A stretch of DNA of 63,993 nucleotides, the filler included, from Gonapodya sp. JEL0774 (lineage: Eukaryota): the NCBI GenBank assembly GCA_027604505.1. It is 3 parts of 3 records of this genome, joined end to end, with 100 filler letters (N's around TTAATTAATTAA, not from the genome) between each part and the next. Parts side by side here need not be neighbours in the genome. Positions count along the whole stretch, not along the records: positions 53,967 to 63,993 come from JADIIX010000396.1; 2 more parts are not named here. One strand, written 5' to 3'. How positions within the stretch are numbered: position 1 is the first letter of the stretch; every line of letters begins with the position of its first letter. The notes under the pieces were generated by a model. That model did not search any database. It was given only the letters and a program-made list of their open reading frames with translations, and had not been told where the DNA came from. Shown piece by piece: positions 1 through 63,993 of this stretch. A program made the position numbers and the translations under genes.

Positions 1-817
1 TGCCCATCCCCGCAACCCCCGTTTCCATCACTCCAGGACACGGATAGTGCCACCTGTTCCGCGGGGTCTCGCAAGCATCCTTCGACGAGAGGCTCGAAAC
101 AAACAGAAAATGCGCATTGCCGAGGTGTGTCGAAGACGCAGAAGTGGAGGCTTCGAGAAGGGTCAGATCGCCCCTCGACAATATTCAGCGCCTGTCTTTA
201 CGCCGCACATTAAGCCGATTTCCCCTGTTGAGGCAATTTCCTCGACTGTTACAGCATTCCACACGACTATCGCTGCTCCAACTGTCAATGTACACCCGAA
301 GCCAGCAACTGCGGAGAAGACTGGAAAGGTGTGTGACCAGAAGGTGGCGGAGAGGCACACTGGAAGTCGCCCAGTGTTCTTGGGAAAGAACCCCAAACTT
401 GTGCGAGTCGCTCAACTCTACCTCTCTTCTCTCAAAACTGTGAGCCTGGCCAAGTTCGAACAGGATTCGAAAATGGAAATCGTCGAAGGAGACTACATTG
501 CTGAAGAAGATTGGTAATTCTTCATGGCGTCAATTTTATGTTTCAAAGGTGAGTTCGTTGGGTGTTACGGTCACTGTGGTATGGGCGGACCAAGAACGTT
601 GCATCGTCTTGTGTTCCTACCCTCGTCCTGGTCTGCCTCTTCTTCGCCGCGTGTGCTCCACAAAAATGGCATTGAATGAGAAGAACCGGCCCACATTTCC
701 CTGAACAAATTACACATCAAAATTGCTACATTTTGGATCCCAATCCGGAGAACCGTCGGCATTCCAGAAAGTAACAAATTAAATCAAGTAAATGGATAAT
801 GTGCATGGGAAACTATG
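1..817 (+). repeat. Left copy of ~820-bp inverted repeat (partner 26150-26989); contains a 156-aa ORF of unknown function (47-517)
   Basis: Base 1 onward (tgcccatccccgcaacccccgtttcc) is the exact reverse complement of the end of scaffold A at 26989. ORFs 47..517(+) and 26464..26943(-) are near-identical. Similarity can be followed to aactatg at ~817. Confidence 0.95.
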
Positions 818-1051
818 TAATGCATTTATGTAAATGATGACACGCATCTAATTGACTATCTGCTGGCCTTTTATCTTCTGTCCATGTGTGCAACAACAAG
901 CACCGAGCCACTTTCCCACAGCCCAGCCCCTCCATATTCGCTCACTGGACGCTCAACATACTCTATGCATGCTCGCTTGGGGATGAATGGGGGAGGAGCT
1001 CGTGTCAACGCTGGCTGAGTGTCACCTGAAAACTTCTGATGTCAGAATAAC

Positions 1052-1077
1052 ATATGATAATATGATAATATGATAAT
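1052..1077. repeat. Short tandem repeat (ATATGATA)x3
   Basis: atatgataatatgataatatgataat read directly. Confidence 0.85.
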
Positions 1078-1550
1078 GGTAGTACTGATCATGTCGAGAA
1101 AGCATATCACAATCACACAGTTTACGCGGCTGACAGAACTCTTGAGACTATATTGACGGCAGAGATATCAGTGCTGGAGTTGGACGGTGTGGTCAATTCG
1201 GACCGAACGGTACCAGTCACTCAAAGCGTCCGGGGCACAATCCTCTGGCATTCTCAATACAGGGAATCATAGACGAAATCACATGTTGGATGCATTTCAC
1301 AGGAGGTTACTCAAGTTGCACCCGCCAATTTTGAAACGCTATCCTGTCACATTCCAAGTGCCAATTTGTGCAGTTAAATACATTAATAATTGAGGAATAA
1401 ATGAACAGAGGTCAACTCATTCACTTCCTTGATTACATTGCTTGATGGCATGTTATACGTCATCCGGAGTCGGGGACCATGACTACTGCAAAACTGCAAA
1501 ACGCCAGCACAACTTCGAGACTTCCTGGAAGCGATTCATTTCACTGCGCC

Positions 1551-3363
1551 ATGAGGCGACCAGCATCTCGACGTCGCCAAGTTGTTCCCATCTATTTCAT
1601 CCTAGTTCTACTGATCTGCGCCCTCATCCTTCCTCGGCTCACGACCGCTTCTGAATCGCCGGTGTCCACTGCGGAAAGTCGAAAGACTACTAGCGAGCCC
1701 GATTTGACAGGGATCGACGTGCTTGGGGAAGATGTCAAGGAAAAAGACGCTGTCCAGATCGTGGAAGGTGCAGTGAGCGTGAATTCAGAATTGGGGGACT
1801 GGTTTGTCAGAAAGTCGTGAGAATCTTGCAACAGAAACTACAACGGAAACGCCTGTCACACCCGCTCCCACACCAACCGACGATGCTTTCATTCAGAAGG
1901 TGATTGCAACAGAGTCTGTTGCGTCTCCTAAGGAGCCTGTCGCTGAAGCGAGTGAGACAACATCTGAGCTCGCACTTTCTGAGAGACCCGAGGTGACCGA
2001 GACTACCGCTTGGCCTCACTTCCTCAGCAAAACCGAAAGTGAAGGAAACCCCAGCACATCCACCTGTTCACAAACCCGTGCCTCAGGAGGAAACTTTGAG
2101 AGTGCTCCCTCACTCACCAGAGTTGGTCGTGACAGAGCTCGCCGCGCAAGTGGTAGCGGAAGACAAAAAGGGCAAAATTCAGAGGTGAGTAGTTGGTGTG
2201 CAAAATTATTCTCGTGGGTCAAGGTGCTGCTGTCGTTGAGTAGATGCCCGATGTGGCACTATCAAATTCCTGGAAGTTGCCACATACTCTTTGAGCACCT
2301 GAGTGCAGTTGCCCATTCTCCCATCTCCGAGCTTAATATTGAACCACTTCTCATAAGGCAATTCATCACCTTTCTGTAGGATCAAGCCTTCCAGTACCTT
2401 GAAGCTGACCGCGGATGGTTCCTCCGTTCTCAAACTGCGATTCTCCTCCGGCGATGCCTCACTTCCCGATAAACCCCTGCTCAATGTACATCAGGCGTTT
2501 GTGGTGTTCAAGGACGCCAAAGGGCAGGAGAACGAGGTGGTGATTGCTGCATCCCGTGGAGACAGTGAAGGGAAATACGTGTTGGACTTGGTGGGTGAAT
2601 GCAAAGAACGCACCGTAGGACGCCTCCACATTTTTTTTCACTGTGATTGTCACAATCATGGTTCCAGGACTTCTCCTCCGATAAAGTCCGCCAGCAGTTC
2701 CATCATCTCTCTTCCACCTACTCTTTTAGCATCCTCCTCGGCTCATTCACGGCCCGCAAGGGCTATTCATGGACCGCAGGTTCCATTGACCTGACTCTTC
2801 CTGAGGGTGGGAACTCCAAGCCCAAGGTCCAACCTGGGCAACCAGACCCCGAAGATTACATGATCAAACCAGAAATCCAGCACGTTTTCAGGCAGCCTGA
2901 GAAGGTACCACCGGTTATTGTATCAGTGTTGGCAATGCTGGCGGTGGTAATTGTGCCATGGGCGTTTTTGCTATGGGCGGTGAGTGGTGGAGTCTTGTCC
3001 TACGCCGTATGGGTCTCTCTCAAACGCAAACCCGTCTTCTGTCACTTCGCGTTTGATCTTGTTTCGTGCCATTGCTGCGGTATGGTGATGTCTTTTAATG
3101 GACTCTTGAATCAGTGGACTTCCCTTCCCATATCCTTCAATGTACCCCCTGCCCTCGCCTTTCCCACTCACGCCTTCTTCGTGGGCACGCTCGGCCTCTT
3201 TTACGTCCTTCTCTGGGCGTACTGGACGGTGCTCAACCTTTTCCAGCTGCTTGCTTACCTCGCGGTACTGGGACCTGTCACGGCGGTCGCGGGCAGGTTG
3301 GCGCTTGCGGAAATAGCAGGGAGGAGGCAAGCGAAGGTTGGGAAGGAAAAGAAGAAGGCATAG
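1551..3363 (+). CDS. SWP1: Oligosaccharyltransferase delta subunit (ribophorin II / Swp1), multi-exon
   Basis: N-terminal signal peptide (IYFILVLLICALIL); VHQAFVVF and KPEIQHVFRQPEKVPPVIVS motifs; three C-terminal TM segments ending GRLALAEIAGRR. Exons lie in ORFs 1479, 1804, 2399 and 2647. Confidence 0.85.
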
Positions 3364-3479
3364 AGAAGGTTGTCCTTTGTGAAAAACTAAATAAATTGGA
3401 ATGTGCACACATTTATTCATACAACGTTGCAATTGAGCAGCATCATGTAAAGGTCCCAAACTCCCTCCAGAAGAACAGT

Positions 3480-5181
3480 CTAAACAGCCACAGCTTCTTT
3501 TAGCTCCCCTGCTTCCACCATCTCCCGGACCACATCTAATCCCCCCAACAGCTCGCCCTTCACATAACTGCACAACAATTTGTGAGGTGATCCCGGGTGG
3601 TCAGTTGGTGGAAACAATACTCATATTCGGTGTTCGCAGAGCTACTCACAGTTGGGGGAAAGTCGGCCATTTCGAAAATTCTTTAAGACCTTGACGCACT
3701 TCGTCGTCACTGAGGATATCACTGTTACAGCGACGGAGGTCTCACATCAGTCCAGAATGTCCAAATCCTGAACCTCGCGAAGGTAGAACTCACAAACTAT
3801 CGAATTGTACATTTTGCTCCTTCAACAGGCCAACAATAGTCCGACTGAACCCGCACTTCTCTTTTCCGGGACTCCCTTTCATAAACAGCATAACTGGAGA
3901 TCGCGAGACGAGTTTCTTGAGACGCTCCTCAAGCGGCTCCTGCTTGGCGTTCAAGTCCACAAGTTCATCTGCGGGCACCATATTACGGAATTCCCCAGAG
4001 GCCACCAGCTCTTTTAGGATGTCAAGACCACCAACCAGCTCCGAGTTGACGTAGAGTTGGGGATAGGTGGGCCAGTTGGAGAACGTTTTAAGCCCTGGTT
4101 GGAGCACGACCGAAGGTCGCAGTCAATGTGAATTACAGAATTATGTTTGTCTTTGCCGCATCTGTGTGCGAGACTCTCGGTGATCCGAGATACCAGTTCT
4201 CTGCCGTAGAACACCACTTCCCACAATCCCTGCAACATTCACATACCTTGTCGTATTTCGTCATCCGCAAGAATGTTAAAGCTACCGTACTTTACGCCCT
4301 CCTTGTCCAATATTTCAATCACTTGTCTGCTGAATCCGCAACGTGGCTGGCTCGGGGTTCCTTTCATGAACAGCATCACCGGGTGTGCAGAAATGACTTT
4401 GCGAAGTCGTGTTTCGAGAGATTCTCCCGCAGATGCAGCCGGCGCCAGAATGCTTGGTGGTGCGGTCTGCGCGTATTTGGTGGTGGCAGTGGAGACAGAC
4501 TTCGCGTGCTTGGTGATGGAGGCAGTGAGGAGAGCGGCGTCGGCGCCAGAGATACGGTCAAGTTGCTTGGAATCCTGGTGAGCGGACAGTTATGTGTCAT
4601 TCCAGATAGTGACTTAAAAGGAGTCAAAAGAACACGACGACACTGAGTCCGACAATAACGGAACTTTGATGCGTCGTTTCTCATTGGGTCTCCGACTTGG
4701 TCTGCTTTTCTCGGTTACCACCGAACAACGCATGTGGAGGAACAATTTATTTGATGCCGGTCAGTGAAACACTTACTTTGAGGATAATGAAAGTGGGGAC
4801 AGAATCGATCTCAAACTTTTCAGAAACATCTCCTAGCTCTTCTGCTTCAATCTGTGGGTAGAGTTGGGATCACGATACGAAAACAGGTTGGGGTGAAGGG
4901 ATTCGGTGGTACCGTCAGCATCATTCGGCATCCACAGCTTCCCAGCACGTCATCAATCCACTGCTATCTCTCAATCTTTCATTCCTTCAATGCAGACGCA
5001 CCGTCCAGAAATGGACCTGAGGGAATTTCGCGGCGAGTTCCTGGAAGACTTCGTTCATGTTCTTGCACTGAGCTGCCCAGCCAGCCCAGAAATTGAGTGC
5101 CACGACGGCGCCTTTGGGCAGCTGTTTCGACAGCGATTCGAACTGTTCCGGAGTGGTCACGGCGATAGAAGTGGCTGACAT
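3480..5181 (-). CDS. GRX4: Monothiol glutaredoxin Grx3/4 (PICOT type): thioredoxin-like domain plus two CGFS glutaredoxin domains, multi-exon
   Basis: [17 protein letters not shown] (Trx-like), [50 protein letters not shown]. Confidence 0.93.
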
Positions 5182-5493
5182 GGTTGTGGTTTCGTTGGAC
5201 TGTGGTTCTGAGTACGGTTATGTTTGCAGCTCTTGTCTTACAGTTGACGCAATTATTCGCCACCCCTCGTACCGAGCAATGTAAAATGTGACTCTGGCGT
5301 ATATCACTAGCTCAACTCATGTAACTATGAACATTATGGAACCTTGCATAATTGTTGTGTCAACATACGTGGGCCAAATGGTCGGTCTGCCCTTGAGGCC
5401 GAGTCGGAGAGAGATTTTTCAAGCTTAATTTAGCTCGTGTTTATGCCACGTGAGCGGGGTAGCAGTGAGATATGACAAATCGAGATCGATTAA

Positions 5494-5634
5494 ATCTTAC
5501 CGTGACACTTTGTTGCAACTGTAATTCAAACATGCGACTGCTGTCGAGTAATCTACACAGTCAGCGTGAGTTACATGTGTATAGGGCACGCCCTGGACGA
5601 ATGCTGAAAGATGAGCCTGCCTCATGTCTATCTT
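5494..5634 (+). repeat. ~140-bp direct repeat, copy 1 (partner 7679-7820)
   Basis: Shares atctt-ccgtgaca...gagttacatgtgtat...ccctggacgaatgctgaaaga-gagcctgcctcatgtctatctt with 7679-7820. Confidence 0.92.
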
Positions 5635-5764
5635 CAGTGCCGTGTTCAACCTCTCCTAGTGTATCTAAATTATACCCCGAAAACGCGAAAGTAAACGCCA
5701 AAAGTCGCATATTGCTGGTCTTTGAACTAACGTGATCAATCGACCGTTTGAAGCACCGGTTTCA

Positions 5765-5893
5765 GCGTTTAATGGCGTTCAATGCTCCTGAACGCCGGTC
5801 ACTCGCATTAAACGCCCGCCGTTCAAAGTCCTTTACTACTAGCGTTTACATGAGGGGGTGCTGTTCAATGCGTTTATGTAGTGGCGTTTAATG
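5765..5893. promoter_or_regulatory. Cluster of GCGTTYAATG motifs in both orientations upstream of the hemerythrin-like gene
   Basis: GCGTTTAATG 5765, GCGTTCAATG 5775, reverse copy CATTAAACGC 5806, GCGTTTAATG 5884, and partial copies at ~5789, ~5842 and ~5863. A regulatory role is inferred. Confidence 0.45.
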
Positions 5894-6179
5894 CCGTTCT
5901 TCATAATGCTGCGTGAGCGGGGTAGGGTTATTGGCGGATACATTTATCCATAAAACGTCACAGCATATATTATCGCCCCACAAATCACGCTCTGGTATGC
6001 TGAAGCGCGTCCACCTTCCCCGCTCCCAAACGCACCTTGCCCCCCTCGCTTCGTCCTCCCCTACTCTTGCCATCCGATCCCTGCTTCGTCCTGTGTCCAT
6101 CCTTTCAAACAGCCGCCAAACTTCCCCCACACAGCGACTCCCATCCATACAGTTCTCATCTAAACAATACCAGACTACA

Positions 6180-7450
6180 ATGGCCGCCCAATCGCAACCC
6201 CCGCAGGAGTTTCAGGTGAGATGACAGTTGCAATATGTATATACAAGCCAATGCCAAGAGTTCAACTTATCCTTGCATTTGAACTTTTTCTGTCACAGGT
6301 GATGGTCTTCGCAGGTACGTTCATATGATTTCATGATCGATGACCCATATGAGCTTTCATGACGTCCGTCTCCCTCCGCCTTCTGCTCTTAGTCATGCGA
6401 AACACCCACGAAGGTACCTTTCCTCCTGATCGCACTGACCATGTTTGGTAGCACGCATATATTTCTCGCTTGATTGGTAACATGTTTCCTCTTTTTCTTT
6501 AGGAATTCGGGGCTGGATCGCAGAACTCAAGGAAGCGAGTGCGGCAGAGTTCTCCACCGCTCAAGCCGCAAAGTGCAAGGAGGCACTTGATTCGTTGCTG
6601 TCACTGATCACTGACCACATGAAGCAGGAAGATGAGGCAAGAATGAACGGTACAGTTGCTTCGTTGACACTCATATTCACGCCAATGTCAAACCCAGGTC
6701 TTTTTCGGTGTCCTGGACCGTCACTTTGAAAGCGTGGTTGCCAAGAATAACCTCCGTGACGAGCACACGAACGACTTGGTTGGGCATGCGGTGCGTTTTC
6801 TGTTGCTGGAGTCCTTTGGGAACAAAATGAACAGAGCTCACCGGTATTCACGATTGCGTGCCACTCAAAACCAGAACCTTCGTGCAGCCCTTGATGCTTC
6901 GATTGCAGCCGGAGATTTTGCACAGTTTCGCGCAGCAGTGGATAGCTTTGGTACCGAGCATATTGCTCATCTCGAGGTGTGTTCGTAGAGAGCGCCAACC
7001 GAATTCATCCGCAATCAGCCAACACAATCACTGGCCTATCGCACCCTAAAGCACGAAGAAAAGGTCATGATGCCCCTAACAATGAAGATTCCTGCTCCTC
7101 AACGTGTGGTGAGCCGCCCCTGGTAAACAACTTTTTGGTTGTCGTATGACTCACCCGTTTCAATGGGCACAAAGGGCTGCGTTCACGCTATTTTGACGTC
7201 CACTGCCGAGTCACTCCCCACCCTGGCTGGTCTCTCATCGAGCCAGATTGCCAAGCGCAATCCGTACCCCACGCTGCGCATGCACGTCGCAGCCATGAAA
7301 CGTGCTCTCACGAAGGAGCAATACGCACCTGTGAGGGAGGCTGTCAAATTGGCTGTTGGAGGGGAGAAGTGGGCAATGTTGGAAGGCCATGGGCTGGGTG
7401 GGGATGGCGAGTTTGCACAAGAGAAGGATGGGTCGGGGATGACGTATTAA
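6180..7450 (+). CDS. Hemerythrin-like (HHE cation-binding) domain protein, multi-exon
   Basis: Spliced translation MAAQSQPPQEFQ|VMVFA|VMRNTHE|GIRGWIAEL...DHMKQEDE|VFFGVLD...DEHTNDL...EHIAHLE|HEEKVMMPL gives the H...HxxxE...H...HxxxE ligand pattern. Confidence 0.75.
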
Positions 7451-7678
7451 AATCTCCCGTTTCTCAGAGGAGATATGGATCCGTATGGAGAACAAAAACA
7501 TGGCAATAAAAGTAATCAGTCAGACGCATTACAGTAATCAGAGCCCCAGTGCATCTGGCGGCACCTGCTTCTGCCTGTTGTCTGTTTCTAATTACAAACG
7601 CCAATCCTCTCCACTCAGAATATTGTGCGCTGGTAGAGCGCAAAACATGGTATACGACACATCGAGATTGATATAATC

Positions 7679-7820
7679 ATCTTGCCGTGACAATTTGTTC
7701 CAACTGCAATTCAAACATGGTGACTACTGTCGAATAATTTATGCACTCAGCTTGAGTTACATGTGTATCAAGCATGCCCTGGACGAATGCTGAAAGACGA
7801 GCCTGCCTCATGTCTATCTT
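7679..7820 (+). repeat. ~140-bp direct repeat, copy 2 (partner 5494-5634)
   Basis: See copy 1. Confidence 0.92.
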
Positions 7821-8728
7821 TAGATGTAATCTGACCGCGTCTATCTCCGCAGAGATCATCGAGCCTGGGAACAAGAACAGACAAGCAAGCGGACGACGAC
7901 GATAAGAGTAAATGGTGGAACAAAAAGAAGTGGGAAATTTGTGCGTATCGCGGTGACATTTTATTTGGCGAAGAAGATAGACGAACAAGAACACCATGAA
8001 GGATGAGCCGGACTGAAATGCTCTGACAGGGCCTCCACAAGGAACTCTGGCACGAGTGGATACCACGCACGCGGAGAATTCGGAGCGACGGAAGTGAGTG
8101 AGAAACGCGGACAGGAAAACGACAGAGCAGGAAAAAGAGCGGAGGAATTTACACCAGAGATTCGAGGGAAAATAAGAGGTGGGTAGAACGCGGGGTGGGG
8201 AAAGGGGAAAAGGGGGCCAGTTGGGGAAAGGTGAATGGGCTCTTGGTTGGGAGGAGGCAAGGGGGCCAGCAGAGAGGATTGGTGGCTGAGAATTCTCGCT
8301 ATTGCGACTCGAGGAGGGAAGAGAGAAGCAGAAAAAAGAAGGGGGTTGGAGTTGGGGAGATGTTGTACACGGGTGTGTCCGAGTTCCAGGTGGAGGAGGG
8401 AAGGTGCAGAGGAGAAGAGCGGGAGTCCTTATTGAAATTCTTAACAGGAAAGAGAGAAGAAGAAAAGAAAGACGGGGAGCCGGAATTCGTGAGACGACAA
8501 GTTGGAGTGAGTGGGTGACGGAAGTTGCCGGTGGGACTGGGAGAATTGGCGGAAGATCAAGAGCGGGACAACAGGGAATGCGCACAGACACGCTGCAGCA
8601 GAGCAGACAGGCGCAGTGACTGCGCACGCTCACTCATCTGCCGGTGTCTCCGCCACCACGCAACACCGACTCTCACACACAACACTCCCACACCCAGGAG
8701 CGCGCCAGTGCACTCCACCCCCCTTGCA

Positions 8729-11700
8729 ATGCTCGCACTCGCCCATTCAATCCCGCTCTCTCACTCGATCAAAAGAAACCCCTCTGTCGACAACCCGCAC
8801 TCTCCCTCCCCGTACCCCTCCCCGTACTCCTCGGACGCCTCTGACCCCGCAGACTCATCCGACCCCCCCACACCCGCGCTCCCGCTCTCCCCATCCTCTC
8901 CAAACATCTCCCATCTCTCCTTTTCCCAGTCCGCGTTCCCAATGTCTCACGCCCTCTTCTCCCACGACCACCTCTTCCCCCTCTCCGACTCGGTCTCCTC
9001 CTCCTCCCTCCCTTCCGCCTCCGCAATCATCCCTCCGTCAATCCTACCAAACCACCCAGACCTCCTCCTCAACCACGACCACCTCAGCCCCCACATCGAC
9101 ACGCTCGACTCGATCGACCCCTCGGAGCTGCTCAACCGCCTCGACATGACAATGGATCTTAACCTGTCCTCATCCACCATTAACGACCACATCGGACACA
9201 ACACCCATCGCATGCACGCCTCCGTGTACCACGACTCGGTCATGCACGACGCGCAGGCTAGTGACGACTTAGTCGAGGTTCATCGGGACGCGGACGCAGA
9301 ACAGGATACAGACGCGGACGCCGATGTGGATTTGGATCTTAATATGGATACAAGGATAGACGCGGATCCGTACGGAGACGGAGACGCGTACGGAGTTGGA
9401 GATGCAGTAGCCCAATCATCCTCCGACTCCTACTCAGCCATTGCACGGTCCTACCACGCGTTCTTGGCAACCGCTGCGGGTCCTCGAATCGGGTCCGCCA
9501 CCAGTGGTCGTGATCGCACTGGTTCCTCCGCCGCCCCAGGTCGTGACGCTCTCACCACCCACCAACACTCGGCTCGCCAAGGTTCCTCTCACCAGGCAGC
9601 CCACCGCACCGCTCTGCAGGGCATGAACCCCGCACCCACAGCACCTGCAGCATCCGGAATCGCATTGGCCCCTGCGAACCAGCCAACCCGTCGCACCGGT
9701 GCCGGCGCCGGCACCTTACCAATCTCAAGCAGTGTCGCTCCATCCTTCACTACCCCCCCGCCAGCGGCCCGCTCCCGTCCTGCACCACCCCCCACCCCCT
9801 CCACCCCCAGCAGCACCCCCTCGTCCCCCCTCACTCCCCCTCCTGCGCTCACCGAACCCTGCACGCCGGCCCTCCGCACGACCCACCTCGCCCTCCTCAA
9901 ACGCCACCTCGACGCCACCCACCTCAACCTCGGCGTCTCTGGGTCCACTGCCCCACCGCTCCCGTACACCCTCCGCATCCTCGGCGTCCCCCTCCTCGGC
10001 GCCCGCAGCCGCGTCGAAACCCAAACCCGCATATGCATCCAATTGTGCCCCGCCCCCGCCACGCCTTTCTCCGACGCAGACGCAGCCTCAACCGACACCA
10101 AACCTCCGCCGCACATCACCCGGCCCCCGTTTTCCCATCTCAGACTTCCACTGCACACCCTCGCGTCCCGGGAACGGGTGAGGAGGTCGCGGGCCGATAA
10201 GGAGGCCGGGAACACGCCGGGAAGGGGGGAAACTGCGGGTATAGAGGCGGTGGTTGTGTGTGCCACGGGGGGTGGCGCGGGTTGGGTCGGGAGGGAAGTG
10301 GAGTGTTGTGGGGGGTGTGTGGGGAGGGAGGTGGGTTGTGGTGCGGGGGTCGGGGGTTGGGGAAGGGGGGGGGCAGGGGGTGCGCGGGGTGGTTGGGCCG
10401 TGTGCTTGTGCAGGGTTGTGTGACATAGCGCCACCTGGCAAGATGGAATTGGTTCATTTCATTGTGTTGGTTTGGGGAATCCCCGCTCGATTCCTACTCC
10501 ATATCACCGTACCCAACGCTCTCGCTCTCCCTATGGTCCCTCCTCCAACCTTACTCACCTCCCTTGCCTTTCCCCCCTCCCTCAGCTCAAGCGCATCCGC
10601 CCCCGGCCCTCGGATCCCTCCCCCTCTCCCTCACACAACCTTCCCCGCGACGACGACCCTATCCTCACCCAACCCACACGTCGCATCCTCCTCTTCAACG
10701 CAAACGAGTACGTGGACTTTTCCGGTGGAGGGGCCATATTGCCCACCAGGGTCACGTGTTATTGCAGGCATTGGGATGAGAAGGTCGGGTTCTGGTGAGT
10801 GTGGGAGGGGCGGGTGTGTGTGTGTGGGGGGGGGGGCGGCATTGGCCCAGGTTGGGGGTTGTGAGGGGTTGTTGATTGAGCGCGGGTTCAACGATGTGGA
10901 AAGATGTGGATTCGAGGAAGCGGGCATGTGACAGTATTTGACCTTTGCATTTCCCCCCTTTCTTTCTTCGTTCCTTTTCGGCGTGTGCATGCATCGGCAT
11001 CTTGTGGCCGTCCAGCATCTACTTCATCCTCCGCGACCACACTGGCACGCCCATCGCCACGGGTCTCAGCCCGCCCATCCTCGTTACAGACGACCACAAG
11101 AGTCAAGTCAAGAGCCAGAGCCAGGGCATGGTGGTCGGCAAAATTGTCGGCGGGGTGGGCAACAGTACCGGCACCGGAACAGGATCAGGAACCGGCGCGT
11201 TTCAGCAGGTGCCCCTCCCCGTGCTCGTCCAGGTGCAGCAAGTGCCTATCCAACAGATGCGCAAACGGCAGCGCCTGCTCGATGAGGAGGAAGAGTACTC
11301 GGCTGGGTGGGACAAGGTTGGGGCCAGGCCGGTCGCCAAGCCAAGAAAAAGAAACACTGGGAATGGGAAGGGGGACGGAAATGCCGGGGCTGGGGCAGGA
11401 TCACCACCCACATCGGCAGGGTTCGCGAACGGAGGGGTGAAGTTGTCGTCATCGGTGGTCCAGCGGCACACGTCGGTGAAGAGGGAGTCGCCGCCTCCAG
11501 CATCGCAGCCTGCGCCCGAGGATGCGCCGAGTCCGGCGATGTCGGTCTCGTCGGCGCATTTGCCCGGGAGTTATCCGGCGTCACCGCCTCCTCAGTCACA
11601 AGCAGTCGCCCCGTTAAGCAGTGGGATCACTCGAACCGACAGGGATCAGGACCGGGAGCGTGACCGCCGCACCCCGCCGAGGAGGACCACGGGCACACCT

Positions 11701-14666
11701 GTTCCTGGACCTCCGGCGTCTTCGGCGCACCCTCCTCCCCCAGTAGTTGAAGCCGACGGTGCCATGTACATTGGATACGGGTACGACGAGGACAGGGTGG
11801 CCAGTGCCGGGTTCAACGCCGTCTTGTCACGGGCGGGGTCTGGTGGATACCCACACGGTGCCATCTCCAGCGCCATGGACATCTCCATGCCCATGACCAT
11901 GTCGCCGGCGCCAGAGACGGGTGGTGGCGGTGAGGTGGATCTGGACGCCGAACCGCTCGCGGTGATAAGTAGAGTTGTGCCAGGTGAAGGACCGGTCGGG
12001 GGCGGGGTGGATGTGACGGTGTTGGGGAGGGGGTTTAGAGGTGGGTGTTTTGTGTGTGTCTTCGTGTGGGTTTGATGTGGTCTCACTGATGAATGCATTT
12101 TGTCGATTTTCTGGTGTTCGTTTGCACCCCACCCCCCGACTCATGTTTCGAACAAATAGAGGGTCTTACTGTCCTCTTTGGCGACGTGCCGGCCCCTTCT
12201 GTTCAGTTTTGGAACTCCAACACCTTGGTGGTCATTCTTCCGCCGGCGAGGTTGCCTGGGCCTGTCGTTGTGGGATTCAAGGAGATTCCAGCACCAGTGG
12301 ATTCGCATCTGGGAGGGGATGGGATGCCGTTGTTTGTGTACAAGGATGGTGAGTTGAGAAAAAGAAGGTTTTGCGGGGATGTTGCAGAACACACTGTTGG
12401 GTTTGTGTCGAGTCCAAACTGACTCGCCGCCATCTGCCAGATTCCGACCGCGCTCTTCTCGAGCTGGCCCTCCAAGTTGTGGGTGTCCGCCTCTCTGGCA
12501 CGATAGAAGACGCCCGCAACGTAGCCCTTCGCATCATCGCCGAGCAAACCGCTGGGTTGGAAATTGGGAACGGGGCGGGGGCAAATCCTGTGGGAACGCT
12601 CCCAGCGGGTTTGGCGGCCGCGCTTGCGCTAGCTGCGCCGATGCCAAAGAGGGAACTCGAGATGGCCGTGGCGGCTGCGGTGATGGGGGCGACCAATGAG
12701 ATGTTGCTGGCCAAGAACTCGAGGGGGATGACCATGGCGCATTTGGCTATGGCGTGTGATATGCCGGCCTTATTGGGGGCGCTGAACATGGCTGGAGGTG
12801 TGGAGGTTGTGGAGGCGAAGTGTTTGTCGGGGTGGGGGTGGACGCCTTTACAGATGGGCATCTGGTTAGGGAGAGTCGAGTGTGTGGAAGTGCTTCTCAG
12901 GGCAGGGTGTGATTGGGAGGCGACGGATGATGCAGGCAGGAGATGGCAGGAGATTGTTGCAATGGCGGGCGAGGTACCAGGTGTGAGGAGGGTGCTGGAA
13001 CGTTGGGAAGCGGAACAGAACATTACGTGGGACGAAGACGACGAAGTGGTGGAAGATGATGACGACGACCAATGGGTGACCGACGATGAGGACGAGCGAA
13101 CTCAGTACTCAGAGGAGGATGCCACCGTCGGTGTTGATGGCGCCGAAGTGGGACCCTGGTTTGTCGACGAAGCTGTGTCGGAACGCACGGCAGGCGACTG
13201 CGGTGAGGTGCCAGGAGCGCCTGCGCTCCATGAGGAGGCCGCATCGTTTGCTGTTCCCGAGAGGAGAATCTCGGGAGCGTCCGTCGCCTCTTCAACAGGC
13301 TTCGACTTTGATCGCCCCAGGAGCAGGTCAACTACACGTCTGGTGCGCACCCCATCTATGACGTCTTTCCGCGGGGTTCCAAGGAGAGAGCGATCTGCTA
13401 ACGCGCGCATAGATGATCGAAGGCGCAGTTCGTCGCGTGGGGCGGGATCCCAACATCAAACGAGCTCGTCGACTCCACGCAGTGTTAACCAGCGCAGCAG
13501 CTCCTTTGGGTGCCTTCCGGGGATCTCCATCACGCCTCTTGTTCCACTCGATGAGCGACACGGAGATGGCGTACGGCAGCGTCAGCATAAACCCCACAAA
13601 CGGCAGCATTCTACCGCGTCCGCTGCCAGTGTGCTGGATTATCCACCCAACGCTTTTCCAACCAGTATTACTGCTCCGGCAGAACCTCCGCAGCTCCAGC
13701 GTGGGCTCCTTGACAAACTGCCGTGGTCTCAAGGAGGACCTCAGTTCCAGATTCCCAGCCTCCCGACTTTTCACAATTTACCTACTTTCGAGAATCCATT
13801 TACTCCTGCGCGGTGGCAGGAGGCGTGGGGTAACCTGCCACAGATGCCTCAAATGCCTGGATTCCCCCATGTCGAACTGCCGAACATGCCACCTTGGGCG
13901 GGTCTGACCAACATCCCGCAGTTCGCTGGATTTCCTTACTTTTTGCACTTTCCGAATCCTCCAGTGTGGGCTAGATTCCCTTTCCAAACCACGGAGGATC
14001 AACGCGACACCATCCCAGGGGCATCTCATGCGTTCCCTGCCCAGGAGCAGAATAGTCACCCCGTCGTCGGTGCAGAAGGATGGTTTAGACGCGACAGCAT
14101 TTTCGGAATTGTTCCTGAACATTTCAAGTGGAGGGCAAAGTCCAGTGAAGGCCCCAGTGCTGATGGTCCGGTGACTGACTTCATCGGCCCTCGCAATGTC
14201 AATACCGGGGGAGGCTCTTCGGCGGATACTGCTGGTGCCACGGATACCGTGCTTGTTGAGGCTGCTCCGCAGAGAGAGAGTGTACTGTTTTCATTCTGGC
14301 TGCCGGTTCTGGCAAGTGAGTACACGCAAGCAAAGCTTCAGTGGGATTCACACTGATTACCCCTTTGGGATCAACACAGTCATGATGATGTTTGCAATGT
14401 CGAGATTCATTGTAGATAATCACCAAGTTATTCGGACGCTTTCAGAGTAAGTGGCTACTCGTCGCTCCCGTTCTTTTCGCAGTACCCTGATGATTGATTG
14501 CGCGTTGTTTTCCTGAAGATTTGTCACATTTGCAGTTTTGGGTGGGCGAGCTCCCACTGGTTATGCACATGGCGGGGGTGGAGGTGGAGGTTGGGGAGCA
14601 GCGGGATACACCGGCTTTGGGAACAACGACGGACCGCCTTTCTTTGAAGTTGTAGCGGCAGCATAA
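8729..14666 (+). CDS. MGA2: Spt23/Mga2-like ER-membrane-bound transcription factor (DNA-binding domain, IPT/TIG, ankyrin repeats, C-terminal TM), multi-exon
   Basis: RSRVETQTRICIQL, CCGGCVGRE, RVTCYCRHWDEKVGF, SPPILVTDDHK; IPT ISRVVPGEGPVGGGVDVTVLGRGF and WNSNTLVVILPP; DRALLELALQVVG; ankyrin GMTMAHLA and GWTPLQMG; TM VLFSFWLPVL. Start and end are approximate. Confidence 0.88.
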
Positions 14667-14873
14667 TGTTGCAAAAGCTATCCTTTGCGCGTCTTATACA
14701 TCTAGGAAATAAATTGAATCTTCGATAATTGCGGACATCGCCAGTTCGTGTTTCTGACATTTGTATCTTGACAAGCGTGTGAACGATCCTCCCCGTACGC
14801 TTGGGTGTGGGGATGATGATCAGGGTTCGCACCGCGAGTCCTTCATTTACCCTTCCAACCAACCACCATCATC

Positions 14874-17800
14874 ATGAAAAAGTCTGGCAACAGTGCAAAC
14901 GGTGGAAAAGGCGGAAAGGGTGGGAAGTCAGTAAAATCATCAGTTGTCGCAGACGATGAACCTCCCGGTACGTATGAAACACGTTGTTGGCAAGGTGGAC
15001 TTTCAATGCAAATGCTTCCTGAGCTGTGTTTTCTGTGAAATATCAACGGAAATGTTCACGCAAGGACAATGTACGACTCAAGCCTTCCTAAATCTGTCGC
15101 GTGTGCTCTACAGGTTTGCTGGACGATGAAGACGATGACTTTACGGGAGCAGGGAACTGGAATGACTCTGACACTATGCCGGAGCTTTTGGAGAACAGTG
15201 ATTCGGACGATGGCCCTCGTGGTGCTTCACACAACACAAAATCTACCAACAAACCGGGCTCGGCAGCAATGAAACCGAGTAATCCCTCCACCTCACAACA
15301 ACCCCGGGCTGGCGGTACCACAATTGGAACCGCAGCCTCCTCCTCAACGTCAAAACCTCCAACGTCCAATCCCGCCTCGAAATCCAGTGCATCTGCTGCC
15401 AAACCTGGGATCACAAGCACTGCAAAACCCCCAATTTCGAAGACTGTGCCAAAATCGACTCCCAAGCCAGCACCGAAGCCTTCGCCGCCCGATGATGATG
15501 ATGACGATATTCCGGGACTGGTCTCCTCTGGTGAAGAGAGTGACGATTTTATCCCCCAGCCACCAAAGGGCAGAGCTGCCCCTTCGTCAAAACCTTCCAC
15601 CCCAAAACAAACAGGGAAGCCTGCAACCAGCCAGAATCCGAAACCCAGTGGTCGTGCTCCCGCTGCCAGCTCTACCTCTGATAAGCGCCCCGCGTCACCA
15701 GAATCGTCTTTGTCAACGGATGACGAAATGCCGCTACTCGTCCCCGCTCGTAATGGCAAAACAGCGCCTTTCCCGGTGCTTTCTGGAAACGGAAGTATTT
15801 CGGAAGGAAACTTTTCTATTCAGTCGTCCAGTACCATACCTTGCATCGGGTGCGGAAAGCTTGGGCATTGGATCCAGAAATGGTAACGTTTACGCAACCC
15901 ACTTTCTAGTCATTTTGAGGTAACACCCTCTCCACCAGTCCTAGCACGAAGAATTTTATGAATCGTGTTGACCAAGCTTCACTTGGTCACCCCACTCCTT
16001 GCTTTTGCGACTCTTGCCTTCTCCCTTCCTTGGATGGGCCGATGCCCCCCGAATATCGCGCAGTTGGTCTCATGAGATATGCGCCACAGCTCAAAGCTAT
16101 TGCTGCAGATCGTGTGCGACCGCCCTCGAATGAAGCACTCGTATTTTCGGGCACCTCGACGGGAGCTGCTTACAAACTTTCGTCCCCTTCAACTTCCATC
16201 GACCCCGACGGCACCACATTTTCGCCCGATGCCCGTACTGCTCGGCAACTTGCTTTGCACGTTACTGACATGGCACTGGATGCATTGGATCGTGGCGGGG
16301 ACCTGGAGAAGACATTGAGGACCTTTCGGGAACAGGAGGTTGAGCGTGAAAGGACTGTTCAGGCGATGTTAGATGCTAGGAAGAAGGAGTCCCGAATATC
16401 AAGCATACCGAAGATATCAGTTGAAAGAAAGATTGTGAGACAGGAGGTCTTGCTTGGTCGAAAGCCGGTGCGCTTAACATCAGTGTCAACAACAAAGACC
16501 ATGCCAGCCCAGGTTGCTCAGGACGGACCTGGGTCACCAATTCCCGCTACTCGCCCAAATCAAGCATCAGGGGCCACAAAAACCGTCTCAAAAGAGGATC
16601 TGGAGGCTGCTGAGCGGTACAAGAATGAGGGAAACGAGGCACTCAAGAGGGATCGATTCGCCGAGGCGATCGAGCTTTACACGTTGGCTATTCAATTAGA
16701 TCCCACAAATAGCGTATATTGGAGTAATCGGGCATGGGCCAATCTCAAGTTTGAGAACAGAGGGAGCGCCGTTGCTGGTGAGGAAGAAACACTTCGAAAA
16801 ATTTTATTTTGCTGACAATTGGTGGTCAAAGATGCGGAAAAAGCGACTGTTCTGGATCCAAAGTACCCAAAGGGTTGGTTTCGGCAAGGGAGTGCTTATA
16901 GGGCACTTGGCAAGTGGAAGGAAGCACACCATGCGTAAGAAAAATTCGCGACGATGAGAAGAGTTTGGCCACATAACTCATTTCAGTTTGCTATATCAGC
17001 TTTCAGACGGCTAGTAACCTGGATCCAACAGATAATGGAGTGTTCGTTCTCATGAAAGGTGAAGATACGTGGGTCTCGTGTTCTTAACCATGCAGGGCAC
17101 TAATTCGTGCTTTCCACAGAAATGGAGAAGAACATGGCAACGCAAAATTTTGGGAACGCCATCAAAGTTGACGACTTCAACGGCTCTCCTGGTCGCTCTC
17201 TCGTCGCGCCGACACAGATCAAGCTTCGTTCTCATATCCTACTGGCCAAGCGCAAAGTTCCCCTCGATGCAGCCCAGTGGGCGGATACATACTCATTATC
17301 CTTGTTGGCAGCGAGACAAGCGGCAGCGGCGGTGAACGATTCTCCGAGTGACTACGTGTGGAGTTTTGACGTCATCGACGGTGAGATGGAATAATTTGGT
17401 CTCCAAATTCGCTTCCTTGGTCGCCAGTCAAGAGCTATCTGTGTTCTGCATTTAGGTGTGTATTTGAAGAAGGTTGCCCAGTGGTTCAGTTGGAGGACCC
17501 TCAAGGTGTTCAAGGAGTTGGGAAGTGACACATTGAAAGATATGTTCACGAACCTGAAGGCTTATGAGATAATGAAGGAGCAGGAAGACTTGTAAGAGTT
17601 TCTCATTCCTGGTGCCGAAACTTGGCCGTAGCTGTCTCCTGAACGCGGACAAACAACAAGTTACCGCTTCCTCTTCGCAAACGATCGACGCCATCCCATG
17701 CTTCTCGACCCTCACATCAACCTCATCAACGTATTCGATTCAACTCAGCAACCGTATCTCCATCGTACGGTCTCCGACCCCGACGAAGCTCAGATCCCCC

Positions 17801-19643
17801 GCCTTTTTTATCAGACCGCTGTCCCTCGGTCAGGTCTGGCGATCGTGGATCGCCACGAAGATTTCTCGAGGAATTTCTCCACGTTTTCGGAACGTCTTCT
17901 GGAAAAATTGGACTGGCGGAATGTGTTCGCGGCGGGGGGAAGTGTGGCCACGTGCCTCATGCCCCAGCCGCTGAACGTGAACCTGTACGACTATTATCGG
18001 ACAAACCCTGTGTACAAGGATTCCGACGTGGATCTGTTCTTGTACGACCTGACGCCGGCCGAGGCGACGGCAAAGGTGAAGGAGATCGCGAAGGTGATAC
18101 TCGGGTACGCTGACTCTAAGGTGTGTTGTCTTGCGTGCAGTGTCTCGGCCCGGTCTCAGCGACAAAACATTACACCCACACGATATTACTTTTACCACTT
18201 GCCATATAGAAACGAGAAACGGGAGACGAACGGTCTTTCGTTGTGCGGACCCAGCACGCCATCACCTTCGTCTGCCCGTACCCCTTCCGGAGGATCCAAA
18301 TCGTCTTGCGGATATACAAGTCGCCTGCAGAAGTGTTGATGGGGTTCGATATAGATAGTTGTTGTGCCGTATGTGGTCAGCAGATGTTGGATGAGGAGTG
18401 TGCGAGATCCTCACTGCTTCTGACGTTCAATTTTGCAATTTGTTTGTTCGATCACAAGGGGTACGATGGAAACTCGGTTTGGATCTTGCCTCGATGTGCT
18501 AGAGCGTTGACGATGGGCTATAATCTGGTGGACCTGACGAGACGAAGTCCATCCTACGAGTGCGTGTCCGTCAGCGGAAATCGATGTGTCCTGATTCTGA
18601 TTCCCCCTCGCACCGCATGTAAACATGTTGCGCCTTGGGAACCCTACCAGGTACCGTCTCTACAAGTACTCTCGGCGCGGCTTCTCCGTCGCGATTCCAG
18701 GCTTCCAGCGTGACCGAGTCGCCGAAGGAGTGTTGGACCCCAAAGCGCGGAAGATCCACTGGGACGGCAAGGCGCAGCTCATGGTGGACTCGCACAAGGG
18801 GCTGGCGCTGTTGCTAAGGCTGGATTTGTACACAGAGGAAGTGGGTCACGTTTTCTTTTTTCGAAGAGGTGCGTCGGTTGGGGTGGCATCGGAGAATGAA
18901 TGTGTGTTTGTTGTCCTCTTTCGGGTAGTACAACGACGGGCTGGCGAAACGGCCAGTGGATCCTGAGAAGCTCATATATGCGAGGGACAATACCAAGGGG
19001 CAGTGAGTAGTTTGATCTCGCGTGATTTGATGGAGACGTTTCTTGCTGATGAAGACTTTGCGGTCGTCTTTTGTGTACGCATCAAAGAACACCCCCCGCG
19101 CCGATCGAAGCCGTGAGTGACTACGACAATGTGAAGTTGCCTCAGGGTGAGAAATGGACGGTATGTTGATTGACAACTCAGTCTAATTTTGTGAATGGTC
19201 CATTGAACTGAATGGAGCTGTTTTTTGTTGACATCGCATCACTTTTTGTCTTTGCCTTCGTCGCCCCAGATGCGTCGCCTCCGCCGGTTCGTGAGAAACA
19301 TTGTGGACAATGCTGACTCGCCGTTCCGGAAATCGAGGCAGGGGATTCCGAAAGATGAAGAAGTGGTGCCGTTGTTGTCGGGTAGTGCGGACCATGTGCT
19401 GGGAGGGACCATTCGAAACATTGGACCCAAGGGGCAGTATGTCAAGATCGTACCACCGGCCGAGATGTGGTTGACTGAGAATCCAGGTACATACGAGTCT
19501 CTTATGAGCTGTGGTGCTATGTGCGTATTCTCACAGAGTTTTGCCGTGCCTGTTTGCCCCCAGGCGTGCAACTGACCGGGTCATTTAATCCTATTTCTGA
19601 GCCTGCGGAAAAGTGGTTTGAGACCGCATACCGAGCAAAGTAA
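14874..19643 (+). CDS. Multidomain protein: CCHC zinc knuckle + TPR repeats + uncharacterised Pol-beta-like nucleotidyltransferase domain
   Basis: CIGCGKLGHWIQK|C knuckle across an intron; TPR AERYKNEGNEALKRDRFAEAIELYTLAIQLDP...KYPKGWFRQG; NVFAAGGSVATCL...DSDVDLFLY; IQIVLRIYKSPAEVLMGFDID; RRSPSYE|RLYKYSRRGF; C-terminus ENPG|VQLTGSFNP. A single-gene structure is inferred from splice sites. Confidence 0.7.
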
Positions 19644-19840
19644 AGAAATTTTTTGTACCTAGGTAGAACGTAGCACCCAATGTACATAGAAGATGGAAGG
19701 CGTGGCGTCAAGATCTGGACCTTCTGTGGCCTCCCGGGGGTTCGAGTCGCAAGACGTTTGGGCCGTTTGCCGACGACTCTGATAGCCGAGACAGTTTCCG
19801 TCTGAAGTTTTCAGAGACGCAGAGAGTTTTAATTGTGTGA

Positions 19841-22800
19841 ATGGGGTCGCGAAGACAATCGGCGGGTGGGGCGATGCCTGCCCAACTGGGCGGGGGGGGA
19901 CACGGGGGACTCAGTGGACGCTCCCCCTATCTAAAGTACGCTGCACAGTACGATCAAGACGCTGACCACCCAGACGCGCTCTACAACGAAGAACCAGATC
20001 CCCTCTTTCAGGGCACAGGAGTCCACCAACCCGACTACAGAGGAAACCCACATCTCAACGTCGACAGCGACGGCCGCGAGGGTTATTTCGAAGAGGACGA
20101 CGACTTGGAACCTCCACAATCGCTTTTCCTCGATGGTGGGGCTGTGGGCAACACTCCTGCTGTGTTGGGTAGAAACGGAAACCCCCACTCGGGTCCTCCG
20201 CAGCTCATGAATCGAACCACCGTGACTGGGTTACTACAAAGTAACGACACTCATGCACCACAAGACAATCTTGTCGCTCGTGGAAACGTCCCACCGCCAG
20301 CGCGGGGTGACCGAGGGGAGAGGCTATTCCGTCCATCCGTGGCCATTGGGAGTGGCACCCCCCCGACCCTAGCGTTTCCCGAAAGCCCTGTCGAGCCACG
20401 TTCCACATCACGCAACATGACACACACTCACACTACTGAAGCTCCAGTATTTGCACCTCAACGTGCACGTTCAGCCCCAGCTCCAGCTCCAAACCTGCAA
20501 ACGTCATCCTCTACCGGTACAGGCCGCCAGCCGTCCCTTTTCGAATACATCTTTTCGAAAGACTCCGGCCTCCGCACCCTCTTGGTCGGTCCTCGCGTCC
20601 CGCCCGGATCTCGTCCCCGCCACCCAGCGCCTGCCACAAACGCTCCTGCCTCTGCCCGCTATTCCCACCACTCACCGCCCTCGCCACGACGCTACGAGGC
20701 CGGTACACCCGGTGGTGCCCGCTTCCACGTCTCCCAACCTCCCATCGTCTCTACTGACCCAGACGACGACGATACCACCCCCCTCCTGCACTCGTCCTCC
20801 GTCCCTCCTTCTTACTACACCCAGACTCACTCGACACCCGTCCCCCTCCACCTCCCACCCTCCACCTCGAGTTACACTCCCGGAGGCCGCCTCCCCCCCC
20901 GTGACGCCGCGCTCAATCTGTGGGCCTCGATACGCACCTCGGCCGAGCTGGACAAGTTCATGCAACGACTGTACGCGTATTATGTAGGCAGGGGGATGTG
21001 GTCCGTGGTTCTGGACAGACTTGTTGGGGTCCTGTGAGTTGTGATCGCGCGGTGGCGTTGGGATGGATACACTGTGTGTGTGGTGTGGGTGCTCTCGGTC
21101 GCTCACTTAGAACACGATCGATTACCTTTCCCTGAAAACTCAACCGCCCAGCACCGCCTCCTTCGTCGTCCTCTTCCCCACCTTTCTCATTCGCTGCATT
21201 GATTTCACTCTCACTCCAAACCCCCCCAACCTCCCCTCTGTCCTCGTCCCAAACTGGGCCGACGTGCTCCTCAACCCGTTCTCCTCGGTCCCTAATTTCG
21301 CGTTCGCCCTCTGGGTCACCTACGAGATCTCTCGTCTCCTCTACGACCTGCCCGGATTGTCGAGGATGAGGGGATTCGTTACCTTTGCCCTCGAAGTACC
21401 CGAGATGGACCTGTGGAGCGTCGGGTGGAGTTTCATCGTGTCCCGGGTCTGTGGCGAGTGGCTCTCGCCAATCAGACTGGTTGAACCGGCAAACTCAAGC
21501 TCCAAGCCGAACCACAACGGCCTTCCCAGCGAACGAGCTACGTCTCCCCAGCTTGCGAGGGATCCTGACTTTAACACCACCGATTCGGACTCGGATGTGC
21601 CCCTCCACGCGCTCACCATCGCGAACCGTATCCTCCGCAAAGAGAACTATCTCGTGGGACTCTTGGGCGGGACCGGTGTGGACCCGGCCGCAAAAACCGT
21701 TGGAGAGGACAGCGATGAGGATGGGGTCGACGTCATGACACTCGGGTTGCGGTACGCGTTCGCGGATCCTGCACTGCCGTTTCTTCCCAAGGTACTGTTC
21801 AAGTGGTTCTTTGGCGCACCCCCGGTCGTGCCAGCCAGGACACCCGAGTCACTGGCCCCCAAAGCAGGAAAAGGTCCCGCTCCACCGCCTGCCCCCGTGT
21901 ATCTCTTTCCACTGACACGCAACCTCGAGTGGAACTTTTCGTTCTGTGTGCTGGCGTGGATGTTTGACGAAACCGGGGAGATCAGGAAAGGAGTGAGACT
22001 GGGACCGGCACCCCTGGTGGACCAAGAAGGGGTCGCTAGGGGGTTCCGAAGTCGGGTGGAAAGGCTGGGAGATGTGGGTTTGGGTGCGGGCACGAGGCCG
22101 GGGACGCGCAAGGCGGTTGTGGAGGGGTGAGTAGCAACTGAGCCTGCAGCGATGCGTCTGCGATGGCGGAGAAAGCTTCCGTTTCGAGATTGACGTGTGG
22201 GCACCTTTTGCATTGGTTGTCCGATAGGCTTCAAAGGAGGTTCAGGGTGATGGCGGTGCTCAATCTCTTGTTTGCGCCTTTTGTGTTTGTGTTTATGGTT
22301 CTCTACTTTTTCTTCGAGAATGCAGAGGTATGTATGGTGCTTGAAAGGTGCTTTTTTTTTCCCGCCCTTTCCTAATAACTTTTCGTTGGTCCCGATTTAG
22401 GAATACTACAAGAACCCAGCCGCTCTCGGCACTCGCACTTGGACCCCCCTTGCCCGTTGGAAGTTTCGCACCTTCAACGAACTCCCCCACTACTTCACCA
22501 CCCGCATCAATCGATCCCACCCACTCGCACTCGCCTACTTAGGTGACTTCCCCAACTGGCATAACGTCATCCTCGCCCGATTCGTGGCCTTTGTGACGGG
22601 CTCGTTCGCGGCAGTGCTCACCATCGCGTCGCTTATCGACGAGGATCTCCTCCTCAGGTTTGAAATCACAAAGGGACACTCGGCAGTGTTTTATATCGGG
22701 GTGTTCGCGGCCGTGTTTGCGGTAGCGAGGTCCATGGTGCCAGAAGAACACATTGTTTTCGATCCAAGGTCGCATTTGACGCGCCTGGCGAAATTCACCT

Positions 22801-24266
22801 ATTATCTCCCCAAGCGCTGGATCGGTAACTTTCATTCCGAGGCGGTGCGGAAAGAAGTGGAGGCGCTCTTTGATGCCAAGATCTCCCTGTGGTTCCGTGA
22901 GGTCTGTGCTCTGGCGAGCACGCCAGCCATTCTATGGTACGCTCTTGGACGGGAGGATACCGTCGATGCGATCGTGGGGTTTTTCGAGCGGAACGCAAAG
23001 TGGGTGGAGGGAGTGGGTTGGGTGTGCAAGTATGCCTGGTGGGAGGAGGAAACGTCAGTAGCGGATGGTGCCGACGGATCGCCGGTGGGTCCGGAGGCCT
23101 TTGTCACAGGAGAACAGGACACAGATATGGATCATACTGTCGGTCCATCGGCGTCTCCCGAACGACAGCGGCAAGTTCGAGTGCTGGACTTTACCAGCGG
23201 TCCGTTTGAACAGCAGTACCCACAGCAGAGAACACTGGATGGGGACTATCTGTCGCCTTATGATGACCGTGATTATGATCGTGATCGAGACGGGCACGTC
23301 GAGCTCGACATATTGCCACAAGATGACAAGATGATGAAAAGCTTCATGCAGTTTAGGCAAAACCATCCAGGTTGGGACGTTGGGAGGCCTTCAGGTGCTT
23401 TAGGTGCTGGACTGTCTAGATCCATCATGTACCTTGGGCAGCATCTTGGTCCTGGTGGTCCATCTCGACACGGTAACCTTTCCGAGTCATTTGCTCCCGA
23501 CTTTGCTCGACGACGTAGGTACTTGTCACAACCACTGCTCACCCCCAGAGCGCGGAGTACAATGACCCACGGAGACCCGCACTTCATGGAGGCAGAGGGA
23601 GACGGAGATGGCAGTGGGCAGTTCTTCACACCCCCTGCGATTGGCTCTTCCTATGTTTCGGGCTCACATGGTGGTGCAAGTCCTTATCGCAGCGTTGCGG
23701 ATGTCAGTCGATGGGGATCTGGGGCGAAAGTTGTGTCAGGGGCAGGCGAGAGAATGAGAAACGGTGCAGAGAGGCGGGATAGCGTGGGCGTTGACCCTTT
23801 TCAAAGGATCGCATCGCCGGACGCGCAAATTCGAACCATATCTTCACCTCCCCCAACAGACAGGTCGTCGGCCGTATCACCTCCTCCGAGAATCCTTGAC
23901 TTCACGGCGACGGACGGCCCATCCTCACGCGGTGGGTCGAGGGCTCTGAGTCCAACCTTGCCCAGACCTGATTCCCGTGCTGACGCGATGAGCCCTACCG
24001 GTCTACGATCTGGTGCCACGAGTTCATCTGCAGGACGGTCGGGGGCGACTAGCCCACCTGCGGGACGGGCGGGGACGGTGAGCCCACCTGGAATGCGGCC
24101 TGAGGTGGTGAGCCCACCTGGAATGCGGCTCGGAGCGGTGAGCCCCTCAGGGATGCGTCATGGAGCAACGAGCCCCCCACCTTCCAGGTCCGGTGCGATG
24201 AGTCCAAGTAATGGGAGACCGCGCTTGCCAGGTTTTGGAGGCCCCGGAGCGACTGGAGCAGGCTGA
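19841..24266 (+). CDS. ATG9: Autophagy-related protein 9, multi-exon
   Basis: LDKFMQRLYAYYVGRG, IANRILRKENYLVGL, LTRNLEWN, RRFRVMAVLNLLFAPF, ARWKFRTFNELPHYF, DDKMMKSFMQF. Confidence 0.93.
23985..24210 (+). repeat. Degenerate 30-nt tandem repeat (~7-8 units) in the ATG9 tail, encoding xxSPPGxRxG decapeptides
   Basis: AMSPTGLRSG ATSSSAGRSG ATSPPAGRAG TVSPPGMRPE VVSPPGMRLG AVSPSGMRHG ATSPPPSRSG AMSP. Confidence 0.85.
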
Positions 24267-26149
24267 AGTATTGGTCAGTATCGTGCGGCGTGTTGTGTTT
24301 GGGAAACGCTGGAGGGGGAGAGGAGCATCACCAGGTCATGGAGAGAAACAGCAGTCATGATATTCTTACATCTCATTTATAGCGTTTAGCAATCGAGTTG
24401 TGGTACCCCTGATGCGCGCGGTTGAAGTTATGTTGTATTCTTCCTCCATTTACATAATAGCATATGCAACAATAAAGAAACACAACAACTCCTTAAAACA
24501 CTTCCTGTTGGACTTAAAACGACAAACGCCAGGGATCATCCCATTCGGTATCTCCTATCCCGAACAGCAACACCACCAGTCCCCAACGGTTTCTCGTGGA
24601 ACTCTCGGAAGACCATAATTTGCAAGCTCGGCACGGGAACATCGACACGTACGCGCATTCACTGTCATTGCCCAGTCGATCGCGTCGTTACTCCAATTAC
24701 TCGCGCACTTGCACCAGTATCGAACTCGCCGCATATTATCAAGAAAGGGGCGACCAGTTCCTCAAAAAATACATCGAAGTGCAGCAGTGTGCATCCTCCT
24801 TTCCGCAACCCACTAACCCCCACCCAGCTCGCGCTCTGCTCCTCCCATGCAAACATGTTCATATTGCTTCGCTGAGAACAAAGCATTTCCTTTGTTCCAT
24901 TCCCGACGTGGCCAAAGATTGGGTGTATGTAATAGGACACGACAATCGTTGCTGGGTGAGGAGAGGCGAGCCTTCTCTCCTCCATGCCGCACTCGTCTCA
25001 ATATTCACATTAACCCACCAACTGATTTCCGCTCGAAATAGATCAATAATATACAATAGGTTGCGCAATCGCTCACCTTGCGCGTTTCAAGAACTTACTA
25101 CACCATATCCCTTTAAGTTCACAGGTGTGACATGGCGGGGAATCTCTGGAGGGTTGTACAACTGGCTCAGTCTTGTCTGTGACACTCTTGCTATTGAACC
25201 GTGGACGAGAGCGGACGAGAGTCGATGTGGAAAGAGACCGGGTAACTGTCGGCATGAGACAACGTCATGCTCACTCATGCTGGCGCTGTTTTATGCCGAC
25301 AATCTCTCGGTCTCGTTGTTATGTTACACCCAAGACCCAGTCTAGAAAACCATCCACTGCAGATTACTGAGCAGTCCTCATAATGACAGAAGAATATGGC
25401 GTGATTCCAATGTGGCAGTGACTGTGTTACGGTGACAGTCCCTAACTCAATATGGTCATGGAGGTCATGGAAACCCGCAAATCACCACCTGAAATAAACG
25501 ATTTATTCTGCCTGTTTGCTTTCACTGTCTTCTGGGGATTTGTCTTTGCGGAGTGCAACCCACCGCAAACACAAGCGCGGCAAGGAAGGTCAAACCAGAT
25601 GAGAGTGAAAGCAAACCAACAATGTAGGCCTTTTTCTCCGAAATATTACGTCCATCGTGGCGATATGTGCCCATGGCATGGTCACTTCGCGGCCAATAGT
25701 GAAGAGTGACAGAACTGCCACCTTTACCACCAGCAAGACCACTCCCACTCCTGCCCAAACCTCCACCTGATCAAAATACCGTCCACTTTGAGTCCTCTAT
25801 GCGGACTCGCTCGCTTTTTCGGAGATTGAAGGGGACGAGACAGGCTCCAAACAGGTGTGGCCATTTGATGCGCTACACAAGGACCATTGACGGTTCCAAG
25901 AGGGAGACGGCGGTAATCGCTGCACCAACACAGGAATCCACGAAGTGTTGGCGGAAACCTCTCAAGTCATCCCCAATGGAATGAATTCGTTCTGATGTTC
26001 GAGTTTGCTGGTGCGTTGGGTACAGACATCGACCTTAATTTCCATAACCTTCGGCCAACCCCATTGAGCACGACGACGAACACATGTATATTCATGGAGA
26101 AAACATGCAGCCGCGATGAAAGAGCAGAACTCGTGCCTTTATTTGACTT

Positions 26150-26989
26150 CATAGTTTCTCACGCACATCATCCATTTAATATATTCAATTTGTTGCTCTC
26201 TGGAATGCCGACAGTTCTCCGGATGGAGATCCAAAGAGTAGCAATTTTGATTTGTAATTTGTTCAGAGAAATGTGGGCCCGTTCTTCTCATTCAATGCCA
26301 TTCTTGCGGAGCACACGCGGCAGAGAAGAGGCAGACCAGGACGAGGGTAGGAACACAAGACGATGCAACGTTCTTGGTCCGCCCTTACCACAGTGACCGT
26401 AACACCCAAGGAACTCCACCTTTGAAACATAAAATTGACGCCCTGAAGAATTAACAATCTCCTTCAACAAAGGTCTCCTTCGATGATTTCCATTTTCGAA
26501 TCCTGTTCGAACTTGGCCAGGCTCACAGTTTTGAGAGAAGCGAGGTAGAGTTGAGCGATTCGCGCGAGGCTGGGGTTCTTTCCCAAGAACAGTGGGCGAC
26601 TTCCCGTGTGCCTCTCCGCCACCTTTGTCGGCGTTCCCCCGATCACCTTCTGGTCACACACCTTTCCAATCTTCTCCGCAGTTGCTGGCTTCGGGTGTGC
26701 AATGCCATTTGGAGCAGCGATAGTTGTGTGGAATGCTGTAACAGTCGAGGAAATTGCCTCAACAGGGGAAATCGGCTTAATGCGCGGCATAAAGGCAGGT
26801 ACTGAATATTGTCGAGGGGCGATCTGACCCTTCTCGAAGCCCCCACTTCTGCGTCTTCGACACACCTCGGCAATGCGCATTTTCTGTTTGTTTCGAGCCT
26901 CTCGTCGAAGGCTGCTTGCGAGACCCCGCGGAACAGGTGGCACTATCCGTGTCCTGGAGTGATGGAAACGGGGGTTGCGGGGATGGGCA
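26150..26989 (-). repeat. Right copy of terminal inverted repeat (partner 1-817)
   Basis: Reverse complement of 1-817 with substitutions and an in-frame ~24-bp extra segment (IGGTPTKV). Confidence 0.95.
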
Positions 26990-27089
26990 NNNNNNNNNNN
27001 NNNNNNNNNNNNNNNNNNNNNNNNNNNNNNNNNTTAATTAATTAANNNNNNNNNNNNNNNNNNNNNNNNNNNNNNNNNNNNNNNNNNNN
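26990..27089. other. Artificial scaffold-joining linker N44-TTAATTAATTAA-N44
   Basis: Stop codons in all six frames flanked by equal N runs; 100 bp in total. Confidence 0.97.
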
Positions 27090-28624
27090 TCAACCTCTTG
27101 TATGTTGTTCGGGACCACTCCAAGGGCTTGCAGTGCTAACGTAAGAACGTGGGAAGCAGTTCCCCAACTCGATTGGTAGCCGTACCCGGAATGACCGTAA
27201 TTGTGAATGACGAGGCACTTAGTGGGGAAAGTTGGAACTGACAACAAGATTTGTCAATTATAGGGTGTCGATGGAAACTGCTTCTCTTGGCGCGATTTCG
27301 AAACTCTAGACAAACCTTCTCGCCATTCGGTTTCAACACGTGCTCCTCCAATTCTTGATGGTCTCAATCCCACTTGGTGGCGAATGATTTCAACATCAGG
27401 GAAGTCAAAAATGGGGTCGTCGTCCTGGGTCTGTGCTGGCTCTTGTTCAGAGTCAGCGCGGCCTCCCCAGCTGCTCCGCAAGAGCCCAGGAGCGATGGCA
27501 ACGCAACGGCGCAGCATGGACGCAGCTGTCACCCAGGAGGAGAGAACCAAGCGTTTGGACGGTGATTGCCAAGAGAGGGTATCCTGCCAATTTCGAAGCT
27601 CACCAGAATCCATATGAGGTTCTAAATCCCACTCGTCTGCTTGGAAGGTTCCTCCGCAACAAACAGTCCCTGAGCCATCGGGACGTGGAATGACATAGCA
27701 GACCTCATCTGGGTTGGACACGCGGCGTCAAGTGTGTATATCTCGAACACCAAGCACTTAGTGTCAGATCAACATCGCCCGTACCGAATCTCATCCATTG
27801 CTCATTGAATCCAGGTGCACGGACAAGAACTGTTTGTCCGCGTGTGGGACTCAAGTCAAGGTCAGAGAGCACGGCGGATTTATGATTGAACCGATGTCGT
27901 GCTTACAAGATTTTCTTGTCCTCCACCCCTCCCAGGTTCCTTGCAGCGATCCCCGAGCAATTTACAACAAATTTTGGTTTGGAGCCAAAGAGAGATCCGA
28001 TTTGACCGGAGCATAGCTCGTTAATGTGTGATACGGTGCCGACTTGTACTTTACCGCCCATTTTGCGGAAGGTTCGCAAGAGAAAAAGCAGGTAGTTCGG
28101 GACGTCGATCGATATCCCGTTAAAAACATAGCCAAAGTGACAGTTCGGAGGTAGTTCATGAGCCATCAAGTGGCGATACTGGATCCGAGTGTGGTTCAAA
28201 AGTGGAGCATGGTAAAAGTTCGAATGGTCCACTTAGGAACTTCCTCTCTTTCCGCAAGTCACAAACTCACACCGGGTACAAATGTTGCAAACCACGGATC
28301 GGTCCATTCTTCGGGTTTCAGACTGCCCACTTCGTAGGAGGGTTGCCGCTTCACACCAGTTCCCTCGATAGACCCAAGCTCGTAGAGCATATTGAACGCA
28401 ACAGAATCCCACTTTTGCATGCGGAAATCATCTTTGTCGGCAAATGAATGCCAGTTTGCTGCTCCCTTGGGTGATGTGTACTCGGCGTCAGCGTCAACGA
28501 GCTCTGGATTGGATTTCGAAACGATCGTGACTGAGAAACCATACGCTTGAAGGACGACGGCGGTCGTCAGGCCAACCACACCGGCACCCAGAACGGTCAC
28601 TGGTACGGGTTCTTTGGATGTCAT
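27090..28624 (-). CDS. DAO1: D-amino-acid oxidase (FAD-dependent), multi-exon, 3' end at the scaffold edge
   Basis: VTVLGAGVVGLTTA (FAD-binding), YTSPKGAANW, VVNCSGIAARNLGGVED, YVIPRPDG, VGLRPSR, IHNYGHSGYGYQSSWG. Confidence 0.92.
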
Positions 28625-28794
28625 CAAAAAGCAACGCTCGAGAGTGAGTGAATCGGAAGGCGATCGCGAAATGTGTTTGACTAGGCACGTACGGCCCGAT
28701 CCCGGCTAAAATTTCGAACCCGTCTCCAGAACGATACGGAATTACACGTTTTATATTTACAAGTTTGACGTATTATGTAGCTCTTTGAAACGTT

Positions 28795-30268
28795 CTACAG
28801 CAGCGTTTCCCCAAGTGCACTTCTGACCAACCCGCACCCAACGCTCACCGTCTGCAACAAACCCCCCTGGTCTCCAATCAATGGGTTTACTTCCATCAAG
28901 TCCATAGCTACAAGTAAGCCCGTCTCATGCAACGACTCGCATATGTAATGGCCCTCACGGAACGTAAGTCCTCCTCGAACCGGAGTGCCAGTTGCGGGGA
29001 TGACTGAGGGGTCGAGGGCTGAACAGGAATCGCGCGGATGGAAGATGAGAGGTTCGACGGTTTAAGTGGAACGATGATGAAGCGTACCATCGACATCAAA
29101 GGAGAGGTGGATGGGTTTGTCCCGGCGGGGGGTGATCTGACACGCGTTCATTGGATCGGTTAGAGTGACACGATGAGATACCCCAGCTTCAATACTCACA
29201 TGATCCAAGGCCATTTCCATAACACGACCAATGCCCCATTTGTCTACTCTTTTGAATGGTGTTCGTTTGGGAGCACAGACCGGGGTCAACCCTTAAAATA
29301 TAGAAACACAAATTCGGAAGGTAGCGACACTCACTCGTGCATTGAGAACGCTTTGATGCCAAGAGAACGAATGATTTTCTTCTCTCCCGGATCCAGATCT
29401 GATCGGCAACAGAGTCACCGGCATAGTTCCCGTTTCTACCACTACTAATCTCCAAGCATGAGCGAACGCACCTCGCAGCCCAATGTAGACCAGTCTCTTG
29501 GCATCGAGGCACGGCTTCAGCCATTCAAACTGTTCGACTTTCGAACCAATCCCCAACAAGAAGCTAACTGGGCATCCATGCAAGTTCCCACTGATTGTTG
29601 TTTCGGGAGTGTTGATGTCCTAAGAGGAGATGAAGGAAGGGTAGTACTTCTCAAGTCACCCATGGCAGAGTCTGGACACTTACAGCGTGTGCGTCAACCC
29701 ACACCACGCACAGATCCGGGTAGACACTAGCACTCCCTGGAATGGTTCCAAGGGCGAGAGAGTGGTCACCGCCAAGCGTCAGCGCAAAGTGACCTTTCAA
29801 GCAGGTCGACTTCACAGCATCATGCACGCGCTTGGCTAATGCCGACACCCATCGCACGTTGCGTAATCTGCCAACAAGGGGGTCCGATGTGGGCCGAACT
29901 TGGTCTGCTGGAGGAAAATTGTCGTCCAGATTGACTGCGTATCCCAGCTCCTTCAATAACCATCAAGTGAGGAGGTCATCTCGCATCGAGTTTCCCCCAT
30001 AATTGCAACTATCGCATTTACACCCCGACCCTCACCTCACTCTGAAGTTGTTCAAGGAGACCGAACTCTATAAGATGCCCAGGCCCTGTTTCTACGCCTC
30101 GCTTGGGCTGACCACCAGCTGGTTACATAAGTGGCAGCTATGAGCCCGCGTAAAATGGATCAGCGTTATATCATTGACAGTCTCACAGAATCCGGCTGGA
30201 ATGACTCCCACTGCGCGCTCAGTTAGAAACTTATGTTTGGGAAATACATGGTCATCGTCGTCAGCCAT
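28795..30268 (-). CDS. CAR1: Arginase, multi-exon
   Basis: [62 protein letters not shown]-terminal GETLL. Confidence 0.95.
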
Positions 30269-30362
30269 CGTGTGTTGCGATGAAATGGGCAAGGTGATAG
30301 AGTCAACGTCAAAATTGTGACCTCAGTCAGGCCGCTTCCCACCTCCGCATTTCATAATTCTT

Positions 30363-33300
30363 ATGTCCAACGTCCCTGGGACGGAGCGGATACTTCACCT
30401 TTGGGTGCATGACACTCAATCCAGTAAACATGTAAGATGAGTTTGCAGCCCGATCGTTCTATCGGAGGATCGACTCATTTTCGGTCCAAAAACAAGGACT
30501 TGGTCATTAATCCGGAATTCCTGCCGGGAATATCCGAAAGCGATGTACTCGAGATCATTCCCGTCAGTGCTGCATCAGGTGGACAGCAGACGCCATCTGC
30601 GCGGTTGCTTTTGAAGGCAACCAGGGTAGATCTCGTGGCAAGCATGAAACAACCAAACCTACAAGTATCTGTGGAGCGGAGCATCGCGTCTGCTTTTAAT
30701 CTACGTCCCTTTGGAGACGTTTTAGTGAAAAAAGTAAGGGGGACATGATTGGAACCCGCCAGTACTCAGTACCCAATACCACTTTCGTTCAGGTCGAAAC
30801 TGCTGACGTCACACTGGATTACGTGGAAATTGCATTTAAAGATCAGTATTTCGGGAGAGCGGACATGTGGCGACTGAGGCAGGCCATGGATGGTACATGT
30901 GTGTTTCGAGGTCGCCGTGTGAGTTGCCATTTGAACTTCGCTGCCCACAACTCTCACACCGCTGAAACGAGGACTTCATCTAAGCTCAACCATTTCACGG
31001 TTATTAAAGCCAGCGTGAATGAGCTTTATGTGAAGGGCAAAGTGGTGCGTCCAACCGAACGAAGGGGTCGGCACCGAAGCCGATTTATTCTTGAAATGTA
31101 CTTTCGTACCATCGCAGGTGGACTCTGGCGTAGTATCTAGCTCCACAAAGGCCATCTTCCGATCCGAATCTGCCAAAGTCTACATATTTATCCAAATGTC
31201 GAAGGAAATGTGGCACTTTGACGAGGACGGGGAGCTATACCGCGAAAAGTGCCTTAGCGGGTATGAATTCCACACAGAGTGCACTTCTACTCCATATTTC
31301 CTCGGATTACCTAGCTTTTCTGATGTTTAGACTTTTGCCTGAGCTGTACGCTCGTTGGCGTGCTGCTGGTGCCAACCACCTTGTCACTATCGTCCTCACC
31401 ACACGGGTCTTTTACCCTCAGAGCACCGACCCAGCACTGGTAACCCTCAACCACATACACACTGAACCAAGAACAGGTCGTCTGTATCGCGATTTCTACA
31501 GCGTGGTTGTGGACTTCGAGAGTCGGTGCGAATGGCTAGAGTGTCTCAGACTGCTGAAAATAGGATTCGCAAAGTTTGAAAGAGACGTCTTACAAGTAGC
31601 TAGAGAGGATGGCTCGACTATGATCTGTGGGGAGAATTCTGCAGGCTTCGAAGGGAATGTTCTGGAAGCTGGTATGGTTGAACTTGTTTTTTGCGGTCCT
31701 TGAAACCACAACACTTAAAACTTGTGCTGTTGCAGTGAATCTTGCTCTGAATCCATTTGATCGTCACTATGTTGATCGCGATCTTCTGCGGACCGGCCTC
31801 TCAATTATCGTGGTTACTCCGACACCTGGTTTCTTTGATTGCCGTAAGGACTTGCTTCGATTGACAACGCAGCGCATGATGGATCATGGGCTAGGACTTG
31901 ATGTGGTTTCTTTATGTAGACCTCCATTGTACACTGTGCCATTGTTTCGATTCTGGGCAGACTCGGTCGTGCAATCAGACGGATCCACCACGAGTCCTCG
32001 TGCTGCCCGCGAAACCGAATTTTATGTTTATTCAAACTCCTTTGATCCACGCACATTTCTGGCTGTCACCAACACTATGCATTCCTGCACAGTGGACCCA
32101 CTCTTTTGCTCTCATTGCGATACTCACCCAACTCCGAATGGACGGTGGACTATTCCTCACTGGATTGACATGTCATTCTGGAACCGACAGGCAGAAGATC
32201 GACTGAGAGGAGCCCAGCACGGAGGACCCGAAGATGTGCTGACTGGTACGAGGTTCATGTTTCGCTGCAGAATGCATTCAGTACAAGTTGGGCTTCAACA
32301 GAGATTAGAACAGAATGTGCTTGTTCCGGTCGAAATGCCGCCGGTTATTGCGCCTGCTGCATCTGGCTTGTTGCTGAGTGGTGAAACCAATAAGTCGAGC
32401 CCCGCAAGATCGCCGCAGAGAGCTTCCACAACAGCTCGTGGCGAGGAAAGTACTTACGATGAATCTATTGACGATGGTTCTGCCAGTTTAAATGATAACG
32501 CGACAGTCCGAGATTGGCGTCGAGGCGCCGACACCGGTCGGGGCACAGCTGGGGATGTCAAAACCTCCGCCGCGGAACGCGCGATATCAATCAGCGACTC
32601 TGTGTATGATGAATATGATGAGTACGATGAGCAACTATTTTCTTATGTGGAGATTTCTCCGTCGAGTAAGCTAAGACGAGCCGAGAGCGGGATGCAGGGT
32701 CGGGAGTCTCGTCACGCAAAACCTTCTGCGGAACTGTCACCCGATCGTGACCGTGCTTCTCTGGCATCAAAGGGCACCATTCGCACTGATGTAATCCGAC
32801 GTAGTCCTGATCGTCCACCTCCGCGGTTACCGTTCGCACAAGAAGTTGCCCCAAGCGACCTTCGGATGCCCCGTCCGACCCCAACCAGGTCGACAAATTC
32901 AGCTCCCGTAGCGTCACCGCTGATTGCTTCTGCTCGTCTTGAAAGTCGGGCATCGTCTGCCGGCCTACTTTCAGAAAACACGGGCGGAGTTGGTGATACA
33001 ACAGCGGTCTTGGGGTCTTCTGCGAAGCCACCTATCCTCCCACCCCCGCCCGCACAAAGTGTCGCGCCTGTTGCTTCCACTGCGTTCTCGTATTTGGTTT
33101 CATTGTTTCGATCCACCGCTCCTCCGATTACTGTATCACAACCGCAGGTAACTCCACAGATGACGCCACGACCACCTGCAACCACAATCGGTCTCAAAAA
33201 CGAGGTGCCAAGTACAGTGGAGCCACGATCAAGCTTGGAGAGTTCGCGGGTAGCCATGAGCCGGACCATTCCTAAGGTCGATCCCCAAGACGATTCTCAG

Positions 33301-36294
33301 TCTAACCATCCGCGCAGTGTCACCACCTTCTCAAGCGGACAAGACCCCCTCAGTAGGAGTTTTGGATCGGCAGACCGCTCTTTGCTGGCACGATCTCCTC
33401 GAGGAGATGGTCTCAGATCATGGAAAACTTCGAGTCCCCGAGATAAGGAGTTCCCGTCCACTCCGCGGCACTCTCCAAACTTCTCGGAATTTACGAGGGC
33501 CACCTCTAAAGTGAATATATATTTTGCTTGTCCGGAATATGGGCAATATCAATTTACTGGTATTCTTTCAACCGTGATGATTCAAGGAACCGGAACCTGT
33601 ATTCCAGGACGTGAACCCATTCAATCCATCAAAGAATATCGTACGTCTAACTCCAGATATTCGGTAAGAACTTCTGGGGTGTCGCTCGGTGGATGCTCAT
33701 CTCATAGTCCCTGCCTGTCACCGATATCTTTCCTTGCAGTCGATGGCATCACATATTTCCACAATACGACCAGTATGAGAACGATCCTATCACCAAGTGG
33801 AAGTCACTCTGCATGCCTGCCTGCCTTCCTCTAACATCGGATTTCGTTCCGTCCCAGGAAGATATTTGTGCGTAAAACCCCAAATACCGTTGTCGTTTCG
33901 AAAGTGGTGCGCTGAGTCTTATCCCATGAATCATTTTGCTAGCAAAGAATTACGAAGAATCTCCCTACACTGTCTCGCCCTCGATGGATTATCAAGATGG
34001 AGCTGAGAGGAAACGAGCCGAATCGCTGTTTGTAATGGAGCTTGTTCTTCACCGACTCGGTCAGGTTGGTCCGGTAATGGTCTGTATCGGATCGTTGACT
34101 CATCTAATCATCGTGTTTGCAATTTGGTTTGTTAGGGCTTCCAGCTCCACAGTCTTCAAATATCGCCTACGGATGATGGGTATCACCTAGGTCCGCGGGT
34201 GCTGGGAGCACGTCCGTCGCTTCTGAACAACGAAGAAGTAGTATCAACGTCCTTGAAAACCAAATCCAGTAACCTCACGGAGGGGCTTCTCTGGTCAAAA
34301 GACTCCAGGGATCGAGGCTATCTGTTGAGCCTTGGCGATCACATTCATCGAATTATCCCGAGTAACTCTGGCGCGGAGAATGTTGCTATCAAGCGGTACG
34401 TCAAGAAGAGTAAGCTCAAGCCTGTCCCGATTATCTACCCAGCAGTCATTCGTCCGAAAAATCAGTCCAATTATAAGGATCAAGTGGTTAGCTTCTCATA
34501 CTCGCCGCTAGCGCAGCACGCGTGGAATTATGTGGACCGTTTAATTGCCGGCTACATTGATGATTTTAAGGAGGATCTACGATTCTGGAGAACCAGATTT
34601 TTGTTCCTTCCAACCGATTCTCTCCCCAGTGTTGCTTTCATCCATCATGCCGGCCTATCTCAGAGTGAGAAGTTGAACGACGAAGAGATCAGAATAGCCG
34701 CATTCCAAAAGTTTATCGACCAATTTGAGAAGGCCATCCTGCATGATCGGCCTGTCAGTAGCGCCTCCATTCCAACGTCCAAGACCAAGCAGAAGCCACC
34801 AGCCAGCGTCGTCAAAGTCGATTTTACGACATACAATCTATCCAAATTCGTTGAAGTGGAGTTGAATAAACTGAAAGCTGGATCTGAGGGCATCCGAGAC
34901 GAAATGAGGGAACCAGAAGACCTTTCAACTGCCTCACCGTGGCCCACGGTTTTGGCTGCCATGCACAGTCCTGGCGGCGTTGCATTCAAGGATAGAACTT
35001 GGCACATCACAAATCACCAGCAAACATTCATTGGGCGGGAATGGGTGGATTGGGCTGTTCGGGTATTCTCGGATATTGAAACTCGAGAGGAGGCTGTGAC
35101 TTTTGGGCGCACGCTCATGGAGAAAAATTTGATCGCGCATTGCCGTGGAACTCACTCATTTTTGGATGGACAATATTGGTATATAGTTCGGAAGAACAAA
35201 AGCGTTGATGGGGAACGTCTGAAGCTGGATGGGGCCGGTGAGGTTGCAACTCCTGCTCAGCAGTCTTCAGCGAGTCCAAGCAAAGAGCCCACTTCGTCGC
35301 AGAAAGATATAAGTCTGGAAATGATATCGAAAAGTCAATCGCGCTCCCGTACACCGAAGATCCAACTGAGCCGCCGCGTGAAAGTTGACATGGACCCCCA
35401 TAAAAGGAGCGAGCGATCTGAGTGGGTTCACCTACACTTCGATACCATACAGAATATGGGGAACGCCTATCACTTTCAGCTAAATTGGGTTCGTTAATGT
35501 TCTCCGTTGCTACGGGATCGTGCTGTGAGATGAACTATCAACTTACACAACTCTGCCTTGTTTGTGCGAAACAGCTTGTATGTACAGCTCGACTGATTGA
35601 GGAGGTCTTAAGCACTTGGAGTCGAACAGCAGAACGGTGTGGTCTTCGAATGGTTGAAGCACCTATATTTCAAGCTCCGCTCTTCTCGCAGGATAATCCA
35701 TTCGGTTCAGTCGCTGAAGTATCGTTAGCTGTTCCGCCTCCGGCCGCTGAAGATGTGAGAGCGCGTGTTAGTAGAGATTTAGTTATTCCGGATGAGTGGT
35801 TCGAGCGGGAGCTACTGAGGAGTCAAGGGTTCATTTTGGATCTGGAGGCAGGAAGATTCTTTCCGGGTGAGTAATATCGACTACAGTTCTTGTCTCTAAA
35901 ACTGTTGACAGTACACTTCGTATAGAGCGTAGTGTGGAGTACTCACATGGTGGTGCCGTTTTTGACTATACCCAGTTCATCCACAAGAGCGGGGTGAGTA
36001 ATATGGAGGCGACTGATTTCACGCTCTATGCGCATGAGAGTAATGACAATAATCCCCCGAAAGGTTGCCTTCGTTCAGATTTTAGACCAAGGAAAAGGCT
36101 TCCATTGGGTCAGCAACCGACTGATCTTGGCAAGCTCGTCGGGATCACCGAGCCAGCGTGGTGCAGCCACGCAATCATCAGATGAATTGTTAAAGAATTT
36201 CAAGCGACTGTGTGAGGATCCTAAGCAGCTGTCCGAGCTGTATGAGCGGAGCATGGCAAAGCTTCCGTTGGCTGGCCCACAGGAAGGATCGTAA
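30363..36294 (+). CDS. IML1: Iml1/DEPDC5, GATOR1/SEACIT subunit, multi-exon
   Basis: [83 protein letters not shown] domain DRTWH...FIGREWVDW. Confidence 0.93.
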
Positions 36295-36516
36295 GTGCAA
36301 AGTGAATGTTCCCTTTCTCACATCAATGCATCTGAAGGTCGTGAATCGCTCTCAGGGGTGTCGAAATTCCAACTGAGTATCGAAGCTGAACTTGTCCTGG
36401 TGCGGGTACTTTGCAAATATTTGGCATGTTTATATGAGTCTAGCTGTAAATAATTATATTCCGCGAAAGCAACACCTAATTTCCCTCCGCTTGCGAAAGA
36501 AGAATGGTGTATTTAT

Positions 36517-37835
36517 CTATAACATCACAAACACCACAGAAAGGACCGCGAAAAGAACGCTGACGAGTCCTCCCGGAATATGTCTGCTTAGCGCTCCCGC
36601 TCCACTAGCACAAGGACCCGTTGCAATGGTAGGTTCTGGGATAGAAGTTTCTTTCGTTGTTACATTCGCGGTTGTGAGATCCATGTAGGTGCTGCGACAC
36701 ATGTTTCTGGCACCGCTGTCCAGCTGAAGGTTTTTGACCTGGGCGTCGATTCCAATTGCATTCGTGACAGGACACACGTTGGATACTGTCGCGTTACTCT
36801 CGATATATTCCACGCTTGTGTGGGACAACGCAAGCATGCTCGTTAATTCATAGTCCGGGTGAAACTTCGGACATGAACCCACTCAAACACCGCTTTGTCG
36901 ACATTGAGGAAGATCTTTGCAGCATCGCAAGAGCCAAACTGGACACACTGCTCGAGAAGTGCAAAATCGTACCAGTCCACCAATTGGCTTCCCAGATCAA
37001 GCGTATTTTTGAGGCCAGCGACGAGCCCAAGCGAATGAGCAGTTTCCGCAAGCCTAGCAAGACAATATAAAGATAGGCGTAAAATAGACGGGAAACTACT
37101 CTTACCACCGATTGTACGCCACCTGATCATTTGCAGTCAAAGGAAAACCGGAATCGTTCGAATAGCCGTCAACGTTATCTCCCTCGACGCCGTCACATCC
37201 TTTTCTCTTCGCGAGTTCCATCCGTGCTCTCATTATAGGTCCGAGAACGACAACATTCCGAATGTCTAGTGGTTTTGGGGATGATTGATACATGTGGGGT
37301 CCACTGGGATGAACGCGCTGTTGTCTCCCATATAATGCTTCATACCAAGCCACGTCTCCCCCTTCCATCCGGAGAGTTTCTTCCCCCGAACAGAGGTGGG
37401 GAACTTGCAGCTGTCCGGGCGCCAATCCTCGTACGATCCAACAGATATATAGCAAATCACGATATGTCCAGCAGCTTTGAGAGCAGAAATCGTAGTTGAA
37501 GGGGCATCAAAGACGTCTATATCATAGATTCTGGAGTTCGAAGACGCTGGCAATGAGAAACAATACAATGGCAGACAGGGATCGAACTTGAGTTCAGCAG
37601 TGTTGGAGTGCCGTTCGTTATAAGCACCGCCCATATAGCCGTTGTGAGACTTACTGTCGATGGTGTTTCTAAGTTGCCATTGGAACGACGTACCGGGCGT
37701 AATTCGAATCAAGCTTGCTGTTGTTTGGGAAATGGTAGTGGTGGTTTGTGAGCGCACAGGTAGAGTCATGAACCCCAGGGTGATGATGGACAGGAGCAAT
37801 CTTATGCGCCAGGCATTCCATCGATGGGACGCCAT
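36517..37835 (-). CDS. Glycoside hydrolase family 114 (endo-alpha-1,4-polygalactosaminidase-like), secreted, probable GPI/TM anchor
   Basis: Signal peptide; PGTSFQWQL, YDIDVFD, VICYISVGSYEDWRPD, GWKGETWL|DIR, KGCDGVEGDNVDGY, GLKNTL, FALLEQC; hydrophobic C-terminus. Confidence 0.85.
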
Positions 37836-38163
37836 TACGATGTTCAACAAGAATGGTGATTACACCTGGCGTCGTGTGCAATTGTACGTGGAGATGAGGT
37901 AAAAAAGGACAGGGCCCATCAAATGTGACTTCTCTTGTGAGACCTCGAAGGGAGCAAGTGGTCCGAATTGTTGTTATCAAGTAAGTAATAATTGATTGCT
38001 ATCATTACGTACCGCATCACTAGCTGACATACAAATCCAAAGTACGGGGCCATATTATAATCAATAAAAATAACGTTCTGAAAGCGATCTACAGAAACAA
38101 TTATCACAGTACACTGATGACAACGTCCAGTGCGTGAAATTGTTTGCAACCCGGCGGAACCCA

Positions 38164-41100
38164 TTACCTCACAAGCATTTTCGATCTCAACATCAGTCCC
38201 TCCAACTCTTTCAACCGTGCATCGATATCCCGTCTCCGCTGCAATAAGTCAAGGTATTCTCTCTCGGTATCCGACCAATCTTCGGTATTCACCTCCCGGG
38301 AGCTACGACGCATCACAATAACACCAGGGGAGGAGTACGCTACATTAGAAGGTGGCGATTGCATGATGTCAGCACCATCAGAGAGTCCGTACGGCGAGTT
38401 TGAAGATGCCATATCCACAAGACCTCCTGGAGCTGATGCGGATGTGGCAAATGGTGACATCTGAGATTCAGCCGTGGTGTACTGCATTGTGGACCGCGCT
38501 CGCTCTCCGGTAGCGGCAGTGGTCATACCACCGGACTCCTTTCTCTGTGTTGGCGTGTATGTTGTCCATCCGTTTTCTCCTTGTCCATTCGAGACCGACC
38601 TTGAATGATTCGCGCTGTCTCTTCCAGGATCGACCGACTTGTCCGTGTTCTTCCGTGACAGCCTCCGGAAGACTCCTGTCGTCCGATCTGGTTTAGAGGC
38701 CCTCTCTGAATCTCGTTGCTCTCGCGGCTCTCGCTGCTCATATCCGACCACTGTTTTAAGCAAGTTCTCGACCGTCTTCGTCATCCTGTCACGCCGTCCG
38801 TCCGTAGACTTTCTCGAAACAAGACTATCTTGCTCCTTATCAACATCGGTCCCAGAAGCCTGGAAGGTGAAGAAGGTCATTGGTCTTTTGACCGACGAAG
38901 CCGTACCATCTCTCCCGTCTTGTGCTCCTTGGGACGCAGCCCTCCGAACATCCACAGAAGCACCCCGCAACGGTGCTACATACTCCGACGGAGCAGGAGG
39001 CCGTCCATCAAACGACATGCTCCCTTGCATATTGTTGGAATATGGCGGTGCCTTTGGTCCGCTAGAGCCCCGATTAATCGGACTGGCAGCACCACCTGAT
39101 GGTCGACGTGAGTGCACAGATGGTTCTGGGCCAAATGAGAATGCTCCTTCCACACTGCGGGCTGCATCAGAGTCACGAAGGCCAGGGGTGCTAGTTTGGG
39201 GGGCACCTATGACGGAGCGAATCGAAACGAGTTCAGCATCACGAAAGAATGTAGTTCCTGTCCCCTCCAACCCACGAAATCCACTCCATGAATACAGTAT
39301 CATGAAACTCACTCCTTTCAATCAATAGATTCACATCTTGCACCCAAGTTCGAACTCTTTCCTCCGACCGGAACTTGGCACCCGGCAATCCAGCCATCGT
39401 GATCACAACTTTGCGCACCGCTTTAACCACACCATTGTCTGCAACCATGGCGTACCGCAGCGCAAAAGCTGAAGCTGTCGGAGCTTTACTGCCTAGGCCA
39501 AACAATCCTCCGCGACCGGCAGGCTGACCATCTTGCTCCCAGACTTCAACCAAATCCTTGTACAGTGGAACCACTTCCACAAGCGACCATGCACTGGAGA
39601 AACTTCCTGCACCGCCGGATTTGCGCCCATCAGCATTGGGTAGGTGACCAATCGTCTTGGACTTCTTGAGTTTCCCCCAAAGCTCGGGTGTTGCCGAGTT
39701 GTTGGATGTGTTGTCCTTCATCGCACCCTCAGGAGCGACTACAACAACCGCCCGCTCGAGGAGAAATACGACTGCTGGATCGTACTGCGCGGAGAAAATC
39801 TCAATTGATTCCGACGATCCCTGCGCTTTTGACGACTTGTGGGCGTAGGACGAACTCTGAGGTTGAGACTGGCCTTCGACGGACACAGAACAATTCTTCT
39901 CGCAGTTGACCAGGGAGCCGTAAGAGTCAAGGGTATTCATGGCAAGACCTGGGATCTGCGAGAGAAGGGTTCGATACAGTATTTCGTCCGGTTTGATCGC
40001 AGAGGCTGCCACGGGAGGCGCAAATTGCGGCTGGGGGGACGGTGCGAAGGGTGTTGCGGAAGAACCCATCGGATTTTGAGAAAATGATGAAGAAGTAACC
40101 ACTGCTGCCGGATCCGTGGTTTGCACTCCGCTCAAACCGTTATTACCAATCGATTCGGGATGTTGAGAGTTCATGAGCGCGTGCAAACCAGTTTCATCGC
40201 TGTTAGGGCGCTGTCGAAGGGCTTCAAGCTCATCCTCAGTGAAAGTTGGTTTCTCATCCGGGAGATCGGCGATATAGGCGGTGTGGTTGGCCGGGAACCA
40301 CCCTCGACGGGGAGGTTGCTTTGACGACACTGGGGATACACAGAAGGGATCGGGCGCGCCAGAGTTGAGTATTTATGGGTTATGGCCAATCGTAAGAGGA
40401 CTATTCATTCAGTGGCACTTACTCCTACGAGCAGTGGTTGCTGAGGAATCGGTATTCTCGTCTCCGGAACCGTACACTTCCACTGTTCCGTACCACCACC
40501 CGCCCTCTGGGGTCTTCTGAACACGGACAATTTCGCCATCTGAGATTGTGAGCTCGTCAGCCCTTTCGGCCTGGTAGGCAAAGATCGTTACTGCAAAAAG
40601 AGTTGGTGCAGTCTGAGAGAGAATTGCAGTTTGAAAGAACGATGAGGTTGGAGCTGATGGTGCTGAGAGTGTGGTGGTGGACATTGGATGGTTGGCGGTG
40701 GTCGCAGAGGTGGTAGTCGATTTCCCAGTCACCGATTCATAAGGCTGATATTGCTGAGGTCCATCGTAGCTGCTCCGCGAAGGGGTGGAGGTTTGGGGCT
40801 TCTTGTTGAGGTAAGGATTGGGGGGCACGTACTCATCATCCGACTTCTCGTCGCTGATGGGAATGGCATATGTCTCCTTGATCTCCTCTCGGCTTGCACG
40901 CGAGTTTCTAGCAGAGGCATCTGGAGATGAATAGTACATCGATTCAAAGCCCGAGTTGGATGCGCGGGTCCGACTGGAAGGGTGTTGTTGCTGCTGGCTG
41001 GTACCGTAACGATTCAGAATTGGCGAAGTTGCCCGGCCCGAAGGGGAATCTGCCCCATGAGGAGGAGAGTTTCCATATTTCTGGGTGCGACCAGTCTTTC

Positions 41101-41626
41101 CCTCCTTGCTCAGCCTGGACTCGCTTGACTTTCCTGTTCCTGTGGAGTACTTGCTCGTTCGAGGGATGGCCACGGCAGAGTCGGGATTCGACTTTGCTGG
41201 AGATGCTGCTCGAGAAGAGTACGACCCCGCTGAATTCGACGGCAGACTATACTGGTATGAGGGGTAGGAGGACTGGTACGCTGGATACCCCGCGGGACTG
41301 GATTCCACTGCCCCTGTCTGATACCCAGTCCCGTACCCATTTTCTCGAGATCGCTGAGAGTAAACCTCCATGGCTTTAAGTCTGGAGTACTCCCCAGGAA
41401 AGGCGTCGGTAATTCTATGTCCCCGATCGATTTGGAGCAAAAGTTCTTTTTTTGGGGAGGCGGCAGGACACNNNNNNNNNNNNNNNNNNNNNNNNNNNNN
41501 NNNNNNNNNNNNNNNNNNNNNNNNNNNNNNNNNNNNNNNNNNNNNNNNNNNNNNNNNNNNNNNNNNNNNNNAAAAAATGAAACTCGGCTCGATATGTCTA
41601 GTATAAACACTCCGAGTCAGACCCAC
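38164..41626 (-). CDS. SH3-domain protein with low-complexity regions and a possible PH-like domain; the 5' end runs into an N gap
   Basis: AVTIFAYQAERADELTISDGEIVRVQKTPEGGWWYG ... RRGWFPANHT (SH3 split by an insertion and an intron); ORFs 40409, 39239 and 38164 on the minus strand. Confidence 0.7.
41472..41571. other. Intra-scaffold assembly gap (100 N)
   Basis: Pure N run with no linker motif. Confidence 0.97.
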
Positions 41627-41963
41627 TAAAACTGTTCTGCGTCTGGTGCTGGGAGATTCCCGAAAATCAACTTTGAATACTTTTCAGTGCCGTTGAAGTC
41701 GATCTATGCATCATGATGTCGGCTGCACCAACCCGCACATCACGCATAACTACACACAACTTCAGCATCAAAAGTCCGAAAGTGTGACAGTCTCGGCTCA
41801 TTGTCCCAGTCAGTAACTCGGTCTTCGACCCGATTGATCCTTTGGAAATGAAGTGTGAAGGGCCGCCGGGATGTTCATGACCAGTGTAGAAAATTGATAC
41901 ATCCAAATTCGAACGTAATATGAAAATGTACATAAAGCCGCGCGGAAGATACGGTTCTCGGGG

Positions 41964-44900
41964 TTACTGTGCCATCACTGCGATTTCACTCGGACTAATC
42001 GCGACAGTTCTAACGGCAATGAAAATGAGGAGTAACCGAATACGTCAACATCTAAAACATTAACGTAAAGTGTCCAGATCCCAAGCACGTACTTGGTGGT
42101 GTTCTCGGTCTTGTAAATCCCAACAAGTCTATCTGCAAGCTCAAACATATTGTTTCGCAGACTGATGATCACGAACTGGGCGTTTCGTGTCCTGCAAATT
42201 CAAAGATCGCAATGGTTATCACCGAAACAACAGAACAATGTGCAATGCGACAATGCACGGGGCAACTCTTTGCACAAGTAGACTCACCGTTCTTTGATAT
42301 AATTGGCGACAATCGAGACGTTTCGGAAATCAAGAGCAGCATCGATCTCGTCCATTACATACAGGGGAGTGGGTTTAAAATGGTGCAGGGCGAAAACAAG
42401 AGCGAGAGATGAAAGGGTCTTACGTTTGGTCATATAAATCATAGGGAACAAGTCAAGGTCTCCGTCAACTCGAAATTCAATACTCCAGAAATTGATTCGC
42501 ACCTTTTCACCTCCAGAGAGGTTCGAAATGTTCTTCCAGCTCTTCTTGGGGGGCATGACCGAGAACAGTATCCCCTCGGAGAAAGGGTCCAAACTGTCCA
42601 CAAGCTCTAATTCCGCATTACCGCCTAAGGTAATCATCTGCATATACACAAAAAAAGAGCCGTGAGCAATCATATCAAGTGACCACATTAGAAAAGCGAT
42701 CTCAGATGGTGTCGCACCTGGTACATCTCCTTGAGCTTATGTGAAATTGTCGTGAATCCTTTCATGAACTCTTCGAGCCGCCTCTTTCGAAGACCCTCGT
42801 ACTCGGCTTTTGCAGCGTCTCTTCGTCGTGTGGCTTCGTCCAAATCCCGAACCCGAGCGAAATACTCTTCCTCTCGGTTCCTGTATTCGACGAGGACGCC
42901 GAGGTTTGGCTGAGCCTTGCTCAGTTTCGCTGGATGAGATACAAGTAGAACAATCAGATACCGCTTTGGTCCGTGGAAACTTGAAAAGCATGAGGGAAAG
43001 AGGGTGAACGAATACCGCTCACCTTCGATTCCCGCAATCGTCTTCTGCAGCTCCCGCAAATCGAACTGAGCCAGCTCTTCCTCCGAGAACTCTGGTAATT
43101 CCTCGTCTTCTTCTTCATCGGAAAAACTTTGTGAAAAATATACTCAGCGTGCAATCGTGTAGGAGATCAAGGCAAAACCGAACAACCCACTCCAATTTCT
43201 GAAGGGATAATTTCGCAAGATCGGCCTGCCAAGCAAGAACGTCTTTCTTTCTTGCTTGAAGTTCCCGACTCATGTCTTCCATTTTGTTGTTCAGGTCAAG
43301 CTGGCGCACAAAAAAGGCTTGTTATGAACTAACAGGCTCCCAAGTCAAGATTAGCATTCGACATACCTCAACGCGTTTAAATTTCTGAATGGACGCATGC
43401 CGCGCCTTTTGTTCGGTGATCAAATTCAGAATCTTCTCTTTTTGTGCATCAAGAATCTAAACCACGGTAATATTATGAACACTACATACCTCAATAAAGT
43501 GATCGTTCATCCAACTTACCTCCTGCGCTTTGTCCGCTTTCCTCTTGATCTCCGCTGCGGCATCCATTTTGGCGTCAACTTCCTGCTTGACTGCTTCCAA
43601 CTGCTTCTCCGCGTCGGCGAGTTCCTTGGCCGCAGCCGTGTTGGCCTTCAATGTCTTCTCAATGAGCTTTTCCGATGAGCTCTTAGACACCGTCGCTTGA
43701 GTGATCTTATCGTTTGTGGATTCTATCTTTGCAACAACGTCCTCAACGCGAGAGCTTTGTGCCCGGAGTTTGGTACCACCAATCTCGAGGATTTTATTCT
43801 GAAGGTCCGCAACGGCATCCTCAACTTCTTGACACGGCTTCCGAAGTGTGACGAGCTCTTTTTCGAGCTTATTGATTGAATATTCGAGCTGTTTCATCCG
43901 AGCGACGTCTCCACTGTCAGGTCGCTTTACTCTACGAAAAGAATGCAGATTAGACAGCGAATGTGCAAACAGTGACAAGGAACCGGGTACTCACACAAGC
44001 TCCTGTACTTGCTTCATGATGTCACCGATTTGTGCTTCTATCGAAGACTTCTCCATCTTGAGCTTTTGGCAGGTAACTTCGAGTCGGTTCAACTCCGTTT
44101 GAAGGTCCTCGACTGACTTTTCAAGTTGTTTCCGCTGCGAGAGAACGTCCTTCATCTTCAACTCAACAGTTGCTTTGTCCAGTTCGATCTTCTGAATGTC
44201 TGATTCAGACGCCTCTCCTGCGCTACTTGCAAATTTCTGGCCCATGAGACCGCGGCTAACCTTGGTACCACCTCCACTCATTGTGCCTGCCGTATCAATC
44301 ACTTGACCTTCAAAGGTGACCACACGCCATCGTTTCGCTCCTCCGAAGGCGATTCGATTCGCGGCATCCAGGTTATCTGCGACAAGTGTGTCGCCAAGAA
44401 CTGCGTAGAACGCCGGTGCGAGTTTTGGATCTTTGGGTTTTACCAAATCGAACAGCCTAGGAGCATTCTCAGGCGTCTCCTTCTGTGCCATTTGTTCTGA
44501 CTTTACCGAGAGTTGTTTGAGCAACAGGAAAGAAGCACGGCCGAGATTGTGATCGCGAAGAAACTGGACACATTCTTGCCCTACTTCCGCAGATTCCACA
44601 AGGATTTCGTCCAAGCGAGGGCAAGCAGTGGAGATTGCAACGTCGTACTTAGTCGCGATGACTCCTAGGTCTCCGAGGCGGCCCTTCAAATTGGCAAGAT
44701 AGCGCCGCACTTCAAAACAAACATGCGAAGCCGGGCAGAAAGTATCAGCTCACATAAATACCCCGAATCCTTCCTGCGTCCCGCTCCTTCATAAGCTTAC
44801 GCAGCACGTTGCCTTGCTTCTGAGCATCCTGCAATTGACTTCTGACTTCTTCCGCTCGCTGGCGAAATTGGTTCAGTTCATCCTTAAGCCTGCCCTCTTG

Positions 44901-47370
44901 AACCATAAGATCCTTTATGGGCGGTTTTGTGTTCAAACGGATAGGCTGATAGCCCGTCACAAGAACGACAGTAGCATACCTCGATCTGAGTTTGCTGTTG
45001 TTGAATTTGCATCGGGATTTTCTTCATCCGGTTCTCGCTCTCTTGAATTTCGGCTTCCTGATGCCTCAGTGCCACAAGGACAGAGGAATGTTAATTGGCA
45101 GACTGGTCATAGCGTCCCAAAACCGCCCACCTTTGCCACATAAAGTCGTTTCGCCTCCTCCGCCTTTACCGTAAGGGCTGCTTCCTGGACCTTGGCGGCT
45201 CCGCTCTTCTCTTCGAGCATCTTCAGTTCCGACACAGCGACGTCGAGAGCCGAATGCTTCTCGTTGCACTTCTCAACGAGCGGGGCAAGCTGTCGTTGCT
45301 TTGCTTCTATTTCCCGCTGGAAGGGTTCGGTTTTGCCTGTTGGAATTGTCACTTTTGTAAATTTTCGTACGACCAGAGCCCTCAATGCGTTCGCACCTCT
45401 CAAACCATCCCGAATCGTATCCAGCACGGTCTCTTCTTTCTCCTTGTCTTTTGCAAGACGCGCGCCTTCGGCTTCGAGAGACTTTAGATCGGTAATAGCA
45501 TTCCGGATCTTTTCTTCGAGCTCAGAGATCTCATGTCGTCCCTTTCGAAGATGAGTCCTGTTGAGATGCTGGTATGATATCGGGTACAACGCTGAAGGGA
45601 AGCTTACAGCATCTCCTTGTTTCTGCAGCTTTTTAATCTTTGTCCTGAGATGCTTCTGAGTTTCCCTCAACTTGATGTCTTCCTTCTCCAGGGTTGCGAA
45701 CTGCTTCAGATCCTCGTTCGCTACCTTGCCAAGTTTCTTAAAAAAAAACAAGGAGAGCCAATTAGGCCATTGGAGAGTGATCGGAGCTAGCAGTTGAATT
45801 GCGTTGGATAAACGTACCTCGTGCTCTTCCGCGAGCTGGCGATGCTCGGATTCAGCTTGATCGATTTCGTCTTGCAACCCGGCGTACTTTTCGCGCTCTT
45901 CGTCGAGCTTCTTCTTGAGCTTGGACTGTGAGATTCGCAAGATAGTCAATGTGTCAGAGGCAACTTGTGTCAAGTCTCTCAGACCAGTTGAGAATCAATC
46001 TCACAGTCTCCGCCTCCAACTCCTCCATTGCAGCCTTCGCTTGCATTCCTCCTGCCTGATAAACCTTGTTGCGCAACCTCGCCAGTTCATTCTCTTGCTT
46101 CACAAACTCCTCCGCCTCTCTCTTCCCCGGTTCCAACGCATCTCGCTCCTTCTCAGCCACGCGTGCCCTCGTGACGGCCTGCTGACGTTCCTCGTTAATT
46201 TCTTCAGCCAGCCGACCCGCATTCTCTATCGGAGTTTGCAGGGATGAGGTCCCTATAATGTCTTCGAGGTATTCGAGCAAGCCTTCTTCATGTTCGTTGG
46301 CAGCCTTTGGCTTCATCTGTGAGATGGATTCGACTTCACCCTTATGTCCAAAATGAAGAGGTAAGAAGAAAAACTTAGAGGTAAGCAAGGCGGATGGGGG
46401 GTTGGTAGTCACCTGGAGAATCAAGAACCGTTTGTGGTCGAGATCCACGCCTCTCTTTTTGAGGAGGTCCGTGACTTCGGTGAAGTTGGAGGCCCGTCCG
46501 TCAATGGTGTACTTTGAAGTGTTGTTCATGAACGCAGTACGGGCAATGATGAGCTCGGTATTGGGGACGATGTCGTATGCGGAGCCGGGCTTGAAGAAGG
46601 AGGGTGATTGGGATAGTGGACGGTGTTACTTGACCAACCGCCAGCATCATACACGATTCTACACCCTCGCTCACCTTGTCGATGATCTCCACGAAGTGTA
46701 CTTCCACCGCGCAATAGTCCAAGTTGGGGAACTTCTGTGATTGGTGGATGAGAGCCGACAGCTTTGGCTGTCTCATTTTGGCAGCACGGTAACCAAAAAC
46801 AAAGAGAAGCGCATCGATGACGTTGGATTTTCCCGAGCCGTTGGGACCGACAATGGATGTGAAGGACTGACAAGAAGATTGAGCTTAGAGATGGAGACAA
46901 TGGTGCTTGCGCGAGGAACGATTAAGCGACACCACGAATCCCTTACAACCGCACCAGTGAGCTGTTTTAGCACCGCGTGCGGGAAGTGATTCAATTGCTG
47001 AGCCACATGGACGTCTTCCCGACACGAATCATTTGACTGGCGTGTCAACCACGATCATTTCCCGACATCAATCCCGCAGCCCCGACAAGAAGGTGATCCA
47101 GACCTTATGGAACGGTCCGACCTCAATTTTTCCAGCGTATGACTTGAAGTTATTAAGGACCATTCTTGTCATAATGAGTCTCTTGTCATGGAGCGGGGAG
47201 TCGTTGAGGAGCATAGAAGCATCTTCGCCATCCATCCCGCCATGATCAGTCGCTGATTGGAGAGGAGGTTCGTTCCCGCTCAGCATCGGTGCGGATTCAG
47301 ACCAGAAATCGTTGGGAAGTTGTGGAGACGGAATGCGTGTCCAGCCACTTTCGTTGTGTGCAGGGACCAT
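41964..47370 (-). CDS. SMC4: Condensin subunit SMC4, multi-exon
   Basis: LNNFKSYAG, GPFHK, VGPNGSGKSNVIDALLFVFG (Walker A), hinge GRLGDLG, LSGGEK, YVMDEIDAALDFRNVSIVANYIKER; last exon KTVAISPSEIAVMAQ*. Start is approximate. Confidence 0.95.
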
Positions 47371-47684
47371 GTGGCAAAGAGCTCCATATATTTCGACGAC
47401 GAAACGCGCGGAAGGGCACATAGATATTCAGCTACCGTATCGATGATTCAATTCTCGCTTCCCGGGTCGTCTCTAATACTACGTCCTGAGAGTTGGACTT
47501 GAGTCTACCAAACAGAATCAAATGAATTCATTAATACCCATATCTTAATGTGGCCTTTGTATTGAACAGCTAACTTACTTTGATTTCGTGAATCAGAGTG
47601 CAGAGTCCACATGAAAAGATGGGGTCCAAGCATCAGCAGGAGCTTGACAACGAAAGGAGAAACTAGCTCCCCCGATCGAAACAA

Positions 47685-49841
47685 ATGACTGAGCAGGAGC
47701 TCCGTACCACAGACGGCAAAAAGCACAAGAAACGGAAGATTGCTCAAGTGGAATCTCCTGCGATCGCTACAGAGGAAACGGCTGATGGAGCGGCAGCTGT
47801 GGAGGAGACCACAGAGGAGCGCGCGGAGAGGAAGAGGCAGAAGAAGCTGAAGAAGCTCGCCAAACTCGCCAAGCAGAACGGCTTTGATTCCAAAGCAGAC
47901 TCGGAGAAGGTCGTCAGTGGCAAGGCGCCCACAATCAAAGGCCCTACCTCTCCATTACCGACCCCCTCTGAAGAAAATGTCGCCGCGTACCTCGAGGAGC
48001 ATCACATTACCATCTCCGAAGACGGATTTACACCGATCCTTGACCTTGCTGCAACTGGTTTTGCTGGGCCAATTGTTGAAGCTCTCAGGAAGTTCCAGAA
48101 ACCCACTCCAATTCAATCTGTGACTTGGGCTGTTGCGAAGGGTTCTGATGGGGAACCAGGACGAGACATGGTTGGAATTGCTCAAACAGGATCTGGTGAT
48201 TACTCATTTACTTGCTACTCTTACTGTTGTCCTGTCTTTCATTTTTCTTCATTTCCATAATCGATTAGGGAAGACGCTCGCATTCGGACTTCCACTCCTC
48301 CATCGTCTCCACAACCATCTAACCTCTTCAACTCGCCCCAAACCTGGGAAATCGTCTTCTGCCCGTCCTCTTTCTTTAATTCTCGCCCCCACTCGCGAAC
48401 TGGCAATGCAAATACACACCACACTGGAACCGATCGCAAAGAGACTCAACCTGGGATGCGTATGTGTCTATGGTGGTGTTCCGAAATCTCTGCAGCAACA
48501 GGAGCTTCGGAAAGGCTGCGAGATTGTCGTAGCGACCCCTGGTCGCCTCGTGGACTTTTTGGGAGAAGGTACCGTGGAGCTCGATAAGGCTGTCTTTGCC
48601 GTTTTGGACGAAGCAGACCGGATGCTTGATATGGGCTTCGAGAAAGATGTCAAGGAAATTATGGGTCAGGTGAGTTTTGTTTGCTGCGGTTTCCTTTTTC
48701 TTTGCGACCTCTGATACCACTGCCGTGTTGTTCTGCCATACTCAGATCACATCCCCCCACCAAACTCTCTACCTATCTGCCACTTGGCCCCCTTCCGTGT
48801 ACAAGCTTGCCTCCCAGTTCCTCACCAACCCTGTTCACATAACAGTCGGCTCCCAGGACCTTGCAGCAAACAAGATGATTGCGCAGACCGTCGAAGTACT
48901 CGAACCATTTGCGAAAGAGAGTCGAATGTTCCAACTTTTGGAAAAATGGATCGGGAAGGGAGGAAATGCCAAGGGGAAGCGGGATCGGGTGCTGGTATTT
49001 GCACTATACAAGAAGGTGATTACGTTTCTTCGTTTGTTCACGGGCTATATCTGATCCCATGGGTTCATTGACTGGTTCTAGGAAGCCGTCCGACTGGAAC
49101 AAGCAATCTCGGGCCGTGGCTATAGCGTGGTTTCAATGTGAGACAAAAGAACTCCTCTTCTTCGCTCCCTCGATCTAGTGTCCGTCGAACATGATCCAAA
49201 ATTTATCTTGCTTCGCAGCCATGGAGACCTCACTCAACCCGCCCGCACTGCCGCACTCGCTAAGTTTAAGTCTGGGGAAGTACCCCTACTTGTTGCCACA
49301 GACGTGGCCGCTCGAGGACTCGACATTCCCGAAGTGGAATACGTGCTAGTAAGCAGTAACTCACGCTTGTCAGAGATGGATATCTCATAGCTTACTGAAA
49401 TTGCTCTTATGGAAAAAGAACTTTACGTTCCCTTTGACGATCGAGGACTACGTCCACCGCATTGGACGGACAGCGAGAGCAGGGAGGACAGGAGTAAGCC
49501 ATACCCTGTTCACATCTCATGACAAGGCGCACAGGTGAGGGAATCATTTTGACTTGTCGCTGGTGCAGCTCTCAACTGACCCCTCAACGATTTGATCCAC
49601 ACGTATAAGCGGTGCACTCATGAACGTCCTCAAAGATGCGGGTCAGGATGTGCCTGAAGGTCGGTAATACATGTAGTCGATTCTCGAATCAACTATTCAA
49701 TTTCAATTGGAATATCTATTCTCGACAGACCTCAAAAGGTTTGGTGGTGCGGTCAAGAAGAAAGTGGACAAGAATTTTGGTGCCTTTTTCAAGGAGATCG
49801 ACCCGAACGTGAAGGCGTCGCACGTGAAATTTGATGACTGA
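47685..49841 (+). CDS. DBP3: DEAD-box RNA helicase Dbp3, multi-exon
   Basis: [57 protein letters not shown]; Dbp3-type C-terminus FGGAVKKK...FGAFFKEID...HVKFDD. Confidence 0.92.
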
Positions 49842-49989
49842 TAGTGATGGACCTCCTGCATTATTTTGTCTCCTCGCGCTGGAGTAGAGCCTGCTTACTG
49901 GACAGGTGTATTGATAAACGCCACGTAGTCATCGAGCTGCACATGCATTCCAGATAAGCGATAATCCCTTCTCCTGCCCCATTCAGACT

Positions 49990-50596
49990 TTACAGCCTAC
50001 GCTCCAGACTCCACTTCGAACTGGTTGCGAAAGCTGGAGGTGCTTCGGCCTCGCCCTGAGAGCAGTTCGGCACGGATAGCAGACAATCCACACGACGACG
50101 CATTGTCAGCAAGGTTAAAAAGAACAGAAGCGTGCATTTGCGAAGGACGCACCACTTGGCCTCTGACGGTACCCGTCAATCGCTGGTCCCGTTCCATCAT
50201 CTGCCGATCCCAATCGTCCATCCGCCATCGCTTGGGCTGGATGGAGTTTCATTTCGAGTACAAGACAGCATGGAGCGTCAGAGTAATGGAAGTACGATTG
50301 AAACATGTGCGAATAATTGGTTGTCAAAATTCCACAAACTCGCCTTCCAATCATTCTCCCAGCGTTGAGCTCCCATTACACCATACCTGGCAACGAGAAT
50401 CATAGCGACCACAGCCGCAAATGGTACGAGCGTGTCAACTGCGAAACAGCCACGGTGGGTTGATGCCGGATGACACGAGACGTGTTGGTAATTGTTTTAG
50501 ACAACCGGAAGCAATGCCGCTCTTGATACCACACGGTGAAAACGCACCGGGAACACGGAACGGGATCTTGGGGAAGCGAGAAGTGAACGACGACAT
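49990..50596 (-). CDS. NDUFA1: Complex I accessory subunit NDUFA1 (MWFE), four exons
   Basis: Spliced: MSSFTSRFPKIPFRVP|VDTLVPFAAVVAMILVARYGVMGAQRWENDWK|PKRWRMDDWDRQMMERDQRLTGTVRGQ|GEAEAPPAFATSSKWSLERRL*; contains the WDxxMMERDxRLTG signature. Confidence 0.85.
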
Positions 50597-50738
50597 TGTG
50601 CTACTGCGGGGTTAGATGGAGCAAGGAGGATTCCTGTTCTCTGTCTTGCAACTGGGACAACGGCTGACCCGTGCTGATGCCGCAACATAAAATCTACGTC
50701 AGTTCAATACCAATAGCCCATCAAGATATTTACACACA

Positions 50739-53547
50739 TTAGGTATCAAAGTCCACCGCATGCAGTAGCTCTGACCCTGGGGTCATTCGCATGCTGAGTC
50801 TTCGTCGCGTCCCGTCCTCGTCATTCTCATCTCCTCCATACAACTCCTCCAACTCCCCCCGTACTCTTTTCCCCACACGCCAGTCTTTGTGGTCTTCCGC
50901 ATTGGTGAGCGCTGCGGCGGCACTCTGGCGGTCCCCAAGAGCACGATAAACTCTTCCCAGGAGAACCCACACTGAGTGCTCCGAGTGAGTATCTTTTAGG
51001 GCATGCAGAATAGGGAGAGCTTCATCGTAGTATCCAAGGCGATAAAGAATGTCGGCGATACGGAATCGGACAACTGGATGTTCCGGTTCTAGCGACTGCG
51101 CTCTTTGGTACCACATGTGGGCATCTCTGAACCGCTCCAACCGTTGTAAGCTCTGTAAAATAATGAAAGTATCATGAGCGTTTGGCTGGATATTAGAACG
51201 TTTATGAGAAAGGACACTACCATGCCGACAAGCATTGCCAATAAGAAATTGGAACTGTTTATGGAGAATGCCTTTTCGTAAAAATATTTGGCGTTCTCGA
51301 ACATGTCCTGCCGAAAGCTCTTCGAAGCAAGGCCATACCTATCTCCGAAAGACATTTTTTGGGTGGCATAAATGTTTGGTAACGTCTTTGAACTACCCAC
51401 CACGCATTGTGATGCCTTGGATCGAGCACAACGGCTTGTCGGAAATACGCTTCTGCTCTGTCATGATCTTCATTGTCCAGACAGGCGTGGCCAGCGAGTG
51501 TGTAAGCCCAAACAAAAAGTGGATCGAGTTGAATGGCCCTTTGAAAACTTCGAATAGCCATGTCATGATCATATTTCATAGAGAAGGTGTTACCAACCGC
51601 GAACCTTGAAGCAAGCAACACCGGGTATCAGTTTTGCGATGATGGCATGTCACACTGCGACAAGAAACTCACCAGGCTACTGGGGACGTACGGTCGAACT
51701 CAACCAGCTCGTGTGAAAGGCAGCTGAGGTCCACCTCTTTCTCAAGCTGCCACAAAACCACGGAATAAGTATCCATACCTTCCAGGCGCCAGGGTTCAAG
51801 TTCTCTGCAGCACACCCGTTGATGAAAGTCCAGCAAAGTTTCCGGAACAAACCTACAAAAGCAAGATTCTGTACCTTGCCAGCCTAAGTTTGGCCTCTGC
51901 GGCATCGTAATCACACTTTTCCGAGAAGCAACGGCCAAGCTACGTGGATCTTCGGAGTCAACGAGTATGCAAGCCGCCAGGAAGATCATTCGCGCACCTC
52001 ACCTGGCATAGAACCCACCCTGAGCGCCGCTGCACATCTACAAGTCCCTCAAATTCGCGAATCGCTTCCTTGAGACGAAACTGACCAAGATGGCTCACTG
52101 CTCGTCCACACTTGCGAATAAGATCCAGTAGGTACCGCAAAGCCCTCAAAGATATATCACGCGGTGATTCGGAGAAGACGCCAGGCTGGGCATTTTCGTC
52201 CTTGTGCACAATGGGCTCATGAACTCGGTGGCATTCACCAGCGAATACGGAAACAGCTCACATTTACTCGCCCAGACAAAGTCCCCGAAGTATTTACAAG
52301 TGTTGCACTTTCAATAATCGACTGCGCTTGTTTCCGCTTTGTCCCGACTACCGGAGTCAATCCCGCTATGGCTTTCCCTCTGGCGGCGATTGTGGCCGAT
52401 CCCGCCCTGGAACTTGCTGCCGAGGGACCACCCACAGAATCTTGCGAAACCCTCAGATTCCGAGACGTTGCGCCCGAATTCGATGTAGCTGCTTCCTAAG
52501 AAGCCATTGTGATTTGATAGCATAGCGTTCAAGTTTTGAAACTGTGTGACATTGCTCCCTCCCTGGAGTGAACTTACCAGTTTAGCCCGTGGATGTGCTA
52601 CTTTCCTATCTTGGCCAATCCTTGATGTAACAGGAGCACGCGACGCTGCGACATTTGTGCTCCGAGTGGTTCGCGTTATAGGCGCAGTATGCTTCGGTAC
52701 GGCTGATTCCTGGTATGCAGGAAAAATTCATTCTTAGGTCAGCTAGCTTTTGTAGCTGACGTAACCTTACCTTCGGCTTTGTTTTGGCGGGTGATTTCGC
52801 CTTCTTTGATGTTGGTAAGACGGGATGTTCGTCGGCCGCGGGCAGAGCACCAATCGAATCGAGAAAAGCTACTGCGGAATCCTCTTGGAATATGTCTGCG
52901 TCGACGTCATCGCCTGTTCACACGAACAGTATTTTGTAAGTTATTTATAATGTTGTGCACGAGTCGTTCATTGGGGACACCACTGTGTGACATACCAAGA
53001 TGACAAAGACCTTCGAAAGCTGTCCACAGGAAAGGACCTTTGGACAGTGCTTCGCGAAAGTGCTCTTTGGCAACGTCAAGACGGCCGGCGGACTTGGCAA
53101 GGAGGCCTTGTAGACAATCCACACTTCCAGCATTTGGAAGATTATCAAGGCGATGCGAGGCAGAGTTACTCAAAGCTCAACGTGAGAGAAACTCTCAGAT
53201 GCAGTCAGCTTGCAAGTACATCGGAGACACTCACGAAATATCATTCCGCGACATGCTTCAGCATAAAGAGACATGGCTTTCTCCGCTTCTGCGAATCGCC
53301 GAAGCTCCTGATAACATCGAGCACGCAATTGAAGAGAAGGACCGTACGTGCTTTTGCCGATTACTTCAATCGCGACGTTCCACTTGTTTAGGTGTGTGTA
53401 AGACAGGGCGACCAAATGTCGCGACTCTTCGGACTTGGGAAAGAAAGCGAAGAGACGCTCAGCGAACCAGAGAGCATTAAGGGGGATCCCAGCATCGATG
53501 GAGTAGAAAATTAGTGATCGAAGAATGCTGAACAGGGAATCAGTCAT
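50739..53547 (-). CDS. CDC27: Anaphase-promoting complex TPR subunit Cdc27/Apc3, multi-exon
   Basis: NALWFAERLFA, PFLWTAFEGLC, LEPWRLEGMDTYSVVLWQL, SPVAW|AVGNTFS, FQRAIQLDPLFVWAYTLAGH, DPRHHNAW. Confidence 0.9.
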
Positions 53548-53866
53548 CGTCTTCGCAGATTTGGTGTCCCGAATGCACGACCTGTGTGCATGGGCCGCGA
53601 GACAGCGCTTTTCGGCGGGATCTCGCTTTAGTTTTTCTCTGTCAATGAATACGTGTCGACATGTGCAAATCGTCCTTTACATATTTACGGGTGTGCTGTG
53701 ATTGGTATTTAGTGACCGTCAGATGCTGTAGAATGCAGCTCAGGTCAGCAGAAACGCCCTCCGGCTCCTCTTCGCTTCCTGGCCATTACCATTGACAGAC
53801 CATAAACTGTCACTGCTCTGACTGTCTGATTGCGCCTGCTTCCGCTTCCCCGGAGTAACAAGGGGC

Positions 53867-53966
53867 NNNNNNNNNNNNNNNNNNNNNNNNNNNNNNNNNN
53901 NNNNNNNNNNTTAATTAATTAANNNNNNNNNNNNNNNNNNNNNNNNNNNNNNNNNNNNNNNNNNNN
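53867..53966. other. Artificial scaffold-joining linker N44-TTAATTAATTAA-N44
   Basis: Same structure as 26990-27089. Confidence 0.97.
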
Positions 53967-54636
53967 TCAACGTCTGATTTTGAGCGACACTGCGCAGGGA
54001 TGGGATTGGGAGCAGTTGGATAGTTGGCGTTGATTGGAAACAATACACTGGAGTGTTTTGTTTCAGGGGGAGTGTGAAGTCTTGGATGATACCATTGGTG
54101 ACACAATAATTTGTGTACACTGGATTTGGACTCCGGAGATGATTTGGGGAAGTGGTTGGATGAGTCATCACTGTGGCCTGGTGTGGCACAGCGGGTCAAA
54201 GTACATATAAACAGCCGATTTTCCCATGTAGTGTGTGTTGTGTGAGAAAAGACAAGTTTGGAGTTCCAACACAGATTGACATACAAGCCTTTTCCCACAA
54301 TCTTTACATTCCTGAGAACAACCAAACTTGACACAGATGAGGACGTCCACTGAACTTGACAGGTTATGAGCCCAGAGCACTGAAGAGTGCTCTATCATAG
54401 GGTTATGGCCCGATCTGGCTGCCTTTCGTCGCACGCTCGTCGCACGTCGCACTTCCCTGAGGAGGAGATGGGATCTACTTCCTCTTTTTTTGAGTATAAG
54501 TTGTACAAATATGAATATGATGGTTGCATCCATAGGTTTCACCATTGATGTTGTGTTGAGCGGAACAACGAAGTTCCACTCCCTCCCTCCCAATCTCTCT
54601 CAATCCCACTCAACACACAATCAATTCGGCGCGTTC

Positions 54637-54672
54637 CGTCGCAAAGCGACAAAAACGGGTCGCTTTGCGACG
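54637..54672. repeat. Perfect 14-bp inverted repeat with an 8-bp asymmetric spacer (loxP/FRT-like geometry)
   Basis: CGTCGCAAAGCGAC-AAAAACGG-GTCGCTTTGCGACG. The repeat is certain; its function is inferred. Confidence 0.9.
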
Positions 54673-54899
54673 AAAGAGAAAGCGGATTTTTGGCAGAGGT
54701 TAGTCGCACGCCTTGTCGACGGAAACCAATTTGCTCGTCATCCCACACATCTCCGACCCTCCAGACCACGAATTTCTCGTGATCGCGTCTACGAGCGGCA
54801 CGTTTCGTGTGCAGCGCTGACCCTCCGTCTCCCTCAATCACGTGTTCGCGACGCATCATTTTGCGAGTCTGACAGCTCGCAAATCGCCAGTCTCACCGC

Positions 54900-55720
54900 T
54901 TTCATGGGTATCACGGATTGTGCTTCCCTGCAATAACCTCAAGGCGAGTTCGGGGCTGGGGGGAGAGTGGTGGGTGGACCTGGAGGGGAGTAAGACGGGG
55001 AATCCATCGGGACAAACCGGAGTCCGCGCTGGGTCGGGAGCGGCGATGGGCGCCGAGCTCGGTGTGTGCGAGGCACTGCAAAACTGAGGCAAGTGTTGGT
55101 TGTCAGGGGTACGGACTGCGTGGAAGCCATGGGTTGCAGACCCATTCGGTATACCGACAAGGTGAAGATGCTTGCGGTTGAGCGCACACTCGCCTTTTCG
55201 ACCTCGCAAAGGACCAGAAACAATGAAGTGAAATGCGTAGGCAAGTCTCTTGTGAGGCGAGTGTAGGGGGCTGGAAGTTTCATGGAGGATCCATCATTCT
55301 AACTTCTCGCAATTGTGCTCAGTATTTCGAGGACAGTGGCGCAGGTAGCACGGTGGTGACCCCTGGCATGAGAGATGCAGAAGCAAACAAGCTGTACGGA
55401 TCACAAAACGTGCGGTGCGAAGTCTGGGTGTGGAAGTTTAGTCACCCGGGTTGGAACCGCAACGTTTATCCTGGCGGAAAAGACACAATCCCCCGCGGCC
55501 CCGCCTCCTCAGAATCAGCAATGAGGGTCCTGCTAGCTCCTCCACACCCACCCCACTCTGGCTCCATCTCAAGCGTGACCTGGATGTTGACTCGACTTGT
55601 CCTACCCACCCCGGTTTGTAAATGATACAGCGTAACAGCAGCTCATGGAAAGGAATGGGGACAGGAACGGAAGCTGTGATGGGAGATGGGCCATCAGAAT
55701 TTTCATCTGCGACCTGGACC
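54900..55720 (+). pseudogene. Possible degenerate tyrosine-recombinase relic
   Basis: Fragments in different frames: GEWWVDLEGSKTGNPS (compare TWDATKKTGNPAYS in the intact YR) and TLAFSTSQRTRNNEV (Box-I-like). No clear HxxR found. Confidence 0.3.
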
Positions 55721-56071
55721 ACATTTTGTTACAGATCAGGTGTAATCGGAGAAAACATCATGTAGTTAATGTATACAATTAGCAAAGGGAAACTTATGCA
55801 ATCACTAAAAGGAGAATTTAAGAGTGTTCCGAGCATTCAGCATTCGGCCCCAAAAGCAGCGAAATCAAATATCGCGTCAAAGTCCAAATCCACGTCCGTT
55901 CGTTCAAAAGAGCCCCAGAAGGGTGTCAGATCATTAGTCAATCTCGCAGCACAGTTCCCGTTGTCTTTTAGTGTTGTGTCACATACGGTCCCCTGAGTTC
56001 GTACAACAGATTGTGCTCCCGAAACTTTAAGAAAGAGCGCAGATTAATAAAACGACACTCCGAAGCAAACC

Positions 56072-57354
56072 TTAAGCACCTACCCTGGGAGGAATACAGA
56101 AGCTGATGTTGAGATGGCGAAGGAACCTCTGGGTGCTCAGCTTTGATCGAAATTCGTCAAACTTCCTGTTCGAACGCTGCAAACAACACTCACAGCAAGC
56201 AATTGACGCGAGCATCAAACTCCGTTGCACCGTTTCTTTCCTCCACTTGTATCCCTTCCACGAACCCCTGAGATACTGGTCCACACTTTTGCCGGCTGAG
56301 TCCATCTGTGCGACACGGCGGCTTGCCTCAGTTTTGATCGCTTCAGCTTCTTCTGGTTTCAATCGGGGAAGCCACTTCTTTTTCAGTGATGTCACAAAGT
56401 TCTGAATCCGCTCCATTGGACACGCTCCGGTGCGGAAGTTGACATTCAGTCCGTGTTGGTGGAGGAAGTATTCGATCTCAACATTTGTTGGCCCCACACC
56501 CCGCTTCATTGCGACAATTTCCATGAATATTGCCGCTTCCTTCAGTTGATTTTGCTCACGGGGTTCCGGAACTCTGTAGATGGTGGAGTTTGCCGGGACG
56601 ACTGCGCGGAGCTGCTCAGATGTGAAACCGTAGGTCCATTCTCCGTTTAAATCAACCGCTCTCCAAATTTCACCAAGAGGAGCAATCCGTCCCGTGCATT
56701 GTCCCTTCTGGCGCCGGTGGTATAGAGCTGATTTCGTTCGCTCCCTGAGTGCTGATCGTTCTGACTCCGCCTGAATAGTCGCAAAGTGAATCTGAATGGA
56801 ATTGTCGAATCCATTCTTGGTAAGAGGTCCAAATGAGTAGTCAAATTGAGACGAGATGTAAAGGCCTTTGCCAGCGTCTCCCAGTCGAGTTTTCAAAGCA
56901 AAAAAGACGCCGGCATCCCGAGACACCCTGTTCAGACGGTAAACACCCACGCCAATCAGTTGACCAGTTTTTCCGTCCTCGTCCTGCACCATTTGCCGTC
57001 GTTCACGTCGCCCATTCCGATCCTCCCCGCACACAAGCCTCAAGCAGTCTTCAAGTCCAGAACGGTCCGTTTTCCCATATCCAGGTCGAGAGGCGCCACT
57101 CTTGAGGTCTTGATAGAAGGTTGAATAGACACCAAATCCTTTGACTTTGAGCTCGCGCCGAATATGGTCAAACTAGATGGCATGGGACAGTTCGTCGACC
57201 ACGATTGTGCTCAGTATAGAGCAACTCTCCGGTGGTCAAAGGTGGTCAAAGAGAAAACACTGACCTGAACCTCTATGGACACGTTTTCCTTCTTCTCCTG
57301 TGACATGCGGGCGTACATGACGACGATGGGATGGACAGTGGAGAGGGTGTTCAT
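56072..57354 (-). CDS. Serine recombinase (resolvase/invertase-family catalytic domain plus C-terminal extension), ~396 aa, with a spliceosomal intron at 57173-57264
   Basis: Exon 1 (57265-57354) MNTLSTVHPIVVMYARMSQEKKENVSIEVQ; 92-nt GTCAGT...CTAG intron; exon 2 is in frame with ORF 56072..57043: YQDLKSGASR, DRSGLEDCL, VYRLNRVSRD, QAESERSALRERTKSAL, GQCTGRIAPLG. Confidence 0.85.
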
Positions 57355-57856
57355 GGTTGCGGGTCGTTCGGGAGTCTGCAGAGTTGAAATGGGGGAGCAA
57401 AATGGCCGTCACCGAGCGTGTAGGTCACAAACTGAACGGAGAATGGAAGGAGACCATCAAAGCCCATTCAAATGGCACGTGATGGGTGTCCGTTGCCAGC
57501 GAAACAACTCCTCACCTCTTCCTGCCCAACTTGGATCGAGACCAAAATGGACTGCTACCCGCGTGAGGAATTCCCGGATGAATTTTCGGAGAATGATTTC
57601 CAGCTGCAACCGAGCGGTTGAAGTCGGAAACCGGGATGCCCTGAGACCCTCGCTCTCCATGCGTGACTGTGACACGGGTCAAGACCTGATGAGTGGGCGC
57701 TACACATTGTCTTTCATTGATGATAGAGATACGAATTTGACGGAGGTGGACACGAGTCTCGTTTGTGAGTGATTGGTGTTCGGTTTTGGGTTGGATATGT
57801 GTGTGCTCGAGTGTTCCCCTACTCCCACAGCTTGACCGTGCGAATCCGACTCCAAC

Positions 57857-59582
57857 ATGTCGTCCAAGAGATCCGCGCCCACGACACAAAAGATCGCTAA
57901 GAGCAAGCTAGAGAAACGGAAAGCGGCAGTGCTGGATGTCGACAGCGGCGGGAGTGTTCTGGAAGTGGTGGCGAGGATTCCACAGGATCTTGGAATGGTC
58001 GACTTCCGGCGGCAGCAGCTTGGGGCACAGTTTGGATATGACAATCCGAGTCGGATCCTCCCAATGACTCGTACCCTGGAGATGTTGCCGGGGGCCAAAC
58101 GGGTGCTGCCAGACGTGAACAACAAGGAGTTCAAGGATGGAGGAGGAGCACCATTGACCCGGTTCCCCGAATTGCTCGGCATAGGCGAAAACCAGATGTC
58201 GCTTATCTCCAAGCCGGGAGAGTTCAAGTCTCGGGAAGCTCTGGTAACGCTGGCCGACTCGTTGGAGACGCTTTTGCAGGGATCGAGCAACGTTCTCACG
58301 GATTCGGAGGCTGCTCGCCGAGTTATTCAGGATCTCCGGTACGACAATAGACTCAAATCTAAGCGGAAACAAGTGCTCTTATCAATGTTCTCCTTCTTAG
58401 CACCACCATTTCGAAAGGGAATGCGAGCACCGTCGCCCCGAGTCCCCCCACCGACGTTACATCTTCGCATGGTACCCATTTGCGCAGCTTTCTGGCGGAT
58501 TCTCAACATCTGCTGGCAGGTAGCTCCAATGGCCAGCTGGTAGTTCTTTCCCCTCCTACTCCCTCACCAGCACCTCGCTGGGGTAATGCCTGTTCACAGT
58601 ATGATCAATTGGTGCCTCCGATACAAATCCCAATTGAGAGCACCAGAAGCACTAGGCAATCTATGGGGGCAAGCACTTGGAACCTGACGAGCCCATGGGG
58701 CAGTGGAGACTTTCGAGTGGAAGGTGTCGCAATCTGCATACTCCGATGCCAGTCTCCACACCTTCTCCAACGCGGCATCTGCTTTCTTCTTCTTTTAATC
58801 GACCAGTCGACTCCCTGTGCTTTCACCCCCCGTCGTCACCCACTTCCCTGGGTCGCTATCATAGTCGTGGAAACGATGACGTTGACTTGGGATCTCAACT
58901 TCCACGCAGATTTCTCTCCGATGCACAAATACAGCACGGCCATCAAGCTGCTAATCTGCTTCACTCTATTACTTCACCCGATCACACCACTACCTTTGAT
59001 GTCGTCACACTGGCGGACTCTGTAGTATCTTCCCCACCGGTACCACAGTTGCAAGTCAAACCGGTGGCAACAGCCGGCTCCTCTGTTTCAATTGCGGCTA
59101 GAGCGGCACCTGCATCAGCTGGTGCACCCCGATCAGGGACTGAACTGGCGACACCAAAAATAAAGCTATACGTTCGGAAGGCCGACCTGCGCCGAGGGGA
59201 GCAGTACGCAGGTGCTGGTGGCAAGAGCGACTTTGTAACGTGGAAATGGGACGTCCGGAAACTCCAAGCTCAGTGGGAACGGGGTGAAGGGCTGACGGCA
59301 CCGGGTTTTGTGCTCATGTATCCGCCTCGCGTTCTTCATGCTGCACGTCGGGCCCAAAGGTGCAAGGAGCTGGATATTTGTGCGGCTCATGTTGACTACT
59401 TGAAGGAGTTGAACGTTCAATGCACTTCATGGGTCAAGAATCTGACGAAGTACGGGAAGCTGTACGAGGGTCTGAAACTGTGCGGATTTGATACGCTGAT
59501 CTTCCAAGAGAAATTCGGCTCAAAGTTTAATGAAGCCTTGGAGAAGGTGCAGGAGCATTTGGGCAGAATGAACAATCAGTGA
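57857..59582 (+). CDS. Hypothetical protein (probably spliced), basic N-terminus; C-terminus weakly resembles GCR1_C-like DNA-binding domains
   Basis: ORFs 57857..58543 and 58677..59582 in tandem on the + strand; NLS-like KIAKSKLEKRK; WDVRKLQAQWERGEGL...WVKNLTKYGKLY...FQEKFG. Confidence 0.5.
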
Positions 59583-59806
59583 GGGTTTGGGGCGCTGATT
59601 CCTCCGCAGCATACGCAAGTACGTTACACATACGTACAAACAAACGAACATTCAATAAATTGTGGAATTTGTTATATTACATTCTGAAATGTTTAAAAGT
59701 TAGAATACATTTACAAATGACAACCCTACGGCAAAGACAACAGTTCACAGATGATTGAGTATTGAAGAAGCAAATTTCAAGTTCATAGACCAGACTACCT
59801 CCACCT

Positions 59807-62355
59807 TCAAATTCCGTATCCACGGGTGGTAAGTGCCTGCCGAGCCCTCTTCGCAGCTGTCTCTGGAATGAAAGCCGCTTGACCACCAAAGTCCGGGTCC
59901 ACAGAGTCCCATGAATACACATACGCCGCAGGGTCAAATCCATACATACGAACTGCGGCAGTTCGGAGGTCGCCAGCATCCTTGATGTACAGATAGAAAT
60001 TGGTGGTCCTACAAACCAGCATATAAATGAAGTGACAAAACGAAGGAGATTTTTGGTAACGGGTAGAGGAGGTATTAAGACGGAGAAGCTCAAATAACTC
60101 ACGTACGGTGGCGGCTGAGCTTGTTCATAATATCGGCAGAGGTAAAGTTCGCAACTCCTTCCATTCGAGCCCTCTCAGCCAAGACAATGCCTTGTGGGCA
60201 CAATCGAGTCAAGTTGCAATGGCATGACATCAGGAAACAAAAGAAGGCCAGACACACAAGACGCACCAGTTCGGCGGCAGCTGTGCATCCTAAAATTCAC
60301 ACCTGAAACAGACCCCAAAACCTCATCATCGGGGTCCTCTTCTTCGACATCAGCAGCACCGTCGACAGTCAGATCTTCCTCGGTATCCAGATCATCCGGA
60401 AATTGATTGATTCCTTCATCTGGAGTGTACTCCTCTTCGATTTCCAAGCCACCAACAACATCCTCGTCAGCCATTCCTTCAGAGCCTGCTTCTAGTGACA
60501 CCACCTTGACAGTCCGCCTTGTAAAAGGATCGGGGACACCATTCACCACATTTGCCATTTTGACCATGGCATCTTTGAAAACCTTCTTGCTCGAGTGCTT
60601 CTCGGGGTTGAGTTTGTCAGAGGTAGATGCACGAGTATAGGAAGGGAACACCCAAGGCGAGTTGCAGTTTCGGGTAAGGGCCAGAAACTGTGTAAACTGA
60701 GTGGAGGGGCACAGCTCAGGGAGAACACCAAGGTTGAAGTGAACAATCTTCTCGTAGTCTTGATGAGAGAAAAAGAGACCCGGAGCGGTGAGAAGTTTAC
60801 ATGACTTTCAAATAACGATACTTACATCCAACTTCCGTCTTGTCACTCCCAAATCCAATGATGATATAAGAAGGTATGTCAGTTCCAGGGTACGGAGGAC
60901 CAAAGGTGAGGTTGCTTCGCTTGATGGACATGATTGCGCTTGCTCGACTCGCAGTGAAAATAGACAACAAAATCTGTGTATGAAGCCATTGAGTAACCCA
61001 TGCTGCTGAACAAAAGTGGGGAACCAACTCACAATTGTGTAATACATCGAATGCAGAATCGGACGACCAGCACGTTCCCCTTCGACGCAGTATCCATAAA
61101 ACTGAATGATGTCGTGGATGCCAATGATCGGGGCATGTCGTTCCATGCCGCCATCCGCTTGATATTCCTTTGTTAAGCGAGAAATGAGGCCCTTCGAAGG
61201 ATAATTGAGTGCGAAAGTACGCATCATATGTTAGAGCAGATGAGAATCCAGAGTGAACGGGGAATTCAAACAAGAGCAAACCTTCACTTCTGGAGAGTAC
61301 GCCGGGTTGCCTGTTTTCTTAGCTACGAAAAGAGGAACAGTTTTTGACAAAGTTCCACTTGATCAGTTCCCGCACATCAAAACAAACCAACTCACTAGCA
61401 TCCCACGTCTTCGTACCTCCAAGCATTTCGTACAGCCAGGAAACAGCCCAGCGCTCTTGTTTGGCGATAGAGAGGGACAGCCCACGCGTTGGAATACCAG
61501 CGGGGACGTTTCGGGTATCTGTGACGGCAAACGGCAGAAGAGTTACACAGGATACACAATGAAAGAGTGAGGATTAAGACTGGAGCAACACCTACTTGGC
61601 ACCCCATTTGAGAGCTCGGGTGTATTCGTAGGAATGCCAGTGTGCGCTTCGAGATACTTGCGGGAGCAATTGACCGTCATCGACACCAACATCATTGACT
61701 GTACCTCCCTGTCAAATCCTTCATCACCAATGAGCGGAACCTGAACGCCAATAACACCCCGGAGGGCTTCCATGTTGACGAGTCGGTTGCAGTATCTTGG
61801 AAGGGAGAGACACAGTTGATTGATACGTGTCACCATAATACTGAAACCATCCAAAAGTGACTTACATGTACATAGTAGAGGCCGCCTTTTTGCCTGCGAT
61901 AGATTTTGTGACCGCGTGCTGAAGTAGGGTGTCAAAATCATACAGCGGGGACGAGTCAACACCAGCTGTCGAGCTGGAAGCATGAGTCTTTAGAGCAGTA
62001 CGAAGTCTCATCAACAAGTTTCACATGAAATGTCAACGGCCCGCACGAGCAACGAACTCACTGATCCAAACGATTGTCGCAAACCTCGCTTCAAAGCCAG
62101 AGCTTGTCGAACGAGTACAGAGAGGGCGGGTGGACTCTTTTTCCGAGGTGGGGAAACGAGAGATGGGAGATCGCCAGGCTCAGAGCCAAGAACGATCACA
62201 GGAGCTGTCGCCCGAGCAGGGTGGAGCGGATGCAGTTTCTGGAAAACATCCGTCCCGAGCTCAGCGTAGGTTGATACGAGTCCCCGCGGCACGTGGTTTT
62301 GCAGCCGAGAGACTTCCTCCAATGAGGCGGAGAAATCGTAGCCACGAATCGCCAT
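59807..62355 (-). CDS. Tyrosine recombinase (Crypton-like), ~9 exons, catalytic residues intact
   Basis: Spliced: ...KKTGNPAYSPEVK|GLISRL...MYYTI|ILLSIFTASRASAIMSIKRSNL (R, 60944) ...GSDKT (K, ~60840) ...LCPSTQF...WVFP...FRMHSCRRT|G (HxxR, 60274-60285) ...LSRHRT| (H, 60108) TTNFYLYIKDA (Y, 59987). The introns checked are GT-AG and keep the frame. Confidence 0.85.
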
Positions 62356-62570
62356 GGTGTTGCTTGTCGGCGTTTGCGGTGGAGGGGGCTTGATAGGCGG
62401 AGGCAGCGAGGTAGGAACAGGACGAGCAGAGGAGGGAGCTCGATTTGTCGCAGTTTTACGCATCTGTTGAATTTTCGATGCAATATGTGACGTGCGACGA
62501 ATGCTATTACATACGTGGGGGGATGGGAGGGTGGGGAGTGGCTTTGGTCCTGCCGTGGGACCGTGCAACA

Positions 62571-62618
62571 CTCTCCCTCTCTCCCTCTGTCTCTCTCACA
62601 CCTCTCTCTCTCTCTCTC
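62571..62618 (+). repeat. Imperfect (CT)n microsatellite
   Basis: ctctccctctctccctctgtctctctcacacctctctctctctctctc. Confidence 0.85.
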
Positions 62619-62758
62619 ATCGCACGATCGTCGCACATTCGTCGCATACATACATACTAACAAGGATTTTGGACACTTTTGGACAATCGTGGAATCGCTC
62701 TTCCCCCTCGTATTTCTCCTCTGTCACTGCAACACCATTGAAACAAACGCCTGCCATC

Positions 62759-62945
62759 ATGGCAAACAAATTCACACCCAACGATGTACTGAAATGGGTC
62801 ACTGATACGTTGACCAAAACAAAAAAATTGTCCAAGTATTGTGATTGGGCGTACGAATTTGAAAACACTTTGGAATTGACAGGAAATGTGGAACACATCA
62901 AGGGAGTCTGCCAGGCGGACAATCCTTTCATTGATATTATCTTTA
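62759..62945 (+). pseudogene. Short ORF fragment resembling a Ty1/copia Gag N-terminus, interrupted at ~62945
   Basis: LSKYCDWAYEFENTLELTGNVEHIKG resembles the Y-x2-W...L...HI.G pattern; it is followed abruptly by a purine-rich, repeat-bearing segment. Confidence 0.3.
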
Positions 62946-63218
62946 GAGGGAAAGAGGGGAAAACGTCGAAGGGCAGGGGAAACTTTCCCGGAGAGAGCGC
63001 TTTCCCGTGGTGTGGGCTGCGACCGAGTTTCCCGCTGGTTTCCTGCTGAGAATTACCCAAATGTTACCCAAAATTACCCACCAATCGTGGCTTTTTCGAC
63101 TCAAAAACCTTCAAAGAAACGCCGAAACCCAGTGTTTCAAGCAATCTTCCCATGCCGCCGTCACCTCTCCCCAATCGACGTCACCAGCGGACAAAACGGT
63201 CAAACCGAGTCTCTCCTG

Positions 63219-63993
63219 ATGTTGCTGCGGCGTCGGGGGCACTGGATGCAGCAATGAGCAAAGTGATAGGGAAATCAACTCGAGAACTGACTCGTAAACA
63301 CTATCGCTAGTGAGTTATGGGTTTCAACATTGGTGTACGCGGATGGTGTTCACCACGTTATACTGCAACCAGTGACCAGCTTCGATTCCTGCGCTTTCTC
63401 CTCAAAGACCTTGAAAAGGACTACGGAGAGAATGAAAACCTCTGGTCCCTCACTGCGGAAAGGGTGCTGGATAATCCATCAACACTCGCTGAATTCATCG
63501 ATTCCAAAATGCCAAATCACGTTGTGGCCTTCTTGATCTACCTTTGCGACCCAAATTTAGGAGGATGTATGGTGGGTTTCTCCTGAGAAGGTCGAACATT
63601 TTGCATGTTGATCCCAATTCACCACTCGTCAACAGCCTCCCTCTGCCCTCTCAGCAGAGTCTGCAATATCAAAACCGCTAACAAACGTTGGCGGCCGCTT
63701 CTGCGGTGACTGGTGTGATGAGGGCGATGGGAAAGTGGGAGGTAATGCGACATATAGCTCTGTGGTTCGTGAATGTGCGAAGGTGAGCACACTCCTGGAA
63801 ACTTTGCTCTTTGTCCACCCGTGGCTTACTTAGTATATTAAATTGAAAGGGAATTCAGGTCGCTGCGTCTGAGAAGGATTGTGAAGTTCCTATGGTGTTG
63901 GACATAATGCCATAAGTATTTGTATATGGCGCAGACTTGGTCTATGGGACATTTGGGAGTCTTGGTGAAATGGGGTGTGTTTCGTAATCATGA
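63219..63993 (+). pseudogene. Probable second, degenerate tyrosine-recombinase N-terminal region, cut by the window end
   Basis: TRELTRKHYR|...FLRFL; NIKTANKRW; GDWCDEGDGKVGGNATYSSVVRECAK|GIQ, which parallels W...GNPAYSPEVK|GLI; in-frame stops and a frameshift are present. Confidence 0.4.

Follow-up and report, generated by a model that had tools for sequence, protein, structure and literature searches.

Serine recombinases cleave around a 2-bp centre, and in the phage integrases a zinc-ribbon/coiled-coil part gives attP/attB direction control. Starships carry a tyrosine recombinase (YR) at one end, pointing inward, with other genes behind it, a layout that resembles the locus described here. 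Cryptons (CryptonF, CryptonS) are eukaryotic YR elements with an intact R-H-R-Y set and sometimes one extra gene; the excerpted text of PMC3212892 proposes a circle intermediate for them, names a C48 peptidase and a Mariner fusion as known extra genes, and describes some families without short terminal direct repeats. A Crypton with Fanzor1 as its extra gene is also known (PMC10711439, in extract). Eukaryotic serine recombinases in the literature searched are of the IS607/Fanzor2 type, which includes IS607-type genes of yeast and has an N-terminal DNA-binding domain and usually TnpB/Fanzor (PMC3627910, PMC10711439 and PMC2715888, in extract). The ciliate Tec1/Tec2 elements are eukaryotic and carry two recombination enzymes, of which the YR probably resolves intermediates (PMC3212892, in extract). 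The literature searched, with most subscription papers and Repbase outside its scope, yielded no eukaryotic element with both a serine recombinase (SR) and a YR.

The pair was found in Gonapodya sp. JEL0774, in a window of 63,993 nucleotides (the whole stretch of DNA analysed). The region is a single contig at 53967-63993 (10,027 bp), whose end coincides with that of the window. The contig is broken on both sides, and its right end falls inside a further gene, ~1.3 kb to the right of the region first annotated. The first-pass annotation had proposed a mobile element encoding both recombinases, and every feature that it named was found in place; the component genes and sites at the locus are real. 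The features are as follows.

53867..53966, no strand: assembly gap (N run)
54426..54452, plus strand: left cluster of three TCGTCGCAC copies (two exact), inward-facing; candidate left end
54637..54672, no strand: 14-8-14 palindromic site with four alternating GTCGC cores in a perfect 14-bp inverted repeat
54701..54709, plus strand: one-mismatch copy of the TCGTCGCAC motif
54730..55750, no strand: stretch of ~1 kb lacking a confident gene, several overlapping frames with like codon-model scores
55837..57354, minus strand: spliced SR with catalytic and predicted recombinase domain; stop at 56072 (intron 1 only) or 55837 (three introns)
57857..59582, plus strand: three-exon orphan gene (526 aa) with an S/P/T-rich middle and no family
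59807..62355, minus strand: likely ten-exon YR of Crypton/DIRS type, by spliced frame, catalytic residues and Atlas neighbours
62486..62500, minus strand: inward-facing inverted copy, identical to 54437-54451 in 14 of 15 bases; candidate true right end
62617..62647, plus strand: right triple cluster in the left cluster's orientation (score 32, 0 of 500 shuffles)
62759..63993, plus strand: another spliced gene, pointing away from the YR and extending toward the contig end

Like a Crypton, the locus carries a YR without a reverse transcriptase (RT) or DDE transposase among the 19 frames of the contig. RT, DDE and TnpB families were absent from these 19 frames and from 28 more scanned elsewhere in the window, in agreement with the earlier statement. 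The locus differs from Cryptons in that GCR1_C, a CryptonF criterion, was detected neither in the public YR model P0002, which ends ~60 aa past the tyrosine, nor in the orphan tail, and in that no 4-6 bp terminal direct repeat was found; an SR is absent from the extra genes described in the extract of PMC3212892. At 8 kb the locus is also larger than the at most 6 kb of Cryptons (0.35-6.0 kb in the excerpted supplement of PMC3212892). As to DIRS/Ngaro and Starship elements (PMC13465315 and bioRxiv 10.64898/2026.09.21.753150, in extract), the Atlas neighbours of the YR include ALOG + Phage_integrase clusters, but the RT and RNase H of DIRS/Ngaro are absent among the contig frames up to 63993. 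In contrast with Starships, P0002 has no DUF3435 match in Pfam and the locus is small. In its predicted fold, the SR aligns with the large serine integrases Bxb1, phiC31 and TP901-1 through the catalytic domain at the N terminus, the long helix and the recombinase domain, whereas its length is 375-437 aa, no zinc-ribbon/coiled-coil was seen, no att sites were identified, and it has spliceosomal introns and a fungal host. Unlike IS607/Fanzor2 enzymes, it begins with its catalytic domain and no TnpB was found; Tec1/Tec2 differ in having a DDE transposase instead of an SR as the second enzyme (PMC3212892, in extract). We tentatively read the locus as one Crypton-like DNA transposon of ~8.1 kb (54426 to ~62500) with a captured SR, a reading that we rate slightly below an even chance. 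In this element, the integrase-type SR and the orphan gene were likely captured. The spliced frames of the two recombinase genes are open and retain the catalytic residues.

Exact TCGTCGCAC occurs four times in the 64-kb window, each time at one of the two ends (200 Markov resamples gave a mean of 0.5 and a maximum of 4), and two triple clusters were observed against none in 200 resamples, for a motif picked post hoc. All three genes fall between the end motifs. GTCGC reaches a density of 26.6 per kb at 54420-54720 vs 2.2 per kb on the left side of the gap, and is at background (1.95 per kb) between the end motifs. The clusters noticed earlier at both extremities are real, but they have the same orientation, and the two ends match best as direct rather than inverted copies. 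The right cluster is a terminal repeat in direct orientation or, alternatively, the left end of a related element next to this one, and it may belong to that neighbour and not close this one. The inverted 15-mer at 62486-62500 was equalled in score by 15 of 500 shuffles (p about 0.03). Terminal direct repeats of 4-6 bp were not above chance (4 shared words of at least 5 bases vs a null mean of 2.6, P 0.25). TATGG at 54405, considered as a CryptonS terminus, lacks a counterpart close to both candidate right ends and was treated as chance.

The proposed lox-like site was confirmed, with perfect arms around an asymmetric spacer and the same core as the end motifs. It is the only site of its kind in the window with arms of at least 11, a looser limit at which 3 of 8 resampled windows had one, and its folding z was -3.2 (0 of 200 shuffles as good). 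Compared with the arms of 11-13 bp and spacers of 6-8 bp of YR sites (PMC3212892, in extract), the palindrome is likely a full YR site. In the Crypton-like reading, the YR would bind the GTCGC-core sites at the element ends, cut the element out as a circle and then re-insert the circle. We infer that it is the YR that reads these sites because the 8-bp spacer suits tyrosine, not serine, chemistry. As the full site has no partner on the contig, simple lox-to-lox excision is unavailable; lying alone 200 bp inside the left end, it may resolve circle multimers or act as an accessory site.

The gene at 59807-62355 likely encodes a tyrosine recombinase, judging from sequence comparison. Modelled splicing over 10 exons and 9 GT-AG introns of 59-94 nt, in which the intron 5 donor is weak, gave a single open frame of 625 aa from ATG 62355 to stop 59807, and an alternative in-frame start upstream is possible at ATG 62463. 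P0002 (622 aa) has the same structure except that its intron 8 donor lies 9 nt upstream (60266), and the modelled gene is intact, as annotated. The catalytic set of P0002 is R323, K358, H521, R524, H554 and Y563 (or Y561), with an acidic insert of ~70 aa before HxxR. The first four residues aligned to Cre R173, K201, H289 and R292, while H554 and Y563 were assigned by their 9-residue spacing, equal to that of Cre W315-Y324, and not by alignment. The identity of the protein is backed by part of the tests. The Atlas neighbours, with scores of 0.96-0.97, are Crypton/DIRS-type recombinases, eukaryotic wherever taxa are recorded, in clusters that bear Phage_integrase (13-36% of members), ALOG or NDC10_II, and a 7-sequence Cre-like profile gave 27.9 vs 14.7 +/- 1.9 in hhalign (0 of 100 shuffles as good). 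On the other side, P0002 had no Pfam match to GCR1_C, NDC10_II, DUF3504, Phage_integrase or DUF3435, no NCBIfam match, and only E 0.28 to a PHROG integrase. Of four custom-built profile tests, three failed to detect it, namely a broad YR profile in hhalign (17.6 vs 13.7 +/- 2.7) and two HMMER profiles in which it ranked 9 and 14 among ~300 decoys. Its single-sequence fold (pLDDT 32) was of no use as a model.

The catalytic residues also bear on whether the locus is an immobile domesticated gene cluster whose motifs are promoter sites of divergent genes. Two divergent genes flank a pyrimidine/G-rich tract from which the right-hand motifs face away, the proteins are single-copy, and Crypton genes are often domesticated. 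Domesticated Crypton YRs lose catalytic residues, however (both points from the extract of PMC3212892), whereas all are kept here, and the left cluster and palindrome have no adjoining confident gene; we give domestication hardly any credence.

For the SR, modelled splicing starts at ATG 57354, removes a 92-nt intron (57264-57173) and stays open to stop 56072, giving 396 aa. The public model P0001 has the same 5' end and an additional splice at 56193. The 3' end is uncertain because a possible third GT-AG intron (56083-56025) would let the frame continue to stop 55837 (437 aa); the spliced open frame of the earlier description stands, with its 3' end less firm. The identity of the SR is firm, with a Pfam Resolvase match at E 8.5e-14 and a predicted fold that matched gamma-delta resolvase at Z 14.1 and Bxb1 (9iu2) at Z 12.9 (rmsd 6.3, 244 aligned, residues 9-315). 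All six of the residues that matter most in Tn3 resolvase are kept, as Y14, R16, S18, D52, R112 and R115, corresponding to Y6, R8, S10, D36, R68 and R71. The catalytic serine is residue 18, and an N-terminal DNA-binding domain before the catalytic domain is absent. The model had a pLDDT of ~85-95 at residues 170-270 and aligned to Bxb1 through residue 284, from a folding alignment of mostly bacterial enzymes. Pfam Recombinase did not match the SR, and hhalign ended at the G-x-x-P-x-G region. A zinc-ribbon/coiled-coil domain was not seen in the alignment or the model, whose tail past residue 330 is of low confidence and uncertain splicing. By its modelled fold, the SR is integrase-like and not IS607-type, because that fold corresponds to the catalytic and recombinase domains of a phage integrase and shows no zinc-ribbon part. 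The SR of the first-pass annotation is of integrase rather than Tn3-resolvase type. By analogy with the phage integrases, an SR lacking the zinc-ribbon/coiled-coil part would have no attP/attB direction control and recombine both ways, and would be a helper or passenger, not the mover.

The opposite assignment, in which the SR moves a eukaryotic serine-integrase element, the YR resolves at the 14-8-14 site and the same-facing clusters are attL/attR-like ends, draws on the fold, which over residues 9-315 comes nearest to the integrases Bxb1 and phiC31, and on the six conserved residues. It also suits the lone internal YR-type site, which a resolution system requires, the direct end match (0 of 500 shuffles) and the Tec precedent (PMC3212892, in extract). 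Against it, the zinc-ribbon/coiled-coil domain was not seen, the end motifs and the YR-type site have a common core, and the D67 equivalent is N111, a change that lowers Tn3 resolvase cleavage to 0.018 (PMC2794168). We consider this assignment quite improbable.

Relatives of the SR were found three more times in the same species, once in Obelidium and twice in metagenomes; those on the three other contigs of the species and in Obelidium are 34-45% identical. The paralogues on three other contigs fit an independent SR family equally well. Among the SR paralogue loci (P0003, P0004, P0005 and P0006), P0003 has a contig of 8,968 bp, near the size of this unit. The distribution of SR relatives is a point in favour of chance nesting, in which an independent SR unit, with or without the orphan, sits in or beside a Crypton-like element in a mobile-DNA hot spot. 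The contig genes are all non-housekeeping, the contig is broken on both sides, and the ~1 kb of unexplained DNA at 54730-55750, where three frames had no Pfam match and Rfam gave none, adjoins the SR. The earlier statement that housekeeping genes are missing holds for the 10-kb contig and extends no further, because the region is on its own contig behind an N gap and the right side is cut off. However, the surroundings of the SR showed no internal repeat or boundary, the three frames are all unbroken although nested insertions often break something, and the motif arrays enclose all three genes. Nesting seems somewhat unlikely on balance. We regard as unlikely, though worth stating, that the locus represents a class of eukaryotic elements needing both chemistries, where one recombinase moves and the other resolves at the 14-8-14 site. 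Here, a compact spliced SR of a chytrid-centred clade would work with a Crypton-type YR, and the four SR loci of the species would be diverged members.

Co-occurrence of SR, orphan and YR is known from this locus alone. P0001 and P0002 are each 1-member clusters at 90% identity among annotated proteins. Word-index protein searches returned only the locus's own models and no YR relative, tblastn with the YR gave no phage match and only noise among plasmids (E 6-10), and PDB sequence searches were uninformative. IMG/VR locus scans with P0002, A2, P0009 and A6 and a metagenome locus scan with P0002 found no relative. The one match of a locus scan with P0008 was spurious, inside an unrelated bacterial signalling gene.

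Both recombinase genes are host-like in their introns, in GC (0.513 vs 0.521) and in dinucleotide composition. Bacterial contamination was rejected because of the introns and this composition. A relic of an endogenised giant virus or of a virus-borne element, with introns gained later, is suggested by the best viral fold matches, which include compact giant-virus SRs (Pithovirus, Bodo saltans virus, Edafosvirus, Yasminevirus), and by zoosporic fungi hosting integrated giant viruses (PMC13533422, in extract). The nine YR introns and the host-like composition argue against it, as do the missing IMG/VR relatives and the lack of a viral family among the frames scanned, and we think such an origin very improbable.

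On the reading preferred here, the locus is likely a Crypton-type jumping gene with the SR as passenger, and the two genes are candidates for moving together. Whatever its neighbours, a spliced integrase-like SR that keeps all key residues, occurs several times in one chytrid and is shared with another chytrid genus would represent a separate entry of this class into eukaryotes, and a compact SR evolved in the nucleus is a candidate genome-editing tool. If the SR travels with the YR, the locus would parallel, in a eukaryote, the two-recombinase elements of prokaryotes. Its array of sites offers candidate substrates for Crypton-type excision, described as hypothesised in the literature as excerpted.

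The middle gene at 57857-59582 is a spliced open frame, as annotated, in which two GT-AG introns (58339-58400 and 58724-58806) give the 526 aa in modelled splicing. It remains an orphan, with no significant family match and a best Atlas score of 0.79. A GCR1_C-like look of its tail, and likewise of the N-terminal part of P0003, found no support in Pfam, in Atlas (0.79) or in pairwise comparison (765 of 1000 shuffles as good), and was dropped. The gene at 62759 had seemed by eye to have the N-terminus of a second YR, which was not supported (44 of 60 shuffles as good, other tests negative). The model of this right-hand gene had a junction one base away from a canonical site; a GT at 63567 and an AG at 63654, located by eye, keep the frame.

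The locus lies on a single contig of 10,027 bases to the right of the N gap at 53867-53966, and ordinary fungal genes (ATG9, IML1, SMC and an APC3-like TPR gene) lie left of the gap. Since the contig begins at the gap, the link of the locus to these housekeeping genes is a scaffold join. Two public gene models labelled as Gonapodya sp. (chytrid) match the locus at 100%, and their contig is likewise recorded as 10,027 bp long. GC is 0.513 in the locus region versus 0.521 left of the gap, and the contig stops 1.3 kb past the right side of the locus. Twelve-base stretches flanked by N runs at 27034-27045 and 53911-53922 (TTAATTAATTAA at 53911) are likely an assembly linker and not genome sequence. 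The features are as follows:

54426-54452, left triple cluster of the end motif (a 9-mer with a GTCGC core)
54637-54672, lox-like palindrome, 14-8-14
57354-56072, minus, serine recombinase gene (SR)
57857-59582, plus, orphan gene
62355-59807, minus, ten-exon tyrosine recombinase gene (YR)
62486-62500, single inverted 15-mer
62617-62647, right triple cluster
62759-63993, plus, right-hand gene

The intact spliced serine recombinase reported in the first-pass annotation was borne out by an open spliced frame, a match to Pfam Resolvase (E 8.5e-14), catalytic residues and the predicted fold. A single 92-nt intron 3' of the catalytic motif yields 396 aa; the public model, P0001, has one further splice at 56193. 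With a third canonical intron the gene would end at 55837, directly before an AT-rich tract. Without splicing of intron 2, the frame at 56160-56200 (minus strand) includes a five-residue stretch with four cysteines, either a zinc-site remnant or chance. Y14, R16, S18, D52, R112 and R115 are equivalent to the six residues of Tn3 resolvase whose change blocks activity most strongly, as given in the available part of PMC2794168. The D67 position is Asn in SR; the same portion of that source reports that this change in Tn3 resolvase brings cleavage down to 0.018, yet calls the residue non-essential. In the structure model, built on a 23-row alignment (pLDDT 81.5), the top seven PDB matches were large serine integrases, and Bxb1 (E 7e-8) aligned with the predicted fold across residues 9-315 (Z 12.9). 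As 18 of the 23 rows are bacterial or bacteria-like enzymes, the alignment may have pulled the modelled second domain toward the large-integrase fold. No zinc-ribbon domain was seen in the alignment or the predicted model. The best viral fold matches of the model include compact giant-virus and phage enzymes, and we consider it very unlikely that the locus is a viral relic. Several giant viruses came up in the fold search with compact serine recombinases, 230-420 aa long and with a comparable two-domain model.

Searching 1.84 billion representatives with SR gave eight matches at E up to 0.001: SR itself, three other proteins of this species at 34-45% identity, a model from Obelidium, also a chytrid, one bacteria-like protein and two metagenome proteins, which share the C-terminal pattern. 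The five long eukaryote-like rows formed one group in a 32-row tree (support 97/91), on long branches that possibly attract each other. The tree omits P0004, P0005, P0010, P0011 and four of 30 bacterial loci; it has no viral rows, so a donor cannot be named. The paralogue models P0004 and P0005 have an insertion or deletion at the place of the first intron of P0001, which suggests that the family has an intron position in common. In a further paralogue model, P0003, some 220 residues of unrelated sequence precede or follow an SR without the first strand and the serine, and the model is probably two genes fused by annotation; its contig (8,968 bp) is near the size of the present unit. A family of spliced, integrase-like serine recombinases in chytrids is the firmest new item.

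The tyrosine recombinase, likewise described as intact and spliced, stood in part. Removal of nine GT-AG introns left an open frame in agreement with P0002, the public gene model. Pfam and NCBIfam gave no match, a PHROG integrase reached E 0.28, and three further profile tests were negative. In the ESM Atlas, residues 140-622 score 0.96-0.97 with neighboring clusters that carry Phage_integrase, ALOG or NDC10_II and, where a taxon is given, are eukaryotic; of 100 shuffled proteins, one reached 0.95. An hhalign comparison with a profile built from Cre and six plasmid relatives covered 161 columns (202 with an acidic insert removed), placed R323, K358 and H521-R524 in register with Cre catalytic residues and scored above all 100 shuffles. 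The insert (60300-60520, minus strand, about 70 aa) lies within one exon immediately before HxxR and may hide YR from profile searches. We are confident that YR is a divergent Crypton/DIRS-type tyrosine recombinase, with no subfamily assigned. Protein word-index, IMG/VR and metagenome locus searches and tblastn of phages and plasmids returned no relatives. The orphan has two introns, encodes 526 aa and matched no family in Pfam, NCBIfam, PHROGs or the Atlas (best PHROGs E 0.011, an unnamed family).

The lox-like site and the clusters at both extremities also held: all four exact end-motif 9-mers in the window lie at the two ends of the locus, both triple clusters exceed 200 resamples, and the palindrome is unique in the window and shares the GTCGC core. 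Its geometry is near that for YR sites in the portion of PMC3212892 at hand; the contig holds no partner site, and no short terminal direct repeat rose above chance at the locus. Intact frames, catalytic residues, the predicted SR fold and these sites form the observed basis for a Crypton-like, YR-driven, circle-forming element with captured SR and orphan, which we favor tentatively. YR would bind the GTCGC sites, the element would leave as a circle, and SR, as it would lack direction control, would be a helper or passenger; that SR moves the element is improbable. For Cryptons, circular excision is a hypothesis; for Starships, the accessible text of bioRxiv 10.64898/2026.09.21.753150 reports it. 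A two-recombinase element is plausible and rests on a single truncated locus; chance nesting of separate elements is rather unlikely, and a domesticated cluster is the least likely reading. The features observed in the first-pass annotation were confirmed, and its interpretation was partly supported.

The proposed working is Crypton-like, but the locus is not filed as a Crypton member; GCR1_C was tested for at the locus and not found. SR is not IS607-type, unlike the eukaryotic serine recombinases described in the available sections of PMC3627910, PMC10711439 and PMC2715888. Cryptons carrying extra genes are known (PMC3212892 and PMC10711439, in the parts available), and the literature searched held none with a serine recombinase as the extra gene.

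The left and right triple clusters share one orientation (match score 32; none of 500 shuffles as good), which fits termini of one unit. The inverted 15-mer faces inward (15 of 500 shuffles as good), and a unit that has inward-facing sites and spans 54426 to about 62500 also fits; the cluster at 62617 would then open a related neighbor, whose first gene would start at 62759. The right-hand gene, spliced and divergent from YR, has strong donors at 63310 and 63783, runs toward the contig end and may belong to a second, related element. Its resemblance by eye to a YR N-terminal domain failed tests. Short tandem ATTACCCA-like repeats lie at 63052-63085, inside its probable first intron.

What the first reader, a model, noticed from the sequence alone, without database searches (positions are those of the whole stretch)
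54637..54672. loxP/FRT-like site: 14-bp perfect arms around an 8-bp asymmetric spacer
Seen: CGTCGCAAAGCGAC-AAAAACGG-GTCGCTTTGCGACG. Each arm is itself a mini-hairpin (GTCGC-AAA/TTT-GCGAC), so branched or cruciform folds are possible. Known: Cre and Flp sites are 13-bp inverted arms around an 8-bp directional spacer. Inference: a candidate crossover site or element terminus for the neighbouring tyrosine recombinase. No second full copy was seen in this window.
Basis: partly seen in the sequence, partly recalled or inferred. Interest (0 to 1): 0.72.

Follow-up and report, generated by a model that had tools for sequence, protein, structure and literature searches.

The report
Recombinase-site palindrome inside fungal transposon
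A real 36-base palindrome lies in fungal DNA beside two intact, intron-containing DNA-recombining genes, likely just inside the end of a jumping element that carries both, and it is more likely a docking site for that element's own enzyme than the point where the element is cut out.

Summary
The palindrome is real: the only perfect inverted repeat of 11 bp or more in the window, with 0.006 expected. It lies on a separate 10,027-bp contig whose proteins NCBI names as Gonapodya sp. JEL0774. The contig encodes an intact 10-exon tyrosine-recombinase-like gene (motif order only, no Pfam hit), 5.1 kb from the site, and a spliced serine recombinase (Pfam Resolvase), 1.4 kb away. These genes fill an ~8.2-kb block that appears to interrupt a Copia retrotransposon just after its primer-binding site. 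Both block edges carry clusters of TCGTCGCA, mostly 11 bp apart, and the palindrome's arms share this motif. The site sits ~190 bp inside the left cluster, has no second copy or spacer match, and its arms are themselves palindromes. Best reading (0.4): a binding site for the element's recombinase. An internal loxP/res-type crossover site (0.25) is not excluded; a terminus is not supported. No genome, reads or homologues were available, so the ends and the mechanism are inferred. The scan noted a similar element-specific palindrome in a different fungal YR element (e1-7567759, unchecked).

The parts
54637..54672 (.). The palindrome: two 13-bp self-palindromic units GTCGC-WWW-GCGAC at 21-bp period, forming 14-bp perfect arms around AAAAACGG
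54423..54451 (+). Left motif cluster (GTCGCA at 54428, 54439, 54446); 54423-54433 is an 11-bp inverted match to 54666-54676 of the palindrome; inferred left end region of the element
62617..62646 (+). Right motif cluster ([GA]TCGCA at 62619, 62630, 62641; 11-bp period); shares TCGTCGCAC (9 bp) and a 19-nt repeat family with the left cluster; inferred right end region
   Evidence: (D4, D7)
62489..62503 (-). Inner inverted motif copy: 11 bp identical to 62636-62646 and 12 bp identical to 54437-54448; lies in a likely 5' intron (GTATGT..CAG, 62514-62464) just before an in-frame ATG of the YR gene
   Evidence: intron inferred
56072..57354 (-). Serine recombinase gene (P0001, HDU93_006587): exon 57354-57265, GT-AG intron of 92 nt, exon 57172-56072; catalytic domain first (YARMS, NRVSR), ~180-aa unassigned C-terminus
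   Evidence: Pfam Resolvase E 8.5e-14; PHROG 95/125; hhalign to 9 bacterial large serine recombinases, residues 6-197, prob 75%; intron
57857..59582 (+). Gene of unknown function (two long ORFs; by locus numbering probably HDU93_006588, spliced product not retrieved)
   Evidence: no Pfam or NCBIfam hit for either ORF; one weak PHROG of unknown function, E 0.011
59807..62355 (-). Tyrosine-recombinase-like gene (P0004, HDU93_006589, 622 aa, 10 exons, 9 of 9 introns GT-AG): TASR(R323), HSCRR(521-525), H554, Y563; frame open upstream to ATG 62463
   Evidence: PHROG 216 integrase E 0.28; no Pfam hit
53967..54023 (+). Last 18 codons of an ORF that resemble the end of a Copia RNase H (resemblance recalled, too short to scan); the contig begins here
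54065..54361 (+). Polypurine tract AGGGGGAG (54065-54072) and inferred Copia LTR (54073-54361, TG...CA, TATA-like box at ~54205)
   Evidence: the layout is recalled knowledge
54362..54375 (+). Primer-binding site; the first 12 bases equal the 3' end of a published antisense probe for yeast initiator tRNA-Met (anticodon arm), the Ty5/copia half-tRNA type
   Evidence: priming type
54544..54625 (.). Second, imperfect inverted repeat (20-bp arms, 85%) around a CT-rich loop, directly left of the palindrome
   Evidence: (I21)
62759..62941 (+). Short ORF start resembling a Copia gag N-terminus (recalled pattern only); inferred continuation of the interrupted retrotransposon
   Evidence: no Pfam or PDB support
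62942..63993 (+). Probable second nested element: GGGAAA/TTTCCC and TTACCC motif clusters (62948-63079), then a spliced ORF (P0002, 63152-63782) resembling a YR N-terminal domain; runs off the contig
   Evidence: identity weak (7.0 bits, E 0.059)
53867..53966 (.). N44-TTAATTAATTAA-N44 linker between unrelated contigs; the CDC27-like gene to the left is not shown to be adjacent
   Evidence: contig length 10,027 equals longest_contig

Best explanation
The palindrome is likely a docking site for a recombinase of the ~8.2-kb mobile element that likely surrounds it, and strand exchange would happen at the element's ends rather than in its spacer. Shown: the site, the motif clusters at 54423-54451 and 62617-62646, an intact spliced YR-like gene, an intact spliced serine recombinase gene, and Copia LTR/primer-site landmarks to the left. 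Inferred: the block between the clusters is a Crypton-like element inserted in the Copia leader. Its protein, most likely the YR whose 5' region also carries the motif, binds GTCGC half-sites arrayed on one face of the helix (11-bp period at the ends, 21-bp period in the palindrome). These sites would help pair the two ends, which would then be recombined at a short direct repeat (TCGTCGCAC or nearby) to release a circle that reinserts elsewhere.
For: The arm motif is element-associated. TCGTCGCA occurs 6 times on the 10-kb contig and once in the other 53.9 kb. All 6 fall in two zones 8 kb apart; such a two-cluster pattern arose in 3 of 300 Markov simulations. The outer arm matches the left cluster over 11 bp in inverted orientation, and a mirror-like 11-bp inverted pair sits at the right edge. 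Between the clusters lie the recombinase genes; outside on the left lie a Copia primer site and LTR. The YR motifs are in the right order (10 of 20,000 shuffles) and 9 of 9 introns are GT-AG. The far edge has no arm or spacer copy. Joining the ends at the 9-bp repeat gives no loxP-like repeat: 8/13 for the circle and 7/13 for the empty site, against 7 or 8 in 233 of 300 random windows. Precedent for helically phased motifs plus an inverted repeat near but not at the ends: IS607 family (PMC6188088 passages).
Against: No second copy of the element, empty site, read set or homologue was found, so the ends are inferred from one sequence. The motif's raw count is not significant alone: some 8-mer reached 6 or more copies in 81 of 300 simulations, and the motif was picked after looking. 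YR identity rests on a post-hoc pattern that matched only 10 of 21 bacterial YRs. Pfam found nothing, PHROG E was 0.28, and a bacterial YR profile scored P0004 at 2.1 bits, below 2 of 300 shuffles. The gag reading on the right has no database support. Most motif copies are on the plus strand, which also fits a Copia RNA leader feature. The 14+8 geometry fits a crossover site well.
Confidence: 0.4

Rival explanations
1. It is a single-copy internal crossover site, used like loxP in phage P1 or res in Tn3 to resolve dimers or cointegrates of the element. One recombinase would act at the ends and the other at this site.
For: Arms and spacer fit YR core sites. One site per element is what a resolution site looks like (recalled: loxP, dif, res), so the lack of a second copy is no argument against it. 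The element carries two recombinases, one with a catalytic-first resolvase domain. Tec elements are thought to use a YR to resolve intermediates (PMC3212892 passage).
Against: The arms are internal palindromes, unlike Cre/Flp arms as recalled. The same motif is used in direct arrays at both edges, where no spacer exists. The site is downstream of the serine recombinase, 2.7 kb from its start, whereas res usually lies next to the resolvase promoter (recalled).
Confidence: 0.25
2. It belongs to the Copia RNA leader, as a dimerisation or packaging hairpin 262 nt downstream of the primer site. The recombinase block would then start further right.
For: A primer site and LTR lie just upstream. The strand folds well (z -4.34, 0 of 200 shuffles for 54530-54720 with DNA parameters). 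Most motif copies are on the plus strand. Self-complementary leader motifs mediate LTR-element RNA dimerisation (recalled).
Against: A minus-strand motif copy lies in the YR gene's 5' region (62489-62503). The combined leader would be long and would hold two motif clusters. No gag follows the palindrome (ORFs).
Confidence: 0.15
3. It is a host transcription-factor site or a functionless hairpin perfected by template switching.
For: A CT-rich, promoter-like stretch lies just left of it (54576-54612). Chance perfect 14-bp repeats occur in about 1 of 180 such windows. No conservation could be shown.
Against: The motif is nearly absent from 53.9 kb of host-gene contigs (1 copy) and clusters at the two edges of the recombinase block.
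Confidence: 0.15
4. It is the element's left terminus or attachment site, with exchange in the 8-bp spacer.
For: The geometry fits. It lies near the inferred left edge. The right cluster shares the outer part of the arm (TTCGTCGCA).
Against: There is no matching spacer or second arm anywhere else on the contig. A motif cluster lies 190 bp further out. Cryptons end in 4-6-bp direct repeats without terminal inverted repeats.
Confidence: 0.05

Closest known systems
Crypton DNA transposons (CryptonF/S/A; PMC3212892, PMC13465315, passages read)
   Same: Intron-containing fungal YR gene with R-H-R-(H)-Y order; no long terminal inverted repeats; a short direct repeat links the inferred ends; a circular intermediate is the proposed route.
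   Different: No GCR1_C or DUF3504 Pfam hit and no sequence relative found. It carries a serine recombinase and an unknown gene. Phased motif arrays and an internal 14+8+14 palindrome were not described in the passages read.
loxP (Cre) and FRT (Flp) sites
   Same: Perfect inverted arms around an 8-bp asymmetric spacer, with a YR-like gene on the same element.
   Different: The arms are 14 bp, GC-rich and internally palindromic; the motif is reused in end arrays; no partner site and no activity shown. The Cre/Flp details are recalled.
IS607-family ends and serine transposases (PMC6188088; eukaryotic copies in yeast, PMC2715888; passages read)
   Same: Short direct motifs in helical phase near both ends, an inverted repeat near but not at an end, and a serine recombinase in a eukaryote.
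   Different: This enzyme has its catalytic domain first (residues ~11-197), not the DNA-binding domain first. It has an intron, no TnpB/Fanzor partner was detected, and a YR lies beside it.
Starships (10.64898/2026.09.21.753150, passages read)
   Same: Fungal YR element with the YR as first gene pointing inwards (if the ends are as inferred) and cargo genes; circle intermediate as the model.
   Different: About 8 kb, no DUF3435 hit, and a non-Pezizomycotina host.
Ty5/copia-type LTR retrotransposon (host element of the insertion)
   Same: Polypurine tract, TG...CA LTR and a primer site matching the initiator tRNA anticodon arm.
   Different: Only fragments are on the contig; gag is unconfirmed.

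Membership tests
loxP/FRT-type YR crossover site | Inverted arms of about 11-13 bp around a 6-8-bp asymmetric spacer | tested here: met
   14+8+14; definition from PMC3212892 passage
loxP/FRT-type YR crossover site | A partner site with the same spacer | tested here: inconclusive
   None in the window; whole genome not held
loxP/FRT-type YR crossover site | Cognate YR binds the arms and cleaves at the spacer edges | not testable with these tools
   Needs biochemistry
Crypton | YR with catalytic R-H-R-Y residues | tested here: met
   R323, H521, R524, H554, Y563 in order; 10 of 20,000 shuffles. Profile support is weak.
Crypton | 4-6-bp direct repeats at the termini, no terminal inverted repeats | tested here: inconclusive
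   Ends not fixed; a 9-bp direct repeat and a 12-bp inverted match are both candidates
Crypton | Dispersed copies and empty sites | not testable with these tools
   No genome
CryptonF | C-terminal GCR1_C domain | tested here: not met
   0 Pfam families for P0004 at E up to 10; only 59 residues follow Y563
Starship | DUF3435 captain | tested here: not met
   0 Pfam families for P0004
IS607 family | DNA-binding domain N-terminal to the serine catalytic domain | tested here: not met
   The catalytic motif starts at residue 13
IS607 family | Short phased direct motifs near the ends and a nearby inverted repeat | tested here: met
   definition; depends on the inferred ends
IS607 family | TnpB/Fanzor second ORF | tested here: inconclusive
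   No Pfam hit in the ORFs scanned; the spliced middle gene was not scanned whole
Large serine recombinase | Catalytic domain followed by Recombinase (PF07508) and zinc-ribbon domains | tested here: inconclusive
   Alignment stops at residue 197; no PF07508 hit; the three best Atlas look-alike clusters (0.94-0.95) carry PF07508 in 68-78% of members
Copia (Ty5-type priming) | Primer site complementary to the initiator tRNA anticodon arm directly after an LTR ending in CA | tested here: met
   12 of 12 bases match the tRNAi probe end
Copia (Ty5-type priming) | gag-pol downstream of the primer site | tested here: inconclusive
   Gag-like start at 62759 by recalled pattern only

The most novel reading that the evidence does not exclude
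An undescribed class of eukaryotic dual-recombinase transposon. An intron-rich tyrosine recombinase excises and integrates the element, and a domesticated, spliced, catalytic-first serine recombinase resolves circle dimers or cointegrates at this internal palindrome (or the roles are reversed). It would be a native fungal counterpart of bacterial integrase-plus-resolvase elements, with its target site already visible.
Probability: 0.15. Interest if true: 0.8.

Novelty: new variant of a known kind. Interest (0 to 1): 0.45.

Why it matters
DNA sites for eukaryotic YR transposons are poorly defined; Crypton boundaries are described as hard to characterise. Here a candidate site, end motifs and two intact recombinase genes sit on one 8-kb piece, so binding and crossover can be tested directly. 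The eukaryotic serine recombinases in the passages read are IS607-type with the DNA-binding domain first. A spliced, catalytic-first enzyme beside a YR in an early-diverging fungus was not found in searches, which cover only the open library; I read listings and selected passages, no supplements. A eukaryote-adapted recombinase/site pair could also be a genome-engineering lead. The palindrome alone, without copies or assays, is a modest finding.

Tried and rejected
Whole genome: none held. Sequencing runs: none was listed, so no reads were laid. Site searches: 0 matches in viral contigs; 0 for the exact arms in metagenome contigs; 12 loci in prokaryote genomes for the relaxed pattern. By their flanks these 12 look like unrelated tandem repeats or hairpins, none with this spacer; their genes were not annotated. 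Homologue searches returned only the contig's own proteins. One search returned P0002 itself and a repetitive Flavivirga protein judged spurious. No related loci and no P0001 match in 5 bacterial genomes. tblastn gave 6 weak plasmid records for P0001, 5 annotated as resolvase or recombinase family; for P0004, 6 chance-level plasmid hits (E 6-10) and no phage hit. Single-sequence AlphaFold models were too poor to use (pLDDT 45 and 32). Fold searches with the P0002 model gave nothing clear (best Z 4.0; 0 with E<=0.001); the P0004 model was not searched. PDB sequence searches were empty or chance-level. P0002 vs P0004 was not significant. Rfam: nothing near a gathering score. The Atlas gave no usable lead for the P0002 exon. 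Nine single-exon ORFs near or in the block are not in the protein collection (9 of 9). Rejected readings: CDC27 promoter element (different contig); P0002 as the neighbouring YR (my early assumption; P0004 is the nearer and complete one); branched hairpins as the main fold; Helitron 3' hairpin, rolling-circle origin and protelomerase site (rejected by eye against recalled features); bacterial terminator (1 hit vs 0.5 expected, and the host is a eukaryote); giant-virus insert (no hallmark gene seen, and PMC13533422's main text does not mention the genus). The Ty5 priming paper PMC1369817 is not held.

Full report
Observation. The sequence at 54637-54672 is as described. It is the only perfect inverted repeat with arms of 11 bp or more and a spacer up to 30 in the window; 0.0056 are expected at 14 bp. 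The arms extend to 17 bp at 94%. Each arm is a 13-bp palindrome, and the two units lie 21 bp apart. The long hairpin is favoured over two small ones by about 9.5 kcal/mol. There is no second copy in the window: the best other match is 22 of 36, and the spacer is unique on the contig.

Setting. The window is a join of several contigs with N-TTAATTAATTAA-N linkers. The finding lies on the last one, 53967-63993, which is 10,027 bp. That equals the contig length given for three proteins that the source names as Gonapodya sp. JEL0774 HDU93_006587, 006589 and 006590. The CDC27-like gene to the left is therefore not a proven neighbour. No whole genome was held.

Genes. P0001 is a serine recombinase: Pfam Resolvase E 8.5e-14, PHROG integrase and invertase families. 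Its catalytic domain comes first and aligns with a profile of 9 bacterial large serine recombinases over residues 6-197 (prob 75%). It has a 92-nt GT-AG intron, and its last ~180 residues are unassigned. P0004 (622 aa, minus strand, 62355-59807) has 10 exons and 9 of 9 GT-AG introns. It carries TASR, HSCRR, H554 and Y563 in YR order; a pattern written after seeing the protein matched 10 of 20,000 shuffles, but only 10 of 21 bacterial YRs. Profile support is weak. Pfam gave no hit and PHROG integrase gave E 0.28. A profile of 21 of 38 candidate bacterial ORFs placed its TGxR box on TASR but scored 2.1 bits, below 2 of 300 shuffles. I take P0004 as a likely YR of a divergent family. A gene of unknown function lies between the two. 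P0002, at the contig's right end, looks like the N-terminus of a second YR-like gene, on weak evidence, behind its own motif clusters.

Nesting. The contig opens with 18 codons resembling a Copia RNase H end (recalled), then a polypurine tract, a 289-bp TG...CA segment and GGTTATGAGCCC. Those 12 bases equal the end of a published probe for yeast initiator tRNA (PMC11230868 passages). Priming from this anticodon arm is known for Ty5, Drosophila copia and fungal Copia families (PMC10886601 and bioRxiv 2025.04.25.647736 passages). No gag follows. A gag-like start appears only at 62759, by recalled pattern and without database support. The simplest reading is an insertion of about 8.2 kb in the Copia leader, with a second insertion further right. 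This is inference from one sequence.

The motif. TCGTCGCA occurs 6 times on the contig and once in the other 53.9 kb. The count alone is unremarkable, since some 8-mer reached 6 or more in 81 of 300 simulations, but two distant clusters appeared in only 3 of 300. Related hexamers stand at 54428/54439/54446 and 62619/62630/62641. The palindrome's outer arm matches the left cluster over 11 bp in inverted orientation. A similar 11-bp inverted pair links the right cluster to 62493-62503, in the YR gene's 5' region. The clusters share a 9-bp direct repeat 8,191 bp apart. The palindrome starts 186 bp inside the left cluster. Joining the ends at the 9-bp repeat gave no loxP-like repeat above background; other crossover points were not scanned.

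Mechanism. Best reading (0.4): the site is bound by an element-coded recombinase, probably the YR, as part of a set of helically phased half-sites that bring the ends together. Exchange would occur at the ends and give a circle, as proposed for Cryptons and reported for Starships. Main rival (0.25): an internal single-copy crossover site for resolving dimers, which would explain the second recombinase and the 14+8 geometry. A Copia RNA hairpin (0.15), a host or neutral feature (0.15) and a true terminus (0.05) make up the rest. An earlier scan note (e1-7567759) describes an element-specific palindrome in another fungal YR element; it is unchecked and is not counted as support.

Comparison and novelty. 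The element works most like a Crypton, but failed the CryptonF and Starship domain tests, and its ends are not fixed. The end layout resembles IS607, but the serine recombinase has the opposite domain order to IS607 enzymes, including those reported in yeast. Searches listed no paper that, by title, abstract start or the passages read, describes a fungal element with both enzymes. I saw passages only, never whole texts or supplements; supplementary Crypton lists (PMC3212892) could bear on this.

Verdict. Novelty is a new variant of a known kind, and interest is 0.45. The element is more interesting than the palindrome, and everything mechanistic awaits other copies or an assay.

Noticed in passing
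window 56072-57354 (-): A catalytic-first serine recombinase with a spliceosomal intron in a fungus; no relative in 5.8 billion proteins. Atlas look-alikes are mostly phage clusters, one from giant viruses.
   Followed up: partly
window 62942-63993 (+): Likely end of a second YR-type element with its own motif clusters (GGGAAA/TTTCCC, TTACCC x3). The frame after the last called exon has stop codons, so it may be decayed or differently spliced.
   Followed up: partly
window 53967-54411 (+): Copia pol end, polypurine tract, LTR and then a primer site: a tandem arrangement sharing one LTR. A 7-bp hairpin and a second primer-site-like sequence follow at ~54374-54411.
   Followed up: partly
window 60310-60500 (-), P0004 residues ~450-515: A long acidic insertion just before the HSCRR motif of the YR-like protein.
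   Followed up: no
window 1-817 and 26150-26989: The first contig begins and ends with inverted copies of an ~840-bp repeat at 90.9% identity.
   Followed up: no
window 5470-5637 and 7652-7823: Direct repeat of ~170 bp at 85% identity, 2.2 kb apart; possibly LTR-like, not examined.
   Followed up: no
window 26990-27089 and 53867-53966: Artificial contig linkers (N44-TTAATTAATTAA-N44); neighbourhood across them is not real evidence.
   Followed up: yes
window 2647-53676: Ordinary host genes: CDC27-like (Pfam ANAPC3/TPR) and, by recalled motifs only, ribophorin II, SPT23/MGA2-like, ATG9, D-amino-acid oxidase, IML1, SMC4 and a DEAD-box helicase.
   Followed up: no
L003:2975-3065: A Limnoglobus record holds a tandem array of GTCGC-WWW-GCGAC-like units at ~21-bp period: the same spacing as here, probably unrelated.
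   Followed up: no

Follow-up and report, generated by a model that had tools for sequence, protein, structure and literature searches.

A predicted intron-containing serine recombinase in Gonapodya sp. JEL0774 and its small, apparently undescribed non-IS607 subfamily

Gene structure of the recombinase

The window analysed here (the whole stretch of 63,993 nt of Gonapodya sp. JEL0774 DNA) ends in a 10,027-bp contig (window 53967-63993) that carries a serine recombinase gene on the minus strand, a divergent orphan gene, and a multi-exon gene with tyrosine-recombinase-like motifs. Exon 1 of the recombinase gene (57265..57354, minus strand; 90 nt, 30 aa, ATG at 57354) encodes the first strand, Tyr14, Arg16, the nucleophile Ser18 (codon 57303-57301), and Gln30. 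It is identical in the public model P0001, annotated on this contig as 'hypothetical protein HDU93_006587, partial [Gonapodya sp. JEL0774]'. A predicted phase 0 intron (intron 1, 57173..57264, minus strand; 92 nt, GTCAGT...TCTAG) separates it from exon 2 (56194..57172, minus strand), which contains the remaining catalytic part with D52, S55, R67, N111, R112, and R115, followed by helix E (E168, R169, E174, R175), a P-x-G linker (P195, G197), and a C-terminal domain. All seven motifs named in the original prediction are present at the expected places in the spliced product. YARMS (residue 14) and SIEVQ (residue 26) lie in the 90-nt first exon, with the coordinates and residues that had been proposed, and DLKSG (52), DRSGL (66), RLNRVSRD (109), ESERSALRER (166), and GQCTGRIAPLG (187) lie in exon 2.

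An unspliced reading of the gene is blocked. The exon 1 frame stops within intron 1 and the exon 2 frame has two stops there, so that only splicing joins Ser18 to the remaining protein. To place the intron, every GT/GC-AG pair lying 40-200 nt apart here (n=220) was ranked with a profile of ten proteins from outside the subfamily described below, nine of them bacterial and one from a metagenome. An open frame results from 33 of the 220 pairs, and the predicted 92-nt GT-AG intron, whose length is not a multiple of three, ranks first (53.9 bits; next best, 48.3 bits). Its removal leaves no gap relative to the homologues and restores their register, and the Pfam Resolvase score, 31.3 bits for exon 2 alone, reaches 52.3 bits when the public model with its splice is scored. 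P0001 uses the same intron, which constitutes an independent gene prediction rather than RNA evidence; the gene was thus not hidden from annotation.

The 3' end of the gene differs among models. The public model leaves the originally proposed frame at the GTGAGT donor at 56193, removes a predicted second intron (56141..56193, minus strand; 53 nt, GTGAGT...CAAAG), and stops in exon 3 (56084..56140, minus strand), where it is flagged as partial. We predict a third intron (56025..56083, minus strand; 59 nt, GTAGGT...TAAAG) and a fourth exon (55837..56024, minus strand) that encodes an acidic tail and a stop. With introns 2 and 3 removed, this four-exon model reads through 437 aa without meeting an internal stop, ends at 55837, and has 26% D/E over its last 31 aa. 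Similarity of the recombinase to its paralogs stops near residue 343. The gene end first placed at 56072 is doubtful, and of the C-terminal extension of ~200 aa described at the outset, the linker resembling that of large recombinases stands, while the last ~40 aa are probably a read-through of intron 2. No bacterial promoter or terminator was found upstream of the gene, an observation of little weight.

Catalytic domain

The spliced product matches Pfam PF00239 (Resolvase) at the 52.3 bits given above (cut-off 23.3, E 8.5e-14). An AlphaFold model computed from a 12-row alignment (mean pLDDT 75.5, pTM 0.47) places the start of the first catalytic strand at residue 8. In a search of 48,161 chains with this model, 13 reached Z>=8, all of them serine recombinases (Z 9.2-13.9). 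The best match of the predicted structure is Bxb1 (Z 13.9, rmsd 9.2, 244 residues aligned over 9-316), followed by the catalytic domain of TP901-1 (Z 13.6, rmsd 4.2, 129 aligned). A match to the resolvase fold, the check set for the gene beforehand, was therefore found both by Pfam and in the modelled structure.

Six residues are essential to Tn3 resolvase (Y6, R8, S10, D36, R68, and R71), and their counterparts here are Y14, R16, S18, D52, R112, and R115. D52 was placed from its distance to S55 (three positions ahead of it), as its alignment column is unreliable. Other residues tested in Tn3 are also kept in the fungal enzyme (Q30, S55, R67, E168, R169, and R175). By its Resolvase fold and these six essential residues, the gene product belongs to the serine-recombinase superfamily.

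The accessory site Asp67 (Tn3 numbering) is Asn111 in the fungal enzyme. This column holds Asp in 133, Ser in 6, and Asn in none of 139 prokaryote-type rows from outside the family, and Asp in the other five family rows. In Tn3 resolvase, D67N lowers the cleavage rate to 0.018 of that of the parent and abolishes resolution in vivo (PMC2794168, Table 2); the same source describes Asp67 as conserved and classes it as non-catalytic on the grounds of the substantial in vitro activity left in the mutant. By analogy, the fungal recombinase may have reduced activity, perhaps weakened because Asn111 replaces Asp67.

A C-terminal domain common to the subfamily

Residues 198-343 (56234..56671, minus strand) form a subfamily-specific domain, a beta-hairpin followed by helices. 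Beyond the P-x-G linker, five proteins (P0001, P0002, P0005, P0007, and P0008) share homologous sequence. A profile built from the two Gonapodya C-termini detects P0005 (19.4 bits) and P0008 (25.6 bits), with none of 200 shuffles as good in either case, and P0007 at 7.1 bits (1 of 200 shuffles), compared with at most 4.5 bits among 79 bacterial C-termini; the reverse test gave 19.6 bits (again none of 200 shuffles as good) and 17.3 bits.

The nearest bacterial proteins consist of Resolvase plus the first half of PF07508. A profile-profile alignment with them runs from the catalytic domain through this half of PF07508 to about residue 272 (overall probability 99.9), and alignments of the whole predicted structure to the Bxb1 and SPbeta integrases cover residues 6-316. 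When the C-terminal domain is taken alone, 18 to 242 of 300 shuffles score as well against the recombinase domain and the hhalign probability is 0.27. Folded alone, it has a pLDDT of 70.6 and no Foldseek match at E<=0.001, and its best Z, 5.5 among HTH-type folds, is within noise, with large recombinases not listed. A Pfam search of P0001 at E<=10 found neither a zinc ribbon (PF13408) nor a recombinase domain (PF07508), and residues 195-343 have no HTH match in Pfam, Hin-type included. The domain likely binds DNA and is possibly a diverged first half of the 'recombinase' domain of large serine recombinases.

Distribution and phylogeny

A search of 1.84 billion representative proteins returned eight at E<=0.001: four from Gonapodya sp. 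JEL0774 (including the gene itself), one from Obelidium mucronatum, and three from environmental samples. The five proteins that share the C-terminal domain (two from Gonapodya, one from Obelidium, and two environmental) make up the subfamily, and the environmental protein P0006 is a generic bacterial-type enzyme in the trees. Two quick maximum-likelihood trees built on the catalytic domain recover the subfamily as a clade with SH-aLRT support of 96 (tree 1, 6 of 74 rows, no IS607 rows) and 98 (tree 2, 5 of 67 rows, with P0003, P0004, P0009-P0013, and L090 left out and the large recombinases thinned). The 12 cyanobacterial IS607 TnpA rows of tree 2 form their own clade (99), apart from the subfamily. 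Small and mid-size bacterial enzymes are nearest to the subfamily in both trees (sister support 86-90), among bacterial rows that were mostly picked by the subfamily profile or Pfam, come from few phyla, and include no giant-virus sequence. The terminal branch of P0001 is 1.41 long in tree 2. Among 301 and 401 sampled genomes of two phyla, 11 and 2, respectively, gave a match at strict cut-offs, and the 14 best subfamily-profile matches in these 702 genomes all end at profile position 192-216 of 327. A bacterial genome has two tandem mid-size serine recombinase genes beside a tyrosine integrase (G004:C53:57313-60180; L083/L087).

The three Gonapodya paralogs (P0002, P0003, and P0004) are 34-45% identical to the gene and lie on contigs of 9, 37, and 21 kb. 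All three models depart from P0001 at the position of intron 1: P0003 has ~12 extra residues there, P0004 skips ~10, and the similarity of P0002 starts at this point. From these sequences, we infer that intron 1 is old and common to the Gonapodya copies. P0003 is without Arg68 and the helix-E motif and P0004 is without its middle, and both look damaged or mis-modelled. The public model of P0002 fuses a 227-aa N-terminal region to the equivalent of recombinase exon 2, without the exon carrying Y-x-R-x-S, and is probably mis-joined. This N-terminal region, which we took to resemble GCR1_C, has no Pfam support for that assignment.

Searches for further members were negative within their scope. 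Scans of viral contigs gave no subfamily member, only one generic match of 30 aa (L001) and one chance pattern match (L097). Metagenome contigs gave no match for P0001 and one weak generic match for P0007, genome contigs gave no match for P0007, and tblastn of P0001 against phages found nothing. P0008 matches 37 phage and 481 plasmid records in the catalytic region only. A profile search by word index reached saturation and failed to recover three of its own five seed proteins, so the subfamily may be larger.

Surroundings of the gene and candidate element ends

Divergent from the recombinase lies gene X (57857..59582, plus strand), an orphan, probably multi-exon, with a basic N-terminus and no Pfam match. 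Farther on, 2.5 kb upstream of the serine recombinase, the intact ten-exon gene P0015 (59807..62355, minus strand; public model, 622 aa) has nine introns of 59-94 nt and candidate R, K, H-x-x-R, H, and Y motifs. Matched by eye, these fit what we take to be the tyrosine-recombinase order (R-K-H-x-x-R-H/W-Y), with a long acidic insertion before H-x-x-R. The sole library match of P0015 is a PHROG integrase (E=0.28). Against a profile of 24 bacterial rows it scores under 3 bits, with 0 to 2 of 300 shuffles as good. There is no match in Pfam (E<=10, GCR1_C included), NCBIfam, or PDB, and a search for longer proteins found no close relative. The motifs hint weakly that P0015 may be a tyrosine recombinase. 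A further multi-exon gene, divergent from P0015 (62760-63993, plus strand), runs to the contig end; a helical region that by eye looks like the N-terminal part of fungal tyrosine recombinases had made it a candidate for a second tyrosine-recombinase-like gene, which was rejected after tblastn against P0015 gave nothing significant.

Two clusters of (T)CGTCGCA bracket an 8.2-kb block that includes the serine recombinase, gene X, and P0015, and together hold 8 of the 13 CGTCGCA copies in the window. The left cluster (54426..54675) has five copies, spanning 54427-54672, two of them 11 bp apart. The right cluster (62486..62646) has three, spanning 62493-62646, two of them 11 bp apart and oriented as in the left array and one inverted. 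A 7-mer is shared as densely in 6 of 2000 random region pairs, a comparison for which the cluster regions were picked post hoc, and 13 copies across the window are within chance (7 of 100 shuffles). The clusters are suggestive as element ends, for which they are candidates and no more, and may instead be promoter elements. Beside the left array are two adjacent hairpins (54544-54675), one with 20-bp arms and a 42-nt spacer and the other (54634-54675) with 17-bp arms and an 8-nt spacer.

The GC content of the contig is 0.49-0.52, and its tetranucleotide correlation is 0.84-0.91, compared with 0.77-0.91 for other parts of the window. This host-like composition and the introns of the neighbouring gene argue against contamination, in agreement with the original view of an intron-bearing gene in fungal-type DNA. 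To the left of the gap at 53867..53966, 10 of 13 frames match ordinary eukaryotic families (CDC27-like ANAPC3/TPR, DEAD helicase, SMC, ATG9, IML1, and others). This gap, at the left edge of the contig, contains the artificial linker TTAATTAATTAA, so that adjacency to these housekeeping genes is no proof of linkage. The gaps at 26990-27089 and 53867-53966 have the same build (44 N, TTAATTAATTAA, 44 N), and the contigs after both begin with TCAAC; 100 N and nothing else make up the gap at 41472-41571. Elsewhere in the window, the first contig has inverted copies (91% identical) at its two ends (1-817 and 26150-26989), each with an open frame that belongs to no Pfam family, which are either a repeat or an assembly effect. 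A direct repeat of ~170 bp (85% identical) is present at 5470-5637 and 7652-7823.

Comparison with known serine and tyrosine recombinases

The serine recombinases known from fungi are of the IS607 type (PMC2715888, PMC3673617, PMC3627910, PMC6188088), and a 2026 review names IS607EU as the sole known eukaryotic DNA transposon using a serine recombinase (PMC13565253). The IS607-type TnpA proteins of IS607EU and of the Lachancea kluyveri family share with the Gonapodya gene a serine recombinase catalytic domain, a eukaryotic genome, multiple copies, and prokaryotic origin (PMC2715888, PMC3673617, PMC3627910). They differ in having an N-terminal MerR-type HTH and usually an accompanying TnpB/Fanzor2, whereas the fungal protein begins with the catalytic strand and has a C-terminal domain and introns. 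The HTH that precedes the catalytic domain in IS607 TnpA is absent from the predicted gene, with an unseen upstream exon possible, and no IS607 model in NCBIfam matched P0001. Neighbouring frames have no Pfam match to TnpB/Fanzor2, although intron-split genes can escape such scans. The proposal that the protein is not an IS607 TnpA is borne out by the catalytic strand, which starts at residue 8, and by the separate clades in the tree. Within the literature covered, mostly the main text of open-access papers, there is no description of a catalytic-first, intron-bearing subfamily of fungal serine recombinases.

The best matches of the subfamily profile are mid-size bacterial enzymes (Resolvase plus the first half of PF07508, 228-268 aa; L083, L098, L108). 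They likewise begin with the catalytic domain and have a long helix E and a P-x-G linker; the fungal subfamily adds ~20 hairpin residues and further helices, and its C-terminal part alone is unrecognised. Large serine recombinases (Bxb1, SPbeta, phiC31, TP901-1) are the top matches of the modelled structure, but the fungal enzyme is not a full member of this group: it has no Pfam match to the recombinase or zinc ribbon domains and its conserved part ends near residue 343. Small resolvases and invertases (Tn3/gamma-delta, Sin, Gin) share the Tn3-numbered active-site residues (PMC2794168) and reach Z 10-13. These are proteins of ~190 aa with a short C-terminal Hin-type HTH, whereas the fungal enzyme has 375-437 aa, no HTH match, and Asn in the place of Asp67. 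Giant-virus resolvases (Pithovirus, Bodo saltans virus, Edafosvirus, and Yasminevirus; BFVD) resemble it in size, domain order, and a full-length structural match, but are 11-18% identical in a comparison made by structure search only. Like Cryptons, the neighbouring P0015 is a fungal gene that has motifs of the tyrosine-recombinase kind and shows no terminal inverted repeats; it differs in having no match to GCR1_C or a recombinase family in Pfam. Crypton end repeats are 4-6 bp long, and a serine-recombinase passenger is not mentioned in the available text of that source (PMC3212892). Repeats this short cannot be picked at the P0015 locus from one copy.

Possible role and alternative explanations

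We tentatively favor a role for the recombinase in the excision and integration of a eukaryotic mobile element, perhaps at reduced activity. This reading, roughly as likely as not, is drawn from the multiple diverged copies, damaged paralogs, patchy range, and neighbourhood. Several copies that have diverged and lie on different contigs, two of them as damaged-looking models, fit the pattern of mobile DNA; since the paralogs are only 34-45% identical, any mobility is old. Its subfamily is small, non-IS607, and apparently undescribed.

It is rather unlikely, though a serious competitor, that the gene is instead a domesticated or stranded host gene, acquired horizontally long ago and immobile, that acts as a weak recombinase or as a DNA-binding regulator with the acidic tail as activation region. 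Its introns, host-like composition, low paralog identity, Asn111, and acidic tail are consistent with this, and there are precedents in Crypton recombinases that became fungal transcription factors (PMC3212892) and in yeast IS607-type recombinases kept under selection, two of them without the serine (PMC2715888). However, none of the six essential residues has been lost, the eight hits include only two fungal species, and the neighbours are orphan and recombinase-like rather than conserved host genes. It is unlikely that the gene remains from a giant virus endogenised in zoosporic fungi, as a viral resolvase that gained introns after integration. Among viral structures, a Pithovirus resolvase matches best (E 1.2e-9), and of the 27 viral matches with E<=0.001, 8 are named as giant-virus proteins, so that the catalytic-first order emphasised in the original prediction, while true of this gene, is not rare in giant viruses. 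Gonapodya prolifera is reported to carry giant-virus genes (PMC5294986), as are many zoosporic fungi, where some of these genes lie on contigs that are rich in introns and resemble host DNA (PMC13533422, whose main text is silent on Gonapodya, Obelidium, and resolvases), and the two environmental subfamily members are of unknown origin. Yet the identity to giant-virus resolvases is no better than that to phage enzymes, the viral contig scans gave no subfamily member, and Pfam finds no viral marker gene on the contig.

That the gene is a decaying passenger whose frame is open by chance and whose enzyme is already inactive appears quite improbable. Asn111, the long terminal branch of P0001 (1.41), and the loss of catalytic residues or segments from paralog models would fit decay, but at least 356 open codons and the six essential residues persist despite 55-66% divergence from the nearest paralogs, pointing to long selection. 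Bacterial contamination, with the 'intron' a chance break, is largely refuted and very improbable indeed. The contig is tied to housekeeping genes by an artificial linker only, but removal of an exact GT-AG segment restores the register of the homologues, P0015 next door has nine introns in DNA of host-like composition, and the best matches in the 702 genomes of two phyla end at position 192-216 of the 327-position profile.

As an element-borne enzyme, the recombinase would act as expected of its family: two dimers would bind two sites, half of the tetramer would rotate, and the ends would be rejoined with no cofactor. Ser18 of each subunit would cut and become linked to a 5' phosphate, by analogy with the serine linkage of its relatives (PMC2794168). 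In our analysis the C-terminal domain would read the target site, and DNA between two similar sites would be excised or inverted. Phage integrases have a directionality of their own, which the fungal enzyme, having neither zinc ribbon nor coiled coil, would not possess. The ancestor was likely a mid-size (230-270 aa) bacterial serine recombinase, perhaps acquired via a giant virus, and intron 1 would have been gained before the Gonapodya copies diverged. More speculatively, the moved unit would be the 8.2-kb block between the CGTCGCA arrays, tyrosine-recombinase-like gene included. The fullest form of this proposal is improbable as a whole: a new 8.2-kb eukaryotic element of zoosporic fungi that has helically phased CGTCGCA arrays as ends, encodes a spliced non-IS607 serine recombinase and a spliced tyrosine recombinase, and moves via a circle, its serine enzyme being compact, site-specific, and adapted to eukaryotic chromatin.

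Implications

Serine recombinases are core genome-writing tools, and those in use come from bacteria and phages. A spliced, catalytic-first subfamily in two chytrid-grade fungi would represent a second, independent settlement of serine recombinases in eukaryotes. If its members mobilised DNA, they would define a new type of eukaryotic element and provide enzymes shaped in the nucleus; if they have been domesticated, they would be a rare case of host recruitment of the serine-recombinase fold.

Follow-up and report, generated by a model that had tools for sequence, protein, structure and literature searches.

The window analysed here, a stretch of 63,993 nucleotides from Gonapodya sp. JEL0774 (GenBank assembly GCA_027604505.1), consists of three contigs joined by N-spacers, and the last of these carries an intact gene, hereafter YR-B, whose predicted product has the catalytic residues of a tyrosine recombinase (YR). 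Gonapodya belongs to the Monoblepharidomycetes, an early-diverging lineage of zoosporic fungi. In the explanation that we favour, and hold to be moderately probable from the sequence, YR-B is an unbroken, likely active YR of an undescribed, lineage-restricted family and likely the integrase/excisionase of a Crypton-type element situated in a recombinase-rich mobile island. The intact gene is real and a YR DNA element is of a known kind; the more unusual part is the context, in which a serine recombinase and a second YR adjoin the gene. With two other recombinase genes adjoining it, YR-B likely belongs to a kind of mobile DNA not yet described. Since Cryptons are polyphyletic, as described in PMC13465315, the term Crypton-type denotes here a mode of action and not membership of a named group.

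Gene structure and splicing of YR-B

YR-B lies on the minus strand between positions 62355 and 59807. Three-frame modelling, splice statistics and YR features define 10 exons (62355-62062, 61987-61866, 61795-61596, 61518-61396, 61322-61282, 61191-61033, 60973-60826, 60758-60267, 60190-60103 and 60008-59807) separated by nine GT-AG introns, and three-frame reading of the spliced sequence gives 622 residues with 0 internal stops. This spliced model, which the earlier note had envisaged, keeps the motif order R-K-HxxR-H-Y intact and is identical, residue for residue over 622 amino acids, to the public model P0001. The latter is also the one protein returned when the largest exon was used as query, and is annotated as a "hypothetical protein" of Gonapodya. 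Describing the gene as cryptic, as was done earlier, is thus correct for its function, which is not annotated, but not for the gene itself, which is.

The introns had been claimed to be of the GT-AG type and to preserve the frame. Indeed, nine of nine are GT-AG, their removal leaves a sequence free of stops, and retention of any single one truncates the frame (9 of 9). They measure 59–94 nt and contain 43.7% GC and 37.5% T, as compared with 51.7% GC and 25.1% T in the exons. Six of the nine donors read GTRAGT, a hexamer absent from the 1869 exon bases; the AAG found at five of the nine acceptors is a caveat on the splice model. Paralog models from the same organism, which are gene predictions themselves, bridge six of the nine splice joints free of gaps (joints 2, 3, 4 and 9 with P0003, joints 6 and 7 with P0004), joint 5 shows a gap of 6 residues against the paralog, and joints 1 and 8 fall outside the paralog alignments. 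An in-frame ATG at 62463, upstream of the assigned start, would yield a protein of 658 residues.

Catalytic residues and tyrosine recombinase identity

The residues R323, K358, H521, R524, H554 and Y563 of YR-B follow the YR order R-K-H-x-x-R-H/W-Y. All motif coordinates claimed in the earlier note were found on the minus strand, and the motifs occupy four exons of the spliced model as it had stated: TASR (residues 320–323) and SDKT (356–359) are encoded by exon 7, HSCR (521–524) by exon 8, SRH (552–554) by exon 9 and FYLY (560–563) by exon 10. The GNP segment said to precede them is present, with GNP at residue 251, and the protein, expected to end about 60 residues past the tyrosine, stops 59 residues after Y563. 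Exon 7 (60826..60973, minus strand) carries the predicted catalytic R323 (codon 60946-60944) and K358 (60841-60839). When the three-member YR-B family was aligned with 12 bacterial YRs by hhalign (P=0.0022 over residues 219–418), these two residues were placed in the columns that hold the catalytic Arg and Lys in the bacterial profile. The C-terminal motifs are in register with the same profile, H521-x-x-R524 (60274..60285, minus strand) aligning to HSARV, with a P of 0.23 when taken alone, which is not significant. H554 (60110-60108) and the predicted nucleophile Y563 (59989-59987), both within 59987..60110 on the minus strand and separated by intron 9, are conserved in P0003, and the distance of 9 between them equals that from Trp to Tyr in the bacterial YRs compared. 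Ahead of HxxR, the profile of Asp and Glu content reveals an acidic low-complexity insertion of about 60 residues (about residues 451–510; 60316..60495, minus strand), and P0003 contains a shorter acidic stretch at the matching position. This insertion likely contributes to the escape of YR-B from HMM searches.

YR-B has no match in Pfam (0 families at E<=10), NCBIfam or the PDB sequences, and PHROG yielded an integrase at E=0.28 only. The earlier note had reported that no GCR1-type domain is fused at the C-terminus, and GCR1_C is without a Pfam match; the domain comparison that it proposed, made here with Pfam, also yielded no DUF3435, DUF3504 or NDC10_II, which fits a new family. HMMER with a small YR profile gave a weak score that was equalled in 5 of 300 shuffles, the same profile having missed a true phage integrase. 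A language-model search places YR-B at 0.97–0.98 to clusters with Phage_integrase (34% and 27% of the members of the top two), ALOG/integrase, NDC10_II and DUF3504; these neighbour clusters are eukaryotic wherever taxa are recorded (recognition 2838). AlphaFold gave low-confidence models with pLDDT 32 from the single sequence and 30 from three sequences. The unreliable three-sequence model, compared with 350,542 PDB chains, has Cre chains at ranks 1 and 2 with E about 1.1, and a fold search with the single-sequence model, of similarly low pLDDT, returned no YR among the matches listed. Taking together the language-model features (0.98), the weak profile match (P=0.002) and the motif spacing, we regard YR-B as very probably a true YR. 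The proposal that it represents a potentially active YR of a Crypton-like or new family is consistent with the six intact catalytic positions, the missing Pfam domains, language-model neighbours that are eukaryotic YRs, and relatives confined to its own organism.

The YR-B family within one genome

Screening of 1.84 billion representative proteins recovered three sequences at E<=0.001, namely P0001 itself, P0003 (47% identity) and P0004 (30%). The latter two come from the same organism, and no relative of YR-B was found elsewhere among these representatives. Word-index searches returned the query proteins only, and no relatives were found in metagenome contigs, viral contigs or phage records. 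The P0003 model keeps H554 and Y563 and is without the R/K exon and HxxR; that of P0004 keeps R323, has its Lys one residue off and ends before HxxR. H521 and R524 of YR-B lie outside both paralog models and thus have no paralog confirmation. Both models are damaged or mispredicted. The C-terminal tail of YR-B is nevertheless conserved in P0003, with 63% identity over 60 residues.

P0004, annotated with 655 residues, has an N-terminal half of the type of the second YR of the island (YR-A, see below) and a C-terminal half of the YR-B type, and is probably a fusion of two adjoining YR genes made by the gene predictor. Since it joins the two types, both YR families are adjacent at a second locus. 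A family that is present in several copies in one genome and absent elsewhere is as expected of a mobile family; the 47% identity between paralogs speaks for an old divergence and not for recent jumps.

Neighbouring genes on the contig

The contig (53967..63993, 10,027 bp) follows an N-spacer and runs to the last base of the window. It contains no recognisable housekeeping gene, whereas on the other two contigs of the window ordinary fungal genes were recognised by eye; its GC content is 50.6%, that of the other contigs 50.2–54.1%.

About 2.4 kb downstream of the YR-B stop lies the gene of a serine recombinase (P0002; 56085..57354, minus strand), the public model of which is partial with 375 residues and matches Pfam Resolvase above the cut-off (E=8.5e-14). 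The catalytic domain comes first, with YARMS at residues 14–18, and the gene contains at least two GT-AG introns. Its nearest language-model clusters are of the Resolvase plus Recombinase kind, mostly viral (0.95), the C-terminal part being of the "Recombinase" type, and no HTH match was found in Pfam. By these sequence features, P0002 is not of the IS607 type.

Head-to-head with YR-B stands the 5' portion of a second YR gene (YR-A; 63152..63993, plus strand), which belongs to a different family and was recognised by its homology to the N-terminal half of P0004. The alignment scores 85, as compared with 34.7+/-4.8 and a maximum of 53 in 100 shuffles, and a second method gave 68 vs. a maximum of 39 in 12 shuffles; the score of 32 against P0001 indicates no homology. 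The N-terminal half of P0004 contains an HxxR/W/Y set of its own and matches annotated plasmid integrases. YR-A has three predicted introns (donors at 63310, 63567 and 63783), its eight best splice models stop after 161–181 residues, and no catalytic domain is seen before the contig ends at 63993. The stop near the contig end (63850-63993, plus strand) may reflect a broken copy or a contig-end error. The pair of YR genes is arranged in tandem at the P0004 locus and head-to-head at the YR-B locus, so that gene order is not conserved.

Between P0002 and YR-B, one or more genes without assigned function (57857..59582, plus strand) are represented by two long frames, 57857-58543 and 58656-59582, with no Pfam match and one weak PHROG match of unknown function (E=0.011). 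The C-terminal part of this region (59142-59579, plus strand; 146 residues) looks globular and has no Pfam match and no viral-contig relative. A 96-residue frame starting with ATG (62759-63049, plus strand), without Pfam or PHROG match, is located upstream of YR-A and could be either a further exon on the 5' side or a small gene in its own right.

A possible third YR remnant at about 54950-55260 (plus strand), suggested by eye from W..KTGNPS and TRNNE stretches, was rejected (scores of 40 vs. a maximum of 58 and 44 vs. a maximum of 47, with 12 shuffles each). The frames scanned in the contig contain no reverse transcriptase, RNase H or gag (Pfam) and no capsid, polymerase, helicase or ATPase (Pfam and PHROG). 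No TnpB/Fanzor was matched by Pfam in the frames adjoining P0002, nor a Holliday-junction nuclease in the neighbouring frames, and the two sub-threshold matches of an Rfam scan were taken as chance.

Two further observations concern the remainder of the window. A sequence of about 820 bp is shared by both ends of the first contig (1-817 and 26150-26989), inverted, 91–96% complementary and starting from the first base of each end; it likely belongs to a repeat family where the assembly breaks. Two direct repeats of about 140 bp (5425-5637 and 7679-7823), 2185 bp apart and 87–90% identical, possibly delimit a small element.

CGTCGCA repeats and a 17-8-17 palindrome

The heptamer CGTCGCA occurs in 8 copies in the YR-B contig vs. 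5 in the other 54 kb of the window. Repeat searches located a cluster of three copies at 54426..54451 (plus strand), a further cluster at 54637-54673, and three copies, one of them imperfect, with an 11-bp period at 62617..62646 (plus strand), upstream of YR-A and after a CT-rich tract. An inverted copy upstream of YR-B in the sense of the gene (62486..62500, minus strand) is complementary at 14 of 15 positions to 54437-54451, 8034 bp away. No copy is present upstream of the serine recombinase P0002. The stretch at 54950-55260 discussed above lies downstream of the left cluster, and the 96-residue frame lies between the right cluster and YR-A. When non-overlapping copies are considered, the clustering reaches 7 copies; 500 shuffles give a maximum of 4, and each of five real slices gives 0. 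This count followed an initial one in which palindromic copies could overlap, with a weaker outcome (9 of 500 shuffles and 1 of 12 real slices). A plain count of the 8-mer was matched in 35 of 200 shuffles and is not significant after multiple testing.

The second cluster is situated inside a palindrome (54634..54675), found by an inverted-repeat search, which consists of 17-bp arms (16 of 17 positions complementary) around an asymmetric 8-bp spacer. The spacer of loxP has 8 bp. This is the longest short-spacer inverted repeat in the window; 0 of 100 contig shuffles reach an arm length of 17 (maximum 15), and its folding z is -3.44. It lies 5.1 kb from YR-B, and each arm contains a palindrome of its own. 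We consider it a candidate recombination or protein-binding site. A search for the palindrome pattern recovered 14 viral loci in IMG/VR contigs (L013-L026), none with sequence in common with the YR-B contig. Seven of the 16 ORFs scanned among the 66 of these loci match replication-initiator families, and in six loci a paired 5-3-5 palindrome lies inside the replication-initiator gene, one locus having an integrase about 620 bp off. Since similar paired palindromes occur inside phage replication-initiator genes, where they are repeats of the replication-origin type, the one at 54634-54675 may be another kind of binding site. In three contigs resembling large DNA viruses (L015, L016 and L018), tandem 5-3-5 palindromes form intergenic arrays with a period of 19–20 bp.

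Nature of the locus

Within the 10-kb contig and among the paralogs compared at the protein level, neither a near-identical copy nor an empty site or terminal repeat was demonstrated for YR-B. The rival explanation to which we give most weight holds that the contig is a fragment of a larger integrative element, able to carry cargo, which encodes all three recombinases with a division of labour between them. The contig does contain three recombinase genes in 10 kb and no recognisable host gene, YR-A and YR-B are adjacent at a second locus as well, one motif recurs upstream of both YRs and at the far left, and the near-inverted 15-bp repeats, 8 kb apart, flank the serine recombinase, the gene(s) at 57857..59582 and YR-B. 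Against these stand the unlike orientation of the YR pair at the two loci, the missing motif copy upstream of the serine recombinase and the fact that no ends are seen in the contig, and we find this explanation rather unlikely. Taken by itself, the proposition that all three recombinases reside in one element is possible, though doubtful. Multi-recombinase elements are familiar in prokaryotes, where XerC/D pairs, RIT, Tn554 and Tn3 resolvases provide examples. It is conceivable, as a tentative reading, that the contig represents one portion of an integrative element of a new eukaryotic kind, outside Dikarya, combining two unrelated YRs and a serine recombinase with the catalytic domain first, all intron-bearing, with a loxP-like crossover site; with similar reserve, such an element could be regarded as a eukaryotic counterpart of the prokaryotic ones and as a second serine-recombinase class of eukaryotic mobile DNA.

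YR-B might instead be a domesticated host gene, that is, a DNA-binding or recombination protein of the YR fold which is now immobile, comparable to Ndc10/Gcr1 derived from CryptonF or to the DUF3504 genes. Its nine introns are compatible with a domesticated gene too, one complete model exists among the three family members, and the paralogs are only 30–47% identical; domestication of Crypton YRs is moreover documented in PMC3212892. The domesticated forms described there are, however, without most catalytic residues, whereas YR-B keeps all six. Moreover, no ortholog from another species appeared among the 1.84 billion representatives and the neighbours are recombinases. Domestication is distinctly unlikely in our estimate, and YR-B is quite likely mobile.

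We judge it improbable that the locus is the remnant of an endogenous DNA virus, a Polinton-like virus or a member of Mycodnaviridae, the integrase and resolvase genes of which have gained introns. The nearest clusters of the serine recombinase are mostly viral, Polinton-like viruses integrate via a YR or rve integrase (PMC10120064), and integrated giant viruses are described in zoosporic fungi (PMC13533422). Yet the scanned frames of the 10-kb contig contain none of the viral genes named above, its GC content is close to that of the other contigs, there is no relative in viral contigs, and all three recombinase genes have introns, while PMC10120064 and PMC13533422 describe viral inserts of this sort as having no or few introns; nor is Gonapodya named in the main text of PMC13533422. 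Finally, an origin of YR-B from a DIRS/Ngaro retrotransposon, to which the ALOG/integrase cluster among its language-model neighbours might point, is hardly tenable and, within the contig, largely refuted, as reverse transcriptase, RNase H and gag are missing from the scanned frames, the DNA 5' of YR-B is a divergent YR gene and the gene has nine introns.

Proposed mechanism and significance

In the Crypton-type element that we favour, four subunits of the spliced YR-B protein would, following established YR chemistry, bring two short DNA sites together. Y563, assisted by R323, K358, H521, R524 and H554, would cleave one strand and be joined to it as a 3'-phosphotyrosine. Strand exchange in two rounds, by way of a Holliday junction, would then release the element in circular form. 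The circle would reinsert at a short matching target and leave no true target-site duplication. The excision and reinsertion model of Cryptons is supported in Chlamydomonas (PMC9977147), and the mechanism has not yet been shown experimentally according to a 2026 review (PMC13565253). More speculatively, the CGTCGCA clusters could be putative binding sites and the 17-8-17 palindrome a putative crossover core, and YR-A and the serine recombinase might either aid the same element, with one enzyme for integration and another for resolving multimers, or belong to elements piled up there; these are the weakest steps of the proposal.

A full-text literature search, Repbase and subscription papers apart, found no description of YR mobile elements of chytrid-like fungi and, among the titles and abstract openings listed, none of a locus like the Gonapodya island. 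The escape of the YR-B family from Pfam indicates that YR elements are undercounted in early-diverging fungi. IS607EU is given in the same review as the only known eukaryotic DNA transposon using a serine recombinase for transposition; a serine recombinase of non-IS607 type travelling with YRs would, if true, be the second eukaryotic case. The combination of a spliced Cre-like enzyme and a candidate 17-8-17 site would make the Crypton mechanism directly testable, and YR-B could supply a new site-specific recombinase.

Comparison with known systems

Among the Cryptons in the broad sense, YR-B is nearest by domain layout to CryptonS as described in PMC3212892, with which it shares an intron-containing eukaryotic YR gene, the full catalytic set, no RT and no GCR1_C, and also a C-terminal tail conserved within the family. 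It differs from CryptonS by the acidic insertion ahead of HxxR, by the lack of a detectable sequence relative outside its organism, and by its neighbours, where a serine recombinase and a second YR take the place of a peptidase or DDE gene. None of the three matches among the 1.84 billion representatives is from an oomycete or a diatom. Cryptons in the broad sense are discrete elements that occur in several copies between direct repeats of 4–6 bp; the further copies seen of YR-B are protein-level paralogs. The termini of CryptonS are TATGG; counting both strands, the contig contains 15 such sites, which by a rough estimate is about the number expected by chance, and one of them lies at 54404 just before a motif cluster. 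No zoosporic fungus is included in Table 1 of PMC3212892.

CryptonF, defined by GCR1_C in PMC3212892 and hosted by fungi and oomycetes, resembles YR-B in the fungal host, the YR and the introns, and its language-model neighbours include an NDC10_II cluster; unlike CryptonF, YR-B has no GCR1_C or NDC10_II match in Pfam and ends 59 residues past the tyrosine. CryptonA/Glomhopper, defined by DUF3504 in PMC13465315, is described there with catalytically intact YRs, often containing introns, in a non-Dikarya fungus, whereas YR-B is without a DUF3504 match. Starship captains, defined by DUF3435 (PMC11162782, PMC10104507), are likewise long fungal YRs that have the RKHR(H)Y residues and whose neighbouring genes could travel along, but YR-B is without a DUF3435 match, and the same sources report Starship YRs to be absent outside Dikarya. 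In a Starship the captain comes first, the cargo follows, and direct and inverted repeats mark the ends; the YR-B contig stops at 53967 and 63993. The missing Pfam domains and the published descriptions would thus set YR-B apart from CryptonF, CryptonA and Starship.

Like the enzyme of IS607EU (PMC13565253; yeast copies in PMC2715888), P0002 is a serine recombinase encoded in the nuclear genome of a eukaryote. Whereas in IS607EU the DNA-binding domain is N-terminal and TnpB/Fanzor2 is adjacent, P0002 starts with its catalytic domain, has no HTH ahead of it and continues with a Recombinase-type region, and the nearby frames are without a TnpB/Fanzor match.

A last comparison concerns Cre/loxP and the Cre-like plasmid YRs. 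YR-B differs from these by an identity of about 17%, a spliced gene and the acidic insertion, and the candidate site differs from loxP in its 17-bp arms, each holding a palindrome of its own. Shared with these systems are the catalytic order, the spacing from Trp or His to Tyr, the bacterial profile match and a palindrome spacer of the same length as in loxP.
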